Source of the DNA: Escherichia phage T7
Direction: 5' to 3' (one strand)
Length of the DNA stretch: 38,926 nucleotides
Sequence record: MZ375241.1
Part shown: piece by piece, positions 1-38,926 of the stretch
How positions within the stretch are numbered: position 1 is the stretch's first letter
Layout of the letters: every line of letters begins with the position of its first letter
Position numbers and translations under genes: made by a program
Notes under the pieces: generated by a model
What the model saw: only the letters and a program-made list of their open reading frames with translations
The model's database searches: none
What the model was told of the DNA's origin: nothing

Positions 1-160
1 TCTCACAGTGTACGGACCTAAAGTTCCCCCATAGGGGGTACCTAAAGCCCAGCCAATCACCTAAAGTCAACCTTCGGTTGACCTTGAGGGTTCCCTAAGG
101 GTTGGGGATGACCCTTGGGTTTGTCTTTGGGTGTTACCTTGAGTGTCTCTCTGTGTCCCT
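1..160 (+). repeat. Left direct terminal repeat (160 bp), identical to 38767-38926
   Basis: Exact duplicate of the last 160 bases of the window; T7-type terminal redundancy. Confidence 0.95.
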
Positions 161-174
161 ACCTGTTACAGTCT

Positions 175-338
175 CCTAAAGTATCCTCCTAAAGTCACCT
201 CCTAACGTCCATCCTAAAGCCAACACCTAAAGCCTACACCTAAAGACCCATCAAGTCAACGCCTATCTTAAAGTTTAAACATAAAGACCAGACCTAAAGA
301 CCAGACCTAAAGACACTACATAAAGACCAGACCTAAAG
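175..338 (+). repeat. Array of CCTAAAG-like heptamers just inside the left terminal repeat
   Basis: cctaaag or 1-mismatch variants at about 175,188,200,213,226,239,293,306,332; three more copies inside the terminal repeat (17,41,59). Confidence 0.7.
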
Positions 339-387
339 ACGCCTTGTTGTTAGCCATAAAGTGATAACCTTTAATCATTGTCTTTAT

Positions 388-410
388 TAATACAACTCAC
401 TATAGGGAGA
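388..410 (+). promoter_or_regulatory. T7 RNAP promoter phiOL (+1 G at 405), non-consensus A at -11
   Basis: taatacaactcactatagggaga; 22/23 match to the T7 promoter consensus. Confidence 0.85.
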
Positions 411-461
411 GACAACTTAAAGAGACTTAAAAGATTAATTTAAAATTTATCAAAAAGAGTA

Positions 462-498
462 TTGACTTAAAGTCTAACCTATAGGATACTTACAGCCA
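462..498 (+). promoter_or_regulatory. E. coli sigma70 early promoter A1
   Basis: -35 ttgact (462-467), 17-bp spacer, -10 gatact (485-490); T7 A1 by position and sequence. Confidence 0.8.
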
Positions 499-588
499 TC
501 GAGAGGGACACGGCGAATAGCCATCCCAATCGACACCGGGGTCAACCGGATAAGTAGACAGCCTGATAAGTCGCACGAAAAACAGGTA

Positions 589-626
589 TTGACAACATGA
601 AGTAACATGCAGTAAGATACAAATCG
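589..626 (+). promoter_or_regulatory. E. coli sigma70 early promoter A2
   Basis: -35 ttgaca (589-594), -10 taagat (613-618). Confidence 0.8.
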
Positions 627-713
627 CTAGGTAACACTAGCAGCGTCAACCGGGCGCACAGTGCCTTCTAGGTGACTTAAGCGCACCACGGCACATAAGG
701 TGAAACAAAACGG

Positions 714-750
714 TTGACAACATGAAGTAAACACGGTACGATGTACCACA
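714..750 (+). promoter_or_regulatory. E. coli sigma70 early promoter A3
   Basis: -35 ttgaca (714-719), -10 tacgat (737-742). Confidence 0.8.
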
Positions 751-862
751 TGAAACGACAGTGAGTCACCACACTGAAAGGTGATGCGGTCTAACGAAAC
801 CTGACCTAAGACGCTCTTTAACAATCTGGTAAATAGCTCTTGAGTGCATGACTAGCGGATAA

Positions 863-889
863 CTCAAGGGTATCGCAAGGTGCCCTTTA
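863..889 (+). promoter_or_regulatory. RNase III processing hairpin R0.3 upstream of ocr
   Basis: ctcaaggg...gcccttt hairpin of the same family as the other T7 RNase III sites. Confidence 0.55.
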
Positions 890-924
890 TGATATTCACT
901 AATAACTGCACGAGGTAACACAAG

Positions 925-1278
925 ATGGCTATGTCTAACATGACTTACAACAACGTTTTCGACCACGCTTACGAAATGCTGAAAGAAAACATCCGTTATG
1001 ATGACATCCGTGACACTGATGACCTGCACGATGCTATTCACATGGCTGCCGATAATGCAGTTCCGCACTACTACGCTGACATCTTTAGCGTAATGGCAAG
1101 TGAGGGCATTGACCTTGAGTTCGAAGACTCTGGTCTGATGCCTGACACCAAGGACGTAATCCGCATCCTGCAAGCGCGTATCTATGAGCAATTAACGATT
1201 GACCTCTGGGAAGACGCAGAAGACTTGCTCAATGAATACTTGGAGGAAGTCGAGGAGTACGAGGAGGATGAAGAGTAA
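925..1278 (+). CDS. 0.3: Ocr anti-restriction protein (DNA mimic, inhibits type I R-M)
   Basis: 117-aa ORF, very acidic with poly-E C-terminus; matches T7 gp0.3. Confidence 0.95.
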
Positions 1279-1409
1279 TGTCTACTACCAACGTGCAATA
1301 CGGTCTGACCGCTCAAACTGTACTTTTCTATAGCGACATGGGGCGGCGTGGCATAGACGAAAGGAAAAGGTTAAAGCCAAGAAACTCGCCGCACTTGAAC
1401 AGGCACTAG
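1278..1409 (+). pseudogene. 0.4: Gene 0.4 remnant: first ~21 codons of the FtsZ inhibitor gp0.4 fused to a 22-codon non-native tail
   Basis: ATG overlaps the ocr stop (taATG); translation [21 protein letters not shown] then GRRGIDERKRLKPRNSPHLNRH*; junction near 1340/1341. Confidence 0.7.
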
Positions 1410-1457
1410 CCAACACACTGAACGCTATCTCATAACGAACATAAAGGACACAATGCA

Positions 1458-2537
1458 ATGAACATTACCGACATCATGAACGCTATCGACGCAATCAAAG
1501 CACTGCCAATCTGTGAACTTGACAAGCGTCAAGGTATGCTTATCGACTTACTGGTCGAGATGGTCAACAGCGAGACGTGTGATGGCGAGCTAACCGAACT
1601 AAATCAGGCACTTGAGCATCAAGATTGGTGGACTACCTTGAAGTGTCTCACGGCTGACGCAGGGTTCAAGATGCTCGGTAATGGTCACTTCTCGGCTGCT
1701 TATAGTCACCCGCTGCTACCTAACAGAGTGATTAAGGTGGGCTTTAAGAAAGAGGATTCAGGCGCAGCCTATACCGCATTCTGCCGCATGTATCAGGGTC
1801 GTCCTGGTATCCCTAACGTCTACGATGTACAGCGCCACGCTGGATGCTATACGGTGGTACTTGACGCACTTAAGGATTGCGAGCGTTTCAACAATGATGC
1901 CCATTATAAATACGCTGAGATTGCAAGCGACATCATTGATTGCAATTCGGATGAGCATGATGAGTTAACTGGATGGGATGGTGAGTTTGTTGAAACTTGT
2001 AAACTAATCCGCAAGTTCTTTGAGGGCATCGCCTCATTCGACATGCATAGCGGGAACATCATGTTCTCAAATGGAGACGTACCATACATCACCGACCCGG
2101 TATCATTCTCGCAGAAGAAAGACGGTGGCGCATTCAGCATCGACCCTGAGGAACTCATCAAGGAAGTCGAGGAAGTCGCACGACAGAAAGAAATTGACCG
2201 CGCTAAGGCCCGTAAAGAACGTCACGAGGGGCGCTTAGAGGCACGCAGATTCAAACGTCGCAACCGCAAGGCACGTAAAGCACACAAAGCTAAGCGCGAA
2301 AGAATGCTTGCTGCGTGGCGATGGGCTGAACGTCAAGAACGGCGTAACCATGAGGTAGCTGTAGATGTACTAGGAAGAACCAATAACGCTATGCTCTGGG
2401 TCAACATGTTCTCTGGGGACTTTAAGGCGCTTGAGGAACGAATCGCGCTGCACTGGCGTAATGCTGACCGGATGGCTATCGCTAATGGTCTTACGCTCAA
2501 CATTGATAAGCAACTTGACGCAATGTTAATGGGCTGA
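1458..2537 (+). CDS. 0.7: Serine/threonine protein kinase / host transcription shut-off protein
   Basis: 359-aa ORF matching T7 gp0.7. Confidence 0.95.
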
Positions 2538-2607
2538 TAGTCTTATCTTACAGGTCATCTGCGGGTGGCCTGAATAGGTACGATTTACTAACTGGAAGAG
2601 GCACTAA

Positions 2608-5259
2608 ATGAACACGATTAACATCGCTAAGAACGACTTCTCTGACATCGAACTGGCTGCTATCCCGTTCAACACTCTGGCTGACCATTACGGTGAGCGT
2701 TTAGCTCGCGAACAGTTGGCCCTTGAGCATGAGTCTTACGAGATGGGTGAAGCACGCTTCCGCAAGATGTTTGAGCGTCAACTTAAAGCTGGTGAGGTTG
2801 CGGATAACGCTGCCGCCAAGCCTCTCATCACTACCCTACTCCCTAAGATGATTGCACGCATCAACGACTGGTTTGAGGAAGTGAAAGCTAAGCGCGGCAA
2901 GCGCCCGACAGCCTTCCAGTTCCTGCAAGAAATCAAGCCGGAAGCCGTAGCGTACATCACCATTAAGACCACTCTGGCTTGCCTAACCAGTGCTGACAAT
3001 ACAACCGTTCAGGCTGTAGCAAGCGCAATCGGTCGGGCCATTGAGGACGAGGCTCGCTTCGGTCGTATCCGTGACCTTGAAGCTAAGCACTTCAAGAAAA
3101 ACGTTGAGGAACAACTCAACAAGCGCGTAGGGCACGTCTACAAGAAAGCATTTATGCGAGTTGTCGAGGCTGACATGCTCTCTAAGGGTCTACTCGGTGG
3201 CGAGGCGTGGTCTTCGTGGCATAAGGAAGACTCTATTCATGTAGGAGTACGCTGCATCGAGATGCTCATTGAGTCAACCGGAATGGTTAGCTTACACCGC
3301 CAAAATGCTGGCGTAGTAGGTCAAGACTCTGAGACTATCGAACTCGCACCTGAATACGCTGAGGCTATCGCAACCCGTGCAGGTGCGCTGGCTGGCATCT
3401 CTCCGATGTTCCAACCTTGCGTAGTTCCTCCTAAGCCGTGGACTGGCATTACTGGTGGTGGCTATTGGGCTAACGGTCGTCGTCCTCTGGCGCTGGTGCG
3501 TACTCACAGTAAGAAAGCACTGATGCGCTACGAAGACGTTTACATGCCTGAGGTGTACAAAGCGATTAACATTGCGCAAAACACCGCATGGAAAATCAAC
3601 AAGAAAGTCCTAGCGGTCGCCAACGTAATCACCAAGTGGAAGCATTGTCCGGTCGAGGACATCCCTGCGATTGAGCGTGAAGAACTCCCGATGAAACCGG
3701 AAGACATCGACATGAATCCTGAGGCTCTCACCGCGTGGAAACGTGCTGCCGCTGCTGTGTACCGCAAGGACAAGGCTCGCAAGTCTCGCCGTATCAGCCT
3801 TGAGTTCATGCTTGAGCAAGCCAATAAGTTTGCTAACCATAAGGCCATCTGGTTCCCTTACAACATGGACTGGCGCGGTCGTGTTTACGCTGTGTCAATG
3901 TTCAACCCGCAAGGTAACGATATGACCAAAGGACTGCTTACGCTGGCGAAAGGTAAACCAATCGGTAAGGAAGGTTACTACTGGCTGAAAATCCACGGTG
4001 CAAACTGTGCGGGTGTCGATAAGGTTCCGTTCCCTGAGCGCATCAAGTTCATTGAGGAAAACCACGAGAACATCATGGCTTGCGCTAAGTCTCCACTGGA
4101 GAACACTTGGTGGGCTGAGCAAGATTCTCCGTTCTGCTTCCTTGCGTTCTGCTTTGAGTACGCTGGGGTACAGCACCACGGCCTGAGCTATAACTGCTCC
4201 CTTCCGCTGGCGTTTGACGGGTCTTGCTCTGGCATCCAGCACTTCTCCGCGATGCTCCGAGATGAGGTAGGTGGTCGCGCGGTTAACTTGCTTCCTAGTG
4301 AAACCGTTCAGGACATCTACGGGATTGTTGCTAAGAAAGTCAACGAGATTCTACAAGCAGACGCAATCAATGGGACCGATAACGAAGTAGTTACCGTGAC
4401 CGATGAGAACACTGGTGAAATCTCTGAGAAAGTCAAGCTGGGCACTAAGGCACTGGCTGGTCAATGGCTGGCTTACGGTGTTACTCGCAGTGTGACTAAG
4501 CGTTCAGTCATGACGCTGGCTTACGGGTCCAAAGAGTTCGGCTTCCGTCAACAAGTGCTGGAAGATACCATTCAGCCAGCTATTGATTCCGGCAAGGGTC
4601 TGATGTTCACTCAGCCGAATCAGGCTGCTGGATACATGGCTAAGCTGATTTGGGAATCTGTGAGCGTGACGGTGGTAGCTGCGGTTGAAGCAATGAACTG
4701 GCTTAAGTCTGCTGCTAAGCTGCTGGCTGCTGAGGTCAAAGATAAGAAGACTGGAGAGATTCTTCGCAAGCGTTGCGCTGTGCATTGGGTAACTCCTGAT
4801 GGTTTCCCTGTGTGGCAGGAATACAAGAAGCCTATTCAGACGCGCTTGAACCTGATGTTCCTCGGTCAGTTCCGCTTACAGCCTACCATTAACACCAACA
4901 AAGATAGCGAGATTGATGCACACAAACAGGAGTCTGGTATCGCTCCTAACTTTGTACACAGCCAAGACGGTAGCCACCTTCGTAAGACTGTAGTGTGGGC
5001 ACACGAGAAGTACGGAATCGAATCTTTTGCACTGATTCACGACTCCTTCGGTACCATTCCGGCTGACGCTGCGAACCTGTTCAAAGCAGTGCGCGAAACT
5101 ATGGTTGACACATATGAGTCTTGTGATGTACTGGCTGATTTCTACGACCAGTTCGCTGACCAGTTGCACGAGTCTCAATTGGACAAAATGCCAGCACTTC
5201 CGGCTAAAGGTAACTTGAACCTCCGTGACATCTTAGAGTCGGACTTCGCGTTCGCGTAA
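2608..5259 (+). CDS. 1: T7 DNA-dependent RNA polymerase (single subunit)
   Basis: 883-aa ORF; recognisable T7 RNAP sequence ending ...DILESDFAFA. Confidence 0.98.
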   Translation: MNTINIAKNDFSDIELAAIPFNTLADHYGERLAREQLALEHESYEMGEARFRKMFERQLKAGEVADNAAAKPLITTLLPKMIARINDWFEEVKAKRGKRPTAFQFLQEIKPEAVAYITIKTTLACLTSADNTTVQAVASAIGRAIEDEARFGRIRDLEAKHFKKNVEEQLNKRVGHVYKKAFMRVVEADMLSKGLLGGEAWSSWHKEDSIHVGVRCIEMLIESTGMVSLHRQNAGVVGQDSETIELAPEYAEAIATRAGALAGISPMFQPCVVPPKPWTGITGGGYWANGRRPLALVRTHSKKALMRYEDVYMPEVYKAINIAQNTAWKINKKVLAVANVITKWKHCPVEDIPAIEREELPMKPEDIDMNPEALTAWKRAAAAVYRKDKARKSRRISLEFMLEQANKFANHKAIWFPYNMDWRGRVYAVSMFNPQGNDMTKGLLTLAKGKPIGKEGYYWLKIHGANCAGVDKVPFPERIKFIEENHENIMACAKSPLENTWWAEQDSPFCFLAFCFEYAGVQHHGLSYNCSLPLAFDGSCSGIQHFSAMLRDEVGGRAVNLLPSETVQDIYGIVAKKVNEILQADAINGTDNEVVTVTDENTGEISEKVKLGTKALAGQWLAYGVTRSVTKRSVMTLAYGSKEFGFRQQVLEDTIQPAIDSGKGLMFTQPNQAAGYMAKLIWESVSVTVVAAVEAMNWLKSAAKLLAAEVKDKKTGEILRKRCAVHWVTPDGFPVWQEYKKPIQTRLNLMFLGQFRLQPTINTNKDSEIDAHKQESGIAPNFVHSQDGSHLRKTVVWAHEKYGIESFALIHDSFGTIPADAANLFKAVRETMVDTYESCDVLADFYDQFADQLHESQLDKMPALPAKGNLNLRDILESDFAFA

Positions 5260-5267
5260 CGCCAAAT

Positions 5268-5290
5268 CAATACGACTCACTATAGAGGGA
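5268..5290 (+). promoter_or_regulatory. T7 RNAP promoter phi1.1A (+1 at 5285)
   Basis: caatacgactcactatagaggga. Confidence 0.85.
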
Positions 5291-5294
5291 CAAA

Positions 5295-5324
5295 CTCAAG
5301 GTCATTCGCAAGAGTGGCCTTTAT
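5295..5324 (+). promoter_or_regulatory. RNase III site R1.1
   Basis: ctcaaggtcattcgcaagagtggccttt hairpin, the classic R1.1 substrate. Confidence 0.7.
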
Positions 5325-5342
5325 GATTGACCTTCTTCCGGT

Positions 5343-5365
5343 TAATACGACTCACTATAGGAGAA
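5343..5365 (+). promoter_or_regulatory. T7 RNAP promoter phi1.1B (+1 at 5360)
   Basis: taatacgactcactataggagaa. Confidence 0.85.
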
Positions 5366-5443
5366 CCTTAAGGTTTAACTTTAAGACCCTTAAGTGTTAA
5401 TTAGAGATTTAAATTAAAGAATTACTAAGAGAGGACTTTAAGT

Positions 5444-5572
5444 ATGCGTAACTTCGAAAAGATGACCAAACGTTCTAACCGTAATGCTCGTGACTTCGAG
5501 GCAACCAAAGGTCGCAAGTTGAATAAGACTAAGCGTGACCGCTCTCACAAGCGTAGCTGGGAGGGTCAGTAA
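5444..5572 (+). CDS. 1.1: Small basic protein, function unknown
   Basis: 42-codon ORF MRNFEKMTKRSNRNARDFEATKGRKLNKTKRDRSHKRSWEGQ with RBS; T7 gene 1.1 position. Confidence 0.8.
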   Translation: MRNFEKMTKRSNRNARDFEATKGRKLNKTKRDRSHKRSWEGQ

Positions 5573-5573
5573 G

Positions 5574-5831
5574 ATGGGACGTTTATATAGTGGTAATCTG
5601 GCAGCATTCAAGGCAGCAACAAACAAGCTGTTCCAGTTAGACTTAGCGGTCATTTATGATGACTGGTATGATGCCTATACAAGAAAAGATTGCATACGGT
5701 TACGTATTGAGGACAGGAGTGGAAACCTGATTGATACTAGCACCTTCTACCACCACGACGAGGACGTTCTGTTCAATATGTGTACTGATTGGTTGAACCA
5801 TATGTATGACCAGTTGAAGGACTGGAAGTAA
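5574..5831 (+). CDS. 1.2: Inhibitor of host dGTP triphosphohydrolase
   Basis: ATG at 5574 one base after the 1.1 stop; 85 aa; six-frame ORF 5535-5831 carries an upstream extension. Confidence 0.85.
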   Translation: MGRLYSGNLAAFKAATNKLFQLDLAVIYDDWYDAYTRKDCIRLRIEDRSGNLIDTSTFYHHDEDVLFNMCTDWLNHMYDQLKDWK

Positions 5832-5851
5832 TACGACTCAGTATAGGGACA
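5829..5851 (+). promoter_or_regulatory. T7 RNAP promoter phi1.3 (+1 at 5846)
   Basis: taatacgactcagtatagggaca. Confidence 0.85.
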
Positions 5852-5855
5852 ATGC

Positions 5856-5882
5856 TTAAGGTCGCTCTCTAGGAGTGGCCTT
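5856..5882 (+). promoter_or_regulatory. RNase III site R1.3
   Basis: ttaaggtcgctctctaggagtggcctt hairpin. Confidence 0.6.
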
Positions 5883-5911
5883 AGTCATTTAACCAATAGG
5901 AGATAAACATT

Positions 5912-6991
5912 ATGATGAACATTAAGACTAACCCGTTTAAAGCCGTGTCTTTCGTAGAGTCTGCCATTAAGAAGGCTCTGGATAACGCTGGGTATCTTAT
6001 CGCTGAAATCAAGTACGATGGTGTACGCGGGAACATCTGCGTAGACAATACTGCTAACAGTTACTGGCTCTCTCGTGTATCTAAAACGATTCCGGCACTG
6101 GAGCACTTAAACGGGTTTGATGTTCGCTGGAAGCGTCTACTGAACGATGACCGTTGCTTCTACAAAGATGGCTTTATGCTTGATGGGGAACTCATGGTCA
6201 AGGGCGTAGACTTTAACACAGGGTCCGGCCTACTGCGTACCAAATGGACTGACACGAAGAACCAAGAGTTCCATGAAGAGTTATTCGTTGAACCAATCCG
6301 TAAGAAAGATAAAGTTCCCTTTAAGCTGCACACTGGACACCTTCACATAAAACTGTACGCTATCCTCCCGCTGCACATCGTGGAGTCTGGAGAAGACTGT
6401 GATGTCATGACGTTGCTCATGCAGGAACACGTTAAGAACATGCTGCCTCTGCTACAGGAATACTTCCCTGAAATCGAATGGCAAGCGGCTGAATCTTACG
6501 AGGTCTACGATATGGTAGAACTACAGCAACTGTACGAGCAGAAGCGAGCAGAAGGCCATGAGGGTCTCATTGTGAAAGACCCGATGTGTATCTATAAGCG
6601 CGGTAAGAAATCTGGCTGGTGGAAAATGAAACCTGAGAACGAAGCTGACGGTATCATTCAGGGTCTGGTATGGGGTACAAAAGGTCTGGCTAATGAAGGT
6701 AAAGTGATTGGTTTTGAGGTGCTTCTTGAGAGTGGTCGTTTAGTTAACGCCACGAATATCTCTCGCGCCTTAATGGATGAGTTCACTGAGACAGTAAAAG
6801 AGGCCACCCTAAGTCAATGGGGATTCTTTAGCCCATACGGTATTGGCGACAACGATGCTTGTACTATTAACCCTTACGATGGCTGGGCGTGTCAAATTAG
6901 CTACATGGAGGAAACACCTGATGGCTCTTTGCGGCACCCATCGTTCGTAATGTTCCGTGGCACCGAGGACAACCCTCAAGAGAAAATGTAA
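5912..6991 (+). CDS. 1.3: ATP-dependent DNA ligase
   Basis: 359-aa ORF; AEIKYDGVRG adenylation motif (KxDG). Confidence 0.95.
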   Translation: MMNIKTNPFKAVSFVESAIKKALDNAGYLIAEIKYDGVRGNICVDNTANSYWLSRVSKTIPALEHLNGFDVRWKRLLNDDRCFYKDGFMLDGELMVKGVDFNTGSGLLRTKWTDTKNQEFHEELFVEPIRKKDKVPFKLHTGHLHIKLYAILPLHIVESGEDCDVMTLLMQEHVKNMLPLLQEYFPEIEWQAAESYEVYDMVELQQLYEQKRAEGHEGLIVKDPMCIYKRGKKSGWWKMKPENEADGIIQGLVWGTKGLANEGKVIGFEVLLESGRLVNATNISRALMDEFTETVKEATLSQWGFFSPYGIGDNDACTINPYDGWACQISYMEETPDGSLRHPSFVMFRGTEDNPQEKM

Positions 6992-6998
6992 TCACACT

Positions 6999-7030
6999 GG
7001 CTCACCTTCGGGTGGGCCTTTCTGCGTTTA
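6999..7030 (+). terminator. Early terminator TE (host RNAP, rho-independent)
   Basis: ggctcacc-ttcg-ggtgggcc stem-loop followed by tttctgcgttt. Confidence 0.85.
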
Positions 7031-7041
7031 TAAGGAGACAC

Positions 7042-7064
7042 TTTTACGACTCACTAAAGGAGGT
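7042..7064 (+). promoter_or_regulatory. T7 RNAP promoter phi1.5 (+1 at 7059) with altered upstream edge
   Basis: ttttacgactcactaaaggaggt; -17..-14 reads tttt instead of taat; lies at a deletion junction. Confidence 0.7.
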
Positions 7065-7071
7065 ACACACC

Positions 7072-7161
7072 ATGATGTACTTAATGCCATTACTCATCGT
7101 CATTGTAGGATGCCTTGCGCTCCACTGTAGCGATGATGATATGCCAGATGGTCACGCTTAA
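7072..7161 (+). CDS. 1.5: Small hypothetical protein
   Basis: 29-codon ORF after RBS aaggaggt; T7 gene 1.5 position. Confidence 0.7.
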   Translation: MMYLMPLLIVIVGCLALHCSDDDMPDGHA

Positions 7162-7181
7162 TACGACTCACTAAAGGAGAC
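7159..7181 (+). promoter_or_regulatory. T7 RNAP promoter phi1.6 (+1 at 7176)
   Basis: taatacgactcactaaaggagac. Confidence 0.85.
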
Positions 7182-7186
7182 ACTAT

Positions 7187-7447
7187 ATGTTTCGACTTCA
7201 TTACAACAAAAGCGTTAAGAATTTCACGGTTCGCCGTGCTGACCGTTCAATCGTATGTGCGAGCGAGCGCCGAGCTAAGATACCTCTTATTGGTAACACA
7301 GTTCCTTTGGCACCGAGCGTCCACATCATTATCACCCGTGGTGACTTTGAGAAAGCAATAGACAAGAAACGTCCGGTTCTTAGTGTGGCAGTGACCCGCT
7401 TCCCGTTCGTCCGTCTGTTACTCAAACGAATCAAGGAGGTGTTCTGA
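7187..7447 (+). CDS. 1.6: Hypothetical protein
   Basis: 86-aa ORF with RBS aaaggaga. Confidence 0.85.
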
Positions 7448-8029
7448 TGGGACTGTTAGATGGTGAAGCCTGGGAAAAAGAAAACCCGCCAGTACAAGCA
7501 ACTGGGTGTATAGCTTGCTTAGAGAAAGATGACCGTTATCCACACACCTGTAACAAAGGAGCTAACGATATGACCGAACGTGAACAAGAGATGATCATTA
7601 AGTTGATAGACAATAATGAAGGTCGCCCAGATGATTTGAATGGCTGCGGTATTCTCTGCTCCAATGTCCCTTGCCACCTCTGCCCCGCAAATAACGATCA
7701 AAAGATAACCTTAGGTGAAATCCGAGCGATGGACCCACGTAAACCACATCTGAATAAACCTGAGGTAACTCCTACAGATGACCAGCCTTCCGCTGAGACA
7801 ATCGAAGGTGTCACTAAGCCTTCCCACTACATGCTGTTTGACGACATTGAGGCTATCGAAGTGATTGCTCGTTCAATGACCGTTGAGCAGTTCAAGGGAT
7901 ACTGCTTCGGTAACATCTTAAAGTACAGACTACGTGCTGGTAAGAAGTCAGAGTTAGCGTACTTAGAGAAAGACCTAGCGAAAGCAGACTTCTATAAAGA
8001 ACTCTTTGAGAAACATAAGGATAAATGTT

Positions 8030-8037
<8 letters not shown>
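7447..8037 (+). CDS. 1.7: Nucleotide (dNMP) kinase
   Basis: 196-aa ORF, ATG overlapping the 1.6 stop. Confidence 0.85.
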
Positions 8038-8370
<333 letters not shown>

Positions 8371-8373
<3 letters not shown>

Positions 8374-8393
8374 TACGACTCACTATTAGGGAA
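8371..8393 (+). promoter_or_regulatory. T7 RNAP promoter phi2.5 (+1 A at 8388)
   Basis: taatacgactcactattagggaa; the A-initiating class II promoter. Confidence 0.85.
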
Positions 8394-8438
8394 GACTCCC
8401 TCTGAGAAACCAAACGAAACCTAAAGGAGATTAACATT

Positions 8439-9137
8439 ATGGCTAAGAAGATTTTCACCTCTGCGCTGGGTACCGCTGAACCTTACGCTTACATCGCCAA
8501 GCCGGACTACGGCAACGAAGAGCGTGGCTTTGGGAACCCTCGTGGTGTCTATAAAGTTGACCTGACTATTCCCAACAAAGACCCGCGCTGCCAGCGTATG
8601 GTCGATGAAATCGTGAAGTGTCACGAAGAGGCTTATGCTGCTGCCGTTGAGGAATACGAAGCTAATCCACCTGCTGTAGCTCGTGGTAAGAAACCGCTGA
8701 AACCGTATGAGGGTGACATGCCGTTCTTCGATAACGGTGACGGTACGACTACCTTTAAGTTCAAATGCTACGCGTCTTTCCAAGACAAGAAGACCAAAGA
8801 GACCAAGCACATCAATCTGGTTGTGGTTGACTCAAAAGGTAAGAAGATGGAAGACGTTCCGATTATCGGTGGTGGCTCTAAGCTGAAAGTTAAATATTCT
8901 CTGGTTCCATACAAGTGGAACACTGCTGTAGGTGCGAGCGTTAAGCTGCAACTGGAATCCGTGATGCTGGTCGAACTGGCTACCTTTGGTGGCGGTGAAG
9001 ACGATTGGGCTGACGAAGTTGAAGAGAACGGCTATGTTGCCTCTGGTTCTGCCAAAGCGAGCAAACCACGCGACGAAGAAAGCTGGGACGAAGACGACGA
9101 AGAGTCCGAGGAAGCAGACGAAGACGGAGACTTCTAA
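8439..9137 (+). CDS. 2.5: Single-stranded DNA-binding protein
   Basis: 232-aa ORF with acidic C-terminal tail ...DEDDEESEEADEDGDF. Confidence 0.95.
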   Translation: MAKKIFTSALGTAEPYAYIAKPDYGNEERGFGNPRGVYKVDLTIPNKDPRCQRMVDEIVKCHEEAYAAAVEEYEANPPAVARGKKPLKPYEGDMPFFDNGDGTTTFKFKCYASFQDKKTKETKHINLVVVDSKGKKMEDVPIIGGGSKLKVKYSLVPYKWNTAVGASVKLQLESVMLVELATFGGGEDDWADEVEENGYVASGSAKASKPRDEESWDEDDEESEEADEDGDF

Positions 9138-9557
9138 GTGGAACTGCGGGAGAAAATCCTTGAGCGAATCAAGGTGACTTCCTCTGGGTGTTGGGAGTGG
9201 CAGGGCGCTACGAACAATAAAGGGTACGGGCAGGTGTGGTGCAGCAATACCGGAAAGGTTGTCTACTGTCATCGCGTAATGTCTAATGCTCCGAAAGGTT
9301 CTACCGTCCTGCACTCCTGTGATAATCCATTATGTTGTAACCCTGAACACCTATCCATAGGAACTCCAAAAGAGAACTCCACTGACATGGTAAATAAGGG
9401 TCGCTCACACAAGGGGTATAAACTTTCAGACGAAGACGTAATGGCAATCATGGAGTCCAGCGAGTCCAATGTATCCTTAGCTCGCACCTATGGTGTCTCC
9501 CAACAGACTATTTGTGATATACGCAAAGGGAGGCGACATGGCAGGTTACGGCGCTAA
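9138..9557 (+). CDS. 2.8: HNH endonuclease-like protein (GTG start)
   Basis: 139-aa ORF; Cys/His HNH-type motifs (HRV...HSCDNPLCCNPEHL); paralogous to 7.7. Confidence 0.8.
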   Translation: MELREKILERIKVTSSGCWEWQGATNNKGYGQVWCSNTGKVVYCHRVMSNAPKGSTVLHSCDNPLCCNPEHLSIGTPKENSTDMVNKGRSHKGYKLSDEDVMAIMESSESNVSLARTYGVSQQTICDIRKGRRHGRLRR

Positions 9558-9987
9558 AGGAATCCGAAAGGTTGGAGCGTTTCGCTCTGGCCTAGAGGAC
9601 AAGGTTTCAAAGCAGTTGGAATCAAAAGGTATTAAATTCGAGTATGAAGAGTGGAAAGTGCCTTATGTAATTCCGGCGAGCAATCACACTTACACTCCAG
9701 ACTTCTTACTTCCAAACGGTATATTCGTTGAGACAAAGGGTCTGTGGGAAAGCGATGATAGAAAGAAGCACTTATTAATTAGGGAGCAGCACCCCGAGCT
9801 AGACATCCGTATTGTCTTCTCAAGCTCACGTACTAAGTTATACAAAGGTTCTCCAACGTCTTATGGAGAGTTCTGCGAAAAGCATGGTATTAAGTTCGCT
9901 GATAAACTGATACCTGCTGAGTGGATAAAGGAACCCAAGAAGGAGGTCCCCTTTGATAGATTAAAAAGGAAAGGAGGAAAGAAATAA
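9538..9987 (+). CDS. 3: Endonuclease I (Holliday junction resolvase)
   Basis: ATG at 9538 after RBS aagggagg; 149 aa; six-frame ORF starts earlier at 9490. Confidence 0.9.
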   Translation: MAGYGAKGIRKVGAFRSGLEDKVSKQLESKGIKFEYEEWKVPYVIPASNHTYTPDFLLPNGIFVETKGLWESDDRKKHLLIREQHPELDIRIVFSSSRTKLYKGSPTSYGEFCEKHGIKFADKLIPAEWIKEPKKEVPFDRLKRKGGKK

Positions 9988-10442
9988 TGGCTCGTGTACA
10001 GTTTAAACAACGTGAATCTACTGACGCAATCTTTGTTCACTGCTCGGCTACCAAGCCAAGTCAGAATGTTGGTGTCCGTGAGATTCGCCAGTGGCACAAA
10101 GAGCAGGGTTGGCTCGATGTGGGATACCACTTTATCATCAAGCGAGACGGTACTGTGGAGGCAGGACGAGATGAGATGGCTGTAGGCTCTCACGCTAAGG
10201 GTTACAACCACAACTCTATCGGCGTCTGCCTTGTTGGTGGTATCGACGATAAAGGTAAGTTCGACGCTAACTTTACGCCAGCCCAAATGCAATCCCTTCG
10301 CTCACTGCTTGTCACACTGCTGGCTAAGTACGAAGGCGCTGTGCTTCGCGCCCATCATGAGGTGGCGCCGAAGGCTTGCCCTTCGTTCGACCTTAAGCGT
10401 TGGTGGGAGAAGAACGAACTGGTCACTTCTGACCGTGGATAA
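9987..10442 (+). CDS. 3.5: Lysozyme (N-acetylmuramoyl-L-alanine amidase) / T7 RNAP inhibitor
   Basis: 151-aa ORF MARVQFKQRESTDAIFVHCSATK... Confidence 0.95.
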   Translation: MARVQFKQRESTDAIFVHCSATKPSQNVGVREIRQWHKEQGWLDVGYHFIIKRDGTVEAGRDEMAVGSHAKGYNHNSIGVCLVGGIDDKGKFDANFTPAQMQSLRSLLVTLLAKYEGAVLRAHHEVAPKACPSFDLKRWWEKNELVTSDRG

Positions 10443-12312
<1,870 letters not shown>

Positions 12313-12315
<3 letters not shown>

Positions 12316-12335
12316 TACGACTCACTAAAGGAGAC
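12313..12335 (+). promoter_or_regulatory. T7 RNAP promoter phi4.3 (+1 at 12330)
   Basis: taatacgactcactaaaggagac. Confidence 0.85.
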
Positions 12336-12340
12336 ACACC

Positions 12341-12553
12341 ATGTTCAAACTGATTAAGAAGTTAGGCCAACTGCTGGTTCGTATGTACAACGTGGAAGCC
12401 AAGCGACTGAACGATGAGGCTCGTAAAGAGGCCACACAGTCACGCGCTCTGGCGATTCGCTCCAACGAACTGGCTGACAGTGCATCCACTAAAGTTACCG
12501 AGGCTGCCCGTGTGGCAAACCAAGCTCAACAGCTTTCCAAATTCTTTGAGTAA
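12341..12553 (+). CDS. 4.3: Hypothetical protein
   Basis: 70-aa ORF. Confidence 0.8.
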   Translation: MFKLIKKLGQLLVRMYNVEAKRLNDEARKEATQSRALAIRSNELADSASTKVTEAARVANQAQQLSKFFE

Positions 12554-12572
12554 TCAAACAGGAGAAACCATT

Positions 12573-12842
12573 ATGTCTAACGTAGCTGAAACTATCCGTC
12601 TATCCGATACAGCTGACCAGTGGAACCGTCGAGTCCACATCAACGTTCGCAACGGTAAGGCGACTATGGTTTACCGCTGGAAGGACTCTAAGTCCTCTAA
12701 GAATCACACTCAGCGTATGACGTTGACAGATGAGCAAGCACTGCGTCTGGTCAATGCGCTTACCAAAGCTGCCGTGACAGCAATTCATGAAGCTGGTCGC
12801 GTCAATGAAGCTATGGCTATCCTCGACAAGATTGATAACTAA
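12573..12842 (+). CDS. 4.5: Hypothetical protein
   Basis: ATG at 12573 after RBS aggaga; 89 aa; six-frame ORF 12414-12842 carries an upstream extension. Confidence 0.8.
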   Translation: MSNVAETIRLSDTADQWNRRVHINVRNGKATMVYRWKDSKSSKNHTQRMTLTDEQALRLVNALTKAAVTAIHEAGRVNEAMAILDKIDN

Positions 12843-12853
12843 GAGTGGTATCC

Positions 12854-12880
12854 TCAAGGTCGCCAAAGTGGTGGCCTTCA
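12854..12880 (+). promoter_or_regulatory. RNase III site R4.7
   Basis: ctcaaggtcgccaaagtggtggcctt hairpin. Confidence 0.55.
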
Positions 12881-12886
12881 TGAATA

Positions 12887-12909
12887 CTATTCGACTCACT
12901 ATAGGAGAT
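12887..12909 (+). promoter_or_regulatory. T7 RNAP promoter phi4.7 (+1 at 12904)
   Basis: ctattcgactcactataggagat. Confidence 0.8.
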
Positions 12910-12915
12910 ATTACC

Positions 12916-13323
12916 ATGCGTGACCCTAAAGTTATCCAAGCAGAAATCGCTAAACTGGAAGCTGAACTGGAGGACGTTAAGTACCATGAAGCTAAGACTC
13001 GCTCCGCTGTTCACATCTTGAAGAACTTAGGCTGGACTTGGACAAGACAGACTGGCTGGAAGAAACCAGAAGTTACCAAGCTGAGTCATAAGGTGTTCGA
13101 TAAGGACACTATGACCCACATCAAGGCTGGTGATTGGGTTAAGGTTGACATGGGAGTTGTTGGTGGATACGGCTACGTCCGCTCAGTTAGTGGCAAATAT
13201 GCACAAGTGTCATACATCACAGGTGTTACTCCACGCGGTGCAATCGTTGCCGATAAGACCAACATGATTCACACAGGTTTCTTGACAGTTGTTTCATATG
13301 AAGAGATTGTTAAGTCACGATAA
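12916..13323 (+). CDS. 4.7: Hypothetical protein
   Basis: ATG at 12916 downstream of phi4.7; 135 aa. Confidence 0.8.
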   Translation: MRDPKVIQAEIAKLEAELEDVKYHEAKTRSAVHILKNLGWTWTRQTGWKKPEVTKLSHKVFDKDTMTHIKAGDWVKVDMGVVGGYGYVRSVSGKYAQVSYITGVTPRGAIVADKTNMIHTGFLTVVSYEEIVKSR

Positions 13324-13341
13324 TCAATAGGAGAAATCAAT

Positions 13342-15456
13342 ATGATCGTTTCTGACATCGAAGCTAACGCCCTCTTAGAGAGCGTCACTAAGTTCCACTG
13401 CGGGGTTATCTACGACTACTCCACCGCTGAGTACGTAAGCTACCGTCCGAGTGACTTCGGTGCGTATCTGGATGCGCTGGAAGCCGAGGTTGCACGAGGC
13501 GGTCTTATTGTGTTCCACAACGGTCACAAGTATGACGTTCCTGCATTGACCAAACTGGCAAAGTTGCAATTGAACCGAGAGTTCCACCTTCCTCGTGAGA
13601 ACTGTATTGACACCCTTGTGTTGTCACGTTTGATTCATTCCAACCTCAAGGACACCGATATGGGTCTTCTGCGTTCCGGCAAGTTGCCCGGAAAACGCTT
13701 TGGGTCTCACGCTTTGGAGGCGTGGGGTTATCGCTTAGGCGAGATGAAGGGTGAATACAAAGACGACTTTAAGCGTATGCTTGAAGAGCAGGGTGAAGAA
13801 TACGTTGACGGAATGGAGTGGTGGAACTTCAACGAAGAGATGATGGACTATAACGTTCAGGACGTTGTGGTAACTAAAGCTCTCCTTGAGAAGCTACTCT
13901 CTGACAAACATTACTTCCCTCCTGAGATTGACTTTACGGACGTAGGATACACTACGTTCTGGTCAGAATCCCTTGAGGCCGTTGACATTGAACATCGTGC
14001 TGCATGGCTGCTCGCTAAACAAGAGCGCAACGGGTTCCCGTTTGACACAAAAGCAATCGAAGAGTTGTACGTAGAGTTAGCTGCTCGCCGCTCTGAGTTG
14101 CTCCGTAAATTGACCGAAACGTTCGGCTCGTGGTATCAGCCTAAAGGTGGCACTGAGATGTTCTGCCATCCGCGAACAGGTAAGCCACTACCTAAATACC
14201 CTCGCATTAAGACACCTAAAGTTGGTGGTATCTTTAAGAAGCCTAAGAACAAGGCACAGCGAGAAGGCCGTGAGCCTTGCGAACTTGATACCCGCGAGTA
14301 CGTTGCTGGTGCTCCTTACACCCCAGTTGAACATGTTGTGTTTAACCCTTCGTCTCGTGACCACATTCAGAAGAAACTCCAAGAGGCTGGGTGGGTCCCG
14401 ACCAAGTACACCGATAAGGGTGCTCCTGTGGTGGACGATGAGGTACTCGAAGGAGTACGTGTAGATGACCCTGAGAAGCAAGCCGCTATCGACCTCATTA
14501 AAGAGTACTTGATGATTCAGAAGCGAATCGGACAGTCTGCTGAGGGAGACAAAGCATGGCTTCGTTATGTTGCTGAGGATGGTAAGATTCATGGTTCTGT
14601 TAACCCTAATGGAGCAGTTACGGGTCGTGCGACCCATGCGTTCCCAAACCTTGCGCAAATTCCGGGTGTACGTTCTCCTTATGGAGAGCAGTGTCGCGCT
14701 GCTTTTGGCGCTGAGCACCATTTGGATGGGATAACTGGTAAGCCTTGGGTTCAGGCTGGCATCGACGCATCCGGTCTTGAGCTACGCTGCTTGGCTCACT
14801 TCATGGCTCGCTTTGATAACGGCGAGTACGCTCACGAGATTCTTAACGGCGACATCCACACTAAGAACCAGATAGCTGCTGAACTACCTACCCGAGATAA
14901 CGCTAAGACGTTCATCTATGGGTTCCTCTATGGTGCTGGTGATGAGAAGATTGGACAGATTGTTGGTGCTGGTAAAGAGCGCGGTAAGGAACTCAAGAAG
15001 AAATTCCTTGAGAACACCCCCGCGATTGCAGCACTCCGCGAGTCTATCCAACAGACACTTGTCGAGTCCTCTCAATGGGTAGCTGGTGAGCAACAAGTCA
15101 AGTGGAAACGCCGCTGGATTAAAGGTCTGGATGGTCGTAAGGTACACGTTCGTAGTCCTCACGCTGCCTTGAATACCCTACTGCAATCTGCTGGTGCTCT
15201 CATCTGCAAACTGTGGATTATCAAGACCGAAGAGATGCTCGTAGAGAAAGGCTTGAAGCATGGCTGGGATGGGGACTTTGCGTACATGGCATGGGTACAT
15301 GATGAAATCCAAGTAGGCTGCCGTACCGAAGAGATTGCTCAGGTGGTCATTGAGACCGCACAAGAAGCGATGCGCTGGGTTGGAGACCACTGGAACTTCC
15401 GGTGTCTTCTGGATACCGAAGGTAAGATGGGTCCTAATTGGGCGATTTGCCACTGA
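13342..15456 (+). CDS. 5: DNA polymerase (family A, thioredoxin-binding)
   Basis: 704-aa [30 protein letters not shown]... Confidence 0.97.
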
Positions 15457-15471
15457 TACAGGAGGCTACTC

Positions 15472-15828
15472 ATGAACGAAAGACACTTAACAGGTGCTGC
15501 TTCTGAAATGCTAGTAGCCTACAAATTTACCAAAGCTGGGTACACTGTCTATTACCCTATGCTGACTCAGAGTAAAGAGGACTTGGTTGTATGTAAGGAT
15601 GGTAAATTTAGTAAGGTTCAGGTTAAAACAGCCACAACGGTTCAAACCAACACAGGAGATGCCAAGCAGGTTAGGCTAGGTGGATGCGGTAGGTCCGAAT
15701 ATAAGGATGGAGACTTTGACATTCTTGCGGTTGTGGTTGACGAAGATGTGCTTATTTTCACATGGGACGAAGTAAAAGGTAAGACATCCATGTGTGTCGG
15801 CAAGAGAAACAAAGGCATAAAACTATAG
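15472..15828 (+). CDS. 5.3: Hypothetical protein
   Basis: 118-aa ORF with RBS aggagg. Confidence 0.8.
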   Translation: MNERHLTGAASEMLVAYKFTKAGYTVYYPMLTQSKEDLVVCKDGKFSKVQVKTATTVQTNTGDAKQVRLGGCGRSEYKDGDFDILAVVVDEDVLIFTWDEVKGKTSMCVGKRNKGIKL

Positions 15829-15839
15829 GAGAAATTATT

Positions 15840-16139
15840 ATGGCTATGACAAAGAAATTTAAAGTGTCCTTCGACGTTACCGCAAAGATGTCGTCTGACG
15901 TTCAGGCAATCTTAGAGAAAGATATGCTGCATCTATGTAAGCAGGTCGGCTCAGGTGCGATTGTCCCCAATGGTAAACAGAAGGAAATGATTGTCCAGTT
16001 CCTGACACACGGTATGGAAGGATTGATGACATTCGTAGTACGTACATCATTTCGTGAGGCCATTAAGGACATGCACGAAGAGTATGCAGATAAGGACTCT
16101 TTCAAACAATCTCCTGCAACAGTACGGGAGGTGTTCTGA
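15840..16139 (+). CDS. 5.5: H-NS-binding protein
   Basis: ATG at 15840 after RBS aggaga; 99 aa. Confidence 0.8.
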   Translation: MAMTKKFKVSFDVTAKMSSDVQAILEKDMLHLCKQVGSGAIVPNGKQKEMIVQFLTHGMEGLMTFVVRTSFREAIKDMHEEYADKDSFKQSPATVREVF

Positions 16140-16348
16140 TGTCTGACTACCTGAAAGTGCTGCAAGCAATCAAAAGTTGCCCTAAGACTTTCCAGTCCAA
16201 CTATGTACGGAACAATGCGAGCCTCGTAGCGGAGGCCGCTTCCCGTGGTCACATCTCGTGCCTGACTACTAGTGGACGTAACGGTGGCGCTTGGGAAATC
16301 ACTGCTTCCGGTACTCGCTTTCTGAAACGAATGGGAGGATGTGTCTAA
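16139..16348 (+). CDS. 5.7: Small protein (reported host sigma-S inhibitor)
   Basis: 69-aa ORF, ATG overlapping the 5.5 stop. Confidence 0.8.
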   Translation: MSDYLKVLQAIKSCPKTFQSNYVRNNASLVAEAASRGHISCLTTSGRNGGAWEITASGTRFLKRMGGCV

Positions 16349-16506
16349 TGTCTCGTGACCTTGTGACTATTCCACGCGATGTGTGGAACGATATACAGGG
16401 CTACATCGACTCTCTGGAACGTGAGAACGATAGCCTTAAGAATCAACTAATGGAAGCTGACGAATACGTAGCGGAACTAGAGGAGAAACTTAATGGCACT
16501 TCTTGA
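16348..16506 (+). CDS. 5.9: RecBCD inhibitor
   Basis: 52-codon acidic ORF MSRDLVTIPRDVWNDIQGYIDSLERENDSLKNQLMEADEYVAELEEKLNGTS. Confidence 0.8.
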   Translation: MSRDLVTIPRDVWNDIQGYIDSLERENDSLKNQLMEADEYVAELEEKLNGTS

Positions 16507-17395
16507 CCTTAAACAATTCTATGAGTTACGTGAAGGCTGCGACGACAAGGGTATCCTTGTGATGGACGGCGACTGGCTGGTCTTCCAAGCTATGAGTGCT
16601 GCTGAGTTTGATGCCTCTTGGGAGGAAGAGATTTGGCACCGATGCTGTGACCACGCTAAGGCCCGTCAGATTCTTGAGGATTCCATTAAGTCCTACGAGA
16701 CCCGTAAGAAGGCTTGGGCAGGTGCTCCAATTGTCCTTGCGTTCACCGATAGTGTTAACTGGCGTAAAGAACTGGTTGACCCGAACTATAAGGCTAACCG
16801 TAAGGCCGTGAAGAAACCTGTAGGGTACTTTGAGTTCCTTGATGCTCTCTTTGAGCGCGAAGAGTTCTATTGCATCCGTGAGCCTATGCTTGAGGGTGAT
16901 GACGTTATTGGAGTTATTGCTTCCAATCCGTCTGCCTTCGGTGCTCGTAAGGCTGTAATCATCTCTTGCGATAAGGACTTTAAGACCATCCCTAACTGTG
17001 ACTTCCTGTGGTGTACCACTGGTAACATCCTGACTCAGACCGAAGAGTCCGCTGACTGGTGGCACCTCTTCCAGACCATCAAGGGTGACATCACTGATGG
17101 TTACTCAGGGATTGCTGGATGGGGTGATACCGCCGAGGACTTCTTGAATAACCCGTTCATAACCGAGCCTAAAACGTCTGTGCTTAAGTCCGGTAAGAAC
17201 AAAGGCCAAGAGGTTACTAAATGGGTTAAACGCGACCCTGAGCCTCATGAGACGCTTTGGGACTGCATTAAGTCCATTGGCGCGAAGGCTGGTATGACCG
17301 AAGAGGATATTATCAAGCAGGGCCAAATGGCTCGAATCCTACGGTTCAACGAGTACAACTTTATTGACAAGGAGATTTACCTGTGGAGACCGTAG
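16493..17395 (+). CDS. 6: 5'-3' exonuclease
   Basis: 300-aa ORF. Confidence 0.95.
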   Translation: MALLDLKQFYELREGCDDKGILVMDGDWLVFQAMSAAEFDASWEEEIWHRCCDHAKARQILEDSIKSYETRKKAWAGAPIVLAFTDSVNWRKELVDPNYKANRKAVKKPVGYFEFLDALFEREEFYCIREPMLEGDDVIGVIASNPSAFGARKAVIISCDKDFKTIPNCDFLWCTTGNILTQTEESADWWHLFQTIKGDITDGYSGIAGWGDTAEDFLNNPFITEPKTSVLKSGKNKGQEVTKWVKRDPEPHETLWDCIKSIGAKAGMTEEDIIKQGQMARILRFNEYNFIDKEIYLWRP

Positions 17396-17496
17396 CGTAT
17401 ATTGGTCTGGGTCTTTGTGTTCTCGGAGTGTGCCTCATTTCGTGGGGCCTTTGGGACTTAGCCAGAATAATCAAGTCGTTACACGACACTAAGTGA
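17383..17496 (+). CDS. 6.3: Small hydrophobic protein (GTG start)
   Basis: 37-codon ORF overlapping the end of gene 6. Confidence 0.55.
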   Translation: METVAYIGLGLCVLGVCLISWGLWDLARIIKSLHDTK

Positions 17497-17500
17497 TAAA

Positions 17501-17553
17501 CTCAAGGTCCCTAAATTAATACGACTCACTATAGGGAGATAGGGGCCTTTACG
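17501..17553 (+). promoter_or_regulatory. RNase III hairpin R6.5 enclosing promoter phi6.5
   Basis: ctcaaggtcc ... aggggccttt inverted repeat spanning the promoter. Confidence 0.55.
17517..17539 (+). promoter_or_regulatory. T7 RNAP class III promoter phi6.5 (+1 at 17534)
   Basis: taatacgactcactatagggaga, perfect consensus. Confidence 0.9.
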
Positions 17554-17593
17554 ATTATTACTTTAAGATTTAACTCTAAGAGGAATCTTTATT

Positions 17594-17848
17594 ATGTTAA
17601 CACCTATTAACCAATTACTTAAGAACCCTAACGATATTCCAGATGTACCTCGTGCAACCGCTGAGTATCTACAGGTTCGATTCAACTATGCGTACCTCGA
17701 AGCGTCTGGTCATATAGGACTTATGCGTGCTAATGGTTGTAGTGAGGCCCACATCTTGGGTTTCATTCAGGGCCTACAGTATGCCTCTAACGTCATTGAC
17801 GAGATTGAGTTACGCAAGGAACAACTAAGAGATGATGGGGAGGATTGA
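17594..17848 (+). CDS. 6.5: Hypothetical protein
   Basis: 84-aa ORF. Confidence 0.8.
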
Positions 17849-17852
17849 CACT

Positions 17853-18119
17853 ATGTGTTTCTCACCGAAAATTAAAACTCCGAAGATGGATACCAATCAG
17901 ATTCGAGCCGTTGAGCCAGCGCCTCTGACCCAAGAAGTGTCAAGCGTGGAGTTCGGTGGGTCTTCTGATGAGACGGATACCGAGGGCACCGAAGTGTCTG
18001 GACGCAAAGGCCTCAAGGTCGAACGTGATGATTCCGTAGCGAAGTCTAAAGCCAGCGGCAATGGCTCCGCTCGTATGAAATCTTCCATCCGTAAGTCCGC
18101 ATTTGGAGGTAAGAAGTGA
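17853..18119 (+). CDS. 6.7: Small virion-associated protein
   Basis: ATG at 17853; 88 aa. Confidence 0.75.
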   Translation: MCFSPKIKTPKMDTNQIRAVEPAPLTQEVSSVEFGGSSDETDTEGTEVSGRKGLKVERDDSVAKSKASGNGSARMKSSIRKSAFGGKK

Positions 18120-18520
18120 TGTCTGAGTTCACATGTGTGGAGGCTAAGAGTCGCTTCCGTGCAATCCGGTGGACTGTGGAACACCTTGGGTTGCCTAAAG
18201 GATTCGAAGGACACTTTGTGGGCTACAGCCTCTACGTAGACGAAGTGATGGACATGTCTGGTTGCCGTGAAGAGTACATTCTGGACTCTACCGGAAAACA
18301 TGTAGCGTACTTCGCGTGGTGCGTAAGCTGTGACATTCACCACAAAGGAGACATTCTGGATGTAACGTCCGTTGTCATTAATCCTGAGGCAGACTCTAAG
18401 GGCTTACAGCGATTCCTAGCGAAACGCTTTAAGTACCTTGCGGAACTCCACGATTGCGATTGGGTGTCTCGTTGTAAGCATGAAGGCGAGACAATGCGTG
18501 TATACTTTAAGGAGGTATAA
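18119..18520 (+). CDS. 7: Hypothetical protein
   Basis: ATG at 18119; 133 aa. Confidence 0.8.
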   Translation: MSEFTCVEAKSRFRAIRWTVEHLGLPKGFEGHFVGYSLYVDEVMDMSGCREEYILDSTGKHVAYFAWCVSCDIHHKGDILDVTSVVINPEADSKGLQRFLAKRFKYLAELHDCDWVSRCKHEGETMRVYFKEV

Positions 18521-18523
18521 GTT

Positions 18524-18823
18524 ATGGGTAAGAAAGTTAAGAAGGCCGTGAAGAAAGTCCCCAAGTCCGTTAAGAAAGTCGTTAAGGAAGGGGCTCGTCC
18601 GGTTAAACAGGTTGCTGGCGGTCTAGCTGGTCTGGCTGGTGGTACTGGTGAAGCACAGATGGTGGAAGTACCACAAGCTGCCGCACAGATTGTTGACGTA
18701 CCTGAGAAAGAGGTTTCCACTGAGGACGAAGCACAGACAGAAAGCGGACGCAAGAAAGCTCGTGCTGGCGGTAAGAAATCCTTGAGTGTAGCCCGTAGCT
18801 CCGGTGGCGGTATCAACATTTAA
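18524..18823 (+). CDS. 7.3: Basic Lys/Ala-rich virion (tail-associated) protein
   Basis: 99-aa ORF MGKKVKKAVKKVPKSVKKVVKEG... Confidence 0.8.
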   Translation: MGKKVKKAVKKVPKSVKKVVKEGARPVKQVAGGLAGLAGGTGEAQMVEVPQAAAQIVDVPEKEVSTEDEAQTESGRKKARAGGKKSLSVARSSGGGINI

Positions 18824-18836
18824 TCAGGAGGTTATC

Positions 18837-19229
18837 GTGGAAGACTGCATTGAATGGACCGGAGGTGTCAACTCTAAGGGTTATGGTCGTAAGTGGGTTA
18901 ATGGTAAACTTGTGACTCCACATAGGCACATCTATGAGGAGACATATGGTCCAGTTCCAACAGGAATTGTGGTGATGCATATCTGCGATAACCCTAGGTG
19001 CTATAACATAAAGCACCTTACGCTTGGAACTCCAAAGGATAATTCCGAGGACATGGTTACCAAAGGTAGACAGGCTAAAGGAGAGGAACTAAGCAAGAAA
19101 CTTACAGAGTCAGACGTTCTCGCTATACGCTCTTCAACCTTAAGCCACCGCTCCTTAGGAGAACTGTATGGAGTCAGTCAATCAACCATAACGCGAATAC
19201 TACAGCGTAAGACATGGAGACACATTTAA
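18837..19229 (+). CDS. 7.7: HNH endonuclease-like protein (GTG start)
   Basis: RBS aggagg then GTG; Cys/His motifs and C-terminal block paralogous to 2.8. Confidence 0.75.
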   Translation: MEDCIEWTGGVNSKGYGRKWVNGKLVTPHRHIYEETYGPVPTGIVVMHICDNPRCYNIKHLTLGTPKDNSEDMVTKGRQAKGEELSKKLTESDVLAIRSSTLSHRSLGELYGVSQSTITRILQRKTWRHI

Positions 19230-20839
19230 TGGCTGAGAAACGAACAGGACTTGCGGAGGATGGCGCAAAGTCTGTCTATGAGCGTTTAAAGAACGACCGT
19301 GCTCCCTATGAGACACGCGCTCAGAATTGCGCTCAATATACCATCCCATCATTGTTCCCTAAGGACTCCGATAACGCCTCTACAGATTATCAAACTCCGT
19401 GGCAAGCCGTGGGCGCTCGTGGTCTGAACAATCTAGCCTCTAAGCTCATGCTGGCTCTATTCCCTATGCAGACTTGGATGCGACTTACTATATCTGAATA
19501 TGAAGCAAAGCAGTTACTGAGCGACCCCGATGGACTCGCTAAGGTCGATGAGGGCCTCTCGATGGTAGAGCGTATCATCATGAACTACATTGAGTCTAAC
19601 AGTTACCGCGTGACTCTCTTTGAGGCTCTCAAACAGTTAGTCGTAGCTGGTAACGTCCTGCTGTACCTACCGGAACCGGAAGGGTCAAACTATAATCCCA
19701 TGAAGCTGTACCGATTGTCTTCTTATGTGGTCCAACGAGACGCATTCGGCAACGTTCTGCAAATGGTGACTCGTGACCAGATAGCTTTTGGTGCTCTCCC
19801 TGAGGACATCCGTAAGGCTGTAGAAGGTCAAGGTGGTGAGAAGAAAGCTGATGAGACAATCGACGTGTACACTCACATCTATCTGGATGAGGACTCAGGT
19901 GAATACCTCCGATACGAAGAGGTCGAGGGTATGGAAGTCCAAGGCTCCGATGGGACTTATCCTAAAGAGGCTTGCCCATACATCCCGATTCGGATGGTCA
20001 GACTAGATGGTGAATCCTACGGTCGTTCGTACATTGAGGAATACTTAGGTGACTTACGGTCCCTTGAAAATCTCCAAGAGGCTATCGTCAAGATGTCCAT
20101 GATTAGCTCTAAGGTTATCGGCTTAGTGAATCCTGCTGGTATCACCCAGCCACGCCGACTGACCAAAGCTCAGACTGGTGACTTCGTTACTGGTCGTCCA
20201 GAAGACATCTCGTTCCTCCAACTGGAGAAGCAAGCAGACTTTACTGTAGCTAAAGCCGTAAGTGACGCTATCGAGGCTCGCCTTTCGTTTGCCTTTATGT
20301 TGAACTCTGCGGTTCAGCGTACAGGTGAACGTGTGACCGCCGAAGAGATTCGGTATGTAGCTTCTGAACTTGAAGATACTTTAGGTGGTGTCTACTCTAT
20401 CCTTTCTCAAGAATTACAATTGCCTCTGGTACGAGTGCTCTTGAAGCAACTACAAGCCACGCAACAGATTCCTGAGTTACCTAAGGAAGCCGTAGAGCCA
20501 ACCATTAGTACAGGTCTGGAAGCAATTGGTCGAGGACAAGACCTTGATAAGCTGGAGCGGTGTGTCACTGCGTGGGCTGCACTGGCACCTATGCGGGACG
20601 ACCCTGATATTAACCTTGCGATGATTAAGTTACGTATTGCCAACGCTATCGGTATTGACACTTCTGGTATTCTACTCACCGAAGAACAGAAGCAACAGAA
20701 GATGGCCCAACAGTCTATGCAAATGGGTATGGATAATGGTGCTGCTGCGCTGGCTCAAGGTATGGCTGCACAAGCTACAGCTTCACCTGAGGCTATGGCT
20801 GCTGCCGCTGATTCCGTAGGTTTACAGCCGGGAATTTAA
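19229..20839 (+). CDS. 8: Portal (head-tail connector) protein
   Basis: 536 aa from MAEKRTGLAEDGAKSVYERL; six-frame ORF starts 5 codons upstream. Confidence 0.95.
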   Translation: MAEKRTGLAEDGAKSVYERLKNDRAPYETRAQNCAQYTIPSLFPKDSDNASTDYQTPWQAVGARGLNNLASKLMLALFPMQTWMRLTISEYEAKQLLSDPDGLAKVDEGLSMVERIIMNYIESNSYRVTLFEALKQLVVAGNVLLYLPEPEGSNYNPMKLYRLSSYVVQRDAFGNVLQMVTRDQIAFGALPEDIRKAVEGQGGEKKADETIDVYTHIYLDEDSGEYLRYEEVEGMEVQGSDGTYPKEACPYIPIRMVRLDGESYGRSYIEEYLGDLRSLENLQEAIVKMSMISSKVIGLVNPAGITQPRRLTKAQTGDFVTGRPEDISFLQLEKQADFTVAKAVSDAIEARLSFAFMLNSAVQRTGERVTAEEIRYVASELEDTLGGVYSILSQELQLPLVRVLLKQLQATQQIPELPKEAVEPTISTGLEAIGRGQDLDKLERCVTAWAALAPMRDDPDINLAMIKLRIANAIGIDTSGILLTEEQKQQKMAQQSMQMGMDNGAAALAQGMAAQATASPEAMAAAADSVGLQPGI

Positions 20840-20859
20840 TACGACTCACTATAGGGAGA
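20837..20859 (+). promoter_or_regulatory. T7 RNAP class III promoter phi9 (+1 at 20854)
   Basis: taatacgactcactatagggaga. Confidence 0.9.
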
Positions 20860-20938
20860 CCTCATCTTTGAAATGAGCGATGACAAGAGGTTGGAGTCCT
20901 CGGTCTTCCTGTAGTTCAACTTTAAGGAGACAATAATA

Positions 20939-21862
20939 ATGGCTGAATCTAATGCAGACGTATATGCATCTTTTGGCGTGAACTCCGCTGTGATGTCTGG
21001 TGGTTCCGTTGAGGAACATGAGCAGAACATGCTGGCTCTTGATGTTGCTGCCCGTGATGGCGATGATGCAATCGAGTTAGCGTCAGACGAAGTGGAAACA
21101 GAACGTGACCTGTATGACAACTCTGACCCGTTCGGTCAAGAGGATGACGAAGGCCGCATTCAGGTTCGTATCGGTGATGGCTCTGAGCCGACCGATGTGG
21201 ACACTGGAGAAGAAGGCGTTGAGGGCACCGAAGGTTCCGAAGAGTTTACCCCACTGGGCGAGACTCCAGAAGAACTGGTAGCTGCCTCTGAGCAACTTGG
21301 TGAGCACGAAGAGGGCTTCCAAGAGATGATTAACATTGCTGCTGAGCGTGGCATGAGTGTCGAGACCATTGAGGCTATCCAGCGTGAGTACGAGGAGAAC
21401 GAAGAGTTGTCCGCCGAGTCCTACGCTAAGCTGGCTGAAATTGGCTACACGAAGGCTTTCATTGACTCGTATATCCGTGGTCAAGAAGCTCTGGTGGAGC
21501 AGTACGTAAACAGTGTCATTGAGTACGCTGGTGGTCGTGAACGTTTTGATGCACTGTATAACCACCTTGAGACGCACAACCCTGAGGCTGCACAGTCGCT
21601 GGATAATGCGTTGACCAATCGTGACTTAGCGACCGTTAAGGCTATCATCAACTTGGCTGGTGAGTCTCGCGCTAAGGCGTTCGGTCGTAAGCCAACTCGT
21701 AGTGTGACTAATCGTGCTATTCCGGCTAAACCTCAGGCTACCAAGCGTGAAGGCTTTGCGGACCGTAGCGAGATGATTAAAGCTATGAGTGACCCTCGGT
21801 ATCGCACAGATGCCAACTATCGTCGTCAAGTCGAACAGAAAGTAATCGATTCGAACTTCTGA
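20939..21862 (+). CDS. 9: Capsid assembly (scaffolding) protein
   Basis: 307-aa acidic ORF. Confidence 0.95.
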   Translation: MAESNADVYASFGVNSAVMSGGSVEEHEQNMLALDVAARDGDDAIELASDEVETERDLYDNSDPFGQEDDEGRIQVRIGDGSEPTDVDTGEEGVEGTEGSEEFTPLGETPEELVAASEQLGEHEEGFQEMINIAAERGMSVETIEAIQREYEENEELSAESYAKLAEIGYTKAFIDSYIRGQEALVEQYVNSVIEYAGGRERFDALYNHLETHNPEAAQSLDNALTNRDLATVKAIINLAGESRAKAFGRKPTRSVTNRAIPAKPQATKREGFADRSEMIKAMSDPRYRTDANYRRQVEQKVIDSNF

Positions 21863-21875
21863 TAGACTTCGAAAT

Positions 21876-21898
21876 TAATACGACTCACTATAGGGAGA
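21876..21898 (+). promoter_or_regulatory. T7 RNAP class III promoter phi10 (+1 at 21893) with the gene 10 leader and RBS
   Basis: taatacgactcactatagggaga followed by ...tttaactttaagaaggagatatacatATG. Confidence 0.95.
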
Positions 21899-21955
21899 CC
21901 ACAACGGTTTCCCTCTAGAAATAATTTTGTTTAACTTTAAGAAGGAGATATACAT

Positions 21956-22993
21956 ATGGCTAGCATGACTGGTGGACAGCAAATGGGTACTAACCAAGGT
22001 AAAGGTGTAGTTGCTGCTGGAGATAAACTGGCGTTGTTCTTGAAGGTATTTGGCGGTGAAGTCCTGACTGCGTTCGCTCGTACCTCCGTGACCACTTCTC
22101 GCCACATGGTACGTTCCATCTCCAGCGGTAAATCCGCTCAGTTCCCTGTTCTGGGTCGCACTCAGGCAGCGTATCTGGCTCCGGGCGAGAACCTCGACGA
22201 TAAACGTAAGGACATCAAACACACCGAGAAGGTAATCACCATTGACGGTCTCCTGACGGCTGACGTTCTGATTTATGATATTGAGGACGCGATGAACCAC
22301 TACGACGTTCGCTCTGAGTATACCTCTCAGTTGGGTGAATCTCTGGCGATGGCTGCGGATGGTGCGGTTCTGGCTGAGATTGCCGGTCTGTGTAACGTGG
22401 AAAGCAAATATAATGAGAACATCGAGGGCTTAGGTACTGCTACCGTAATTGAGACCACTCAGAACAAGGCCGCACTTACCGACCAAGTTGCGCTGGGTAA
22501 GGAGATTATTGCGGCTCTGACTAAGGCTCGTGCGGCTCTGACCAAGAACTATGTTCCGGCTGCTGACCGTGTGTTCTACTGTGACCCAGATAGCTACTCT
22601 GCGATTCTGGCAGCACTGATGCCGAACGCAGCAAACTACGCTGCTCTGATTGACCCTGAGAAGGGTTCTATCCGCAACGTTATGGGCTTTGAGGTTGTAG
22701 AAGTTCCGCACCTCACCGCTGGTGGTGCTGGTACCGCTCGTGAGGGCACTACTGGTCAGAAGCACGTCTTCCCTGCCAATAAAGGTGAGGGTAATGTCAA
22801 GGTTGCTAAGGACAACGTTATCGGCCTGTTCATGCACCGCTCTGCGGTAGGTACTGTTAAGCTGCGTGACTTGGCTCTGGAGCGCGCTCGCCGTGCTAAC
22901 TTCCAAGCGGACCAGATTATCGCTAAGTACGCAATGGGCCACGGTGGTCTTCGCCCAGAAGCTGCTGGTGCAGTGGTTTTCAAAGTGGAGTAA
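21956..22993 (+). CDS. 10A: Major capsid protein 10A
   Basis: 345-codon ORF MASMTGGQQMG... Confidence 0.97.
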   Translation: MASMTGGQQMGTNQGKGVVAAGDKLALFLKVFGGEVLTAFARTSVTTSRHMVRSISSGKSAQFPVLGRTQAAYLAPGENLDDKRKDIKHTEKVITIDGLLTADVLIYDIEDAMNHYDVRSEYTSQLGESLAMAADGAVLAEIAGLCNVESKYNENIEGLGTATVIETTQNKAALTDQVALGKEIIAALTKARAALTKNYVPAADRVFYCDPDSYSAILAALMPNAANYAALIDPEKGSIRNVMGFEVVEVPHLTAGGAGTAREGTTGQKHVFPANKGEGNVKVAKDNVIGLFMHRSAVGTVKLRDLALERARRANFQADQIIAKYAMGHGGLRPEAAGAVVFKVE

Positions 22994-23151
22994 TGCTGGG
23001 GGTGGCCTCAACGGTCGCTGCTAGTCCCGAAGAGGCGAGTGTTACTTCAACAGAAGAAACCTTAACGCCAGCACAGGAGGCCGCACGCACCCGCGCTGCT
23101 AACAAAGCCCGAAAGGAAGCTGAGTTGGCTGCTGCCACCGCTGAGCAATAA
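21956..23151 (+). CDS. 10B: Minor capsid protein 10B made by programmed -1 frameshift near the end of 10A
   Basis: Slippery ggttttc at 22975-22981; the -1 frame stays open to TAA at 23149-23151. Confidence 0.8.
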
Positions 23152-23158
23152 CTAGCAT

Positions 23159-23198
23159 AACCCCTTGGGGCCTCTAAACGGGTCTTGAGGGGTTTTTT
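23159..23198 (+). terminator. Tphi terminator for T7 RNAP
   Basis: aaccccttggggcctctaaacgggtcttgaggggtt stem-loop followed by tttttt. Confidence 0.95.
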
Positions 23199-23216
23199 GC
23201 TGAAAGGAGGAACTAT

Positions 23217-23807
23217 ATGCGCTCATACGATATGAACGTTGAGACTGCCGCTGAGTTATCAGCTGTGAACGACATTCTGGCGTCTATCGGTGAACCTCCG
23301 GTATCAACGCTGGAAGGTGACGCTAACGCAGATGCAGCGAACGCTCGGCGTATTCTCAACAAGATTAACCGACAGATTCAATCTCGTGGATGGACGTTCA
23401 ACATTGAGGAAGGCATAACGCTACTACCTGATGTTTACTCCAACCTGATTGTATACAGTGACGACTATTTATCCCTAATGTCTACTTCCGGTCAATCCAT
23501 CTACGTTAACCGAGGTGGCTATGTGTATGACCGAACGAGTCAATCAGACCGCTTTGACTCTGGTATTACTGTGAACATTATTCGTCTCCGCGACTACGAT
23601 GAGATGCCTGAGTGCTTCCGTTACTGGATTGTCACCAAGGCTTCCCGTCAGTTCAACAACCGATTCTTTGGGGAACCGGAAGTAGAGGGTGTACTCCAAG
23701 AAGAGGAAGATGAGGCTAGACGTCTCTGCATGGAGTATGAGATGGACTACGGTGGGTACAATATGCTGGATGGAGATGCGTTCACTTCTGGTCTACTGAC
23801 TCGCTAA
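23217..23807 (+). CDS. 11: Tail tubular protein A (gatekeeper)
   Basis: 196-aa ORF with RBS aaggagg. Confidence 0.9.
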
Positions 23808-23830
23808 CATTAATAAATAAGGAGGCTCTA

Positions 23831-26215
23831 ATGGCACTCATTAGCCAATCAATCAAGAACTTGAAGGGTGGTATCAGCCAACAGCCTGACATCCTTCGTT
23901 ATCCAGACCAAGGGTCACGCCAAGTTAACGGTTGGTCTTCGGAGACCGAGGGCCTCCAAAAGCGTCCACCTCTTGTTTTCTTAAATACACTTGGAGACAA
24001 CGGTGCGTTAGGTCAAGCTCCGTACATCCACCTGATTAACCGAGATGAGCACGAACAGTATTACGCTGTGTTCACTGGTAGCGGAATCCGAGTGTTCGAC
24101 CTTTCTGGTAACGAGAAGCAAGTTAGGTATCCTAACGGTTCCAACTACATCAAGACCGCTAATCCACGTAACGACCTGCGAATGGTTACTGTAGCAGACT
24201 ATACGTTCATCGTTAACCGTAACGTTGTTGCACAGAAGAACACAAAGTCTGTCAACTTACCGAATTACAACCCTAATCAAGACGGATTGATTAACGTTCG
24301 TGGTGGTCAGTATGGTAGGGAACTAATTGTACACATTAACGGTAAAGACGTTGCGAAGTATAAGATACCAGATGGTAGTCAACCTGAACACGTAAACAAT
24401 ACGGATGCCCAATGGTTAGCTGAAGAGTTAGCCAAGCAGATGCGCACTAACTTGTCTGATTGGACTGTAAATGTAGGGCAAGGGTTCATCCATGTGACCG
24501 CACCTAGTGGTCAACAGATTGACTCCTTCACGACTAAAGATGGCTACGCAGACCAGTTGATTAACCCTGTGACCCACTACGCTCAGTCGTTCTCTAAGCT
24601 GCCACCTAATGCTCCTAACGGCTACATGGTGAAAATCGTAGGGGACGCCTCTAAGTCTGCCGACCAGTATTACGTTCGGTATGACGCTGAGCGGAAAGTT
24701 TGGACTGAGACTTTAGGTTGGAACACTGAGGACCAAGTTCTATGGGAAACCATGCCACACGCTCTTGTGCGAGCCGCTGACGGTAATTTCGACTTCAAGT
24801 GGCTTGAGTGGTCTCCTAAGTCTTGTGGTGACGTTGACACCAACCCTTGGCCTTCTTTTGTTGGTTCAAGTATTAACGATGTGTTCTTCTTCCGTAACCG
24901 CTTAGGATTCCTTAGTGGGGAGAACATCATATTGAGTCGTACAGCCAAATACTTCAACTTCTACCCTGCGTCCATTGCGAACCTTAGTGATGACGACCCT
25001 ATAGACGTAGCTGTGAGTACCAACCGAATAGCAATCCTTAAGTACGCCGTTCCGTTCTCAGAAGAGTTACTCATCTGGTCCGATGAAGCACAATTCGTCC
25101 TGACTGCCTCGGGTACTCTCACATCTAAGTCGGTTGAGTTGAACCTAACGACCCAGTTTGACGTACAGGACCGAGCGAGACCTTTTGGGATTGGGCGTAA
25201 TGTCTACTTTGCTAGTCCGAGGTCCAGCTTCGCGTCCATCCACAGGTACTACGCTGTGCAGGATGTCAGTTCCGTTAAGAATGCTGAGGACATTACATCA
25301 CACGTTCCTAACTACATCCCTAATGGTGTGTTCAGTATTTGCGGAAGTGGTACGGAAAACTTCTGTTCGGTACTATCTCACGGGGACCCTAGTAAAATCT
25401 TCATGTACAAATTCCTGTACCTGAACGAAGAGTTAAGGCAACAGTCGTGGTCTCATTGGGACTTTGGGGAAAACGTACAGGTTCTAGCTTGTCAGAGTAT
25501 CAGCTCAGATATGTATGTGATTCTTCGCAATGAGTTCAATACGTTCCTAGCTAGAATCTCTTTCACTAAGAACGCCATTGACTTACAGGGAGAACCCTAT
25601 CGTGCCTTTATGGACATGAAGATTCGATACACGATTCCTAGTGGAACATACAACGATGACACATTCACTACCTCTATTCATATTCCAACAATTTATGGTG
25701 CAAACTTCGGGAGGGGCAAAATCACTGTATTGGAGCCTGATGGTAAGATAACCGTGTTTGAGCAACCTACGGCTGGGTGGAATAGCGACCCTTGGCTGAG
25801 ACTCAGCGGTAACTTGGAGGGACGCATGGTGTACATTGGGTTCAACATTAACTTCGTATATGAGTTCTCTAAGTTCCTCATCAAGCAGACTGCCGACGAC
25901 GGGTCTACCTCCACGGAAGACATTGGGCGCTTACAGTTACGCCGAGCGTGGGTTAACTACGAGAACTCTGGTACGTTTGACATTTATGTTGAGAACCAAT
26001 CGTCTAACTGGAAGTACACAATGGCTGGTGCCCGATTAGGCTCTAACACTCTGAGGGCTGGGAGACTGAACTTAGGGACCGGACAATATCGATTCCCTGT
26101 GGTTGGTAACGCCAAGTTCAACACTGTATACATCTTGTCAGATGAGACTACCCCTCTGAACATCATTGGGTGTGGCTGGGAAGGTAACTACTTACGGAGA
26201 AGTTCCGGTATTTAA
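23831..26215 (+). CDS. 12: Tail tubular protein B (nozzle)
   Basis: 794-aa ORF. Confidence 0.9.
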   Translation: MALISQSIKNLKGGISQQPDILRYPDQGSRQVNGWSSETEGLQKRPPLVFLNTLGDNGALGQAPYIHLINRDEHEQYYAVFTGSGIRVFDLSGNEKQVRYPNGSNYIKTANPRNDLRMVTVADYTFIVNRNVVAQKNTKSVNLPNYNPNQDGLINVRGGQYGRELIVHINGKDVAKYKIPDGSQPEHVNNTDAQWLAEELAKQMRTNLSDWTVNVGQGFIHVTAPSGQQIDSFTTKDGYADQLINPVTHYAQSFSKLPPNAPNGYMVKIVGDASKSADQYYVRYDAERKVWTETLGWNTEDQVLWETMPHALVRAADGNFDFKWLEWSPKSCGDVDTNPWPSFVGSSINDVFFFRNRLGFLSGENIILSRTAKYFNFYPASIANLSDDDPIDVAVSTNRIAILKYAVPFSEELLIWSDEAQFVLTASGTLTSKSVELNLTTQFDVQDRARPFGIGRNVYFASPRSSFASIHRYYAVQDVSSVKNAEDITSHVPNYIPNGVFSICGSGTENFCSVLSHGDPSKIFMYKFLYLNEELRQQSWSHWDFGENVQVLACQSISSDMYVILRNEFNTFLARISFTKNAIDLQGEPYRAFMDMKIRYTIPSGTYNDDTFTTSIHIPTIYGANFGRGKITVLEPDGKITVFEQPTAGWNSDPWLRLSGNLEGRMVYIGFNINFVYEFSKFLIKQTADDGSTSTEDIGRLQLRRAWVNYENSGTFDIYVENQSSNWKYTMAGARLGSNTLRAGRLNLGTGQYRFPVVGNAKFNTVYILSDETTPLNIIGCGWEGNYLRRSSGI

Positions 26216-26245
26216 TTAAATATTCTCCCTGTGGTGGCTCGAAAT

Positions 26246-26268
26246 TAATACGACTCACTATAGGGAGA
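26246..26268 (+). promoter_or_regulatory. T7 RNAP class III promoter phi13 (+1 at 26263)
   Basis: taatacgactcactatagggaga. Confidence 0.9.
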
Positions 26269-26295
26269 ACAATACGACTACGGGAGGGTTTTCTT

Positions 26296-26712
26296 ATGAT
26301 GACTATAAGACCTACTAAAAGTACAGACTTTGAGGTATTCACTCCGGCTCACCATGACATTCTTGAAGCTAAGGCTGCTGGTATTGAGCCGAGTTTCCCT
26401 GATGCTTCCGAGTGTGTCACGTTGAGCCTCTATGGGTTCCCTCTAGCTATCGGTGGTAACTGCGGGGACCAGTGCTGGTTCGTTACGAGCGACCAAGTGT
26501 GGCGACTTAGTGGAAAGGCTAAGCGAAAGTTCCGTAAGTTAATCATGGAGTATCGCGATAAGATGCTTGAGAAGTATGATACTCTTTGGAATTACGTATG
26601 GGTAGGCAATACGTCCCACATTCGTTTCCTCAAGACTATCGGTGCGGTATTCCATGAAGAGTACACACGAGATGGTCAATTTCAGTTATTTACAATCACG
26701 AAAGGAGGATAA
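26296..26712 (+). CDS. 13: Internal virion protein A
   Basis: 138-aa ORF. Confidence 0.85.
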   Translation: MMTIRPTKSTDFEVFTPAHHDILEAKAAGIEPSFPDASECVTLSLYGFPLAIGGNCGDQCWFVTSDQVWRLSGKAKRKFRKLIMEYRDKMLEKYDTLWNYVWVGNTSHIRFLKTIGAVFHEEYTRDGQFQLFTITKGG

Positions 26713-26716
26713 CCAT

Positions 26717-27307
26717 ATGTGTTGGGCAGCCGCAATACCTATCGCTATATCTGGCGCTCAGGCTATCAGTGGTCAGAACGCTCAGGCCAAAATGATTGCC
26801 GCTCAGACCGCTGCTGGTCGTCGTCAAGCTATGGAAATCATGAGGCAGACGAACATCCAGAATGCTGACCTATCGTTGCAAGCTCGAAGTAAACTTGAGG
26901 AAGCGTCCGCCGAGTTGACCTCACAGAACATGCAGAAGGTCCAAGCTATTGGGTCTATCCGAGCGGCTATCGGAGAGAGTATGCTTGAAGGTTCCTCAAT
27001 GGACCGCATTAAGCGAGTCACAGAAGGACAGTTCATTCGGGAAGCCAATATGGTAACTGAGAACTATCGCCGTGACTACCAAGCAATCTTCGCACAGCAA
27101 CTTGGTGGTACTCAAAGTGCTGCAAGTCAGATTGACGAAATCTATAAGAGCGAACAGAAACAGAAGAGTAAGCTACAGATGGTTCTGGACCCACTGGCTA
27201 TCATGGGGTCTTCCGCTGCGAGTGCTTACGCATCCGGTGCGTTCGACTCTAAGTCCACAACTAAGGCACCTATTGTTGCCGCTAAAGGAACCAAGACGGG
27301 GAGGTAA
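26717..27307 (+). CDS. 14: Internal core protein B
   Basis: ATG at 26717 after RBS aaaggagg; 196 aa. Confidence 0.85.
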   Translation: MCWAAAIPIAISGAQAISGQNAQAKMIAAQTAAGRRQAMEIMRQTNIQNADLSLQARSKLEEASAELTSQNMQKVQAIGSIRAAIGESMLEGSSMDRIKRVTEGQFIREANMVTENYRRDYQAIFAQQLGGTQSAASQIDEIYKSEQKQKSKLQMVLDPLAIMGSSAASAYASGAFDSKSTTKAPIVAAKGTKTGR

Positions 27308-27313
27308 TGAGCT

Positions 27314-29557
27314 ATGAGTAAAATTGAATCTGCCCTTCAAGCGGCACAACCGGGACTCTCTCGGTTACGTGGTGGTGCTGGAGGTATGGGCTATCGTGCA
27401 GCAACCACTCAGGCCGAACAGCCAAGGTCAAGCCTATTGGACACCATTGGTCGGTTCGCTAAGGCTGGTGCCGATATGTATACCGCTAAGGAACAACGAG
27501 CACGAGACCTAGCTGATGAACGCTCTAACGAGATTATCCGTAAGCTGACCCCTGAGCAACGTCGAGAAGCTCTCAACAACGGGACCCTTCTGTATCAGGA
27601 TGACCCATACGCTATGGAAGCACTCCGAGTCAAGACTGGTCGTAACGCTGCGTATCTTGTGGACGATGACGTTATGCAGAAGATAAAAGAGGGTGTCTTC
27701 CGTACTCGCGAAGAGATGGAAGAGTATCGCCATAGTCGCCTTCAAGAGGGCGCTAAGGTATACGCTGAGCAGTTCGGCATCGACCCTGAGGACGTTGATT
27801 ATCAGCGTGGTTTCAACGGGGACATTACCGAGCGTAACATCTCGCTGTATGGTGCGCATGATAACTTCTTGAGCCAGCAAGCTCAGAAGGGCGCTATCAT
27901 GAACAGCCGAGTGGAACTCAACGGTGTCCTTCAAGACCCTGATATGCTGCGTCGTCCAGACTCTGCTGACTTCTTTGAGAAGTATATCGACAACGGTCTG
28001 GTTACTGGCGCAATCCCATCTGATGCTCAAGCCACACAGCTTATAAGCCAAGCGTTCAGTGACGCTTCTAGCCGTGCTGGTGGTGCTGACTTCCTGATGC
28101 GAGTCGGTGACAAGAAGGTAACACTTAACGGAGCCACTACGACTTACCGAGAGTTGATTGGTGAGGAACAGTGGAACGCTCTCATGGTCACAGCACAACG
28201 TTCTCAGTTTGAGACTGACGCGAAGCTGAACGAGCAGTATCGCTTGAAGATTAACTCTGCGCTGAACCAAGAGGACCCAAGGACAGCTTGGGAGATGCTT
28301 CAAGGTATCAAGGCTGAACTAGATAAGGTCCAACCTGATGAGCAGATGACACCACAACGTGAGTGGCTAATCTCCGCACAGGAACAAGTTCAGAATCAGA
28401 TGAACGCATGGACGAAAGCTCAGGCCAAGGCTCTGGACGATTCCATGAAGTCAATGAACAAACTTGACGTAATCGACAAGCAATTCCAGAAGCGAATCAA
28501 CGGTGAGTGGGTCTCAACGGATTTTAAGGATATGCCAGTCAACGAGAACACTGGTGAGTTCAAGCATAGCGATATGGTTAACTACGCCAATAAGAAGCTC
28601 GCTGAGATTGACAGTATGGACATTCCAGACGGTGCCAAGGATGCTATGAAGTTGAAGTACCTTCAAGCGGACTCTAAGGACGGAGCATTCCGTACAGCCA
28701 TCGGAACCATGGTCACTGACGCTGGTCAAGAGTGGTCTGCCGCTGTGATTAACGGTAAGTTACCAGAACGAACCCCAGCTATGGATGCTCTGCGCAGAAT
28801 CCGCAATGCTGACCCTCAGTTGATTGCTGCGCTATACCCAGACCAAGCTGAGCTATTCCTGACGATGGACATGATGGACAAGCAGGGTATTGACCCTCAG
28901 GTTATTCTTGATGCCGACCGACTGACTGTTAAGCGGTCCAAAGAGCAACGCTTTGAGGATGATAAAGCATTCGAGTCTGCACTGAATGCATCTAAGGCTC
29001 CTGAGATTGCCCGTATGCCAGCGTCACTGCGCGAATCTGCACGTAAGATTTATGACTCCGTTAAGTATCGCTCGGGGAACGAAAGCATGGCTATGGAGCA
29101 GATGACCAAGTTCCTTAAGGAATCTACCTACACGTTCACTGGTGATGATGTTGACGGTGATACCGTTGGTGTGATTCCTAAGAATATGATGCAGGTTAAC
29201 TCTGACCCGAAATCATGGGAGCAAGGTCGGGATATTCTGGAGGAAGCACGTAAGGGAATCATTGCGAGCAACCCTTGGATAACCAATAAGCAACTGACCA
29301 TGTATTCTCAAGGTGACTCCATTTACCTTATGGACACCACAGGTCAAGTCAGAGTCCGATACGACAAAGAGTTACTCTCGAAGGTCTGGAGTGAGAACCA
29401 GAAGAAACTCGAAGAGAAAGCTCGTGAGAAGGCTCTGGCTGATGTGAACAAGCGAGCACCTATAGTTGCCGCTACGAAGGCCCGTGAAGCTGCTGCTAAA
29501 CGAGTCCGAGAGAAACGTAAACAGACTCCTAAGTTCATCTACGGACGTAAGGAGTAA
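27314..29557 (+). CDS. 15: Internal core protein C
   Basis: 747-aa ORF. Confidence 0.9.
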   Translation: MSKIESALQAAQPGLSRLRGGAGGMGYRAATTQAEQPRSSLLDTIGRFAKAGADMYTAKEQRARDLADERSNEIIRKLTPEQRREALNNGTLLYQDDPYAMEALRVKTGRNAAYLVDDDVMQKIKEGVFRTREEMEEYRHSRLQEGAKVYAEQFGIDPEDVDYQRGFNGDITERNISLYGAHDNFLSQQAQKGAIMNSRVELNGVLQDPDMLRRPDSADFFEKYIDNGLVTGAIPSDAQATQLISQAFSDASSRAGGADFLMRVGDKKVTLNGATTTYRELIGEEQWNALMVTAQRSQFETDAKLNEQYRLKINSALNQEDPRTAWEMLQGIKAELDKVQPDEQMTPQREWLISAQEQVQNQMNAWTKAQAKALDDSMKSMNKLDVIDKQFQKRINGEWVSTDFKDMPVNENTGEFKHSDMVNYANKKLAEIDSMDIPDGAKDAMKLKYLQADSKDGAFRTAIGTMVTDAGQEWSAAVINGKLPERTPAMDALRRIRNADPQLIAALYPDQAELFLTMDMMDKQGIDPQVILDADRLTVKRSKEQRFEDDKAFESALNASKAPEIARMPASLRESARKIYDSVKYRSGNESMAMEQMTKFLKESTYTFTGDDVDGDTVGVIPKNMMQVNSDPKSWEQGRDILEEARKGIIASNPWITNKQLTMYSQGDSIYLMDTTGQVRVRYDKELLSKVWSENQKKLEEKAREKALADVNKRAPIVAATKAREAAAKRVREKRKQTPKFIYGRKE

Positions 29558-29583
29558 CTAAAGGCTACATAAGGAGGCCCTAA

Positions 29584-32500
29584 ATGGATAAGTACGATAA
29601 GAACGTACCAAGTGATTATGATGGTCTGTTCCAAAAGGCTGCTGATGCCAACGGGGTCTCTTATGACCTTTTACGTAAAGTCGCTTGGACAGAATCACGA
29701 TTTGTGCCTACAGCAAAATCTAAGACTGGACCATTAGGCATGATGCAATTTACCAAGGCAACCGCTAAGGCCCTCGGTCTGCGAGTTACCGATGGTCCAG
29801 ACGACGACCGACTGAACCCTGAGTTAGCTATTAATGCTGCCGCTAAGCAACTTGCAGGTCTGGTAGGGAAGTTTGATGGCGATGAACTCAAAGCTGCCCT
29901 TGCGTACAACCAAGGCGAGGGACGCTTGGGTAATCCACAACTTGAGGCGTACTCTAAGGGAGACTTCGCATCAATCTCTGAGGAGGGACGTAACTACATG
30001 CGTAACCTTCTGGATGTTGCTAAGTCACCTATGGCTGGACAGTTGGAAACTTTTGGTGGCATAACCCCAAAGGGTAAAGGCATTCCGGCTGAGGTAGGAT
30101 TGGCTGGAATTGGTCACAAGCAGAAAGTAACACAGGAACTTCCTGAGTCCACAAGTTTTGACGTTAAGGGTATCGAACAGGAGGCTACGGCGAAACCATT
30201 CGCCAAGGACTTTTGGGAGACCCACGGAGAAACACTTGACGAGTACAACAGTCGTTCAACCTTCTTCGGATTCAAAAATGCTGCCGAAGCTGAACTCTCC
30301 AACTCAGTCGCTGGGATGGCTTTCCGTGCTGGTCGTCTCGATAATGGTTTTGATGTGTTTAAAGACACCATTACGCCGACTCGCTGGAACTCTCACATCT
30401 GGACTCCAGAGGAGTTAGAGAAGATTCGAACAGAGGTTAAGAACCCTGCGTACATCAACGTTGTAACTGGTGGTTCCCCTGAGAACCTCGATGACCTCAT
30501 TAAATTGGCTAACGAGAACTTTGAGAATGACTCCCGCGCTGCCGAGGCTGGCCTAGGTGCCAAACTGAGTGCTGGTATTATTGGTGCTGGTGTGGACCCG
30601 CTTAGCTATGTTCCTATGGTCGGTGTCACTGGTAAGGGCTTTAAGTTAATCAATAAGGCTCTTGTAGTTGGTGCCGAAAGTGCTGCTCTGAACGTTGCAT
30701 CCGAAGGTCTCCGTACCTCCGTAGCTGGTGGTGACGCAGACTATGCGGGTGCTGCCTTAGGTGGCTTTGTGTTTGGCGCAGGCATGTCTGCAATCAGTGA
30801 CGCTGTAGCTGCTGGACTGAAACGCAGTAAACCAGAAGCTGAGTTCGACAATGAGTTCATCGGTCCTATGATGCGATTGGAAGCCCGTGAGACAGCACGA
30901 AACGCCAACTCTGCGGACCTCTCTCGGATGAACACTGAGAACATGAAGTTTGAAGGTGAACATAATGGTGTCCCTTATGAGGACTTACCAACAGAGAGAG
31001 GTGCCGTGGTGTTACATGATGGCTCCGTTCTAAGTGCAAGCAACCCAATCAACCCTAAGACTCTAAAAGAGTTCTCCGAGGTTGACCCTGAGAAGGCTGC
31101 GCGAGGAATCAAACTGGCTGGGTTCACCGAGATTGGCTTGAAGACCTTGGGGTCTGACGATGCTGACATCCGTAGAGTGGCTATCGACCTCGTTCGCTCT
31201 CCTACTGGTATGCAGTCTGGTGCCTCAGGTAAGTTCGGTGCAACAGCTTCTGACATCCATGAGAGACTTCATGGTACTGACCAGCGTACTTATAATGACT
31301 TGTACAAAGCAATGTCTGACGCTATGAAAGACCCTGAGTTCTCTACTGGCGGCGCTAAGATGTCCCGTGAAGAAACTCGATACACTATCTACCGTAGAGC
31401 GGCACTAGCTATTGAGCGTCCAGAACTACAGAAGGCACTCACTCCGTCTGAGAGAATCGTTATGGACATCATTAAGCGTCACTTTGACACCAAGCGTGAA
31501 CTTATGGAAAACCCAGCAATATTCGGTAACACAAAGGCTGTGAGTATCTTCCCTGAGAGTCGCCACAAAGGTACTTACGTTCCTCACGTATATGACCGTC
31601 ATGCCAAGGCGCTGATGATTCAACGCTACGGTGCCGAAGGTTTGCAGGAAGGGATTGCCCGCTCATGGATGAACAGCTACGTCTCCAGACCTGAGGTCAA
31701 GGCCAGAGTCGATGAGATGCTTAAGGAATTACACGGGGTGAAGGAAGTAACACCAGAGATGGTAGAGAAGTACGCTATGGATAAGGCTTATGGTATCTCC
31801 CACTCAGACCAGTTCACCAACAGTTCCATAATAGAAGAGAACATTGAGGGCTTAGTAGGTATCGAGAATAACTCATTCCTTGAGGCACGTAACTTGTTTG
31901 ATTCGGACCTATCCATCACTATGCCAGACGGACAGCAATTCTCAGTGAATGACCTAAGGGACTTCGATATGTTCCGCATCATGCCAGCGTATGACCGCCG
32001 TGTCAATAGTGACATCGCCATCATGGGGTCTACTGGTAAAACCACTAAGGAACTTAAGGATGAGATTTTGGCTCTCAAAGCGAAAGCTGAGGGAGACGGT
32101 AAGAAGACTGGCGAGGTACATGCTTTAATGGATACCGTTAAGATTCTTACTGGTCGTGCTAGACGCAATCAGGACACTGTGTGGGAAACCTCACTGCGTG
32201 CCATCAATGACCTAGGGTTCTTCGCTAAGAACGCCTACATGGGTGCTCAGAACATTACGGAGATTGCTGGGATGATTGTCACTGGTAACGTTCGTGCTCT
32301 AGGGCATGGTATCCCAATTCTGCGTGATACACTCTACAAGTCTAAACCAGTTTCAGCTAAGGAACTCAAGGAACTCCATGCGTCTCTGTTCGGGAAGGAG
32401 GTGGACCAGTTGATTCGGCCTAAACGTGCTGACATTGTGCAGCGCCTAAGGGAAGCAACTGATACCGGACCTGCCGTGGCGAACATCGTAGGGACCTTGA

Positions 32501-33540
32501 AGTATTCAACACAGGAACTGGCTGCTCGCTCTCCGTGGACTAAGCTACTGAACGGAACCACTAACTACCTTCTGGATGCTGCGCGTCAAGGTATGCTTGG
32601 GGATGTTATTAGTGCCACCCTAACAGGTAAGACTACCCGCTGGGAGAAAGAAGGCTTCCTTCGTGGTGCCTCCGTAACTCCTGAGCAGATGGCTGGCATC
32701 AAGTCTCTCATCAAGGAACATATGGTACGCGGTGAGGACGGGAAGTTTACCGTTAAGGACAAGCAAGCGTTCTCTATGGACCCACGGGCTATGGACTTAT
32801 GGAGACTGGCTGACAAGGTAGCTGATGAGGCAATGCTGCGTCCACATAAGGTGTCCTTACAGGATTCCCATGCGTTCGGAGCACTAGGTAAGATGGTTAT
32901 GCAGTTTAAGTCTTTCACTATCAAGTCCCTTAACTCTAAGTTCCTGCGAACCTTCTATGATGGATACAAGAACAACCGAGCGATTGACGCTGCGCTGAGC
33001 ATCATCACCTCTATGGGTCTCGCTGGTGGTTTCTATGCTATGGCTGCACACGTCAGAGCATACGCTCTGCCTAAGGAGAAACGTAAGGAGTACTTGGAGC
33101 GTGCACTGGACCCAACCATGATTGCCCACGCTGCGTTATCTCGTAGTTCTCAATTGGGTGTTCCTTTGGCTATGGTTGACCTAGTTGGTGGTGTTTTAGG
33201 GTTCGAGTCCTCCAAGATGGCTCGCTCTACGATTCTACCTAAGGACACCGTGAAGGAACGTGACCCAAACAAACCGTACACCTCTAGAGAGGTAATGGGC
33301 GCTATGGGTTCAAACCTTCTGGAACAGGTGCCTTCGGCTGGCTTTGTGGCTAACGTAGGGGCTACCTTAATGAATGCTGCTGGCGTGGTCAACTCACCTA
33401 ATAAAGCAACCGAGCAGGACTTCATGACTGGTCTTATGAACTCCACAAAAGAGTTAGTACCGAACGACCCATTGACTCAACAGCTTGTGTTGAAGATTTA
33501 TGAGGCGAACGGTGTTAACTTGAGGGAGCGTAGGAAATAA
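29584..33540 (+). CDS. 16: Internal core protein D with N-terminal lytic transglycosylase domain
   Basis: 1318-aa ORF; N-terminal SLT-like motif ...TESRF...GPLGMMQF... Confidence 0.9.
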   Translation: MDKYDKNVPSDYDGLFQKAADANGVSYDLLRKVAWTESRFVPTAKSKTGPLGMMQFTKATAKALGLRVTDGPDDDRLNPELAINAAAKQLAGLVGKFDGDELKAALAYNQGEGRLGNPQLEAYSKGDFASISEEGRNYMRNLLDVAKSPMAGQLETFGGITPKGKGIPAEVGLAGIGHKQKVTQELPESTSFDVKGIEQEATAKPFAKDFWETHGETLDEYNSRSTFFGFKNAAEAELSNSVAGMAFRAGRLDNGFDVFKDTITPTRWNSHIWTPEELEKIRTEVKNPAYINVVTGGSPENLDDLIKLANENFENDSRAAEAGLGAKLSAGIIGAGVDPLSYVPMVGVTGKGFKLINKALVVGAESAALNVASEGLRTSVAGGDADYAGAALGGFVFGAGMSAISDAVAAGLKRSKPEAEFDNEFIGPMMRLEARETARNANSADLSRMNTENMKFEGEHNGVPYEDLPTERGAVVLHDGSVLSASNPINPKTLKEFSEVDPEKAARGIKLAGFTEIGLKTLGSDDADIRRVAIDLVRSPTGMQSGASGKFGATASDIHERLHGTDQRTYNDLYKAMSDAMKDPEFSTGGAKMSREETRYTIYRRAALAIERPELQKALTPSERIVMDIIKRHFDTKRELMENPAIFGNTKAVSIFPESRHKGTYVPHVYDRHAKALMIQRYGAEGLQEGIARSWMNSYVSRPEVKARVDEMLKELHGVKEVTPEMVEKYAMDKAYGISHSDQFTNSSIIEENIEGLVGIENNSFLEARNLFDSDLSITMPDGQQFSVNDLRDFDMFRIMPAYDRRVNSDIAIMGSTGKTTKELKDEILALKAKAEGDGKKTGEVHALMDTVKILTGRARRNQDTVWETSLRAINDLGFFAKNAYMGAQNITEIAGMIVTGNVRALGHGIPILRDTLYKSKPVSAKELKELHASLFGKEVDQLIRPKRADIVQRLREATDTGPAVANIVGTLKYSTQELAARSPWTKLLNGTTNYLLDAARQGMLGDVISATLTGKTTRWEKEGFLRGASVTPEQMAGIKSLIKEHMVRGEDGKFTVKDKQAFSMDPRAMDLWRLADKVADEAMLRPHKVSLQDSHAFGALGKMVMQFKSFTIKSLNSKFLRTFYDGYKNNRAIDAALSIITSMGLAGGFYAMAAHVRAYALPKEKRKEYLERALDPTMIAHAALSRSSQLGVPLAMVDLVGGVLGFESSKMARSTILPKDTVKERDPNKPYTSREVMGAMGSNLLEQVPSAGFVANVGATLMNAAGVVNSPNKATEQDFMTGLMNSTKELVPNDPLTQQLVLKIYEANGVNLRERRK

Positions 33541-33560
33541 TACGACTCACTATAGGGAGA
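33538..33560 (+). promoter_or_regulatory. T7 RNAP class III promoter phi17 (+1 at 33555)
   Basis: taatacgactcactatagggaga overlapping the gene 16 stop. Confidence 0.9.
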
Positions 33561-33612
33561 GGCGAAATAATCTTCTCCCTGTAGTCTCTTAGATTTACTT
33601 TAAGGAGGTCAA

Positions 33613-35274
33613 ATGGCTAACGTAATTAAAACCGTTTTGACTTACCAGTTAGATGGCTCCAATCGTGATTTTAATATCCCGTTTGAGTATCTAGCCCGTA
33701 AGTTCGTAGTGGTAACTCTTATTGGTGTAGACCGAAAGGTCCTTACGATTAATACAGACTATCGCTTTGCTACACGTACTACTATCTCTCTGACAAAGGC
33801 TTGGGGTCCAGCCGATGGCTACACGACCATCGAGTTACGTCGAGTAACCTCCACTACCGACCGATTGGTTGACTTTACGGATGGTTCAATCCTCCGCGCG
33901 TATGACCTTAACGTCGCTCAGATTCAAACGATGCACGTAGCGGAAGAGGCCCGTGACCTCACTACGGATACTATCGGTGTCAATAACGATGGTCACTTGG
34001 ATGCTCGTGGTCGTCGAATTGTGAACCTAGCGAACGCCGTGGATGACCGCGATGCTGTTCCGTTTGGTCAACTAAAGACCATGAACCAGAACTCATGGCA
34101 AGCACGTAATGAAGCCTTACAGTTCCGTAATGAGGCTGAGACTTTCAGAAACCAAGCGGAGGGCTTTAAGAACGAGTCCAGTACCAACGCTACGAACACA
34201 AAGCAGTGGCGCGATGAGACCAAGGGTTTCCGAGACGAAGCCAAGCGGTTCGAGAATACGGCTGGTCAATACGCTACATCTGCTGGGAACTCTGCTTCCG
34301 CTGCGCATCAATCTGAGGTAAACGCTGAGAACTCTGCCACAGCATCCGCTAACTCTGCTCATTTGGCAGAACAGCAAGCAGACCGTGCGGAACGTGAGGC
34401 AGACAAGCTGGAAAATTACAATGGATTGGCTGGTGCAATTGATAAGGTAGATGGAACCAATGTGTACTGGAAAGGAAATATTCACGCTAACGGGCGCCTT
34501 TACATGACCACAAACGGTTTTGACTGTGGCCAGTATCAACAGTTCTTTGGTGGTGTCACTAATCGTTACTCTGTCATGGAGTGGGGAGATGAGAACGGAT
34601 GGCTGATGTATGTTCAACGTAGAGAGTGGACAACAGCGATAGGCGGTAACATCCAGTTAGTAGTAAACGGACAGATCATCACCCAAGGTGGAGCCATGAC
34701 CGGTCAGCTAAAATTGCAGAATGGGCATGTTCTTCAATTAGAGTCCGCATCCGACAAGGCGCACTATATTCTATCTAAAGATGGTAACAGGAATAACTGG
34801 TACATTGGTAGAGGGTCAGATAACAACAATGACTGTACCTTCCACTCCTATGTACATGGTACGACCTTAACACTCAAGCAGGACTATGCAGTAGTTAACA
34901 AACACTTCCACGTAGGTCAGGCCGTTGTGGCCACTGATGGTAATATTCAAGGTACTAAGTGGGGAGGTAAATGGCTGGATGCTTACCTACGTGACAGCTT
35001 CGTTGCGAAGTCCAAGGCGTGGACTCAGGTGTGGTCTGGTAGTGCTGGCGGTGGGGTAAGTGTGACTGTTTCACAGGATCTCCGCTTCCGCAATATCTGG
35101 ATTAAGTGTGCCAACAACTCTTGGAACTTCTTCCGTACTGGCCCCGATGGAATCTACTTCATAGCCTCTGATGGTGGATGGTTACGATTCCAAATACACT
35201 CCAACGGTCTCGGATTCAAGAATATTGCAGACAGTCGTTCAGTACCTAATGCAATCATGGTGGAGAACGAGTAA
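33613..35274 (+). CDS. 17: Tail fibre protein
   Basis: 553-aa ORF. Confidence 0.95.
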   Translation: MANVIKTVLTYQLDGSNRDFNIPFEYLARKFVVVTLIGVDRKVLTINTDYRFATRTTISLTKAWGPADGYTTIELRRVTSTTDRLVDFTDGSILRAYDLNVAQIQTMHVAEEARDLTTDTIGVNNDGHLDARGRRIVNLANAVDDRDAVPFGQLKTMNQNSWQARNEALQFRNEAETFRNQAEGFKNESSTNATNTKQWRDETKGFRDEAKRFENTAGQYATSAGNSASAAHQSEVNAENSATASANSAHLAEQQADRAEREADKLENYNGLAGAIDKVDGTNVYWKGNIHANGRLYMTTNGFDCGQYQQFFGGVTNRYSVMEWGDENGWLMYVQRREWTTAIGGNIQLVVNGQIITQGGAMTGQLKLQNGHVLQLESASDKAHYILSKDGNRNNWYIGRGSDNNNDCTFHSYVHGTTLTLKQDYAVVNKHFHVGQAVVATDGNIQGTKWGGKWLDAYLRDSFVAKSKAWTQVWSGSAGGGVSVTVSQDLRFRNIWIKCANNSWNFFRTGPDGIYFIASDGGWLRFQIHSNGLGFKNIADSRSVPNAIMVENE

Positions 35275-35332
35275 TTGGTAAATCACAAGGAAAGACGTGT
35301 AGTCCACGGATGGACTCTCAAGGAGGTACAAG

Positions 35333-35536
35333 GTGCTATCATTAGACTTTAACAACGAATTGATTAAGGCTGCTCCAATTGTTGGGACGGGTGTAGCAGA
35401 TGTTAGTGCTCGACTGTTCTTTGGGTTAAGCCTTAACGAATGGTTCTACGTTGCTGCTATCGCCTACACAGTGGTTCAGATTGGTGCCAAGGTAGTCGAT
35501 AAGATGATTGACTGGAAGAAAGCCAATAAGGAGTGA
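35333..35536 (+). CDS. 17.5: Holin (class II)
   Basis: 67-aa ORF with a hydrophobic core and charged C-terminus. Confidence 0.85.
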   Translation: MLSLDFNNELIKAAPIVGTGVADVSARLFFGLSLNEWFYVAAIAYTVVQIGAKVVDKMIDWKKANKE

Positions 35537-35541
35537 TATGT

Positions 35542-35811
35542 ATGGAAAAGGATAAGAGCCTTATTACATTCTTAGAGATGTTGGACACTGCGATGGCTCA
35601 GCGTATGCTTGCGGACCTTTCGGACCATGAGCGTCGCTCTCCGCAACTCTATAATGCTATTAACAAACTGTTAGACCGCCACAAGTTCCAGATTGGTAAG
35701 TTGCAGCCGGATGTTCACATCTTAGGTGGCCTTGCTGGTGCTCTTGAAGAGTACAAAGAGAAAGTCGGTGATAACGGTCTTACGGATGATGATATTTACA
35801 CATTACAGTGA
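35542..35811 (+). CDS. 18: Terminase small subunit (DNA maturation protein A)
   Basis: ATG at 35542; 89 aa. Confidence 0.85.
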   Translation: MEKDKSLITFLEMLDTAMAQRMLADLSDHERRSPQLYNAINKLLDRHKFQIGKLQPDVHILGGLAGALEEYKEKVGDNGLTDDDIYTLQ

Positions 35812-35814
35812 TAT

Positions 35815-35846
35815 ACTCAAGGCCACTACAGATAGTGGTCTTTATG
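35815..35846 (+). promoter_or_regulatory. RNase III site R18.5
   Basis: ctcaaggccactacagatagtggtcttt hairpin. Confidence 0.55.
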
Positions 35847-35905
35847 GATGTCATTGTCTATACGAGATGCTCCTACGTGAAATCTGAAAGTTAACGGGAG
35901 GCATT

Positions 35906-36337
35906 ATGCTAGAATTTTTACGTAAGCTAATCCCTTGGGTTCTCGCTGGGATGCTATTCGGGTTAGGATGGCATCTAGGGTCAGACTCAATGGACGCTAA
36001 ATGGAAACAGGAGGTACACAATGAGTACGTTAAGAGAGTTGAGGCTGCGAAGAGCACTCAAAGAGCAATCGATGCGGTATCTGCTAAGTATCAAGAAGAC
36101 CTTGCCGCGCTGGAAGGGAGCACTGATAGGATTATTTCTGATTTGCGTAGCGACAATAAGCGGTTGCGCGTCAGAGTCAAAACTACCGGAACCTCCGATG
36201 GTCAGTGTGGATTCGAGCCTGATGGTCGAGCCGAACTTGACGACCGAGATGCTAAACGTATTCTCGCAGTGACCCAGAAGGGTGACGCATGGATTCGTGC
36301 GTTACAGGATACTATTCGTGAACTGCAACGTAAGTAG
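35906..36337 (+). CDS. 18.5: Rz-like i-spanin
   Basis: 143-aa ORF with N-terminal TM segment (LIPWVLAGMLFGLGWHLG). Confidence 0.85.
   Translation: MLEFLRKLIPWVLAGMLFGLGWHLGSDSMDAKWKQEVHNEYVKRVEAAKSTQRAIDAVSAKYQEDLAALEGSTDRIISDLRSDNKRLRVRVKTTGTSDGQCGFEPDGRAELDDRDAKRILAVTQKGDAWIRALQDTIRELQRK
36021..36272 (+). CDS. 18.7: Rz1-like o-spanin embedded in the +1 frame of 18.5
   Basis: 83-aa ORF wholly inside 18.5; lipobox-like ...TISGCASES. Confidence 0.75.
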   Translation: MSTLRELRLRRALKEQSMRYLLSIKKTLPRWKGALIGLFLICVATISGCASESKLPEPPMVSVDSSLMVEPNLTTEMLNVFSQ

Positions 36338-36358
36338 GAAATCAAGTAAGGAGGCAAT

Positions 36359-38119
36359 GTGTCTACTCAATCCAATCGTAATGCGCTCGTAGTGGCGCAA
36401 CTGAAAGGAGACTTCGTGGCGTTCCTATTCGTCTTATGGAAGGCGCTAAACCTACCGGTGCCCACTAAGTGTCAGATTGACATGGCTAAGGTGCTGGCGA
36501 ATGGAGACAACAAGAAGTTCATCTTACAGGCTTTCCGTGGTATCGGTAAGTCGTTCATCACATGTGCGTTCGTTGTGTGGTCCTTATGGAGAGACCCTCA
36601 GTTGAAGATACTTATCGTATCAGCCTCTAAGGAGCGTGCAGACGCTAACTCCATCTTTATTAAGAACATCATTGACCTGCTGCCATTCCTATCTGAGTTA
36701 AAGCCAAGACCCGGACAGCGTGACTCGGTAATCAGCTTTGATGTAGGCCCAGCCAATCCTGACCACTCTCCTAGTGTGAAATCAGTAGGTATCACTGGTC
36801 AGTTAACTGGTAGCCGTGCTGACATTATCATTGCGGATGACGTTGAGATTCCGTCTAACAGCGCAACTATGGGTGCCCGTGAGAAGCTATGGACTCTGGT
36901 TCAGGAGTTCGCTGCGTTACTTAAACCGCTGCCTTCCTCTCGCGTTATCTACCTTGGTACACCTCAGACAGAGATGACTCTCTATAAGGAACTTGAGGAT
37001 AACCGTGGGTACACAACCATTATCTGGCCTGCTCTGTACCCAAGGACACGTGAAGAGAACCTCTATTACTCACAGCGTCTTGCTCCTATGTTACGCGCTG
37101 AGTACGATGAGAACCCTGAGGCACTTGCTGGGACTCCAACAGACCCAGTGCGCTTTGACCGTGATGACCTGCGCGAGCGTGAGTTGGAATACGGTAAGGC
37201 TGGCTTTACGCTACAGTTCATGCTTAACCCTAACCTTAGTGATGCCGAGAAGTACCCGCTGAGGCTTCGTGACGCTATCGTAGCGGCCTTAGACTTAGAG
37301 AAGGCCCCAATGCATTACCAGTGGCTTCCGAACCGTCAGAACATCATTGAGGACCTTCCTAACGTTGGCCTTAAGGGTGATGACCTGCATACGTACCACG
37401 ATTGTTCCAACAACTCAGGTCAGTACCAACAGAAGATTCTGGTCATTGACCCTAGTGGTCGCGGTAAGGACGAAACAGGTTACGCTGTGCTGTACACACT
37501 GAACGGTTACATCTACCTTATGGAAGCTGGAGGTTTCCGTGATGGCTACTCCGATAAGACCCTTGAGTTACTCGCTAAGAAGGCAAAGCAATGGGGAGTC
37601 CAGACGGTTGTCTACGAGAGTAACTTCGGTGACGGTATGTTCGGTAAGGTATTCAGTCCTATCCTTCTTAAACACCACAACTGTGCGATGGAAGAGATTC
37701 GTGCCCGTGGTATGAAAGAGATGCGTATTTGCGATACCCTTGAGCCAGTCATGCAGACTCACCGCCTTGTAATTCGTGATGAGGTCATTAGGGCCGACTA
37801 CCAGTCCGCTCGTGACGTAGACGGTAAGCATGACGTTAAGTACTCGTTGTTCTACCAGATGACCCGTATCACTCGTGAGAAAGGCGCTCTGGCTCATGAT
37901 GACCGATTGGATGCCCTTGCGTTAGGCATTGAGTATCTCCGTGAGTCCATGCAGTTGGATTCCGTTAAGGTCGAGGGTGAAGTACTTGCTGACTTCCTTG
38001 AGGAACACATGATGCGTCCTACGGTTGCTGCTACGCATATCATTGAGATGTCTGTGGGAGGAGTTGATGTGTACTCTGAGGACGATGAGGGTTACGGTAC
38101 GTCTTTCATTGAGTGGTGA
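36359..38119 (+). CDS. 19: Terminase large subunit (GTG start)
   Basis: 586-aa ORF after RBS taaggagg. Confidence 0.95.
37005..37262 (+). CDS. 19.2: Internal alternative-frame ORF within gene 19
   Basis: Six-frame ORF 36993-37262 with candidate GTG at 37005; T7 gene 19.2 position; expression uncertain. Confidence 0.35.
37542..37715 (+). CDS. 19.3: Internal alternative-frame ORF within gene 19
   Basis: ATG at 37542; 57 codons; T7 gene 19.3 position; expression uncertain. Confidence 0.35.
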
Positions 38120-38200
38120 TTTATGCATTAGGACTGCATAGGGATGCACTATAGACCACGGATGGTCAGTTCTTTAAGTTACTGAAAAGACACGATAAAT

Positions 38201-38223
38201 TAATACGACTCACTATAGGGAGA
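38201..38223 (+). promoter_or_regulatory. T7 RNAP promoter phiOR (+1 at 38218)
   Basis: taatacgactcactatagggaga. Confidence 0.9.
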
Positions 38224-38377
38224 GGAGGGACGAAAGGTTACTATATAGATACTGAATGAATACTTATAGAGTGCATAAAGTATGCATAATGGTGTACCTA
38301 GAGTGACCTCTAAGAATGGTGATTATATTGTATTAGTATCACCTTAACTTAAGGACCAACATAAAGGGAGGAGACTC

Positions 38378-38527
38378 ATGTTCCGCTTATTGTTGAACCT
38401 ACTGCGGCATAGAGTCACCTACCGATTTCTTGTGGTACTTTGTGCTGCCCTTGGGTACGCATCTCTTACTGGAGACCTCAGTTCACTGGAGTCTGTCGTT
38501 TGCTCTATACTCACTTGTAGCGATTAG
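38378..38527 (+). CDS. 19.5: Small hydrophobic protein
   Basis: 49-codon ORF MFRLLLNLLRHRVTYRFLVVLCAALGYASLTGDLSSLESVVCSILTCSD with RBS aagggagg. Confidence 0.7.
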   Translation: MFRLLLNLLRHRVTYRFLVVLCAALGYASLTGDLSSLESVVCSILTCSD

Positions 38528-38609
38528 GGTCTTCCTGACCGACTGATGGCTCACCGAGGGATTCAGCGGTATGATTGCTTGACACCACTTCATCCCTATA
38601 GAGTCAAGT

Positions 38610-38695
38610 CCTAAGGTATACCCATAAAGAGCCTCTAATGGTCTATCCTAAGGTCTATACCTAAAGATAGGCCATCCTATCAGTGTCACCTAAAG
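38610..38695 (+). repeat. CCTAAGG/CCTAAAG heptamer-like array just inside the right terminal repeat
   Basis: cctaagg at 38610 and 38647, cctaaag at 38660 and 38689; mirrors the left-end array. Confidence 0.6.
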
Positions 38696-38766
38696 AGGGT
38701 CTTAGAGAGGGCCTATGGAGTTCCTATAGGGTCCTTTAAAATATACCATAAAAATCTGAGTGACTA

Positions 38767-38926
38767 TCTCACAGTGTACGGACCTAAAGTTCCCCCATAG
38801 GGGGTACCTAAAGCCCAGCCAATCACCTAAAGTCAACCTTCGGTTGACCTTGAGGGTTCCCTAAGGGTTGGGGATGACCCTTGGGTTTGTCTTTGGGTGT
38901 TACCTTGAGTGTCTCTCTGTGTCCCT
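38767..38926 (+). repeat. Right direct terminal repeat (160 bp), identical to 1-160
   Basis: Exact duplicate of window positions 1-160. Confidence 0.95.

Follow-up and report, generated by a model that had tools for sequence, protein, structure and literature searches.

Phased CCTAAAG heptamers at the left end of bacteriophage T7, the SRL array, and their possible role at concatemer junctions

What is served by the array of short CCTAAAG repeats that lies between the left terminal repeat of bacteriophage T7 and its first promoter? The question was taken up in a stretch of DNA of 38,926 nucleotides (sequence record MZ375241.1; hereafter, the window), which is T7 of a deletion lineage of laboratory origin. 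A preliminary description, made from the letters of the sequence, had pointed to a left-end CCTAAAG array at positions 175-338, and with near certainty the array is the one known in T7 as SRL ("short repeats, left"): the segment is 100% identical to reference T7 in an alignment to V01146, and DQ100054 (T7.1) carries a repeat_region named "SRL" at exactly 175..338. The array is textbook T7 anatomy, and thus nothing is added here as a discovery; it is a known element, already catalogued and annotated, to which a function has been assigned by inference. The short-repeat regions SRL and SRR of T7 reportedly appear in the genome description by Dunn and Studier and, to our knowledge, their function has never been established, the repeats having been listed as "function unknown" since the T7 genome was sequenced. 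In a full-text literature search, the accessible papers yielded no discussion of SRL function and no test of SRL by binding or genetics. The ends of T7 are of practical concern in transduction and phagemid systems, in work with synthetic or rebooted T7 genomes, and when T7-like genomes are assembled, from which the termini are often missing.

The direct terminal repeat (TR) is 160 bp long; its left copy occupies 1..160, as in DQ100054, and is identical to the right copy at 38767..38926. The left copy is followed at 161..167 by the signal at which T7 RNA polymerase pauses or terminates at the concatemer junction, a class II motif that reads ATCTGTT in the wild type and ACCTGTT here (T162C, by alignment to V01146). 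SRL comes next; its first CCTAAAG unit is 14 nt from the TR edge and 7 nt past the pause motif, and its end is 50 bp ahead of phiOL (388..410), the first T7 promoter to the right of the array, whose +1 carries A405G. These two substitutions are the departures from wild type beside the array; within it there are none. A degenerate 13th unit, CATAAAG, is found at 355..361. The heptamer is also present inside the TR, where the three copies mentioned in the preliminary description were located at 17-23, 41-47, and 60-66 (38783, 38807, and 38826 in the right repeat), together with a CCTAAGG at 94-100. At the other end of the genome, SRR (38595..38729), a looser array of CCTAAAG and variants that is identical to reference T7, has the orientation of SRL, with units starting at 38595, 38610, 38623, 38647, 38660, 38689, 38712, and 38723. 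A conserved block, CCTTTAAAATATACCATAAAAATCTGAGTGACTA (38733..38766), abuts the right TR and is common to T7, T3, K11, BA14, and gh-1. All of these features are on the + strand. In a replicating concatemer, SRL forms one flank of a junction with the order SRR - TR - pause motif - SRL; across this junction, the + strand has 13 exact heptamers and the - strand none.

Chance does not account for these heptamers. The window contains 24 exact copies of CCTAAAG, as compared with 3.9 +/- 2.0 in dinucleotide shuffles, of which 0/100 reach 24. Within 175-338, eight exact copies (175, 188, 213, 226, 239, 293, 306, and 332) and four copies with one mismatch (CCTAACG at 201, CTTAAAG at 267, and CATAAAG at 280 and 319) all lie on the + strand and give SRL a total of 12 units, in agreement with the nine or more copies and variants counted in the preliminary description. 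For 164 nt of one strand, the expected number of exact copies is 0.011 under a Markov model of the whole window and 0.13 under the region's own composition, and the Poisson probability of finding at least eight is 4e-21 and 2e-12, respectively. The preliminary description had itself proposed comparing the heptamer frequency with the expectation from base composition; eight copies stand against 0.011-0.13 and, given these probabilities, an attempt to refute the heptamer excess on compositional grounds fails. Both the shuffles and the Poisson figures thus rule out base composition as the source.

The irregular spacing of 7-27 bp that had been ascribed to the copies does not hold. From start to start, the units of SRL are 13, 13, 12, 13, 13, then 28, then 13, 13, 13, 13, and 13 bp apart; in effect, SRL consists of two blocks of six units with a 13-bp period (autocorrelation at lag 13, z = 9.5), each unit having a CCTAAAG core and, after it, ~6 bp of variable spacer. 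Block 1 (175..245; units at 175, 188, 201, 213, 226, and 239) and block 2 (267..338; units at 267, 280, 293, 306, 319, and 332, with spacers that are mostly ACCAGA) are separated at 246..266 by a phase-break spacer, ACCCATCAAGTCAACGCCTAT, for which relatives have a gap in the same place. Five of the 13 unit columns are invariant in 12/12 units, and the spacer columns come close to random; if changes were placed uniformly, at least five invariant columns would arise with a probability of 3.5e-5. In pairwise comparisons, the heptamers are on average 91% identical and the spacers 39%. Selection falls on the heptamer and not on the whole 13-bp unit. A simple recent tandem duplication is ruled out, because conservation is limited to the heptamer columns.

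No coding content was found in 175-338, where the only open reading frames are mechanical ones of 20-25 aa that clip the edges, as the preliminary description had held. Its further statement that promoters do not explain the region stands in part: a sigma-70 scan detected no consensus promoter within the array, but an annotated promoter does lie inside it. This is the minor leftward E. coli promoter A0 (210..272, - strand), with a -10 element at 231-236 and a -35 element at 255-259 in V01146 and DQ100054. The A0 entry was annotated by homology, and A0 is a weak promoter defined from in vitro transcription. The consensus scan (-35/-10 hexamers with 16-18 nt spacing) recovered A1-A3 and did not recover A0. 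The preliminary description had recognized neither the A0 overlap nor the named SRL, its strict phasing, or the coincidence of block 2 with a cluster of primase start sites.

The setting of the array is shared widely. Eleven Autographiviridae genomes with defined ends were compared, namely, T7, phiA1122, 13a, T3, phiYeO3-12, SH2, K11, BA14, gh-1, SP6, and K1F. An oriented short-repeat array follows the left TR in all 11, a lineage-specific heptamer is found again to the left of the right repeat in the same + orientation in 11/11, and the RNA polymerase pause motif TATCTGT is at the TR edge, with the array next to it, in all 11 natural phages; seven bases of the class II motif are reported to be strictly conserved (bioRxiv 10.64898/2026.02.12.705533). 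The heptamer is CCTAAAG in T7, phiA1122, 13a, T3, phiYeO3-12, and SH2, CCTGAGG-like in K11, CCTTATG in BA14, CCATAGG in gh-1, CCTTAGT in SP6, and CCTACAG in K1F. In 10 of these phages, the best-fitting period of the repeats is 12-13 bp (or double); in K1F it is ~14.5 bp. In T7/T3-like sequences, the first unit lies 7-9 nt past ATCTGT in 19/19 cases; the number of units is ~4-6 in T3-like phages and reaches ~14 in 13a. An inter-block gap of 28-29 bp is at the equivalent place in T7, phiA1122, 13a, and IMG/VR relatives, and T7-like and T3-like phages alike have conserved the ...CTATCTTAAAG element, in which the phase-break spacer is joined to unit 7. When IMG/VR was scanned for three exact units in phase, 16 loci came up, of which 14 are T7/T3-like termini and two are unrelated repeats. 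Thus, the earlier statement that such arrays flank the TR in T7-type phages is correct for 11/11 genomes, while its second half, which implicated them in concatemer processing and packaging, derives from position. The comparative picture is made up of an oriented heptamer that is specific to the lineage, its fixed distance to the pause motif, the mirror arrangement of primase sites (see below), and the dispensability of most units; it turns this vague implication in packaging into separate testable hypotheses.

What might read the heptamers? Since the lineage-specific heptamer occurs on both sides of the TR, the comparison points to a reader encoded by the phage. A site for a host factor is unlikely, because T7, BA14, and K1F all infect E. 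coli with three different heptamers. A link to phage promoter specificity was also rejected, as T3 and T7 have the same heptamer and different promoter specificities.

Laboratory clones bear on how much of the array is needed. In serial-transfer clones, units have been lost and duplicated, and in one case the array has collapsed from 12 units to two. This last clone, T7_160S, is plaque-purified and viable with 2/12 SRL units; most of the array is thus not essential. SRL is mostly dispensable and redundant. Two other serial-transfer clones have 11 units each and, together with T7_160S, indicate that any contribution of SRL is quantitative at most. Clone names such as T7_160S, which give the transfer followed by L or S, fit the CiPGr study, although no accession number was matched to it. 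The fitness of T7_160S cannot be attributed to the array, because it carries other mutations besides the contraction. The pause motif was lost in 8/8 clones, and an array of 11-12 units was kept in seven of them. A sequencing-adapter artefact behind the changes at 161-162 was judged unlikely, because they differ from what adapter read-through would give and the ancestral record of the series has the wild-type sequence.

The explanation that we prefer, tentatively and at a confidence that falls somewhat short of probable, is that SRL may be a redundant accessory cis-element for concatemer junctions, with heptamers that would be read by a phage-encoded processing or packaging factor. SRL would help in making and resolving the junctions, that is, in joining and cutting genome copies, and the heptamers would be tandem recognition sites for a factor that acts directionally. 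The best candidate reader may be the small terminase gp18 with gp19, alongside an RNA polymerase-lysozyme complex paused at the class II motif; many weak sites could keep the machinery at the junction and lead to sequence-specific cuts at the TR edges. A passage of PMC3350473 that cites Molineux 2006 describes the cutting at the TR as sequence-specific and the way in which the left repeat is completed as not understood.

The terminase proteins bear on this assignment. Between T7 and T3, which have the same heptamer, gp18 is 92-93% identical and gp19 86%; between T7 and BA14 or K11, which have a different one, gp18 is 72% identical and gp19 is 81% (BA14) or 80% (K11) identical, a co-variation that comprises four pairs and is confounded by phylogeny. 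The most basic segment of gp18, RRSPQLYNAI.K.L.RHKF, is nearly invariant across phages with different heptamers, which fits poorly with gp18 as a putative reader of the variable heptamer positions. It has been reported that the gp18 proteins of T3 and T7 are functionally interchangeable and that discrimination between T3 and T7 DNA maps to gp19 (PMC3276506). As the heptamer is common to both phages, it is not what sets that specificity. For gp18 (PF11123, phrog_1351), no solved structure and no known sequence specificity were found.

The unexpected result is that primase start sites are mirrored around the junction, on the lagging-strand template toward the nearest end. On the - strand, five T7-primase recognition pentamers lie at 245..329 (GGGTC 245, TGGTC 286, TGGTC 299, GTGTC 312, and TGGTC 325), and their mirror image is found on the + strand at 38639..38733 (TGGTC 38639, GTGTC 38683, GGGTC 38697, and GGGTC 38729). 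In the 200-bp flanks of six phages, TGGTC, GGGTC, and GTGTC occur 18 times on the + strand and three times on the - strand on the SRR side, and twice on the + strand and 14 times on the - strand on the SRL side. There are 32 pentamers on the outward lagging-strand templates, as compared with 8.0 +/- 2.65 in dinucleotide shuffles (0/2000 reach 32), while the other strand of the flanks has five, against 4.75 in shuffles. The polarity persists without T7 (Fisher's test, p = 8.5e-4). Among 50 pentamers of equal letter content, TGGTC and GGGTC rank second and third, the overlapping word GGTCT being first (28 vs 2). Neither the shuffles nor these same-composition pentamers support composition as the cause of the polarity.

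A stricter definition gives a sharper picture. The full published signature is 5'-(G/T)2GTC-3' with an A/T-rich 8-nt 3' flank and TA, TG, GA, or GG at flank positions 9-10 (PMC12839067). Pentamers serve only 5/12 SRL units, and four of the five have this signature; in the window, SRL holds 4/29 of the full-signature sites of the - strand and SRR 3/21 of those of the + strand. Interior segments of 200 bp have at most two such sites each (P = 2e-5 for SRL and 2e-4 for SRR), which makes SRL and SRR the densest full-signature primase clusters in the T7 genome. Over six phages, full-signature polarity is 15 to 0, and K1F, examined out of sample, has six outward sites and two on the other strand. 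The mirrored polarity is seen in T7, K11, BA14, gh-1, and K1F and more weakly in T3. In PMC12839067, 26 selected templates bound primase better than controls in vitro, and most of them primed better. Templates S1-S4 in Table 1 of that paper are the SRL primase sites, and S25 and S26 match by sequence the SRR sites at 38639 and 38729; clustering of sites at the genome ends is not discussed there.

These observations suggest two further readings. On the one hand, SRL (bottom strand) and SRR (top strand) could serve mainly to gather start sites for gp4 primase in the DNA just beyond the TR, which we consider rather doubtful. There, a fork that runs off one or the other end would set its final Okazaki primer, and the 3' tails of the TR would anneal into concatemers; in the primase template, the A/T-rich 3' flank as well as the G-containing "-10 element" would come from the heptamer. 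The 13-nt period would be the sum of a 5-nt pentamer and an 8-nt discriminator, so that each TGGTC would give its neighbour the -10 "TG". In favour of this role are the outward enrichment, the polarity of full-signature sites, including that in K1F, the presence of S1-S4 and S25-S26 among the stronger-binding and better-priming templates, and an SRL strand that is unusually unstructured (z = +2.17). However, the heptamers have the same orientation on both flanks, whereas a pure primase design should be mirror-symmetric, and block 1, made up of the six units closest to the TR, lacks primase-type pentamers on the - strand throughout its interior (175-244); GGGTC at 245-249 straddles the last base of the block. 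Moreover, T3-type SRLs have no full-signature site and SP6 has no enrichment, yet both have heptamer arrays, and T7_160S is viable without any SRL primase site. The T7 sites are also non-independent because of the repeated ACCAGA spacer, and a T after GGTC, which is outside the classical recognition site, is strongly preferred (28/33).

On the other hand, SRL and SRR may be "terminal priming zones" in which the oriented heptamers are a second, superimposed signal; this combination is possible, if still on the improbable side. Were it true, the priming zones would fix the last Okazaki start and leave the TR as a 3' single-stranded tail with short fillable gaps, annealing of the tails into concatemers would be promoted, and repeats without an assigned function would gain one. 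Under the preferred explanation, an accessory element for junction processing, priming would be a second layer on block 2, whose spacers may supply bottom-strand start sites for gp4 primase, with the top-strand sites of SRR as their mirror; given these mirrored sites, the last Okazaki fragment of an outward fork would start just outside the TR.

Three other explanations were weighed. The array might be a largely neutral satellite, a slippage-prone and concertedly evolving filler between the TR and phiOL that persists solely as spacer DNA and is homogenized by unequal exchange in concatemers. The ready shifts of copy number in serial-transfer clones, the collapse to two units included, and the variation in natural unit number would be expected of such a filler, and a perfect (CCTAAAGATTTTG)x10 tandem in an unrelated 126-kb viral contig indicates that repeats of this kind arise anywhere. 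Nevertheless, decay should erode all columns alike, whereas what is seen is an invariant heptamer between scrambled spacers; in addition, orientation, ATCTGT offset, phasing, and presence on both flanks have been kept across seven genera despite turnover of the motif. We regard a largely neutral satellite as unlikely. A buffer at the leading end is very improbable. Here, the array would be expendable, low-complexity, restriction-site-free DNA that shields promoters and genes from end-nibbling or early restriction. The left end of T7 is the end that enters the cell first, the region is non-coding, and a recent paper reportedly links the early-injected region to type I restriction sensitivity in Autographiviridae; yet a buffer leaves unexplained the conserved heptamer, the strict phasing, the orientation, and the array at the right end, and the TR already gives redundancy.

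A role in transcription or at the RNA level is quite unlikely. The array could provide a downstream context for class II pausing by T7 RNA polymerase, an unstructured C/A-rich RNA made by read-through or from a cryptic E. coli promoter at the junction, or a place for A0. It begins 7 nt past the pause motif, A0 is annotated within it, its + strand RNA is poor in G (10% G, 31% C) and less structured than 199/200 shuffles, and the junction terminator has been reported to behave, depending on context, as an E. coli promoter whose starts lie just downstream (bioRxiv 10.64898/2026.02.12.705533). By contrast, the same study found that stable transcripts from the region are not abundant. The SRR heptamers are upstream of the TR and not downstream of a pause, the loss of the pause motif in every clone left seven arrays at 11-12 units, and A0, besides being weak, defined in vitro, and missed by the consensus scan, lies inside the TR in T3 and not in an array. 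Over positions 1-1000, Rfam covariance models matched no known RNA family at E <= 1. Strand structure, in RNA or DNA, was also discarded as an explanation, the z-score of the SRL strand given above being the opposite of what it predicts, and the run-off RNA from A0 shows no more structure than its shuffles do.

An element for junction processing, the preferred explanation, has parallels in known systems. Arrays bound by small terminases lie beside the cut sites of other phages; for instance, the R-sites of lambda cosB are bound by gpNu1 and the pacL/pacR boxes of SPP1 by G1P. Like these, SRL has several short repeats in the same orientation beside a sequence-specific terminase cut and is redundant, non-coding, and lineage-specific. 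Unlike them, it has twelve units of 13-bp period on the last-packaged side of the cut and a looser array on the other side, most of its units can be deleted, and gp18 is a candidate binder. The T7 gp4 primase sites (PMC2910064; PMC12839067) are a second parallel, as block 2 on the bottom strand and SRR on the top strand match the full signature; however, only four to five of the 12 SRL units carry such a site, and the heptamer itself is not the recognition sequence. Finally, the class II pause signal ATCTGTT, 7 nt upstream of the array, is conserved together with it in 11/11 phages, but it is a separate single-copy motif and is mutated in the window.

Between positions 175 and 338 of the window there are eight exact and four one-mismatch copies of the heptamer CCTAAAG, every one on the plus strand. 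In these 164 nt, a global Markov model predicts 0.011 exact copies and the local composition 0.13, which gives probabilities of about 1e-21 to 1e-12 for the observed count; in the entire window, the heptamer occurs 24 times against 3.9 expected. Thus, the excess claimed in the preliminary description is borne out, with a frequency above what base composition predicts, as are the three copies it placed in the terminal repeat (TR), which are exact and present in each TR copy (1..160 and 38767..38926). By contrast, the spacing, which had been described as irregular, follows steps of 13 bp (12 in one case) within two six-unit blocks (175..245 and 267..338) separated by a single 28-bp step, and the autocorrelation of the array peaks at lag 13, far above any other lag (z = 9.5). 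The region had also been called non-coding and not explained by promoters; ORFs that reach into it are indeed at most 25 aa long, but the annotation places A0, a weak leftward E. coli promoter, on the minus strand at 210-272, where a consensus promoter scan missed it.

The element is already known and annotated: it is SRL ("short repeats, left") of phage T7, reportedly described by Dunn and Studier in 1983 with the T7 genome sequence, along with its right-end partner, SRR. It can be named as such because 175-338 is identical to the reference T7 sequence and GenBank DQ100054 (refactored T7.1 section alpha) annotates SRL as a repeat_region at exactly 175..338 (+), in addition to TR at 1..160. 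As for the window itself, bases 1-900 match two "Mutant Escherichia phage T7" records perfectly and reference T7 at 99.8% identity; from the latter, the first 420 bases depart at T162C and A405G alone. The alignment of window 1-25000 to reference 1-26011 breaks into four pieces, and the window is thus a T7 genome with three internal deletions, all inside the first 25 kb, which sum to 1,011 bp and account for the whole length gap to the 39,937-bp reference. The 160-bp TR is identical at both ends. The closest record, MZ375237, is 292 bp longer across window 1-25000.

When the twelve units are aligned in a 13-bp register, columns C1, T3, A4, A5 and G7 are invariant and two more nearly so, while the six spacer columns are near random; at least five invariant columns would be expected with P = 3.5e-5 if the 36 non-consensus letters were uniformly distributed. 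Compared pairwise, the heptamers average 91% identity and the spacers 39%. Thus, both the heptamer and its spacing are constrained. A young tandem duplication was considered and rejected, as conservation sits in the heptamer columns and the spacers are scrambled. The plus strand of SRL contains 41% A, 31% C and 10% G, folds more poorly as RNA than 199 of 200 shuffles, and matches no Rfam family. The phase break between the blocks (246-273) finishes in ...GCCTATCTTAAAG; the CTATCTTAAAG element, which looks like the junction motif CCCTATCTGTT, is conserved in T7-like phages together with the 28-29 bp step, and is also found in T3-like phages.

The concatemer junction carries ATCTGTT, a pause/termination motif for T7 RNA polymerase that belongs to class II (for this class, see bioRxiv 10.64898/2026.02.12.705533); SRL starts 7 nt past it and ends 50 bp ahead of promoter phiOL. 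At the other end of the genome, SRR (38595-38729, plus strand, in the same orientation) is a looser array of CCTAAAG, CCTAAGG, CCTATAG and CATAAAG, followed by a conserved 34-bp block, CCTTTAAAATATACCATAAAAATCTGAGTGACTA, that abuts the right TR (38733-38766). This block (CCTTTAAGAAT...AAAAATCTGAGTG) is conserved in five genera, represented by T7, T3, K11, BA14 and gh-1, and contains ATCTG like the opposite TR edge, so that ATCTG flanks both cut sites. Two substitutions that set the window apart from reference T7, at 38579 and 38581 (GCATCACACC to GCTTGACACC), generate a perfect TTGACA hexamer in the interval from gene 19.5 to SRR.

The organization of these ends is shared among relatives. Left ends were compared for eleven phages (T7, phiA1122, 13a, T3, phiYeO3-12, SH2, K11, BA14, gh-1, SP6 and K1F) and right ends for seven. 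In every one of the eleven, TATCTGT marks the left TR's inner edge and is directly followed by an oriented short-repeat array, the best period of which is 12-13 bp or double that (about 14.5 bp in K1F); across 19 T7/T3-like sequences, the first unit lies 7-9 nt past ATCTGT. The heptamer itself changes with the lineage: CCTAAAG in T7- and T3-like phages, CCTGAGG-like in K11, CCTTATG in BA14, CCATAGG in gh-1, CCTTAGT in SP6 and CCTACAG in K1F. Each lineage's own heptamer reappears left of the right TR and usually within TR too, always on the plus strand and essentially never on the minus strand. The earlier proposal of TR-flanking arrays in T7-type phages therefore holds. In IMG/VR, a search for three phased exact units hit 16 loci, 14 of which are T7/T3-like termini. 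Another viral contig (IMGVR_UViG_3300042887_002020, 126 kb) carries a perfect tandem, (CCTAAAGATTTTG)x10, at about 7018-7141 on the minus strand, with identical spacers and without the ATCTGT context; this contig is unrelated to T7 and has the heptamer and the 13-bp period in common by coincidence.

Information on the requirement for SRL comes from the window and seven "Mutant Escherichia phage T7 clone T7_<number>L/S" GenBank genomes, each compared with the reference. The clone names fit a CRISPR-based study of genome reduction by serial transfer (PMC9825161), which sampled large and small plaques at intervals of 10 transfers. SRL has 12 units in five of the eight genomes, 11 in two and only 2 in one (T7_160S, CCTAAAGTATCCTCCTAAAG), and another clone has one unit duplicated and one lost. 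Copy number thus changes readily, and plaques can form without most of the units, which limits functional claims for SRL to a quantitative, redundant role.

The role in concatemer processing and packaging put forward in the preliminary description is an inference. On our best account, SRL would act as a redundant cis-element at the junction flank, its oriented, lineage-specific heptamers being putative sites for a junction or packaging factor that the phage encodes, with mirrored primase start sites superimposed on the array. The heptamer reader is more likely to be encoded by the phage than by the host, as T7, BA14 and K1F share E. coli and differ in heptamer. By analogy with the cosB and pac arrays of other phages, the small terminase, gp18 (PF11123 and phrog_1351, structure unsolved), is the natural candidate. 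The heptamers of T3 and T7 are identical and their gp18 proteins 92-93% identical, and these proteins swap freely in vivo and in vitro (PMC3276506); in BA14 and K11, which have other heptamers, gp18 identity is 72% compared with near 80% for gp19. Also consistent with this role, the RNA polymerase-lysozyme complex is reported to pause at the junction and, through interaction with gp18 and gp19, to start maturation (PMC3276506). Nevertheless, the central basic helix of gp18 hardly varies among phages with differing heptamers, and discrimination between T3 and T7 DNA maps to gp19 (PMC3276506). On balance, gp18 is a plausible reader, at somewhat below even odds. In BA14, gene 18 is intact (EU734171 ~35842-36111) and encodes 89 aa, 72% identical to T7 gp18, although it is left unannotated in the GenBank record.

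On the plus strand, block 2 of SRL has GACCA or GACAC as spacer sequence, which becomes TGGTC and GTGTC on the minus strand; these are recognition pentamers of T7 primase, 5′-(G/T)2GTC-3′ (PMC2910064, PMC12839067). In six phages, the 200-bp flank left of the right TR holds 18 such pentamers on the plus strand and 3 on the minus strand, and that right of the left TR holds 2 and 14, which places the sites on the lagging-strand template of a fork heading to the nearest end. That strand has 32 sites against 8.0 ± 2.65 in dinucleotide-preserving shuffles (32 reached in 0 of 2000), and the opposite strand 5 against 4.75 expected. Taken phage by phage, the polarity reaches significance in T7, K11, BA14 and gh-1, is weak in T3 and is missing from the TR flanks of SP6; it persists when T7 is excluded (Fisher's test, p = 8.5e-4), and K1F, looked at later, has 6 vs 2 sites. 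Among 50 pentamers of equal letter content, TGGTC and GGGTC rank second and third, after the overlapping GGTCT (28 vs 2 over the six phages). The word (G/T)GGTCT, which takes in the primase pentamers, is mirrored about TR, on the plus strand at 38639-38733, on the minus strand at 245-329 and likewise in the equivalent flanks of relatives; T follows GGTC in 28 of 33 cases, compared with about 30% in the T7 interior, and lies outside the classical primase site.

In a template signature described in 2026, two further features join the pentamer: an 8-nt 3′ flank rich in A/T and, at positions 9-10 of the flank, TA, TG, GA or GG (PMC12839067). Four of the 29 full-signature sites on the minus strand of the whole window are within SRL and three of the 21 on the plus strand within SRR, while interior 200-bp windows never hold more than two; over the six phages, polarity is 15 to 0. 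Table 1 of that paper lists the SRL sites as S1-S4 (246, 287, 300 and 313, negative chain) and two SRR sites as S25 and S26. Its 26 templates, these included, reportedly bound primase more strongly than controls and most primed better, and repeats, genome ends and concatemers are nowhere mentioned in it. Since the 5-nt pentamer and the 8-nt flank add up to the 13-nt period, each TGGTC would supply the "TG" element of its neighbor. The primase sites as a whole suggest that SRL and SRR may also serve as terminal priming zones, with TR left single-stranded and annealing into concatemers. Such zones leave the heptamers as such unexplained: heptamer orientation is the same on both TR flanks, the minus strand of block 1 holds no primase-type pentamer between 175 and 244, T3-type arrays have no full-signature site, and the 2-unit clone is viable.

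The laboratory clones also carry changes outside SRL. ATCTGTT (161-167) is mutated to ACCTGTT by T162C in the window and altered in all seven other clones, with at least four mutant alleles (ACCTGTT, CTCTGTT, CCCTGTT and ACTCTGTT), while it is intact in all eleven natural phages; this looks like convergent loss during laboratory passage. A405G, at +1 of phiOL, changes TATAAGGAGA to the consensus TATAGGGAGA in seven of the eight clones, including the window; the eighth, T7_1t3, carries instead an AT-rich segment of about 21 bp four times in tandem just upstream of phiOL. Finally, TR is only 140-152 bp long in seven of the eight clones, because short direct repeats (CCCTAAGG...CCCTTGGG) in the equivalent of window 71-116 have lost about 16-20 bp between them or because 8 bp of a hairpin loop are deleted, while the window retains the full 160 bp.

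Follow-up and report, generated by a model that had tools for sequence, protein, structure and literature searches.

Our comparative sequence analysis revealed that the stretch of DNA studied here, 38,926 nucleotides of Escherichia phage T7 (MZ375241.1; hereafter the window), lacks 564 bp of the early region between gene 0.4 and the 0.6B/0.62 reading frame. The loss is best explained, with a probability of about 0.85, as an unplanned deletion in the lineage of the Cas9-driven genome-reduction experiment CiPGr, which would have arisen by short-homology recombination and been selected as an escape from CRISPR. The window represents a complete T7 genome including the 160-bp terminal repeats and measures 38,926 bp as compared with 39,937 bp in the reference V01146, to which it is 99.9% identical overall. 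Whole-genome BLAST against V01146 returned four colinear blocks, each of at least 99.96% identity, with three gaps between them (Table 1).

Extent of the early-region deletion

Base-by-base comparison with V01146 placed the switch in the early region at 1341|1342. Window positions 1-1341 equal reference positions 1-1341, and the window from 1341 onward equals the reference from 1904 onward, one G being common to both flanks, and the lost DNA can be numbered in V01146 as 1342-1904 or, equivalently, as 1341-1903 (563 bp). The initial annotation of this DNA had proposed a deletion of about 563 bp with a switch near 1340/1341. Its placement of the switch is confirmed, and reference T7, which was checked for carrying the same sequence at 1330-1460, differs there, so that the deletion reading stands. 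The size holds against V01146 but has to be raised by one against modern T7 (AY264774 and T7_10L), which contains one more A after V01146 position 1895, at 1896. Since this additional A falls inside the lost segment, the true loss amounts to 564 bp, or 188 codons.

According to the V01146 annotation, codons 22-51 of gene 0.4, gene 0.5, E. coli promoter B and gene 0.6A all lie within the lost segment, which also comprised the R0.5 RNase III hairpin and most of 0.6B, i.e. of the conserved 72-aa '0.6B/0.62' reading frame. The reported absence of genes 0.5 and 0.6A/B and of R0.5 is thereby borne out by annotation, folding and motif search, with the specification that most of 0.6B was lost. The breakpoints are situated inside gene 0.4 and inside the 0.6B/0.62 reading frame, four genes are spanned and neither end coincides with a gene boundary, as had been pointed out from the sequence alone. 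Likewise present are the ATG at 1278 overlapping the ocr TAA and the end of the open reading frame at 1409. Gene 0.7 follows close downstream as described, its start at 1458 being separated from the chimeric frame by a spacer of 48 nt (1410-1457), and the deletion leaves its Shine-Dalgarno sequence and start untouched.

Table 1. Features of the early region of the window and gaps in its alignment to reference T7 (window coordinates unless V01146 is named)
Feature	Position	Strand	Size or state	Basis
R0.3 RNase III-type hairpin, upstream of ocr	853..901	+	kept	fold z = -2.3; motif AAGG..CTTTATGAT at 866-893
Gene 0.3 (ocr)	925..1278	+	intact; TAA stop overlaps next ATG	ORF list, V01146 annotation
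Chimeric ORF	1278..1409	+	43 aa	ORF list, gp0.4 and 0.6B comparison
Deletion junction 1341|1342 and single kept repeat copy GGGCGGCGTGGC	1341..1352	+		comparison with parental flanks
Start-less 3' remnant of 72-aa ORF (T7 '0.6B', Kvp1 gene 0.62)	1343..1435	+	30 residues	native frame
Gene 0.7 Shine-Dalgarno AAGGA (1444-1448) and ATG (1458-1460)	1444..1460	+	same as reference	sequence
Gene 0.7 protein kinase	1458..2537	+	intact	ORF list, V01146 annotation
R1 RNase III-type hairpin, between 0.7 and gene 1	2540..2602	+	kept	fold z = -2.2; reference alignment continuous
Gap 1	V01146 1342-1904		563 bp	BLAST
Gap 2	V01146 7608-7763		156 bp	BLAST
Gap 3	V01146 11254-11545		292 bp	BLAST

Lineage and source experiment

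A junction identical to that of the window is present in 31 GenBank genomes within the series MZ375237-MZ375292 ('Mutant Escherichia phage T7 clone T7_30L', 'T7_60L' and others). T7_60L is identical to window positions 1-12341, shares all three deletions and has lost a further 198 bp; T7_30L (39,218 bp) carries the first two deletions, and the early region is still present in T7_10L, the experiment's earliest clone. T7_10L and T7_30L were compared by pattern searches and alignments. The genome lengths fit the additive accumulation of deletions (39938 to 39218 to 38926 to 38728), and the lineage has point mutations in common, namely T162C, A405G, Q184R in gene 1 and several changes in genes 11, 12, 16 and 17.

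CiPGr has been described as a Cas9-driven iterative reduction of the T7 genome (Yuan, Shi, Jiang, Ma; Yuan et al. 2022, Nucleic Acids Res 50:13183; PMC9825161). As that paper describes it, T7 was passaged about 300 times in E. coli MG1655 with SpCas9 and a pooled guide library whose 50-bp homology arms were meant to delete non-essential genes either whole or in pieces of 100 bp, and the clones were named T7_nnnL (PMC9825161). Losses of the 'large fragment' type that had not been designed, among them 'gp0.3-0.6', were reported for T7 as well and also appeared in population sequencing, some of them being credited by the authors to CRISPR escape (PMC9825161). Judging from the shared junctions and point mutations, the window belongs to the CiPGr series, and its early deletion, which is of a well-understood kind, is already known from the genomes deposited for this published experiment. 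The loss labelled 'gp0.3-0.6' corresponds to the same event, as the junction, the gene 1.4 and gene 3.8 deletions and the point mutations are shared with the window; contrary to the label, ocr (0.3) is intact here. In its main text the source study names the region at gene level only and does not describe breakpoints, repeat or chimeric reading frame (Yuan et al. 2022).

The initial annotation had regarded the deletion as spontaneous, of the kind seen in lab-passaged T7. That it was not designed agrees with our analysis, whereas the lineage derives from Cas9-driven genome reduction and not from plain passage. Because the junction marks a Cas9 genome-reduction lineage, the deletion would have originated or been favoured while CRISPR was attacking these genes.

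Repeat at the junction and origin of the deletion

The parental flanks of the junction are identical in register at 9 of 12 positions (GGTGCGCTGTGGC-type in the left flank, GGGCGGCGTGGC in the right one) and constitute a 12-nt imperfect direct repeat, a level of identity reached by 42 of the 80,665 sequence-window pairs between the two zones. The crossover coincides with the left end of this repeat, and positions 1341-1352 equal its right-hand copy. One repeat copy was kept, no bases were inserted and the alignment to both flanks is seamless. Microhomology, for which an alignment had been proposed, is limited to an exact overlap of just 1 nt (G), yet both breakpoints lie at the direct repeat with its 9/12 flanks.

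A sister junction of the same deletion length, whose crossover lies at the right end of the repeat, in its mismatch-free GTGGC core, was found in 10 genomes (MZ375261, 273, 277, 282, 283, 288, 289 and OL964739-41). The window-type and sister junctions differ at exactly the three repeat mismatches, and both classes carry mutations that arose after transfer 10. A third class is formed by an independent 677-bp deletion at CTGA microhomology, present in 11 genomes and first in T7_40L. In this clone (MZ375239) the 677-bp junction lies at about 1305-1313, and the deletion extends from about codon 10 of gene 0.4 to 40 nt before gene 0.7.

The two junction types of equal length would be expected if they had come about separately, at a shared hotspot, or together, as the strands of a single annealing intermediate that escaped repair. 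The shared background mutations fit one event or two, because T7 recombines freely. A single intermediate would require that, after a Cas9 break, the resected ends annealed over the 12-nt repeat, the three mismatches were left unrepaired and replication segregated both strands, giving the window type with the right copy (n = 31) and the sister type with the left copy (n = 10). We advance this possibility only tentatively; if true, the two classes would document, as it happened naturally in vivo, single-strand annealing in T7 with no more than 9/12 nt of homology. Recombination made use of the 12-nt imperfect repeat in at least one instance and possibly in two.

A 10-nt repeat without mismatches, CAATGGCACA, exists at 1369/1822 and was left unused. 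Given this and the exact overlap of a single nucleotide, the endpoints are not accounted for by homology only, and it is probable that the site of the break and the advantage of losing target sites also played a part. Among the 67 candidate NGG sites in the 0.4-0.6 interval, 55 cut inside the deleted segment and 11 are wholly kept in the flanks.

Under the explanation that we favour, the DNA from codon 21 of gene 0.4 to the 3' end of 0.6B/0.62 would have been lost between the repeat copies G[T/G]GCG[C/G][T/C]GTGGC, most likely through a Cas9 break within 0.4-0.6 whose resected ends annealed or, alternatively, through replication slippage. Its spread could be attributed to the advantage of a single event that strips most candidate Cas9 sites from three targeted dispensable genes. 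As an outcome, gp0.4 is cut after residue 21, and gp0.5, gp0.6A/B, the minor E. coli promoter B and R0.5 are gone.

It is possible, though in our judgement rather unlikely, that slippage or illegitimate recombination at the short repeat proceeded spontaneously, without a Cas9 break, and that the product was enriched afterwards, either as Cas9 killed the phages keeping 0.4-0.6 or as the shorter early region was neutral or beneficial in passage. The absence of inserted bases and the single repeat copy at the junction are compatible with such an origin, the existence of three junction classes points to an interval that is easily lost, and T7 is known to lose early-region DNA between short direct repeats, as in Studier's deletion mutants and in the work of Pierce and Masker. 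However, all three classes appeared within about 30-40 transfers under a regime cutting exactly these genes, and double-strand breaks are known to stimulate repeat-mediated deletion in T7. Sequence alone does not separate this course of events from one initiated by a Cas9 break.

A designed CiPGr edit, in which a plasmid repair template with 50-bp arms specified the 564-bp deletion, is very improbable. The same genome does contain the exact and clearly designed gene 1.4 deletion, and the library did target small early genes (PMC9825161), but the designs were for whole genes or 100 bp. The early deletion is judged undesigned because its endpoints are off the gene boundaries, it spans four genes and its size is 564 bp rather than 100 bp; the loss of the region was also classed by the authors as not designed (PMC9825161), and one template would not yield the sister junction within the same repeat and the 677-bp junction. 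Least probable of all is an assembly artefact in which reads collapsed over the short repeat while the full region is really present: nothing specific speaks for it, the records being short-read assemblies, whereas an imperfect repeat of 12 nt is unable to make a read assembly collapse, one and the same junction recurs in 31 separately assembled clones with different junctions in 21 others, the additive genome lengths given above are consistent with real deletions, and the loss was also detected by population sequencing (PMC9825161).

Chimeric reading frame and gp0.4 remnant

The chimeric frame is composed of gp0.4 residues 1-21, the junction codon GGG at 1341-1343, which puts Gly in place of gp0.4 Val22, and a basic 22-residue tail, GRRGIDERKRLKPRNSPHLNRH. 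The first 21 residues are identical to T7 gp0.4, so the N-terminal remnant had been recognized correctly. The PHROG 7202 profile (gp0.4 family) matched the chimera at profile positions 2-25 of 50 only, Pfam has no family for gp0.4 or for the chimera, and the 43-aa frame is not annotated in the deposited genome records carrying the junction.

The gp0.4 protein is a two-helix FtsZ inhibitor, the toxicity of which is abolished by a single substitution at V15, V22, W28, M32, L35 or Y39 (PMC13423816). Among these FtsZ-contact residues V15 is kept in the chimera, V22 is replaced by G, and W28, M32, L35 and Y39 are gone together with the full two-helix structure. Since V15 alone is retained among the required residues, the chimera should be inactive as an FtsZ inhibitor and should represent a truncated gp0.4 devoid of this function. 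It keeps the gene 0.4 start and the overlap with the ocr stop and is therefore probably translated, its product being probably a short basic peptide with no expected function.

The tail had been termed unrelated, which is right in effect, as it is out of frame in the parent, but its 22 residues are identical to the C-terminus of the 'possible gene 0.6B' of V01146 and match the end of the PHROG 8393 profile. This tail frame of 0.6B exists in V01146 because the A is missing from that record. In modern T7 the open reading frame at the tail site encodes 72 aa (1781-1999), and the tail frame has stops shortly upstream. The 72-aa protein is 88-94% conserved in five relatives (N30, YpP-R, A7, Kvp1, where it is gene 0.62, and LPST144), and modern T7 and these relatives conserve this other frame and not that of the tail. 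The tail as an in-frame native gp0.6B, with a shared stop and the PHROG 8393 match, was considered and rejected in view of the extra A and the conserved alternative frame. Judged by the reading frames, the tail results from reading the 3' end of the 72-aa frame in a different phase.

With the extra A, the C-terminus of 'possible gene 0.6B' becomes the different 33-residue end of the 72-aa frame. NC_001604 was taken to be without the A as well, from its length of 39,937 bp, equal to that of V01146. By this comparison the V01146 0.6B C-terminus and the end of the PHROG 8393 profile look like an annotation artefact, and the C-terminus that depends on the missing A is still in use in NC_001604 and in a PHROG profile. 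The evidence against it is a mildly new point.

Processing of the early RNA

RNase III sites were assessed by folding and motif search. The hairpins at 853..901 and 2540..2602 we take to be R0.3 and R1, respectively, and the site names and cleavage positions are those reportedly given by Dunn & Studier 1983. A literature search for R0.5 coordinates returned none, and the early RNase III sites of T7 are not represented by any Rfam family. In wild type the R0.5 hairpin lies between 0.4 and 0.5 at 1441-1471 (fold z = -3.0), and it is missing from the window. The AAGG...CTTTATGAT motif occurs at R0.3, R0.5 and R1.1 in wild type and at R0.3 and R1.1 only in the window. Folding of the junction region gave no structure (z = +0.2), and no new promoter or terminator was seen at the junction.

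As R0.5 is gone and R0.3 and R1 are kept, ocr, the chimeric frame and gene 0.7 are expected on one processed early RNA, which should be about 1.7 kb long from R0.3, its predicted 5' boundary, to R1, its predicted 3' boundary, and to replace the individual RNAs of 0.3 (about 0.58 kb) and 0.7 (about 1.67 kb). The initial annotation had anticipated such a single ocr-0.4'-0.7 mRNA. Its reasoning is sound with regard to the loss of the R0.5 hairpin and motif and the retention of both neighbouring sites, cleavage being presumed from established T7 biology.

Other changes in the genome

The gene 1.4 deletion at window 7044|7045 (V01146 7608-7763) removes the gene exactly from ATG through stop, shows no microhomology and, by its endpoints, is clearly attributable to a deliberate, designed whole-gene edit. 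The TAA stop of gene 1.4 constitutes positions -17 to -15 of the T7 promoter phi1.5, which now starts with TTT instead of TAA (A to T at -16 and -15), a change that may weaken the promoter.

The 292-bp deletion in gene 3.8, an HNH endonuclease homologue, has its junction at 10534|10535 and corresponds to the loss of V01146 11254-11545. The first 29 nt of gene 3.8 are joined to the 19 nt preceding the gene 4A ATG, with the 3.8 start in frame with 4A. The resulting 3.8-4A fusion frame (10506-12254) encodes 582 aa with 16 extra N-terminal residues before the primase zinc-finger region, and the T7_60L record annotates this long 582-aa form as primase/helicase.

Several point mutations accompany the deletions. 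A405G lies at +1 of the T7 promoter phiOL, so that the start region turns from TATAAGGAGA into TATAGGGAGA, the GGGAGA consensus; the window shares this change with T7_30L and T7_60L, while T7_10L, T7_40L and the reference genomes lack it, and it could be a promoter-up mutation. The T7 RNA polymerase substitution Q184R (gene 1, window 3158) was found in T7_30L, T7_60L and T7_150L and not in T7_10L, a distribution indicating that it arose early in the experiment and then persisted. The non-coding change T162C, just inside the left terminal repeat boundary, is carried by T7_30L, 40L, 60L and 150L and not by T7_10L. Further missense changes with respect to the reference are M139I in gene 6, T13P in 7.3, A153E in 11 and T468A in 12 (window 16909, 18560, 23674 and 25232, respectively) as well as G809S, K1158R, A1193V and M1249V in gene 16 (32008, 33056, 33161 and 33328). 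None of the other clones compared showed gene 6 M139I or gene 16 M1249V; gene 17 K214E (window 34252) is already present in T7_10L. A cluster of three nucleotides downstream of gene 19.5 (window 38579-38581, V01146 39590-39592, non-coding) reads TTG in place of the reference ATC, and T7_60L differs again at this cluster.

Comparison with known systems and implications

Classical viable T7 early-region deletion mutants were reportedly described by Studier in 1973, by Simon and Studier in the same year and by Studier, Rosenberg, Simon and Dunn in 1979; their deletions are said to end at short direct repeats and to join adjacent early RNAs processed by RNase III. These mutants resemble the window in being viable deletions of non-essential class I genes that fuse early RNAs. 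They reportedly differ in having other endpoints and in being selected by the heat or chelator resistance of shorter genomes and not by Cas9. Break-stimulated deletion in T7 between engineered perfect direct repeats was reportedly studied by Pierce, Kong and Masker in 1991 and by Kong and Masker in 1994. Such deletions are like that of the window in keeping one repeat copy, in the absence of filler bases and in spanning a presumed break, whereas the repeats used there were engineered and perfect and the repeat in the window is natural, 12 nt long and 9/12 identical, the break being deduced. The imperfect-repeat hotspot with its sister junction is a mildly new point.

Gene 0.4 mutants of T7 that escape the CapRelEbc defence have been selected and comprise a 1-nt frameshift, W28L and L35P (PMC13423816). 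In them, as presumably in the window, gp0.4 is inactive because it lacks the second helix or residues needed to contact FtsZ, and they show that T7 can do without gene 0.4 and gives it up easily under selection. They are small, defence-selected changes, in contrast to the 564-bp deletion of the window, which also removes 0.5, 0.6 and R0.5.

The window is an engineered and evolved T7 genome and not a natural isolate, which accounts for its broken-looking early region. It illustrates that T7 grows without both of its inhibitors of the host cytoskeleton, gp0.4 and gp0.6, the latter cited as an MreB inhibitor (PMC5624674), and without the R0.5 site, as was already known from the source study and the classical deletion mutants. 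The phage should, as a prediction, escape the CapRelEbc defence, a sensor of FtsZ-bound gp0.4.

Follow-up and report, generated by a model that had tools for sequence, protein, structure and literature searches.

Nine of the ten canonical RNase III processing sites of bacteriophage T7 are kept in a deletion variant that has lost R0.5

The hairpins that recur between genes in the 38,926-nucleotide sequence of Escherichia phage T7 analysed here (record MZ375241.1, the whole of which is called the window) are almost certainly RNase III processing signals of bacteriophage T7, carried by a T7 deletion mutant. These sites are already known and are a textbook feature described decades ago, reportedly by Dunn and Studier in 1983. 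The window holds nine of the ten canonical sites, namely seven bipartite elements and two simple hairpins, R3.8 and R13 (Table 1). Each bipartite element consists of two coaxial helices in the sense-strand RNA, which together make about 20 bp or about two helical turns.

We compared the window with the T7 reference V01146 by BLAST and by reading of the junction sequences, which showed a laboratory variant of phage T7 with three deletions. The alignment fell into four colinear blocks with offsets of 0, +563, +719 and +1011. Over its first 12 kb, the window matched the mutant T7 record MZ375243 ('T7_60L') at 100% identity and the reference records V01146 and NC_001604 at 99.9%; over the 25 kb from 12001 to 37000, identity was 100% with further T7 records in the same series. 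The window differed from the T7 reference by 14 true point differences, none of them within 20 nt of any RNase III site discussed here. One, A to G, affects window 405, which is annotated as the +1 of promoter phiOL; another, T to C, is at window 162, two bases past the 160-bp terminal repeat.

Table 1. RNase III sites of the window, the R0.5 site of the reference and the three deletions. Positions are those of the window unless T7 numbering is indicated; stems are given as 5' arm/3' arm; model score is that of the covariance model built from T7 copies.
Feature	Position	Strand	Fold (kcal/mol)	z-score	Model score (bits)	Parts and neighbourhood
R0.3	853-901	+	-18	-3.2	54.2	Lower stem 853-861/893-901; upper stem 866-874/879-887; GCAA loop 875-878; 3' internal-loop strand UAUGA 888-892; identical to T7 853-901; element ends 24 nt before gene 0.3 (start 925)
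R1	2539-2585	+		-2.1	47.1	Variant motif cuuaCAGGUCAUC-ugcg-GGUGGCCUGaau; upper stem 2551-2559/2564-2572; smaller internal loop; precedes gene 1 (start 2608); T3 R1 syntenic, annotated and matched by the model
R1.1	5284-5336	+	-22	-3.3	65.6	Lower stem 5284-5293/5327-5336; upper stem 5298-5307/5312-5321; GCAA loop 5308-5311; internal loop with 5' strand ACUC and 3' strand UAUGA 5322-5326; phi1.1A start 5285 directly upstream; phi1.1B 5360 and gene 1.1 (5444) downstream; equals T7 5847-5899
R1.3	5846-5894	+	-22.8	-4.0	46.6	13-bp upper stem 5856-5868/5872-5884, the extra pairs largely closing the internal loop; begins at phi1.3 +1 (5846); ends 18 nt before gene 1.3 (start 5912)
R3.8	10457-10485	+		-3.0		Plain 12-bp hairpin with 5-nt loop; overlaps phi3.8 start (10461)
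R4.7	12843-12892	+	-23.1	-3.5	60.6	Upper stem 12856-12865/12869-12878; phi4.7 start 12904 and gene 4.7 (12916) downstream
R6.5	17491-17563	+	-20.7	-2.8	55.9	Upper stem 17504-17513/17540-17549; 26-nt loop holding promoter phi6.5 (+1 at 17534); precedes gene 6.5 (start 17594)
R13	26223-26269	+	-27.2	-4.4 to -4.7		Long 15-bp hairpin with its 3' arm formed by the phi13 promoter core (+1 at 26263); precedes gene 13 (start 26296)
R18.5	35805-35857	+	-23.8	-3.8	62.5	Upper stem 35819-35828/35833-35842; loop 35829-35832; 3' loop strand UAUGG; precedes gene 18.5 (start 35906)
R0.5 (reference)	T7 1430-1477		-23.9	-3.1		gACUCAAGGUCGCUCcuagcGAGUGGCCUUUAUGAUUAUCAC
Deletion, 563 bp	T7 1342-1904; window junction 1341/1342					From BLAST blocks and junction sequences
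Deletion, 156 bp	T7 7608-7763; window junction 7044/7045					Gene 1.4; from junction reading
Deletion, 292 bp	T7 11254-11545; window junction 10534/10535					Inside gene 3.8; from junction reading

A first-pass annotation had listed six near-identical hairpins and named them R0.3, R1.1, R1.3, R4.7, R6.5 and R18.5. All six are present where it had placed them, on the + strand, and its names are borne out by BLAST mapping to V01146, by syntenic annotated stem-loops of T3 and by the covariance model built from T7 copies only. With the BLAST offsets, the six spans correspond to T7 863-889, 5858-5887, 6419-6445, 13865-13891, 18512-18564 and 36826-36857, which are, in the annotation of the T7 record, the gaps before genes 0.3, 1.1, 1.3, 4.7, 6.5 and 18.5. 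The position shortly upstream of a gene start was also correct, since the sites precede the next gene start by about 25-120 nt, with a T7 promoter lying between site and gene at R1.1 and R4.7. When folded as RNA with 65-88 nt of context, the six formed stable structures (-18 to -23.8 kcal/mol), with z-scores of -2.8 to -4.0 against shuffled sequences. The spans take in the inner part of each element, namely the upper stem-loop with the internal-loop strands on its two sides, and leave out the lower stem of all six; with this stem included, the full elements extend over 853-901, 5284-5336, 5846-5894, 12843-12892, 17491-17563 and 35805-35857. The list itself, with six real sites, missed R1, R3.8 and R13. 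The sequence ttatg, said often to follow the hairpin, is exact in three of the six (R0.3, R1.1 and R18.5) and is replaced by 'ttcatg' in R4.7, 'ttagtc' in R1.3 and 'tttacg' in R6.5. We rejected it as a start codon: it corresponds to the 3' side of the internal loop, UAUGA, in which RNase III is expected to cut.

The two-arm motif CTYAAGG..(6-45)..GSYCTT had seven matches on the + strand of the whole window and a single match on the - strand. In 300 dinucleotide-matched simulated sequences, about 0.17 occurrences per strand were expected and the maximum on one strand was two. The seventh + strand match, at 13645-13668 inside gene 5, was discarded as a chance match, because its arms are non-complementary and it has no covariance-model match.

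The bipartite sites, including R1, share a common architecture of lower stem, asymmetric internal loop, upper stem and terminal loop. In the six listed sites, the lower stem has 9-10 bp, the upper stem 9-13 bp (10 bp in most) and the terminal loop 3-4 nt, or 26 nt in R6.5. The internal loop has about 4 nt on its 5' side and 5 nt on its 3' side, most commonly ACUC and UAUGA, respectively. The fold z-scores of the bipartite elements of the window ranged from -2.1 to -4.0. We then aligned eight T7 copies (alignment A1), in which the six noted sites were joined by R1 of the window and by R0.5, taken from the reference. Standard pairs occupied 93.4% of the cells of this alignment, and 12 of the 19 pairs showed changes on both sides. 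None of 500 shuffled alignments reached any of the five measures used, and sliding the partner by 1-3 columns reduced pairing to 34-51%. In the lower stem, compensatory changes affected 7-8 of the nine pairs, both among the T7 copies and among the relatives described below. A covariance model built from A1, and thus from T7 copies only, was searched unfiltered over the window, where it recovered the seven training sites at 46.6-65.6 bits; this search of the window gave no further family member, the best other score being 15.9 bits (E 0.33). R3.8 and R13 were not matched by the family model in the whole window, nor were R3.8 and R13 of T3. A candidate 'R0.7' at T7 1972 (window 1409) was rejected: no fold was found (z +0.5 to +0.6), the position is that of the 0.6B stop codon, and R0.7 is absent from the ten sites of the T3 annotation and of PMC6938266.

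Stable, G+C-rich hairpins between genes, with a short U run after the stem (CCUUU), could also be transcription terminators or pause sites of the host or T7 RNA polymerase, and not cleavage signals. This reading is highly improbable, as only three U follow the stem, which is no real U tract, and a terminator scan flagged neither R1.1 nor R1.3. Moreover, the covarying lower stem pairs the flanks across the supposed tail, a stem that terminators do not have, and the T7 promoters located directly upstream of, or within, several of the elements must read through them.

RNase III processing signals at the same places are annotated in related phages. The record of T3 (NC_003298) contains ten stem-loops annotated 'RNase III recognition site', R0.3, R0.5, R1, R1.1, R1.3, R3.8, R4.7, R6.5, R13 and R18.5, at syntenic places, and that of phiYeO3-12 (AJ251805) contains the same set of ten, the second site being named R0.45. 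The arrangement of R6.5 with the promoter in its loop is annotated in both phages as well. The feature tables of V01146, NC_001604, PP384393 and MZ375243, as retrieved, show no RNase III features, so that the support from annotation comes from T3 and phiYeO3-12. The T7-only model, to which T3 supplied no sequence, gave eight matches over T3 (40.5-64.2 bits) and none besides, and these are all eight annotated bipartite stem-loops: R0.3, R0.5, R1, R1.1, R1.3, R4.7, R6.5 and R18.5. Eight matches were obtained in phiYeO3-12, six in K1F, six in K11 and none in gh-1, which brings the total, with those of T3, to 28. In the alignment of these matches 93.0% of the cells were paired and 15 of the 19 pairs showed changes on both sides. 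This alignment was fitted to the model, which biases it toward the structure; the slid controls (33-50%) show that the pairing signal is real despite this bias. In the K1F record, where RNase III sites are not annotated, two model matches lie upstream of gene 0.3, at 706-768 and 1029-1085 (37.9 and 43.8 bits), where T7 has one; they may reflect a duplication of the R0.3-type site. In Pseudomonas phage gh-1, 13 stem-loops bear the annotation 'putative RNase III recognition site', and none of them matched the T7-built model at E <= 0.01; either the Pseudomonas sites are of a different form or these annotations are weak. The core motif was also found in IMG/VR, where over 120 stretches of viral contigs contain it, most of them on contigs of about 40 kb. 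The search of Rfam gave no match over the whole window at the gathering score and none over 5250-5920 at E <= 1. The lack of a family for these elements in Rfam 15 is the one gap that emerged; the alignments A1 and A2 would suffice to seed such a family.

The elements might alternatively act in the DNA, as palindromes for a DNA-binding protein, for recombination or for replication, with an incidental RNA fold. Inverted repeats are symmetric in DNA, and R1.1 is located within the primary origin region, between phi1.1A and phi1.1B. The pairing, however, depends on conserved G·U wobbles, which are A·C mismatches on the other strand. At one stem position a U·G wobble is present in 6 of 8 T7 copies and in 21 of 26 sequences from relatives, so that the structure makes sense only in the RNA of the + strand. 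In the same way, the covariance model scored the sites at 47-66 bits on the sense strand and at about 13 bits on the reverse strand, the strands of the asymmetric loop are conserved in one orientation only, and every one of the 28 matches in relatives lies on the coding strand. An action at the DNA level therefore has hardly any probability left. Chance recurrence of a short motif, for which one could cite the 9-mer CTCAAGGKC (57 occurrences in the window with one mismatch allowed, mostly on the - strand inside genes, against 17.4 expected), is refuted by the seven + strand copies of the two-arm motif, by the covariation of the copies and by their conservation at syntenic places in four other phages.

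For the preferred reading, RNase III processing, the mechanism is taken from established knowledge. Host RNase III would bind the quasi-continuous double helix formed by the lower and the upper stem, and would cut on one strand only, the 3' loop strand just after CCUUUAU, the restriction to a single strand being due to the internal loop. Such cuts would turn both the early polycistronic transcript and the late transcripts that arise by read-through into separate, defined messages. The upstream product would then terminate in the upper stem-loop and be protected from 3' exonucleases, and the downstream message would acquire a new 5' end about 25-120 nt before its first gene. In the case of R6.5, with promoter phi6.5 within the loop, both arms are carried by read-through transcripts only. 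The cut positions reportedly given by Dunn and Studier 1983 are T7 890, 3138, 5887, 6450, 11203, 13892, 18563, 27281 and 36856, and so presumably 890, 2575, 5324, 5887, 10484, 12881, 17552, 26270 and 35845 in window numbering. Each of them lies at the 3' foot of an upper stem or hairpin and is consistent with the structures predicted here. The sites set the ends of T7 messages and stabilise the upstream messages through the 3' hairpin, and they are of use in models of T7 expression and as model RNase III substrates, R1.1 being the model substrate of the Nicholson laboratory. The value of the present analysis is a correct annotation.

Published work counts ten sites of RNase III cleavage in T7, with R3.8, R4.7, R6.5 and R13 among them (PMC6938266). 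The T7 early precursor of about 7 kb is cut at five sites, which yields mono- and dicistronic messages; in R1.1 RNA, E. coli RNase III cleaves a single phosphodiester (PMC4858673). The E. coli enzyme recognises about two double-helical turns of RNA; the internal loop restricts cleavage to a single bond, and the 3' hairpin left over shields the product from 3'-5' exonucleases (PMC1540722). The box rules for antideterminant base pairs of RNase III, in proximal and distal boxes, are set out in the same paper.

Compared with the bipartite T7 sites from R0.3 to R18.5, the elements of the window are identical over the site and 20-nt flanks and have the same order and neighbouring genes, the sole difference being the absence of R0.5 through the 563-bp deletion. 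The stem-loops of T3 and phiYeO3-12 (37-64 bits) resemble them in syntenic position, bipartite stem, internal-loop strands and the location of phi6.5 in a loop, but differ by many compensatory substitutions in the stems. R3.8 and R13 are likewise known RNase III sites of the same genome that are present in the window, and alignments showed them to be homologues of the stem-loops annotated under the same names in T3 and phiYeO3-12; in contrast to the bipartite elements, they are plain hairpins made from the promoter sequence itself, without internal loop or lower stem. Cellular substrates such as the stems of rRNA precursors share the host enzyme and the length of about two turns of double-stranded RNA (PMC1540722). 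In cellular substrates that are fully paired, both strands are cut, at positions staggered by 2 nt, whereas the internal loop of the T7 sites confines the cut to one strand.

The tenth canonical site, R0.5, is a textbook member of the family in the reference, and the first-pass annotation was right to place it in a deleted block, as the hairpin lies inside the 563-bp deletion (Table 1). Besides R0.5 and the E. coli B promoter, this deletion takes out genes 0.5 and 0.6A, most of 0.6B and the 3' part of gene 0.4. Its junction has a G microhomology of 1-2 nt, and the remnant of gene 0.4 runs into a TAG a few codons beyond it. With R0.5 absent, genes 0.3, the 0.4 remnant and 0.7 should, as we infer, be carried in this phage on one processed mRNA extending from R0.3 to R1. 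Four phage genera share the conserved loop strands ACUC and UAUGA and one conserved U·G pair. It seems very unlikely that the loss of R0.5 alters 0.7 expression in the mutant, or that the conservation of the loop strands and of the U·G pair reflects a constraint beyond the needs of RNase III. If it did, the constraint could be a second binding factor or a role in the translation of the downstream gene, and a single message might alter the expression of the 0.7 kinase and so the stimulation of RNase III that is driven by phosphorylation. The T7 0.7 kinase is known to stimulate RNase III (PMC4858673).

Several minor observations were made on the same sequence. The 9-mer GACCCTGAG is the commonest in the window apart from promoters and genome-end repeats and occurs seven times, all on the + strand (window 2142, 14467, 17234, 22652, 27782, 31084 and 31330). 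All seven copies are in-frame GAC-CCT-GAG codons (Asp-Pro-Glu) in different proteins, which indicates a codon and peptide-motif effect and no signal; they are the largest component of the excess of CTCAAGGKC-like words and account for part of it. The 156-bp deletion starts exactly at the ATG of gene 1.4 and extends into promoter phi1.5, where it reaches the first three bases (-17 to -15); the promoter sequence is thereby changed from TAATACGACTCACTAAAGGAG to cTTTTACGACTCACTAAAGGAG. After the 292-bp deletion, gene 3.8 (HNH endonuclease, start codon 10506) is open in frame into the gene 4A start at 10554, with a primase/helicase (4A) carrying a 16-residue N-terminal extension as the predicted outcome, and the annotation of MZ375243 begins the CDS of this gene 4A region at 10506.

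What the first reader, a model, noticed from the sequence alone, without database searches (positions are those of the whole stretch)
6992..7071. Gene 1.4 is missing as an exact 156-bp block, and the deletion clips the phi1.5 promoter
Only 80 bp separate the ligase stop (6991) from the gene 1.5 ATG (7072), and that interval holds the TE terminator and one promoter. In canonical T7 I expect a 51-codon gene 1.4 here. The 156 bp lost equals gene 1.4 from ATG through stop, with the junction at 7045/7046 directly after the would-be 1.4 RBS (ataaggagacacttt). Because the 1.4 stop overlaps the first bases of phi1.5, the promoter now reads tttt-acgactcactaaagg instead of taat-acgactcactaaagg. A start-to-stop excision with no flanking scar resembles a designed deletion, unlike the two ragged deletions. 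The AT-rich -17..-13 element contributes to T7 RNAP binding, so phi1.5 is probably weakened.
Basis: partly seen in the sequence, partly recalled or inferred. Interest (0 to 1): 0.7.

Follow-up and report, generated by a model that had tools for sequence, protein, structure and literature searches.

The report
Engineered gene 1.4 deletion in T7
This is phage T7 from a published CRISPR genome-reduction experiment, in which gene 1.4 was deliberately cut out from start codon to stop codon; the cut also changed two bases at the edge of the next promoter, so the finding is real but already explained and ordinary.

Summary
Against reference T7 (NC_001604) the window lacks exactly bases 7608-7763. That is gene 1.4 from ATG through TAA, 156 bp, with no microhomology. 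The TAA stop is also positions -17 to -15 of promoter phi1.5. The upstream flank supplies TTT, so the promoter now reads TTTTA instead of TAATA, and only -16 and -15 change (A to T).

The exact junction occurs in 63 GenBank phage records. All are "Mutant Escherichia phage T7 clone T7_nnL/S" records, the clone series described by Yuan et al. (NAR 2022, CiPGr). That study's "cassette-gene" library pairs Cas9 spacers with 50-bp homology arms designed to delete whole genes. Clones from transfers 10 and 20 still carry gene 1.4.

Weakening of the promoter is plausible but untested. Published in vitro mutagenesis gives about 68% activity for each single change, and I infer roughly 15-45% for the pair. 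The clipped promoter persists unchanged in all 63 records. A second engineered gene 1.4 deletion, with a similarly clipped promoter, grows nearly like wild type.

Verdict: already known, low interest.

The parts
5912..6991 (+). Gene 1.3 (ATP-dependent DNA ligase). It is intact, and its last 34 bases lie inside the presumed left homology arm.
   Evidence: 359-aa ORF; matches NC_001604 6475-7554.
6999..7030 (+). E. coli RNA polymerase terminator TE: hairpin at 6999-7018 followed by a U-rich tail. Unchanged from wild type.
   Evidence: Hairpin GGCUCACC/UUCG/GGUGGGCC in the RNA fold. Identical to the reference, where TE is annotated at 7588, which maps to window 7025. The simple consensus scan missed it because the T-run is interrupted.
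7031..7037 (+). Orphan ribosome-binding site of the deleted gene 1.4 (TAAGGAG). No start codon follows it at a usable distance.
   Evidence: Sequence read. The next ATG is gene 1.5 at 7072, 35 nt downstream. The natural 1.4-less relative phiA1122 lacks this RBS as well.
7044..7045 (.). Deletion junction: ref 7607 is joined to ref 7764, removing gene 1.4 (ATG..TAA, 156 bp) with no scar and no microhomology.
   Evidence: The exact 40-bp junction is present in 63 engineered-T7 GenBank records.
7042..7064 (+). T7 RNA polymerase class II promoter phi1.5 (-17 to +6, +1 at 7059). Its AT-rich upstream element is changed from TAATA to TTTTA (-16 A>T, -15 A>T), and bases -14 to +6 are unchanged.
   Evidence: Promoter scan of the window and the reference. 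All 17 natural T7 promoters have A at -15 and 16 of 17 have A at -16; phi4.7 has T.
7072..7161 (+). Gene 1.5 (29 codons). It is intact and keeps its own RBS (GGAGG at 7059-7063).
7159..7181 (+). Promoter phi1.6, intact (TAATACGACTCACTAAAGGAGAC). It is a redundant class II promoter 117 bp downstream of phi1.5.
1340..1341 (.). Junction of the 563-bp early-region deletion (ref 1341-1903; parts of genes 0.4 to 0.6B), with 1 bp of microhomology. This is the undesigned type.
   Evidence: The paper lists gp0.3-0.6 large-fragment losses as not designed.
10534..10535 (.). Junction of the 292-bp deletion inside gene 3.8 (ref 11254-11545), with 0 bp of microhomology. It spares the gene 4A RBS and start codon and is probably a designed, trimmed deletion.
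   Evidence: An identical junction occurs in at least 19 sister clones with different backgrounds.

Best explanation
[quoted passage not shown] 2022. By the accession and naming pattern it is most likely clone T7_50L.

Gene 1.4 was removed by design. Cells carried Cas9, a spacer targeting gene 1.4, and a 100-bp repair template made of the 50 bp before the ATG and the 50 bp after the TAA. Cas9 cut phages that still had the gene, and recombinants that copied the template survived. That produces a scarless ATG-to-TAA excision.

The design followed ORF coordinates. The gene 1.4 stop codon TAA is also positions -17 to -15 of promoter phi1.5, so three promoter bases went with the gene. The upstream flank ends in TTT, which leaves TTTTA in place of TAATA.

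The element stays entirely A/T, and the specificity and initiation regions (-14 to +6) are untouched. phi1.5 should therefore still work, probably at reduced strength. The cost to the phage should be small, because phi1.1A, phi1.1B and phi1.3 upstream and phi1.6 downstream drive the same genes.

Shown here: the deletion boundaries, the promoter sequence change, that the junction occurs only in engineered-clone records, and the published design. Inferred: the exact homology arms, that the GenBank records belong to that paper, the identity of the clone, and the size of any promoter defect.
For: Exact boundaries and zero microhomology.

Provenance: the junction is found in 63 phage records, all 'Mutant Escherichia phage T7 clone T7_nnL/S' or OL9647xx, and in no natural isolate. 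The clone names match the paper's sampling, which took large and small plaques every 10 transfers up to 300. [quoted passage not shown]

Timing: clones T7_10S and the 38,457-bp pair MZ375235/6 still carry gene 1.4, while every listed later record carries the junction.

Recurrence: the same junction sits on several mutually exclusive early-region deletions (offsets; 563 bp against 676 bp). That fits a templated event or recombination, not one random accident.

Design logic: another deletion in the series (gene 5.3) also starts exactly at the ATG. Gene 1.4 contains 13 NGG PAMs.

Contrast with nature: the natural 1.4-less relative phiA1122 joins TE directly to an intact TAATACGACTC promoter and has lost the RBS as well.

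Promoter effect: in vitro RNA/DNA ratios from Komura et al. are wild type 169, -16T 114.5 and -15T 115.7. Variants carrying TTTT plus other changes give 19.6, 15.6 and 2.9. A second study reports that -16A and -15A to T have little effect and that -16 to -14 need only be A-T or T-A.

Tolerance: TTTT is unchanged in all 63 records through transfer 290-300. It is retained even where phi1.5 and phi1.6 have fused into a single promoter. The T7-B chassis, with an analogous gene 1.4 deletion, has wild-type-like plaques and a burst of 197 against 224.
Against: The paper's supplementary tables, which list cassette sequences and accession numbers, are not held. The gene 1.4 homology arms and the link between accessions and the paper therefore rest on clone names and method, not on a printed list. 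The main text never mentions gp1.4. The presumed source record MZ375241 is not in the searchable collection, so the clone's identity is inferred. Other deletions in the series (1.7 and 3.8) are not start-to-stop, so the design rule is not simply 'the whole ORF'. No measurement exists for the -16T/-15T double variant in the phi1.5 context. My 15-45% estimate assumes multiplicative effects and rests on single-barcode readings.
Confidence: 0.93

Rival explanations
1. A spontaneous deletion, either a CRISPR-escape mutation or illegitimate recombination, happened to remove gene 1.4 during passage without using a designed repair template.
For: The same genomes do carry undesigned deletions. One is the 563-bp early-region loss with 1 bp of microhomology, and the paper reports such escape deletions.
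Against: Both endpoints fall on the first base of the ATG and the last base of the TAA, with 0 bp of microhomology. Spontaneous T7 deletions typically use short direct repeats; that is general knowledge and was not tested here. The published library was built to make exactly this kind of product. The junction recurs on different genetic backgrounds.
Confidence: 0.03
2. The window is a natural T7 strain or relative that never had gene 1.4, like Yersinia phage phiA1122.
For: Gene 1.4 is confined to T7 and a few very close relatives: 44 records at megablast sensitivity. phiA1122 lacks it.
Against: The natural 1.4-less arrangement has a different junction, in which the TE tail runs straight into an intact TAATA promoter with no orphan RBS. 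The window's flanks are 100% T7. The junction is found only in records labelled as mutant clones, and early clones of the same series still carry the gene.
Confidence: 0.01
3. The deletion is designed, as in the main explanation, but the clipped phi1.5 is essentially dead rather than merely weakened, and downstream genes depend wholly on read-through and on phi1.6.
For: No natural T7 promoter has T at -15, and only phi4.7 has T at -16. The variants that carry TTTT plus further changes are weak: 2.9 to 19.6 against 169 for wild type. One back-calculation gives a factor of 0.14.
Against: Each single change keeps about 68% activity or has 'little effect'. The element remains 100% A/T, which is what positions -16 to -14 are reported to require. 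The recognition core from -12 to -5 and the start site are intact. In T7_270S the clipped half is the only promoter in front of gene 1.6, and that clone is viable.
Confidence: 0.12

Closest known systems
CiPGr cassette-gene deletion mutants of T7 (Yuan, Shi, Jiang, Ma; Nucleic Acids Res 2022; GenBank MZ375233-MZ375294 and OL9647xx)
   Same: The gene 1.4 deletion junction is identical to the base in 63 records. The 563-bp early deletion matches T7_30L and others, judging by coordinates. The gene 3.8 junction is also identical. Several point mutations are shared with T7_220S.
   Different: Nothing substantive. The window's exact record, presumably MZ375241 / T7_50L, is not in the searchable collection. 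The paper's main text does not comment on the change to phi1.5.
T7-B chassis phage, made by SMART multiplex engineering (mBio 2025, PMC12153263; e.g. PV223881)
   Same: It is an independent, deliberate, seamless deletion of gp1.4 that also removes the upstream edge of phi1.5. The phage grows almost like wild type.
   Different: The deletion is shifted by one base (ref 7609-7764), giving TTTAA rather than TTTTA. It was made by Red/ccdB recombineering in BAC-cloned fragments, and its other deletion junctions differ.
Natural absence of gene 1.4 in Yersinia phage phiA1122
   Same: The order ligase, TE, phi1.5, gene 1.5 is the same, with no gene 1.4.
   Different: The natural junction preserves TAATACGACTC intact and lacks the gene 1.4 RBS. 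The engineered junction keeps the orphan RBS and alters -16 and -15.
T7 promoter saturation mutagenesis (Komura 2018 PMC5937735; Kartje 2020 PMC7948468; Imburgio 2000 and Patwardhan 2009, as cited in those papers)
   Same: These studies cover single A-to-T changes at -16 and -15, which are tolerated.
   Different: The exact double variant was not found in the stored (truncated) Komura supplement, either in the consensus promoter or in the phi1.5 (class II, -2A) context.

Membership tests
CiPGr 'cassette-gene' designed deletion | The deletion endpoints are set by gene coordinates, and the product is scarless because it comes from a homology-directed repair template | tested here: met
   Ref 7608-7763 equals the annotated gene 1.4, with 0 bp of microhomology and no inserted bases.
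CiPGr 'cassette-gene' designed deletion | The junction is shared with deposited clones of that clone series and is absent from the starting phage | tested here: met
   63 records carry the exact 40-bp junction. T7_10S and the 38,457-bp pair MZ375235/6 still have the gene.
CiPGr 'cassette-gene' designed deletion | A synthesized cassette for gp1.4 exists, with 50-bp arms abutting the gene | not testable with these tools
   The supplementary tables are not held. Only the general design is stated in the text.
CiPGr 'cassette-gene' designed deletion | Cas9 target sites (NGG PAMs) lie inside the deleted gene | tested here: met
   13 NGG PAMs in the 156 bp, 9 on the + strand and 4 on the - strand.
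T7 RNA polymerase promoter (class II, phi1.5) | The specificity and unwinding regions (-12 to -1), including the essential CTC at -9 to -7, and the G start are conserved | tested here: met
   Bases -14 to +6 are identical to wild-type phi1.5.
T7 RNA polymerase promoter (class II, phi1.5) | The upstream AT-rich element at -17 to -13 matches the natural pattern (A at -16 and -15) | tested here: not met
   The window has TTTTA. 17 of 17 natural T7 promoters have A at -15 and 16 of 17 have A at -16. It is still all A/T, which mutagenesis reports as the actual requirement.
T7 RNA polymerase promoter (class II, phi1.5) | T7 RNA polymerase initiates at +1 (window 7059) | not testable with these tools
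   This needs run-off transcription or 5'-end mapping.
Spontaneous T7 deletion between short direct repeats | A direct repeat or microhomology at the two breakpoints | tested here: not met
   0 bp at the gene 1.4 junction.
Natural gene-1.4-less teseptimavirus arrangement (phiA1122 type) | The TE tail is fused to an intact TAATA promoter, with no gene 1.4 RBS | tested here: not met
   Alignment.

The most novel reading that the evidence does not exclude
The -16T/-15T change markedly attenuates phi1.5, and this attenuation, or the loss of the small hydrophobic gp1.4, is neutral or even advantageous under passage. If so, its unaltered persistence across 63 clones and about 300 transfers would be an unplanned long-term test showing that phi1.5 is dispensable. 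That includes clones in which it is the only promoter before gene 1.6. The published paper does not discuss this side effect.
Probability: 0.12. Interest if true: 0.25.

Novelty: already known. Interest (0 to 1): 0.08.

Why it matters
It matters little for biology. The deletion is a published, deposited laboratory construct, and gene 1.4 was already classed as non-essential.

The practical lesson is for phage genome design. T7 feature tables mark promoters only by their +1 base, so an ORF-coordinate deletion of gene 1.4 silently removes -17 to -15 of phi1.5. Two independent engineering projects did this. Anyone using these reduced T7 chassis for expression near the 1.4 to 1.6 region should know that phi1.5 is not wild type.

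Tried and rejected
- Looked for gene 1.4 elsewhere in the window by blastn and tblastn. Only chance 10-14-mers turned up.
- Ran the consensus terminator and sigma-70 scan over 6850-7250. It found nothing because TE has an interrupted T-run, so the RNA fold and identity to the reference were used instead.
- Tried to fetch MZ375241, the presumed source record. It is not in the collection.
- Tried to read the CiPGr supplementary tables for the cassette sequences. None are held, and 'gp1.4' does not occur in the main text.
- Searched the Komura supplement for the exact TTTTACGACTCACTATAGG and ...AAAGG variants. They are absent from the stored, truncated file, so only indirect back-calculation was possible.
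- Considered a natural strain polymorphism. Rejected on the phiA1122 comparison and on the junction occurring only in mutant-clone records.
- Considered whether the RNA polymerase Q184R change compensates for the promoter change. I have no evidence for that. The mutation is shared with other clones in the series, and residue 184 lies outside the AT-rich recognition loop (residues about 93-101, from memory, not tested).

Full report
**What is in the sequence**

The window is bacteriophage T7. Gene 1.3 (DNA ligase, 359 aa) occupies 5912-6991 and gene 1.5 starts at 7072, which leaves an 80-bp gap.

A whole-window comparison with the reference T7 genome NC_001604 gives four collinear blocks at 99.6% identity or better, separated by three deletions:
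- Ref 1341-1903: 563 bp, 1 bp of microhomology, covering parts of genes 0.4 to 0.6B.
- Ref 7608-7763: 156 bp, no microhomology.
- Ref 11254-11545: 292 bp inside gene 3.8, no microhomology.

The reference annotates gene 1.4 at exactly 7608..7763. The middle deletion is therefore the ORF from the A of its ATG to the last A of its TAA, and the breakpoints cannot be placed anywhere else. Gene 1.4 is not relocated: blastn and tblastn of the gene and its protein against the window return only chance 10-14-mers.

**What remains in the gap**

The TE terminator hairpin (6999-7018) and its U-rich tail are identical to the reference. The gene 1.4 ribosome-binding site TAAGGAG (7031-7037) is left as an orphan, with no start codon before the gene 1.5 ATG 35 nt away.

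Promoter phi1.5 has its +1 at 7059 and spans 7042-7064. In wild type, the TAA stop of gene 1.4 forms positions -17 to -15 of this promoter. After the deletion those positions are filled by the TTT that preceded the ATG. TAATACGACTCACTAAAGGAGGT becomes TTTTACGACTCACTAAAGGAGGT. Only -16 and -15 change (A to T), -17 is T in both, and -14 to +6 are untouched.

A scan of all T7 promoters shows that A at -15 is invariant (17 of 17). A at -16 is present in 16 of 17, with phi4.7 carrying T. The variant therefore lies outside natural T7 variation, although the element is still entirely A/T.

**Where it comes from**

A 40-bp probe centred on the junction cannot match a genome that still has gene 1.4. 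It hits 63 records in a collection of 50,697 phage genomes, all of them Escherichia phage T7 with no host field. The records opened are titled "Mutant Escherichia phage T7 clone T7_30L", "T7_220S", "T7_270S" and "T7_5t1".

These names fit the sampling in Yuan et al., Nucleic Acids Research 2022 (PMC9825161), which picked large and small plaques every 10 transfers up to 300. That paper describes CiPGr. Each synthesized 200-bp cassette carries a Cas9 spacer and a repair template of two 50-bp arms. [quoted passage not shown]

Clone T7_10S (MZ375234, 39,938 bp) and the 38,457-bp pair MZ375235/6 still carry gene 1.4. Every listed later record carries the junction.

Accessions follow a regular pattern: 233 is 10L, 234 is 10S, and so on to 276 as 220S. 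This was confirmed at three points. The one accession missing from the collection, MZ375241, would be T7_50L. The window is 38,926 bp and carries the T7_30L deletions plus the gene 3.8 deletion, so it is most likely that record. This identification is an inference.

**Why designed rather than accidental**

- Both ends fall on ORF boundaries, with no microhomology and no inserted bases.
- The same junction sits on mutually exclusive early-region deletions: 563 bp here against 676 bp in T7_220S, plus several other offsets.
- Another deletion in the series (gene 5.3) also begins exactly at the ATG and stops 30 nt before the next gene's start.
- Gene 1.4 offers 13 NGG PAMs for Cas9.
- The 563-bp early-region deletion is different in kind. 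It has ragged ends inside genes and corresponds to the "gp0.3-0.6 large fragment" losses that the authors say they did not design.

It stops 19 nt before the gene 4A ATG. It recurs base for base in at least 19 sister clones on different backgrounds. It is probably a designed deletion trimmed to protect gene 4A.

**A useful natural contrast**

Yersinia phage phiA1122 lacks gene 1.4 naturally. There the TE tail (…GCGTTTA) runs straight into ATACGACTCACTAAAGG, so the promoter reads TAATA intact and the gene 1.4 RBS is absent as well. Phage NC-A has a different gene upstream but again an intact TAATACGACTC.

Nature's version of "no gene 1.4" keeps the promoter whole. The window's version keeps the RBS and nicks the promoter, which is the signature of a cut made by ORF coordinates. 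The reference feature table marks each promoter only by its +1 base. That would hide the 3-bp overlap from anyone designing deletions from annotations. This last point is my inference.

**A second, independent example**

PV223881 (T7-B-G) matches the junction with one mismatch. Mapping shows that its deletion is ref 7609-7764, shifted by one base, giving TTTAA. It comes from a 2025 mBio paper (PMC12153263) that deleted gp1.4 "seamlessly" by Red/ccdB recombineering to build a reduced chassis. That chassis, T7-B, has plaques like wild type and a burst size of 197 ± 9 against 224 ± 9.

**Does the promoter suffer?**

No tool here can measure this, so the answer rests on published mutagenesis of the consensus promoter.

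In Komura et al. 2018 (S2 File), the RNA/DNA ratios are:

| Variant | RNA/DNA ratio | Share of wild type |
|---|---|---|
| Wild type (5 barcodes, 142-188) | mean 169 | 100% |
| -16 A>T | 114.5 | 68% |
| -15 A>T | 115.7 | 68% |
| -16 A>G | 22-26 | 13-15% |
| -15 A>G or A>C | about 7 | about 4% |
| -2 T>A (as in class II phi1.5) | 138-161 | 82-95% |

The exact double variant is not in the stored part of the file. Three variants carry TTTT plus other changes:
- With -13G and -2A: 19.6.
- With -13T and -3G: 15.6.
- With -6G and +2A: 2.9.

I divided out the other substitutions using their single- or double-mutant values. That back-calculates factors of roughly 0.26, 0.40 and 0.14 for the TTTT pair. 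The product of the two single effects is 0.46. These figures assume multiplicative effects and rest on single-barcode readings, so I treat "about 15-45% of wild type" as a rough inference.

A second study (Kartje et al. 2020, PMC7948468) reports that positions -16 to -14 need only be A-T or T-A. It also reports that -16A and -15A to T have "little effect", in agreement with Patwardhan et al..

From general knowledge, not tested here: the -17 to -13 element is read through the minor groove by the AT-rich recognition loop of the polymerase. That would explain why A-T to T-A swaps are mild.

The effect is more likely a reduction of a few-fold at most than a loss.

**Consequence for the phage**

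The cost is likely small. phi1.5 is one of several class II promoters (phi1.1A, phi1.1B and phi1.3 upstream, phi1.6 117 bp downstream). From general knowledge, T7 RNA polymerase reads through to the Tphi terminator. The TTTT version is unchanged in all 63 records, with no reversion or compensating change. In T7_270S, phi1.5 and phi1.6 have recombined into one promoter, with loss of gene 1.5, and the clipped upstream half is the one retained.

**Verdict**

The "designed deletion" reading is correct and matches a published method and a deposited clone series. The promoter side effect is real in sequence, is not mentioned in the paper's main text, and is probably mild. This is an already known laboratory construct, not a new biological feature.

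Noticed in passing
window 10506-10556 (junction 10534/10535): The 292-bp gene 3.8 deletion puts the gene 3.8 start codon (10506) in frame with the gene 4A start (10554). Translation from the 3.8 RBS would add 16 residues ([16 protein letters not shown]) to the N-terminus of the primase/helicase. The native 4A RBS and ATG are also still present. The T7_220S record (MZ375276) annotates the long form.
   Followed up: partly
window 405: An A>G change sits exactly at +1 of promoter phiOL and turns its initiation region from AGGAGA into the consensus GGGAGA. It is absent in clone T7_10S but present in both the window and T7_220S, so it spread during passaging.
   Followed up: partly
window 3158 (T7 RNA polymerase codon 184): Q184R in T7 RNA polymerase is shared with T7_220S and absent from T7_10S and the reference. 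Other substitutions with the same distribution are window 162 T>C, gp7.3 T13P, and gp16 K1158R and A1193V. These may be adaptive or hitch-hiking sweeps, and no link to the phi1.5 change is shown.
   Followed up: partly
L012 (MZ375286, T7_270S) 250-300; corresponds to window 7042-7186: In late clones (MZ375286 was aligned; MZ375283 and MZ375290 diverge at the same point) the 21-bp repeats of phi1.5 and phi1.6 have fused. This deletes gene 1.5 (117 bp) and leaves one hybrid promoter that keeps the clipped TTTT upstream half.
   Followed up: yes
L009 (PV223881) 6120-6135: An independent engineered T7 chassis (T7-B) deleted gene 1.4 one base further right (ref 7609-7764), giving TTTAA at phi1.5. 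Those coordinates equal gene 1.4 in the 39,938-bp version of the T7 genome, so this may be a coordinate-system slip.
   Followed up: partly
window 1340/1341: The 563-bp early-region deletion (564 bp relative to the lab's 39,938-bp parent, which has an extra A at 1896) truncates gene 0.4 after codon 21 and removes genes 0.5 and 0.6A and most of 0.6B. Sister clones carry different, mutually exclusive deletions of the same region (676 bp, about 1,480 bp and others).
   Followed up: partly
window 38579 and 38581: Two adjacent substitutions (ref 39590 A>T and 39592 C>G) lie in the right-end non-coding region just downstream of gene 19.5. They are absent in T7_10S. In T7_220S this stretch is deleted.
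   Followed up: no

Follow-up and report, generated by a model that had tools for sequence, protein, structure and literature searches.

Genes 2.8 and 7.7 encode paralogous HNH-type proteins

Two small HNH-type genes lie on the plus strand of the stretch of DNA analysed here, the 38,926-nt record MZ375241.1 of Escherichia phage T7 (hereafter the window). Gene 2.8 (9138..9557, +, 139 aa) opens with a GTG placed directly after the TAA of gene 2.5, and gene 7.7 (18837..19229, +, 130 aa), which has the same architecture, opens with a GTG 5 nt after an AGGAGG. Both ORFs agree with the annotation of V01146 and NC_001604, and the GTG starts that an earlier note on this DNA had given for them were borne out. 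Neither gene differs from V01146 by a single base, i.e. both are wild type, and a search against the same reference for signs of degeneration (frameshifts, lost catalytic residues, substitutions) revealed none, the conserved residues being intact. The two products are identical in sequence to gp2.8 (NP_041971) and gp7.7 (NP_041994) of RefSeq NC_001604, where the same genes already carry the labels 'endonuclease' and 'HNH endonuclease'.

The two proteins are paralogues. BLASTP aligned gp2.8 with gp7.7 at 64/134 identities (48%, E 2e-36), and the alignment covered all three sequence blocks from which the earlier note had proposed their similarity. The HNH assignment made in the same note was upheld by profile search, in which gp7.7 scored 49.6-49.8 bits against Pfam HNH_3 (PF13392, gathering cut-off 24.8 bits) and gp2.8 scored 26.1 bits, a marginal match lying 1.3 bits above the cut-off. 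With the zf-His_Me_endon model, which describes the I-PpoI zinc loop, gp2.8 gave 26.2 bits, and the gp2.8 and gp7.7 matches to this model both fall below the Pfam cut-off. Both proteins are assigned to PHROG 59.

A single database search with gp7.7 yielded 35 homologues, headed by 'gene 7.7 [Escherichia phage T7]'; PF13392 is present in nearly all of them, and they formed the basis of a 35-sequence alignment. The residue pairs found to be invariant or nearly so (gp7.7/gp2.8) are C4/C18, H29/H45, R30/R46, H48/H59, C50/C61, D51/D62, N52/N63, C55/C66, H60/H71, N69/N80 and R78/R89. Among them, the catalytic His (H59 of gp2.8, H48 of gp7.7) and the metal-binding Asn (N80 and N69, respectively) are invariant in 35/35 aligned homologues, and the set includes a Cys-Cys-Cys-His zinc site, which we take to resemble the first zinc site of I-PpoI. 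Both proteins conform to the beta-beta-alpha-metal fold of the His-Me finger nucleases. Two confident domains are separated by a low-pLDDT linker at residues ~80-90, and the C-terminal helices 91-122 match the helix-turn-helix (HTH) domains of transposases, GcrA and CENP-B, in agreement with the HTH-like C-terminal segment noticed earlier. We assign to gp2.8 and gp7.7 an architecture consisting of an N-terminal HNH_3 nuclease domain, a flexible linker and a C-terminal three-helix HTH DNA-binding domain.

In overall layout the two proteins correspond to I-HmuI (PDB 1U3E), a homing endonuclease of the HNH type from Bacillus phage SPO1, although I-HmuI is intron-encoded and has 174 aa, whereas gp2.8 and gp7.7 are free-standing, shorter and equipped with the Cys3His zinc site; I-HmuI was not detectable by sequence search. 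The His-Cys box enzyme I-PpoI (PDB 1A73) differs in possessing a second zinc site, which is absent in gp2.8 and gp7.7, and in being a nuclear intron enzyme that forms a dimer and lacks the HTH that the phage proteins carry. A literature search for nuclease or homing assays of gp2.8 or gp7.7 found none, and it is by inference that we speak of their nuclease activity, target sites and homing.

Relationship of gp3.8 to gp2.8 and gp7.7

T7 gp3.8 (NP_041974) resembles the two proteins in that it has an HNH_3 domain, is free-standing and dispensable, and is encoded directly ahead of gene 4, which is essential. A recent preprint groups 2.8, 7.7 and 3.8 as the 'three homing endonucleases' of T7 (bioRxiv 10.1101/2025.09.07.674715), and the earlier note had likewise placed 3.8 in the same family. 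The part of this claim that stands is the shared catalytic domain family, since gp3.8 scores 56 bits against HNH_3, above the cut-off. Full-length homology and a common architecture were not found: gp3.8 can be aligned to gp2.8 and gp7.7 over ~50 residues only (E 4e-7 and 5e-11; 34-41% identity), its identity to them in a MAFFT alignment is 22-24%, and its best PHROGs are 4578 and 99, versus PHROG 59 for the other two. The HNH core of gp3.8 lies at the N-terminus without the CxEW...GYG lead-in of gp2.8 and gp7.7, the zinc ligands are replaced (IDHIDGNPLNDALDNL versus HxCDNPxCxNxxHL in 2.8/7.7), and in place of the HTH tail there is another C-terminal domain, ending in ...ELHGQFARF, a tail common to the gp3.8 of phage 13a. 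These comparisons set 3.8 apart from 2.8 and 7.7 as a separate HNH sub-lineage, with kinship at the level of the catalytic domain only.

Gene 5.3 (15472..15828, +), which is retained in the window, was considered as a fourth HNH member and rejected. Its product is PD-(D/E)XK-type nuclease-like, matching PF11645 PDDEXK_5 with 42.1 bits, and it gave no HNH match and no BLASTP similarity to gp3.8.

The window derives from a genome-reduction experiment

A 12-kb slice around 2.8 matched phage T7 (V01146 / NC_001604) at 100% identity in two pieces. When the whole window was compared with V01146 by BLAST, four collinear blocks were obtained, and the window therefore carries three deletions; it equals V01146 minus 563, 156 and 292 bp, with ~15 substitutions besides. 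The 563-bp deletion (T7 1342-1904) removes 0.5 and 0.6A entirely, together with most of 0.6B and the end of 0.4. The 156-bp deletion (T7 7608-7763; window 7044|7045) is exactly the gene 1.4 CDS from ATG to stop, and the 292-bp deletion (T7 11254-11545; window 10534|10535) lies within gene 3.8.

From base 1 to base 12341, the window and the record MZ375243 ("Mutant Escherichia phage T7 clone T7_60L") are 100% identical, and all three deletion junctions (0.4-0.6, 1.4 and 3.8) as well as the early SNPs are consequently common to both. Beyond base 12341, T7_60L has an extra 198-bp deletion in gene 4.3 and eight mismatches to the window; gene 4.3, lost from T7_60L, is kept in the window. Sister MZ3752xx records are titled similarly (T7_xxL/S), and one of them, T7_50S (MZ375242), still has 3.8 and is thereby excluded as the identity of the window. 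These names conform to the clone naming (transfer number plus L/S plaque) of the CRISPR/Cas9 iterative genome reduction of T7 (CiPGr) described by Yuan et al. (NAR 2022, PMC9825161), a method that combines Cas9 spacers with templates of 2 x 50-bp homology and aims at deleting whole non-essential genes. We hold with high confidence that the window is a laboratory T7 derivative from this CRISPR/Cas9 reduction and a sibling of T7_60L, in which 2.8 and 7.7 persist as unaltered free-standing genes of the homing-endonuclease type. From the order of the accession numbers it is probably clone T7_50L.

Other changes in the window were also recorded. The excision of gene 1.4 alters the first three bases of the phi1.5 promoter from TAA to TTT, and the edit is base-precise and designed-looking. 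An imperfect 12-bp direct repeat, GGTGCGCTGTGGC / GGGCGGCGTGGC, lies at the 563-bp deletion (window 1341-1352), which looks spontaneous and fits the large gp0.3-0.6 losses that Yuan et al. describe as undesigned. All ten substitutions checked within coding regions are nonsynonymous (window 3158, 16909, 18560, 23674, 25232, 32008, 33056, 33161, 33328 and 34252), falling in genes 1, 6, 7.3, 11, 12, 16 (four) and 17 (K214E), and 7/10 are in tail, tail-fibre or internal-core genes, which suggests adaptation to the K-12 MG1655 host in serial transfer. An A>G change at window 405, the annotated +1 of T7 promoter phiOL, converts TATAAGGAGA to the consensus TATAGGGAGA; it is also present in T7_60L and is probably a promoter-up mutation.

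The gene 3.8 deletion leaves a remnant fused to gene 4A

The earlier note had described gene 3.8 as deleted. This is correct insofar as 292 bp are missing, but the loss is not total: a remnant (10506..10579, +) persists, in which the 5′ 29 nt of the gene (10506-10534) are joined to its last 45 nt (10535-10579). Upstream of the remnant, the T7 promoter phi3.8 (10441..10463, +; taattgaactcactaaagggaga), annotated at T7 11180, which corresponds to window 10461, is retained. The junction generates a fusion ORF (10506..12254, +) consisting of 3.8 codons 1-9, seven linker codons and the full-length gene 4A primase/helicase, all in frame. The predicted fusion product is a primase/helicase with a 16-residue N-terminal extension, encoded behind the intact phi3.8 and the 3.8 RBS, while the native 4A RBS and ATG (10554) are kept inside the fusion ORF. 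The depositors of MZ375243 annotated the long form ('DNA primase/helicase 10506-12254').

An 80-bp probe spanning the 3.8 junction hit 39 records at an identity of at least 99%. Among the matches listed (30 of 39), all were MZ3752xx T7 mutant clones with a 100% match, and no natural isolate with the 3.8 deletion was found among them. Because the junction is common to T7_60L and the other CRISPR genome-reduction clones, the 3.8 deletion is a laboratory event, and the absence of 3.8 from this genome says nothing on its natural loss.

Patchy distribution among natural relatives

Orthologues at 60-90% or 60-95% identity were found in 107 records for gp3.8, 18 for gp2.8 and 6 for gp7.7, so that natural relatives conserve 3.8 more widely than either of the other two. 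The annotated ORFs of phiA1122, 13a and T3 were compared with those of T7 by MAFFT alignment. In phiA1122, 3.8 (100% amino-acid identity) and 7.7 (99%) are present and 2.8 is absent; in 13a, 2.8 is absent, the '3.8' is divergent (30%), and 7.7 is 52% identical to T7 gp7.7, which makes it no closer than T7's own gp2.8 (54%); in T3, all three genes are absent. Homologues of 2.8 and 7.7 are scattered over many genome positions across other Autographiviridae, and both genes show the presence/absence polymorphism with clean boundaries by which homing-endonuclease genes are recognized. Such slot-by-slot, patchy turnover is the pattern expected of mobile free-standing homing-endonuclease genes.

Further nuclease genes were seen in these phages. 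One is an additional HNH-HTH gene in phiA1122 (8369-8827), of the 2.8/7.7 type (38-45% identity), which lies between genes 3 and 3.5, a position unoccupied in T7. The content of the 5.3 slot, which follows the DNA polymerase gene, varies: T7 has a PD-(D/E)XK-type gene there, T3 has an HNH endonuclease gene, and phiA1122 and 13a have none, and 13a carries an intron-borne HNH gene inside gene 5. The same genomic slots are in this way occupied by different nuclease families.

Seating of 2.8 and 7.7 on the starts of genes 3 and 8

The region between genes 2.5 and 3 reads ...TTCTAA GTG GCT GGC... in phiA1122 and 13a, with gene 3 starting at this GTG, and ...TTCTAA GTG GAA CTG... in T7, with 2.8 starting at it (window 9135-9140). 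The T7 sequence resumes ~420 bp further on with GGGAGGCGAC ATG GCA GGT, which supplies gene 3 with a replacement RBS and start; the T7 gene accordingly has an ATG start and its own GGGAGG within the 3′ end of 2.8 (window 9528-9540). In the alignment, relatives without 2.8 display a clean gap of ~420 bp that runs from TAAGTGG to the gene 3 start, from which it follows that the GTG of 2.8 occupies the position of the gene 3 GTG in these relatives. The RBS that serves this gene 3 GTG in phiA1122 and 13a is used by 2.8 in T7.

At the other locus, the AGGAGG before the 7.7 GTG corresponds to the Shine-Dalgarno sequence of T3 gene 8, and the stop of 7.7 shares 1 nt with the ATG of gene 8 (TAATG). 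The 9-mer ACATTTAAT occurs twice in the 38.9-kb window (0.25 copies expected), at 18816-18824 and 19222-19230, the 3′ ends of genes 7.3 and 7.7, respectively. Since these are the only two copies, a 9-bp direct repeat brackets the unit made up of the RBS and 7.7, and it may be a trace of the insertion or a repeat through which the unit can be lost precisely. The anatomy of both insertions fits that of a selfish gene inserted with minimal harm to its neighbours, and the start-site insertions account for the GTG starts of 2.8 and 7.7 without invoking a property of the family.

We also considered 'start-site capture', in which 2.8 and 7.7 couple expression of the downstream genes (Holliday-junction resolvase and portal) to the selfish gene and so become harder to lose than 3.8 or 5.3. 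We regard this as doubtful; if true, it might explain why clone T7_220S keeps 2.8 and 7.7 after 220 rounds of CRISPR-driven reduction.

Origin of the 3.8 deletion

The earlier note had concluded from this genome that the family is partly dispensable and is being lost. Dispensability was confirmed in the laboratory, where CiPGr mutants, a triple 2.8/7.7/3.8 knockout (bioRxiv 10.1101/2025.09.07.674715) and a T7-B chassis without gp3.8, gp5.3 and gp7.7 (PMC12153263) are all viable. Loss of gp7.7 was reported in CiPGr populations (PMC9825161), and T7_220S has 2.8 and 7.7 and no longer has 3.8, 4.3-4.7 and 5.3. In the PhageMaP essentiality preprint (PMC11482910), searched by gene name, none of these genes is mentioned.

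The second half of that conclusion, that a three-member T7 HNH family is decaying in nature and was caught here after a natural loss of 3.8, did not survive. It has in its favour that 3.8 is truly missing, that all three genes can be dispensed with in the laboratory and that HNH genes are patchy among relatives. Yet the 3.8 junction recurs in named clones of a CRISPR deletion experiment, the gene 1.4 CDS has been cut out to the base in the same genome, and 2.8 and 7.7 are 100% wild type, free of any substitution. The survey of relatives points the opposite way from loss, because natural phages retain 3.8 more often than 2.8 or 7.7 and phiA1122 encodes a gp3.8 100% identical to that of T7. Given the laboratory provenance, natural decay is effectively refuted, and we consider it extremely improbable.

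How the deletion arose within the experiment is a separate matter. The deletion could have arisen spontaneously as a CRISPR-escape event and then swept through the population, given that undesigned deletions and CRISPR-escape mutations are on record for CiPGr (PMC9825161), the removal of the CDS is only partial, and the 0.4-0.6 deletion of the window sits at a repeat, as a spontaneous event would. Such an origin is unlikely, however, considering that the 3.8 junction (T7 11253|11546) has no microhomology, that the deletion leaves untouched exactly the gene 4A RBS and start, and that the later 4.3 deletion in T7_60L likewise keeps the last few bases before the next gene. Yuan et al. state that regulatory elements were avoided in the design, and one identical junction is found in 39 records sampled across many transfers. 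The 3.8 deletion is probably a designed laboratory edit directed by a homology template.

Proposed homing and possible anti-defence roles of gp2.8 and gp7.7

The reading we prefer for 2.8 and 7.7 is that of free-standing homing-endonuclease-type genes seated between an upstream stop or RBS and a downstream start (gene 3 and gene 8, respectively). In a mixed infection, the protein would bind the genome of a relative lacking the gene through its HTH domain and nick or cut it, and recombinational repair would then copy the gene into the cut genome.

A different possibility is domestication: instead of being selfish homing nucleases, gp2.8 and gp7.7 may now serve the phage by binding DNA or countering defences, for example by hiding DNA ends from sensors of the GAPS4 type, and may be kept because of this benefit. 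Recent work lends it some weight: wild-type T7 outcompetes the triple knockout only if the GAPS4 defence is active, and catalytically dead T7 gp3.8 H34A and bas24_0090 H77A still block GAPS4, so that attenuation of GAPS4 by the T7 homing endonucleases is independent of catalysis (bioRxiv 10.1101/2025.09.07.674715). Retention of 2.8 and 7.7 in T7_220S after 220 genome-reduction transfers would also be in line with a benefit. The catalytic and zinc-ligand residues, however, are all invariant in both proteins and their homologues, which argues for a maintained nuclease function; the preprint pools the contributions of 2.8 and 7.7 without separating them; and the patchy distribution of the two genes fits mobility. 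Domestication in place of homing is on balance somewhat unlikely, and a defence-related benefit would add to the homing explanation, with which it is compatible.

Implications

It is established, and already annotated and published, that T7 has several small HNH homing-endonuclease-like genes that are dispensable in the laboratory and patchily distributed. To this the present analysis makes small additions, namely the split of the 3.8 sub-lineage from 2.8 and 7.7, the nucleotide-level seating of the latter on the starts of genes 3 and 8, and the 3.8′-4A fusion ORF. The case also serves as a caution, in that a deletion in a database genome was taken for ongoing evolution although it had been engineered in a laboratory clone. 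A possible benefit that the HNH genes may bring to T7 is the attenuation of GAPS4, as already put forward in the 2025 preprint.

What the first reader, a model, noticed from the sequence alone, without database searches (positions are those of the whole stretch)
22971..23151. Programmed -1 frameshift at the end of the major capsid gene (10A to 10B)
10A stops at 22993, but a slippery ggttttc at 22975-22981 followed by an open -1 frame to TAA at 23149-23151 would give a capsid variant about 52 residues longer (10B). The Tphi hairpin (23159-23198) follows directly, so the frameshift window and terminator are tightly packed.
Basis: partly seen in the sequence, partly recalled or inferred. Interest (0 to 1): 0.4.

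Follow-up and report, generated by a model that had tools for sequence, protein, structure and literature searches.

The report
T7 capsid gene 10A/10B frameshift

Summary
The window is a laboratory deletion strain of phage T7. Positions 21956-23230 are base-for-base identical to reference T7 22967-24241. 10A (345 codons) stops at TAA 22991-22993. G_GUU_UUC lies in register at 22975-22981. The -1 frame is open to TAA 23149-23151. Tphi (hairpin 23159-23194, U-run to 23198) follows 7 nt later. One correction: 10B is 398 codons, so it is 53 residues longer, not 52 (342 shared residues plus 56 unique ones). NC_001604 and V01146 already annotate this joined CDS as gene 10B, and papers report about 10% frameshifting and a dispensable product. 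New comparative support: all 80 related loci carry an in-register slippery motif in the last 3-9 codons of 10A, followed by an open -1 extension. Substitutions switch from 0-frame to -1-frame third positions at the slip site. The first base of the heptamer varies (G/A/C) while GUU_UUC does not. The literature's unexplained dependence on the terminator's CCCC could not be resolved: a slip-site/Tphi pairing idea failed its controls. A predicted stem-loop (22986-23049) with suppressed synonymous variation at 23004-23050 remains a modest, unproven lead. Verdict: already known, low interest.

The parts
21876..21898 (+). T7 class III promoter phi10, with +1 at 21893. It drives the gene 10 mRNA.
   Evidence: Exact 23-nt consensus match. 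The reference annotates phi10 at 22904, which is window 21893.
21956..22993 (+). Gene 10A, the major capsid protein: 345 codons plus TAA at 22991-22993.
   Evidence: ORF list. Identical to T7 reference 22967-24004. Pfam Gp10A-like, E = 1e-114. PDB 10A chains 2xvr, 3izg and 3j7v-x.
22975..22981 (+). Slippery heptamer G_GUU_UUC. The P-site tRNA-Val moves from GUU to GGU, and the A-site tRNA-Phe moves from UUC to UUU.
   Evidence: Sequence and register. It is the only in-register slippery motif in gene 10. GTT_TTC is invariant in 9 Teseptimavirus sequences, while the first G varies. An equivalent motif is present in 80 of 80 related loci. PMC5009743 names G_GU in T7 gene 10.
22981..23151 (+). -1 frame segment of gene 10B: 56 sense codons (QSGVML...ATAEQ) plus TAA at 23149-23151. 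C22981 is read twice.
   Evidence: Translation. The joined CDS in NC_001604 and V01146 ends at 24162, which is window 23151. There is an excess of substitutions at -1-frame third positions, 21/52 against 17/103, p = 0.0016.
22986..23049 (+). Predicted local stem-loop starting 5 nt after the slip site (a 4-nt spacer). It is a candidate stimulator, inferred and not demonstrated.
   Evidence: MFE structure, with z = -2.6 (65 nt) and -3.0 (40 nt) against windows from the 10A body. Pairs are kept in 91% of cells across 20 distinct relatives, but with one-sided changes only and covariation no better than shuffles. Synonymous variation is suppressed at 23004-23050: 4/15 against 73/99, p = 6e-4.
23159..23198 (+). 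Tphi, the T7 RNA polymerase terminator: hairpin 23159-23194 and U-run 23193-23198. It begins 7 nt after the 10B stop.
   Evidence: Fold of -28.2 kcal/mol, z = -4.9. The reference marks Tphi at 24210, which is window 23199. It is invariant in 9 relatives.
23161..23164 (+). CCCC in the 5' arm of Tphi, reported in the literature to be needed for full frameshift efficiency.
   Evidence: Sequence. Review PMC5009743, citing Condron et al. 1991 NAR, calls this long-range effect unexplained.

Best explanation
This is the programmed -1 ribosomal frameshift of phage T7 gene 10. Ribosomes translating the phi10-to-Tphi mRNA reach G_GUU_UUC (22975-22981) with tRNA-Val on GUU in the P site and tRNA-Phe on UUC in the A site. 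In a minority of passages, about 10% according to the literature, both tRNAs slip one base 5', to GGU and UUU. C22981 is then re-read as the first base of CAA, and translation continues in the -1 frame for 56 codons to UAA at 23149-23151. The result is 10B, which is 398 codons (397 residues after Met removal): 342 residues shared with 10A plus a 56-residue Ala/Glu/Thr-rich tail. According to the literature 10B is a minor, non-essential capsid subunit. Ribosomes that do not slip stop at UAA 22991-22993 and make 10A. What is shown here: the anatomy, identity to T7, conservation, and the switch of coding frame. What comes from the literature: the protein product, its frequency and its dispensability. 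What is inferred: that the efficiency also depends on RNA 3' of the site, meaning the reported terminator CCCC and possibly the predicted stem-loop at 22986-23049.
For: Window 21956-23230 is identical to T7 reference 22967-24241. NC_001604 and V01146 annotate the two-piece CDS as gene 10B, minor capsid protein. The reconstructed 10B is 398 codons, which matches the 397 residues given in PMC3444042 and PMC5592923. In 9 Teseptimavirus sequences at 81-100% identity, GTT_TTC, the open -1 frame and Tphi are all conserved. Variable columns fall on 0-frame third positions upstream of the slip (10/16 against 1/30, p = 2e-5) and on -1-frame third positions downstream (21/52 against 17/103, p = 0.0016). 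All 80 IMG/VR relatives have an in-register slippery motif in the last 3-9 codons of 10A followed by a -1 extension. The motifs are GGTTTTC, AGTTTTC, CGTTTTC, CCCAAAG, GGTTTTA/TTTAAAG and GGTAAAG. The extension is 38-93 codons in 79 of the loci. Berlinvirus and Teetrevirus records annotate the same joined 10B. Literature: about 10% frameshifting and under 1% with the heptamer alone (PMC1635266); G_GU in T7 gene 10 and the terminator CCCC effect (PMC5009743); 10B is dispensable (PMC3276506).
Against: Nothing contradicts the frameshift itself. The heptamer departs from the strict X_XXY_YYZ form, because GGU re-pairs with tRNA-Val at only two of three positions, and the first base is not conserved (A in PHB19 and L025, C in Ebrios and L031). 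No 3' stimulatory structure is proven: the alifold covariation term is -0.16, and the local stem-loop shows no compensatory changes within the T7 group. I could not read the three primary 1991 papers, so the protein-level statements rest on secondary citations.
Confidence: 0.97

Rival explanations
1. The -1 ORF is a separate small gene. Ribosomes that terminate at the 10A stop re-initiate at the overlapping ATG (TAATG, 22991-22995) and make a free 52-residue peptide rather than a 10A fusion.
For: ATG 22993-22995 overlaps the stop, and GGAG lies at 22987-22990. TAATG is invariant in the 9 close relatives. Many GenBank records and PHROG 12582 treat this ORF as a stand-alone 'head/minor capsid protein'.
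Against: GGAG sits only 2 nt from the ATG and is not conserved; it is GGGG or AGCG in relatives. Most other lineages have no start codon at the equivalent place (post-slip sequences of clusters L033, L041, L043 and L047; FE44), yet they keep the slip motif and the extension. The literature describes 10B as a 397-residue protein that shares the 10A sequence. The separate-ORF annotations come from gene callers, which cannot join frames.
Confidence: 0.02
2. The shift happens at the RNA level. T7 RNA polymerase slips on the T-run and adds a base, so a subset of mRNAs encodes 10B directly.
For: There is a run of four T at 22977-22980. Transcriptional slippage is a known route to alternative products in some phages and bacteria (topic of review PMC5009743).
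Against: The run is only 4 nt. From general knowledge, polymerase slippage needs runs of about 7-9 or more. Relatives replace the motif with other heptamers of the X_XXY_YYZ type, such as C_CCA_AAG and G_GUA_AAG, that keep codon register, which tRNA slippage requires and polymerase slippage does not. The review lists T7 gene 10 under ribosomal frameshift sites.
Confidence: 0.005
3. It is a coincidence: a chance slippery-looking heptamer next to a chance open frame, with no product.
For: On sequence alone the motif is not rare. About 0.13 would be expected in the 21-codon overlap window, and 7 of 28 T7 ORFs have -1 extensions of 50 codons or more.
Against: The other long extensions are downstream genes. 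The motif and extension are conserved in 80 of 80 relatives, and the extension carries a -1-frame coding signature. The product is annotated and documented in the literature.
Confidence: 0.005

Closest known systems
Phage T7 gene 10A/10B -1 frameshift (Dunn & Studier 1983; Condron, Atkins & Gesteland 1991; Sipley et al. 1991, as cited in PMC5009743 and PMC1635266)
   Same: Everything. The sequence from the gene 10 start through Tphi is identical to NC_001604, and the coordinates map onto the annotated joined CDS.
   Different: Nothing in this region. The window's genome differs from the reference only elsewhere, by three early-region deletions and 18 substitutions.
Phage T3 / Teetrevirus gene 10 frameshift (for example phiSG-JL2 and Klebsiella phage Patroon)
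   Same: A -1 frameshift within the last few codons of the orthologous capsid gene, giving a minor C-terminally extended capsid protein that ends just before the Tphi equivalent.
   Different: The slip site is different (C_CCA_AAG or G_CCA_AAG rather than G_GUU_UUC). In T3-like phages the extension is longer, about 86-93 residues, and the review describes it as Ig-like. The T7 tail matches no Pfam domain.
E. coli dnaX -1 frameshift (A_AAA_AAG with an upstream Shine-Dalgarno element and a 3' stem-loop)
   Same: [quoted passage not shown]
   Different: dnaX shifts about 50% of the time and has well-defined 5' Shine-Dalgarno and 3' stem-loop stimulators, and its shifted product is shorter. T7 shifts about 10% of the time, uses a relaxed P-site re-pairing (G_GU), and has a stimulator that is reported to be distal and unexplained.
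Frameshift-extended capsid or tail proteins of other tailed phages (Lactobacillus A2, Listeria A118/A500/PSA, as listed in PMC5009743)
   Same: A C-terminal extension of a virion structural protein made by a low-frequency programmed frameshift.
   Different: These are unrelated genes and sites. Some use +1 frameshifting, and many of their extensions are Ig-like domains, which the T7 tail is not.

Membership tests
T7 gene 10A/10B locus (identity) | Nucleotide identity to reference T7 across gene 10, the 10B extension and Tphi | tested here: met
   Window 21956-23230 equals NC_001604 22967-24241 exactly. There is 100% megablast identity to many T7 records.
T7 gene 10A/10B locus (identity) | The reference annotation carries a joined (frameshifted) 10B CDS at the same coordinates | tested here: met
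   The 'j2' CDS 22967..24162 is annotated 'gene 10B, minor capsid protein' in V01146 and NC_001604, and corresponds to window 21956..23151.
Programmed -1 ribosomal frameshift (tandem slippage) | Slippery heptamer X_XXY_YYZ in the 0-frame register | tested here: met
   G_GUU_UUC is in register. It is a relaxed form, because XXY is GUU. The review explicitly lists G_GU of T7 gene 10 as an accepted variant.
Programmed -1 ribosomal frameshift (tandem slippage) | The -1 frame is open from the slip site and gives a distinct, longer product | tested here: met
   56 sense codons run to TAA 23149-23151.
Programmed -1 ribosomal frameshift (tandem slippage) | The site and trans-frame ORF are conserved in relatives, with a coding signature in the new frame | tested here: met
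   80 of 80 loci. The third-position excess switches frame at the slip site, p = 2e-5 upstream and p = 0.0016 downstream.
Programmed -1 ribosomal frameshift (tandem slippage) | A 3' stimulatory RNA structure a few nucleotides after the site | tested here: inconclusive
   A stem-loop is predicted at 22986-23049 (z = -2.6 to -3.0), and synonymous variation is suppressed at 23004-23050 (p = 6e-4). There are no compensatory changes, and covariation equals shuffles. The literature points to a distal element in Tphi instead.
Programmed -1 ribosomal frameshift (tandem slippage) | The trans-frame protein is demonstrated experimentally | not testable with these tools
   Reported in the literature (about 10%, 397 residues, present in virions).
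Ig-like C-terminal capsid extension made by frameshift (T3 type) | The extension contains an Ig-like (Big_2-type) domain | tested here: not met
   The T7 tail has no Pfam match at E <= 0.1. The review states that the T7 extension is not Ig-like.
Transcriptional slippage | A long homopolymeric run (about 7-9 nt or more) at the shift point | tested here: not met
   Only four T at 22977-22980. The length threshold comes from general knowledge.

The most novel reading that the evidence does not exclude
Besides the heptamer, the T7 gene 10 frameshift signal may include an RNA element in the first 70 nt or so of the 10B extension. The candidate is the predicted stem-loop 22986-23049, whose 3' two-thirds (23004-23050) show strongly suppressed synonymous variation. 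This element might act alone, or through alternative pairing with the CCCC-containing 5' arm of Tphi: in T7 the best complement to that arm anywhere in the gene 10 mRNA lies 23-42 nt after the slip site. If so, it would give a physical basis for the terminator dependence that has gone unexplained since 1991. Comparable unusually stable local folds follow the slip site in 9 of 14 lineage representatives, and one related family shows compensatory changes in its hairpin.
Probability: 0.25. Interest if true: 0.35.

Novelty: already known. Interest (0 to 1): 0.1.

Why it matters
The finding itself adds nothing new. The T7 10A/10B frameshift is a classic recoding example and the basis of T7Select phage display. 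Its value here is as a positive control: a reader with no tools located the site, the frame, the stop and the terminator correctly. Two by-products are mildly useful. First, many deposited T7-like genomes and one PHROG family mis-split the 10B tail into a separate small gene. The rule seen in 80 of 80 loci (an in-register heptamer in the last 3-9 codons plus a -1 extension that usually ends just before Tphi) could be used to correct those annotations. Second, what stimulates this frameshift is still listed as unexplained in the 2016 recoding review. The localised synonymous constraint at 23004-23050 gives a defined target for mutagenesis.

Tried and rejected
1. Long-range pairing between the post-slip region and the 5' arm of Tphi. 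This looked promising in T7 (rank 1 of 386 windows, z = -3.05) and in phiSG-JL2 (a 13-bp helix, rank 1 of 381, z = -3.6). It failed the wider test: over 13 independent post-slip clusters the mean z was -0.99, against -1.00 for a reversed-arm control and -0.61 for the 3' arm, and only the T7 cluster had its best window after the slip. Patroon showed nothing (rank 210 of 428). I reject it as a conserved feature. It is not excluded for T7 alone.

2. Covariation support for any structure between the slip site and Tphi in the T7 group. The alifold covariation term was -0.16. The named stem-loop had only one-sided changes, and 182 of 500 shuffles scored as high. Tphi is invariant and therefore uninformative.

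3. A GGGGG (22999-23003) to CCCC (23161-23164) pairing. The G-run is not conserved in close relatives (CUAGGAG, CUAAGGG, CUAAAGG).

4. A domain assignment for the 10B tail. There was no Pfam hit, and the only PHROG hits are families built from the tail itself.

5. Reading the primary papers (PMC209055, PMC328964, PMC5952207). They are not held, so I could not check whether the authors tested the local stem-loop.

6. Judging significance from the sequence alone. An open -1 frame of 50 codons or more is not rare among T7 ORFs (7 of 28), although the other cases are downstream genes.

Full report
**What the window is.** The ORF at 21956-22993 begins MASMTGGQQMG. A megablast of 21900-23260 finds more than 100 Escherichia phage T7 records at 99% identity or better, many at 100%. 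Aligning the whole window to NC_001604 shows a complete T7 genome, including the 160-bp terminal repeats. It has three deletions totalling 1011 bp and 18 substitutions. Over the first 12 kb the best match is the laboratory strain MZ375243.1 'T7_60L'. In the gene 10 region the offset is +1011, and window 21956-23230 is identical to reference 22967-24241.

**Checking the observation.**
- 10A ends ...AVVFKVE with TAA at 22991-22993.
- GGTTTTC lies at 22975-22981, and the 0-frame codons are GTG|GTT|TTC, so the register is G_GUU_UUC.
- The -1 frame reads ...GFQSGVMLGVASTVAASPEEASVTSTEETLTPAQEAARTRAANKARKEAELAAATAEQ with no stop until TAA at 23149-23151.
- Tphi folds as a hairpin at 23159-23194 followed by UUUUUU at 23193-23198. 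Its energy is -28.2 kcal/mol, z = -4.9, and none of 200 shuffles folds as well. It starts 7 nt after the 10B stop.

The reconstructed 10B is 398 codons against 345 for 10A. It is therefore 53 residues longer, not 52: 342 shared residues plus 56 unique ones. The figure of 52 is the length of the free-standing ATG ORF at 22993-23151.

**Is it more than chance?** On sequence alone the case is modest. Among 28 long plus-strand ORFs there are 65 in-register motifs of the X_XXY_YYZ type in 10,519 codon positions. That predicts about 0.13 in the 21-codon stretch where the -1 frame is already open. Gene 10 has exactly one such motif, and it falls in that stretch. Only four of the 65 motifs lead into a -1 frame that passes the 0-frame stop. 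Two read into the overlapping gene 3.5, one gains 11 codons, and the fourth is this one.

**What it is.** The reference records NC_001604 and V01146 carry a two-piece CDS at 22967..24162 labelled gene 10B, minor capsid protein. This corresponds to window 21956..23151. Held papers state the following:
- A -1 frameshift at GGTTTTC produces 10B in about 10% of translations, and the heptamer alone, placed in a reporter, gives under 1% (PMC1635266).
- 10A is 344 residues and 10B 397 residues after Met removal, and 10B is not essential (PMC3444042, PMC5592923 and PMC3276506).
- G_GU in T7 gene 10 is an accepted relaxed form of the X_XX part of the heptamer (PMC5009743).
- A CCCC in the transcription terminator more than 200 nt downstream is involved, and this long-range effect 'remains to be explained' (PMC5009743).

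The three primary 1991 papers are not in the library.

**Independent comparative evidence.** In nine Teseptimavirus sequences at 81-100% identity, the hexamer GTT_TTC, the TAATG stop/Met overlap, the open -1 frame and Tphi are all invariant. The first base of the heptamer varies: A in PHB19 and C in Ebrios.

Variable alignment columns follow the coding frame. In the 46 nt upstream of the slip, 10 of 16 0-frame third positions vary against 1 of 30 other positions (p = 2e-5). In the extension, 21 of 52 -1-frame third positions vary against 17 of 103 others (p = 0.0016). The frame under purifying selection therefore switches at the slip site.

Among 80 IMG/VR loci encoding gp10A relatives (77-100% protein identity), all 80 have an in-register slippery motif in the last 3-9 codons of 10A, followed by an open -1 extension. 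The motifs are GGTTTTC, AGTTTTC, CGTTTTC, CCCAAAG, GGTTTTA/TTTAAAG and GGTAAAG. The extension is 38-93 codons in 79 loci and usually ends a few nucleotides before the terminator hairpin. Curated records of Berlinvirus FE44 and of the Teetreviruses phiSG-JL2 and Patroon annotate the same joined product. FE44 keeps G_GTT_TTC and a homologous tail. The Teetreviruses use C_CCA_AAG or G_CCA_AAG, and Patroon has a long, unrelated extension.

**Mechanism.** The best explanation is standard tandem tRNA slippage.
1. tRNA-Val on GUU re-pairs with GGU, and tRNA-Phe on UUC re-pairs with UUU.
2. C22981 is re-read as the first base of CAA.
3. Translation proceeds in the -1 frame to UAA 23149-23151.

The variability of the heptamer's first base among relatives shows that P-site re-pairing is only weakly constrained. 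This fits the 'G_GU' relaxed class described in the review.

The rivals are weak:
- Independent initiation at the overlapping ATG is contradicted by the poor and unconserved Shine-Dalgarno spacing. Most other lineages also lack any start codon there yet keep the motif and the extension.
- Polymerase slippage is unlikely on a 4-nt run, and it does not explain why different heptamers all preserve the codon register.

**The stimulator (the only open point).** I tested whether the reported terminator dependence could reflect pairing between the post-slip region and the 5' arm of Tphi.
- In T7, the best complement to that arm anywhere in the gene 10 mRNA lies 23-42 nt after the slip site (rank 1 of 386 windows).
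- In phiSG-JL2, a 13-bp helix starts 6 nt after its own, different slip site (rank 1 of 381).
- Across 13 independent post-slip clusters the mean z was -0.99. That is the same as a reversed-arm control (-1.00) and close to the 3'-arm control (-0.61).

The apparent signal is therefore largely compositional and is not a conserved feature.

A local structure is better supported, though still unproven.
- The 65 nt starting 4-10 nt after the slip site are unusually stable in 9 of 14 lineage representatives (at or below the 1% tail of equally treated windows from their own 10A body; mean z = -1.75). In T7, z is -2.6 to -3.0 for a stem-loop at 22986-23049.
- Across 20 distinct T7-type sequences, 91% of cells keep pairing. 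All changes are one-sided, and covariation equals shuffles.
- Synonymous variation is locally suppressed. At 23004-23050 only 4 of 15 -1-frame third positions vary, against 73 of 99 in the last 300 nt of 10A (p = 6e-4) and 18 of 22 in the rest of the tail (p = 0.0017). None of 185 sliding windows of 16 third positions in the 10A body falls that low (minimum 8 variable).
- In a related family with a long extension, a hairpin about 20-62 nt after the slip site shows two adjacent compensatory pairs (AU to GC and CG to UA), and 0 of 500 shuffles reach the observed values.

These sub-windows were chosen after looking at the data, and the sequences are phylogenetically related. I therefore treat this as a lead, not a result.

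**Comparison with what is known, and verdict.** This is the T7 10A/10B frameshift itself. It is not merely similar to it: the sequence is identical, the annotation is the same, and the literature agrees. It differs from the T3-type version in slip site and in extension type. The T7 tail has no Pfam domain, whereas the review describes the T3 extension as Ig-like. It differs from dnaX in efficiency and in having no defined stimulator. Novelty: already known. Interest is low.

Noticed in passing
whole window; junctions near 1341-1352, 7044/7045 and 10532-10534: The window is a complete T7 genome from a laboratory deletion strain. Relative to NC_001604 it lacks about ref 1353-1903 (genes 0.4-0.6), ref 7608-7763 (gene 1.4) and about ref 11254-11542 (inside gene 3.8), and it has 18 substitutions. 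The first 12 kb are 100% identical to MZ375243.1 'T7_60L'.
   Followed up: partly
window 23004-23050: Synonymous variation is locally suppressed in the 10B tail. Only 4 of 15 -1-frame third positions vary, against 73 of 99 in the 10A body and 18 of 22 in the rest of the tail. The stretch coincides with the 3' two-thirds of a predicted stem-loop at 22986-23049. This suggests a constraint at the RNA level.
   Followed up: partly
window 22993-23151; loci L002 and L007-L014: Many deposited T7-like genomes annotate the 10B tail as a separate ORF of about 50 codons ('minor capsid/head protein'). PHROG 12582, a 52-residue profile, is built from such mis-split tails.
   Followed up: yes
window 22975 (first base of the heptamer); L013, L014, L025, L031, L032: The first G of G_GUU_UUC is replaced by A or C in several relatives, while GUU_UUC never changes. 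P-site re-pairing after the slip is therefore under little constraint.
   Followed up: yes
window 23098-23151 (the last 18 codons of 10B): Several unrelated PDB chains (4iqz_A, 1jfi_A, 4pg4_A, orotidine decarboxylases, PET hydrolases) match only the end of the 10B tail at their own C-termini; the alignment shown for 4iqz_A ends in AANKARKEAELAAATAEQ, the last 18 residues of 10B. This probably reflects read-through into the gene 10/Tphi fragment carried by pET-type vectors (vector origin is from memory). 8rcx_A has a charge-swapped copy of the tail (R/K changed to E) at its N-terminus, which suggests an engineered tag.
   Followed up: partly
L047, L038, L085 and relatives (27 distinct sequences), about +20 to +62 nt after their GGTTTTC: A related capsid-gene family with a 91-93-codon extension has a long hairpin downstream of the slip site. 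Two adjacent pairs show compensatory changes (AU to GC in 9 sequences, CG to UA in 7), 98.3% of cells are paired, and 0 of 500 shuffles reach the observed values.
   Followed up: partly
L077 (IMGVR_UViG_2700988866_000001, 38616 bp): This is the only one of the 80 relatives whose -1 extension is short (16 codons), and it leaves about 100 nt before the terminator. It may be a lineage with a truncated 10B.
   Followed up: no
window 15840-16348 (ref 16851-17359): The T7 reference also annotates two other 'possible' two-piece CDSs: gene 5.5-5.7, which is present in this window, and gene 0.6B, which lies in the first deletion. Neither was examined here.
   Followed up: no
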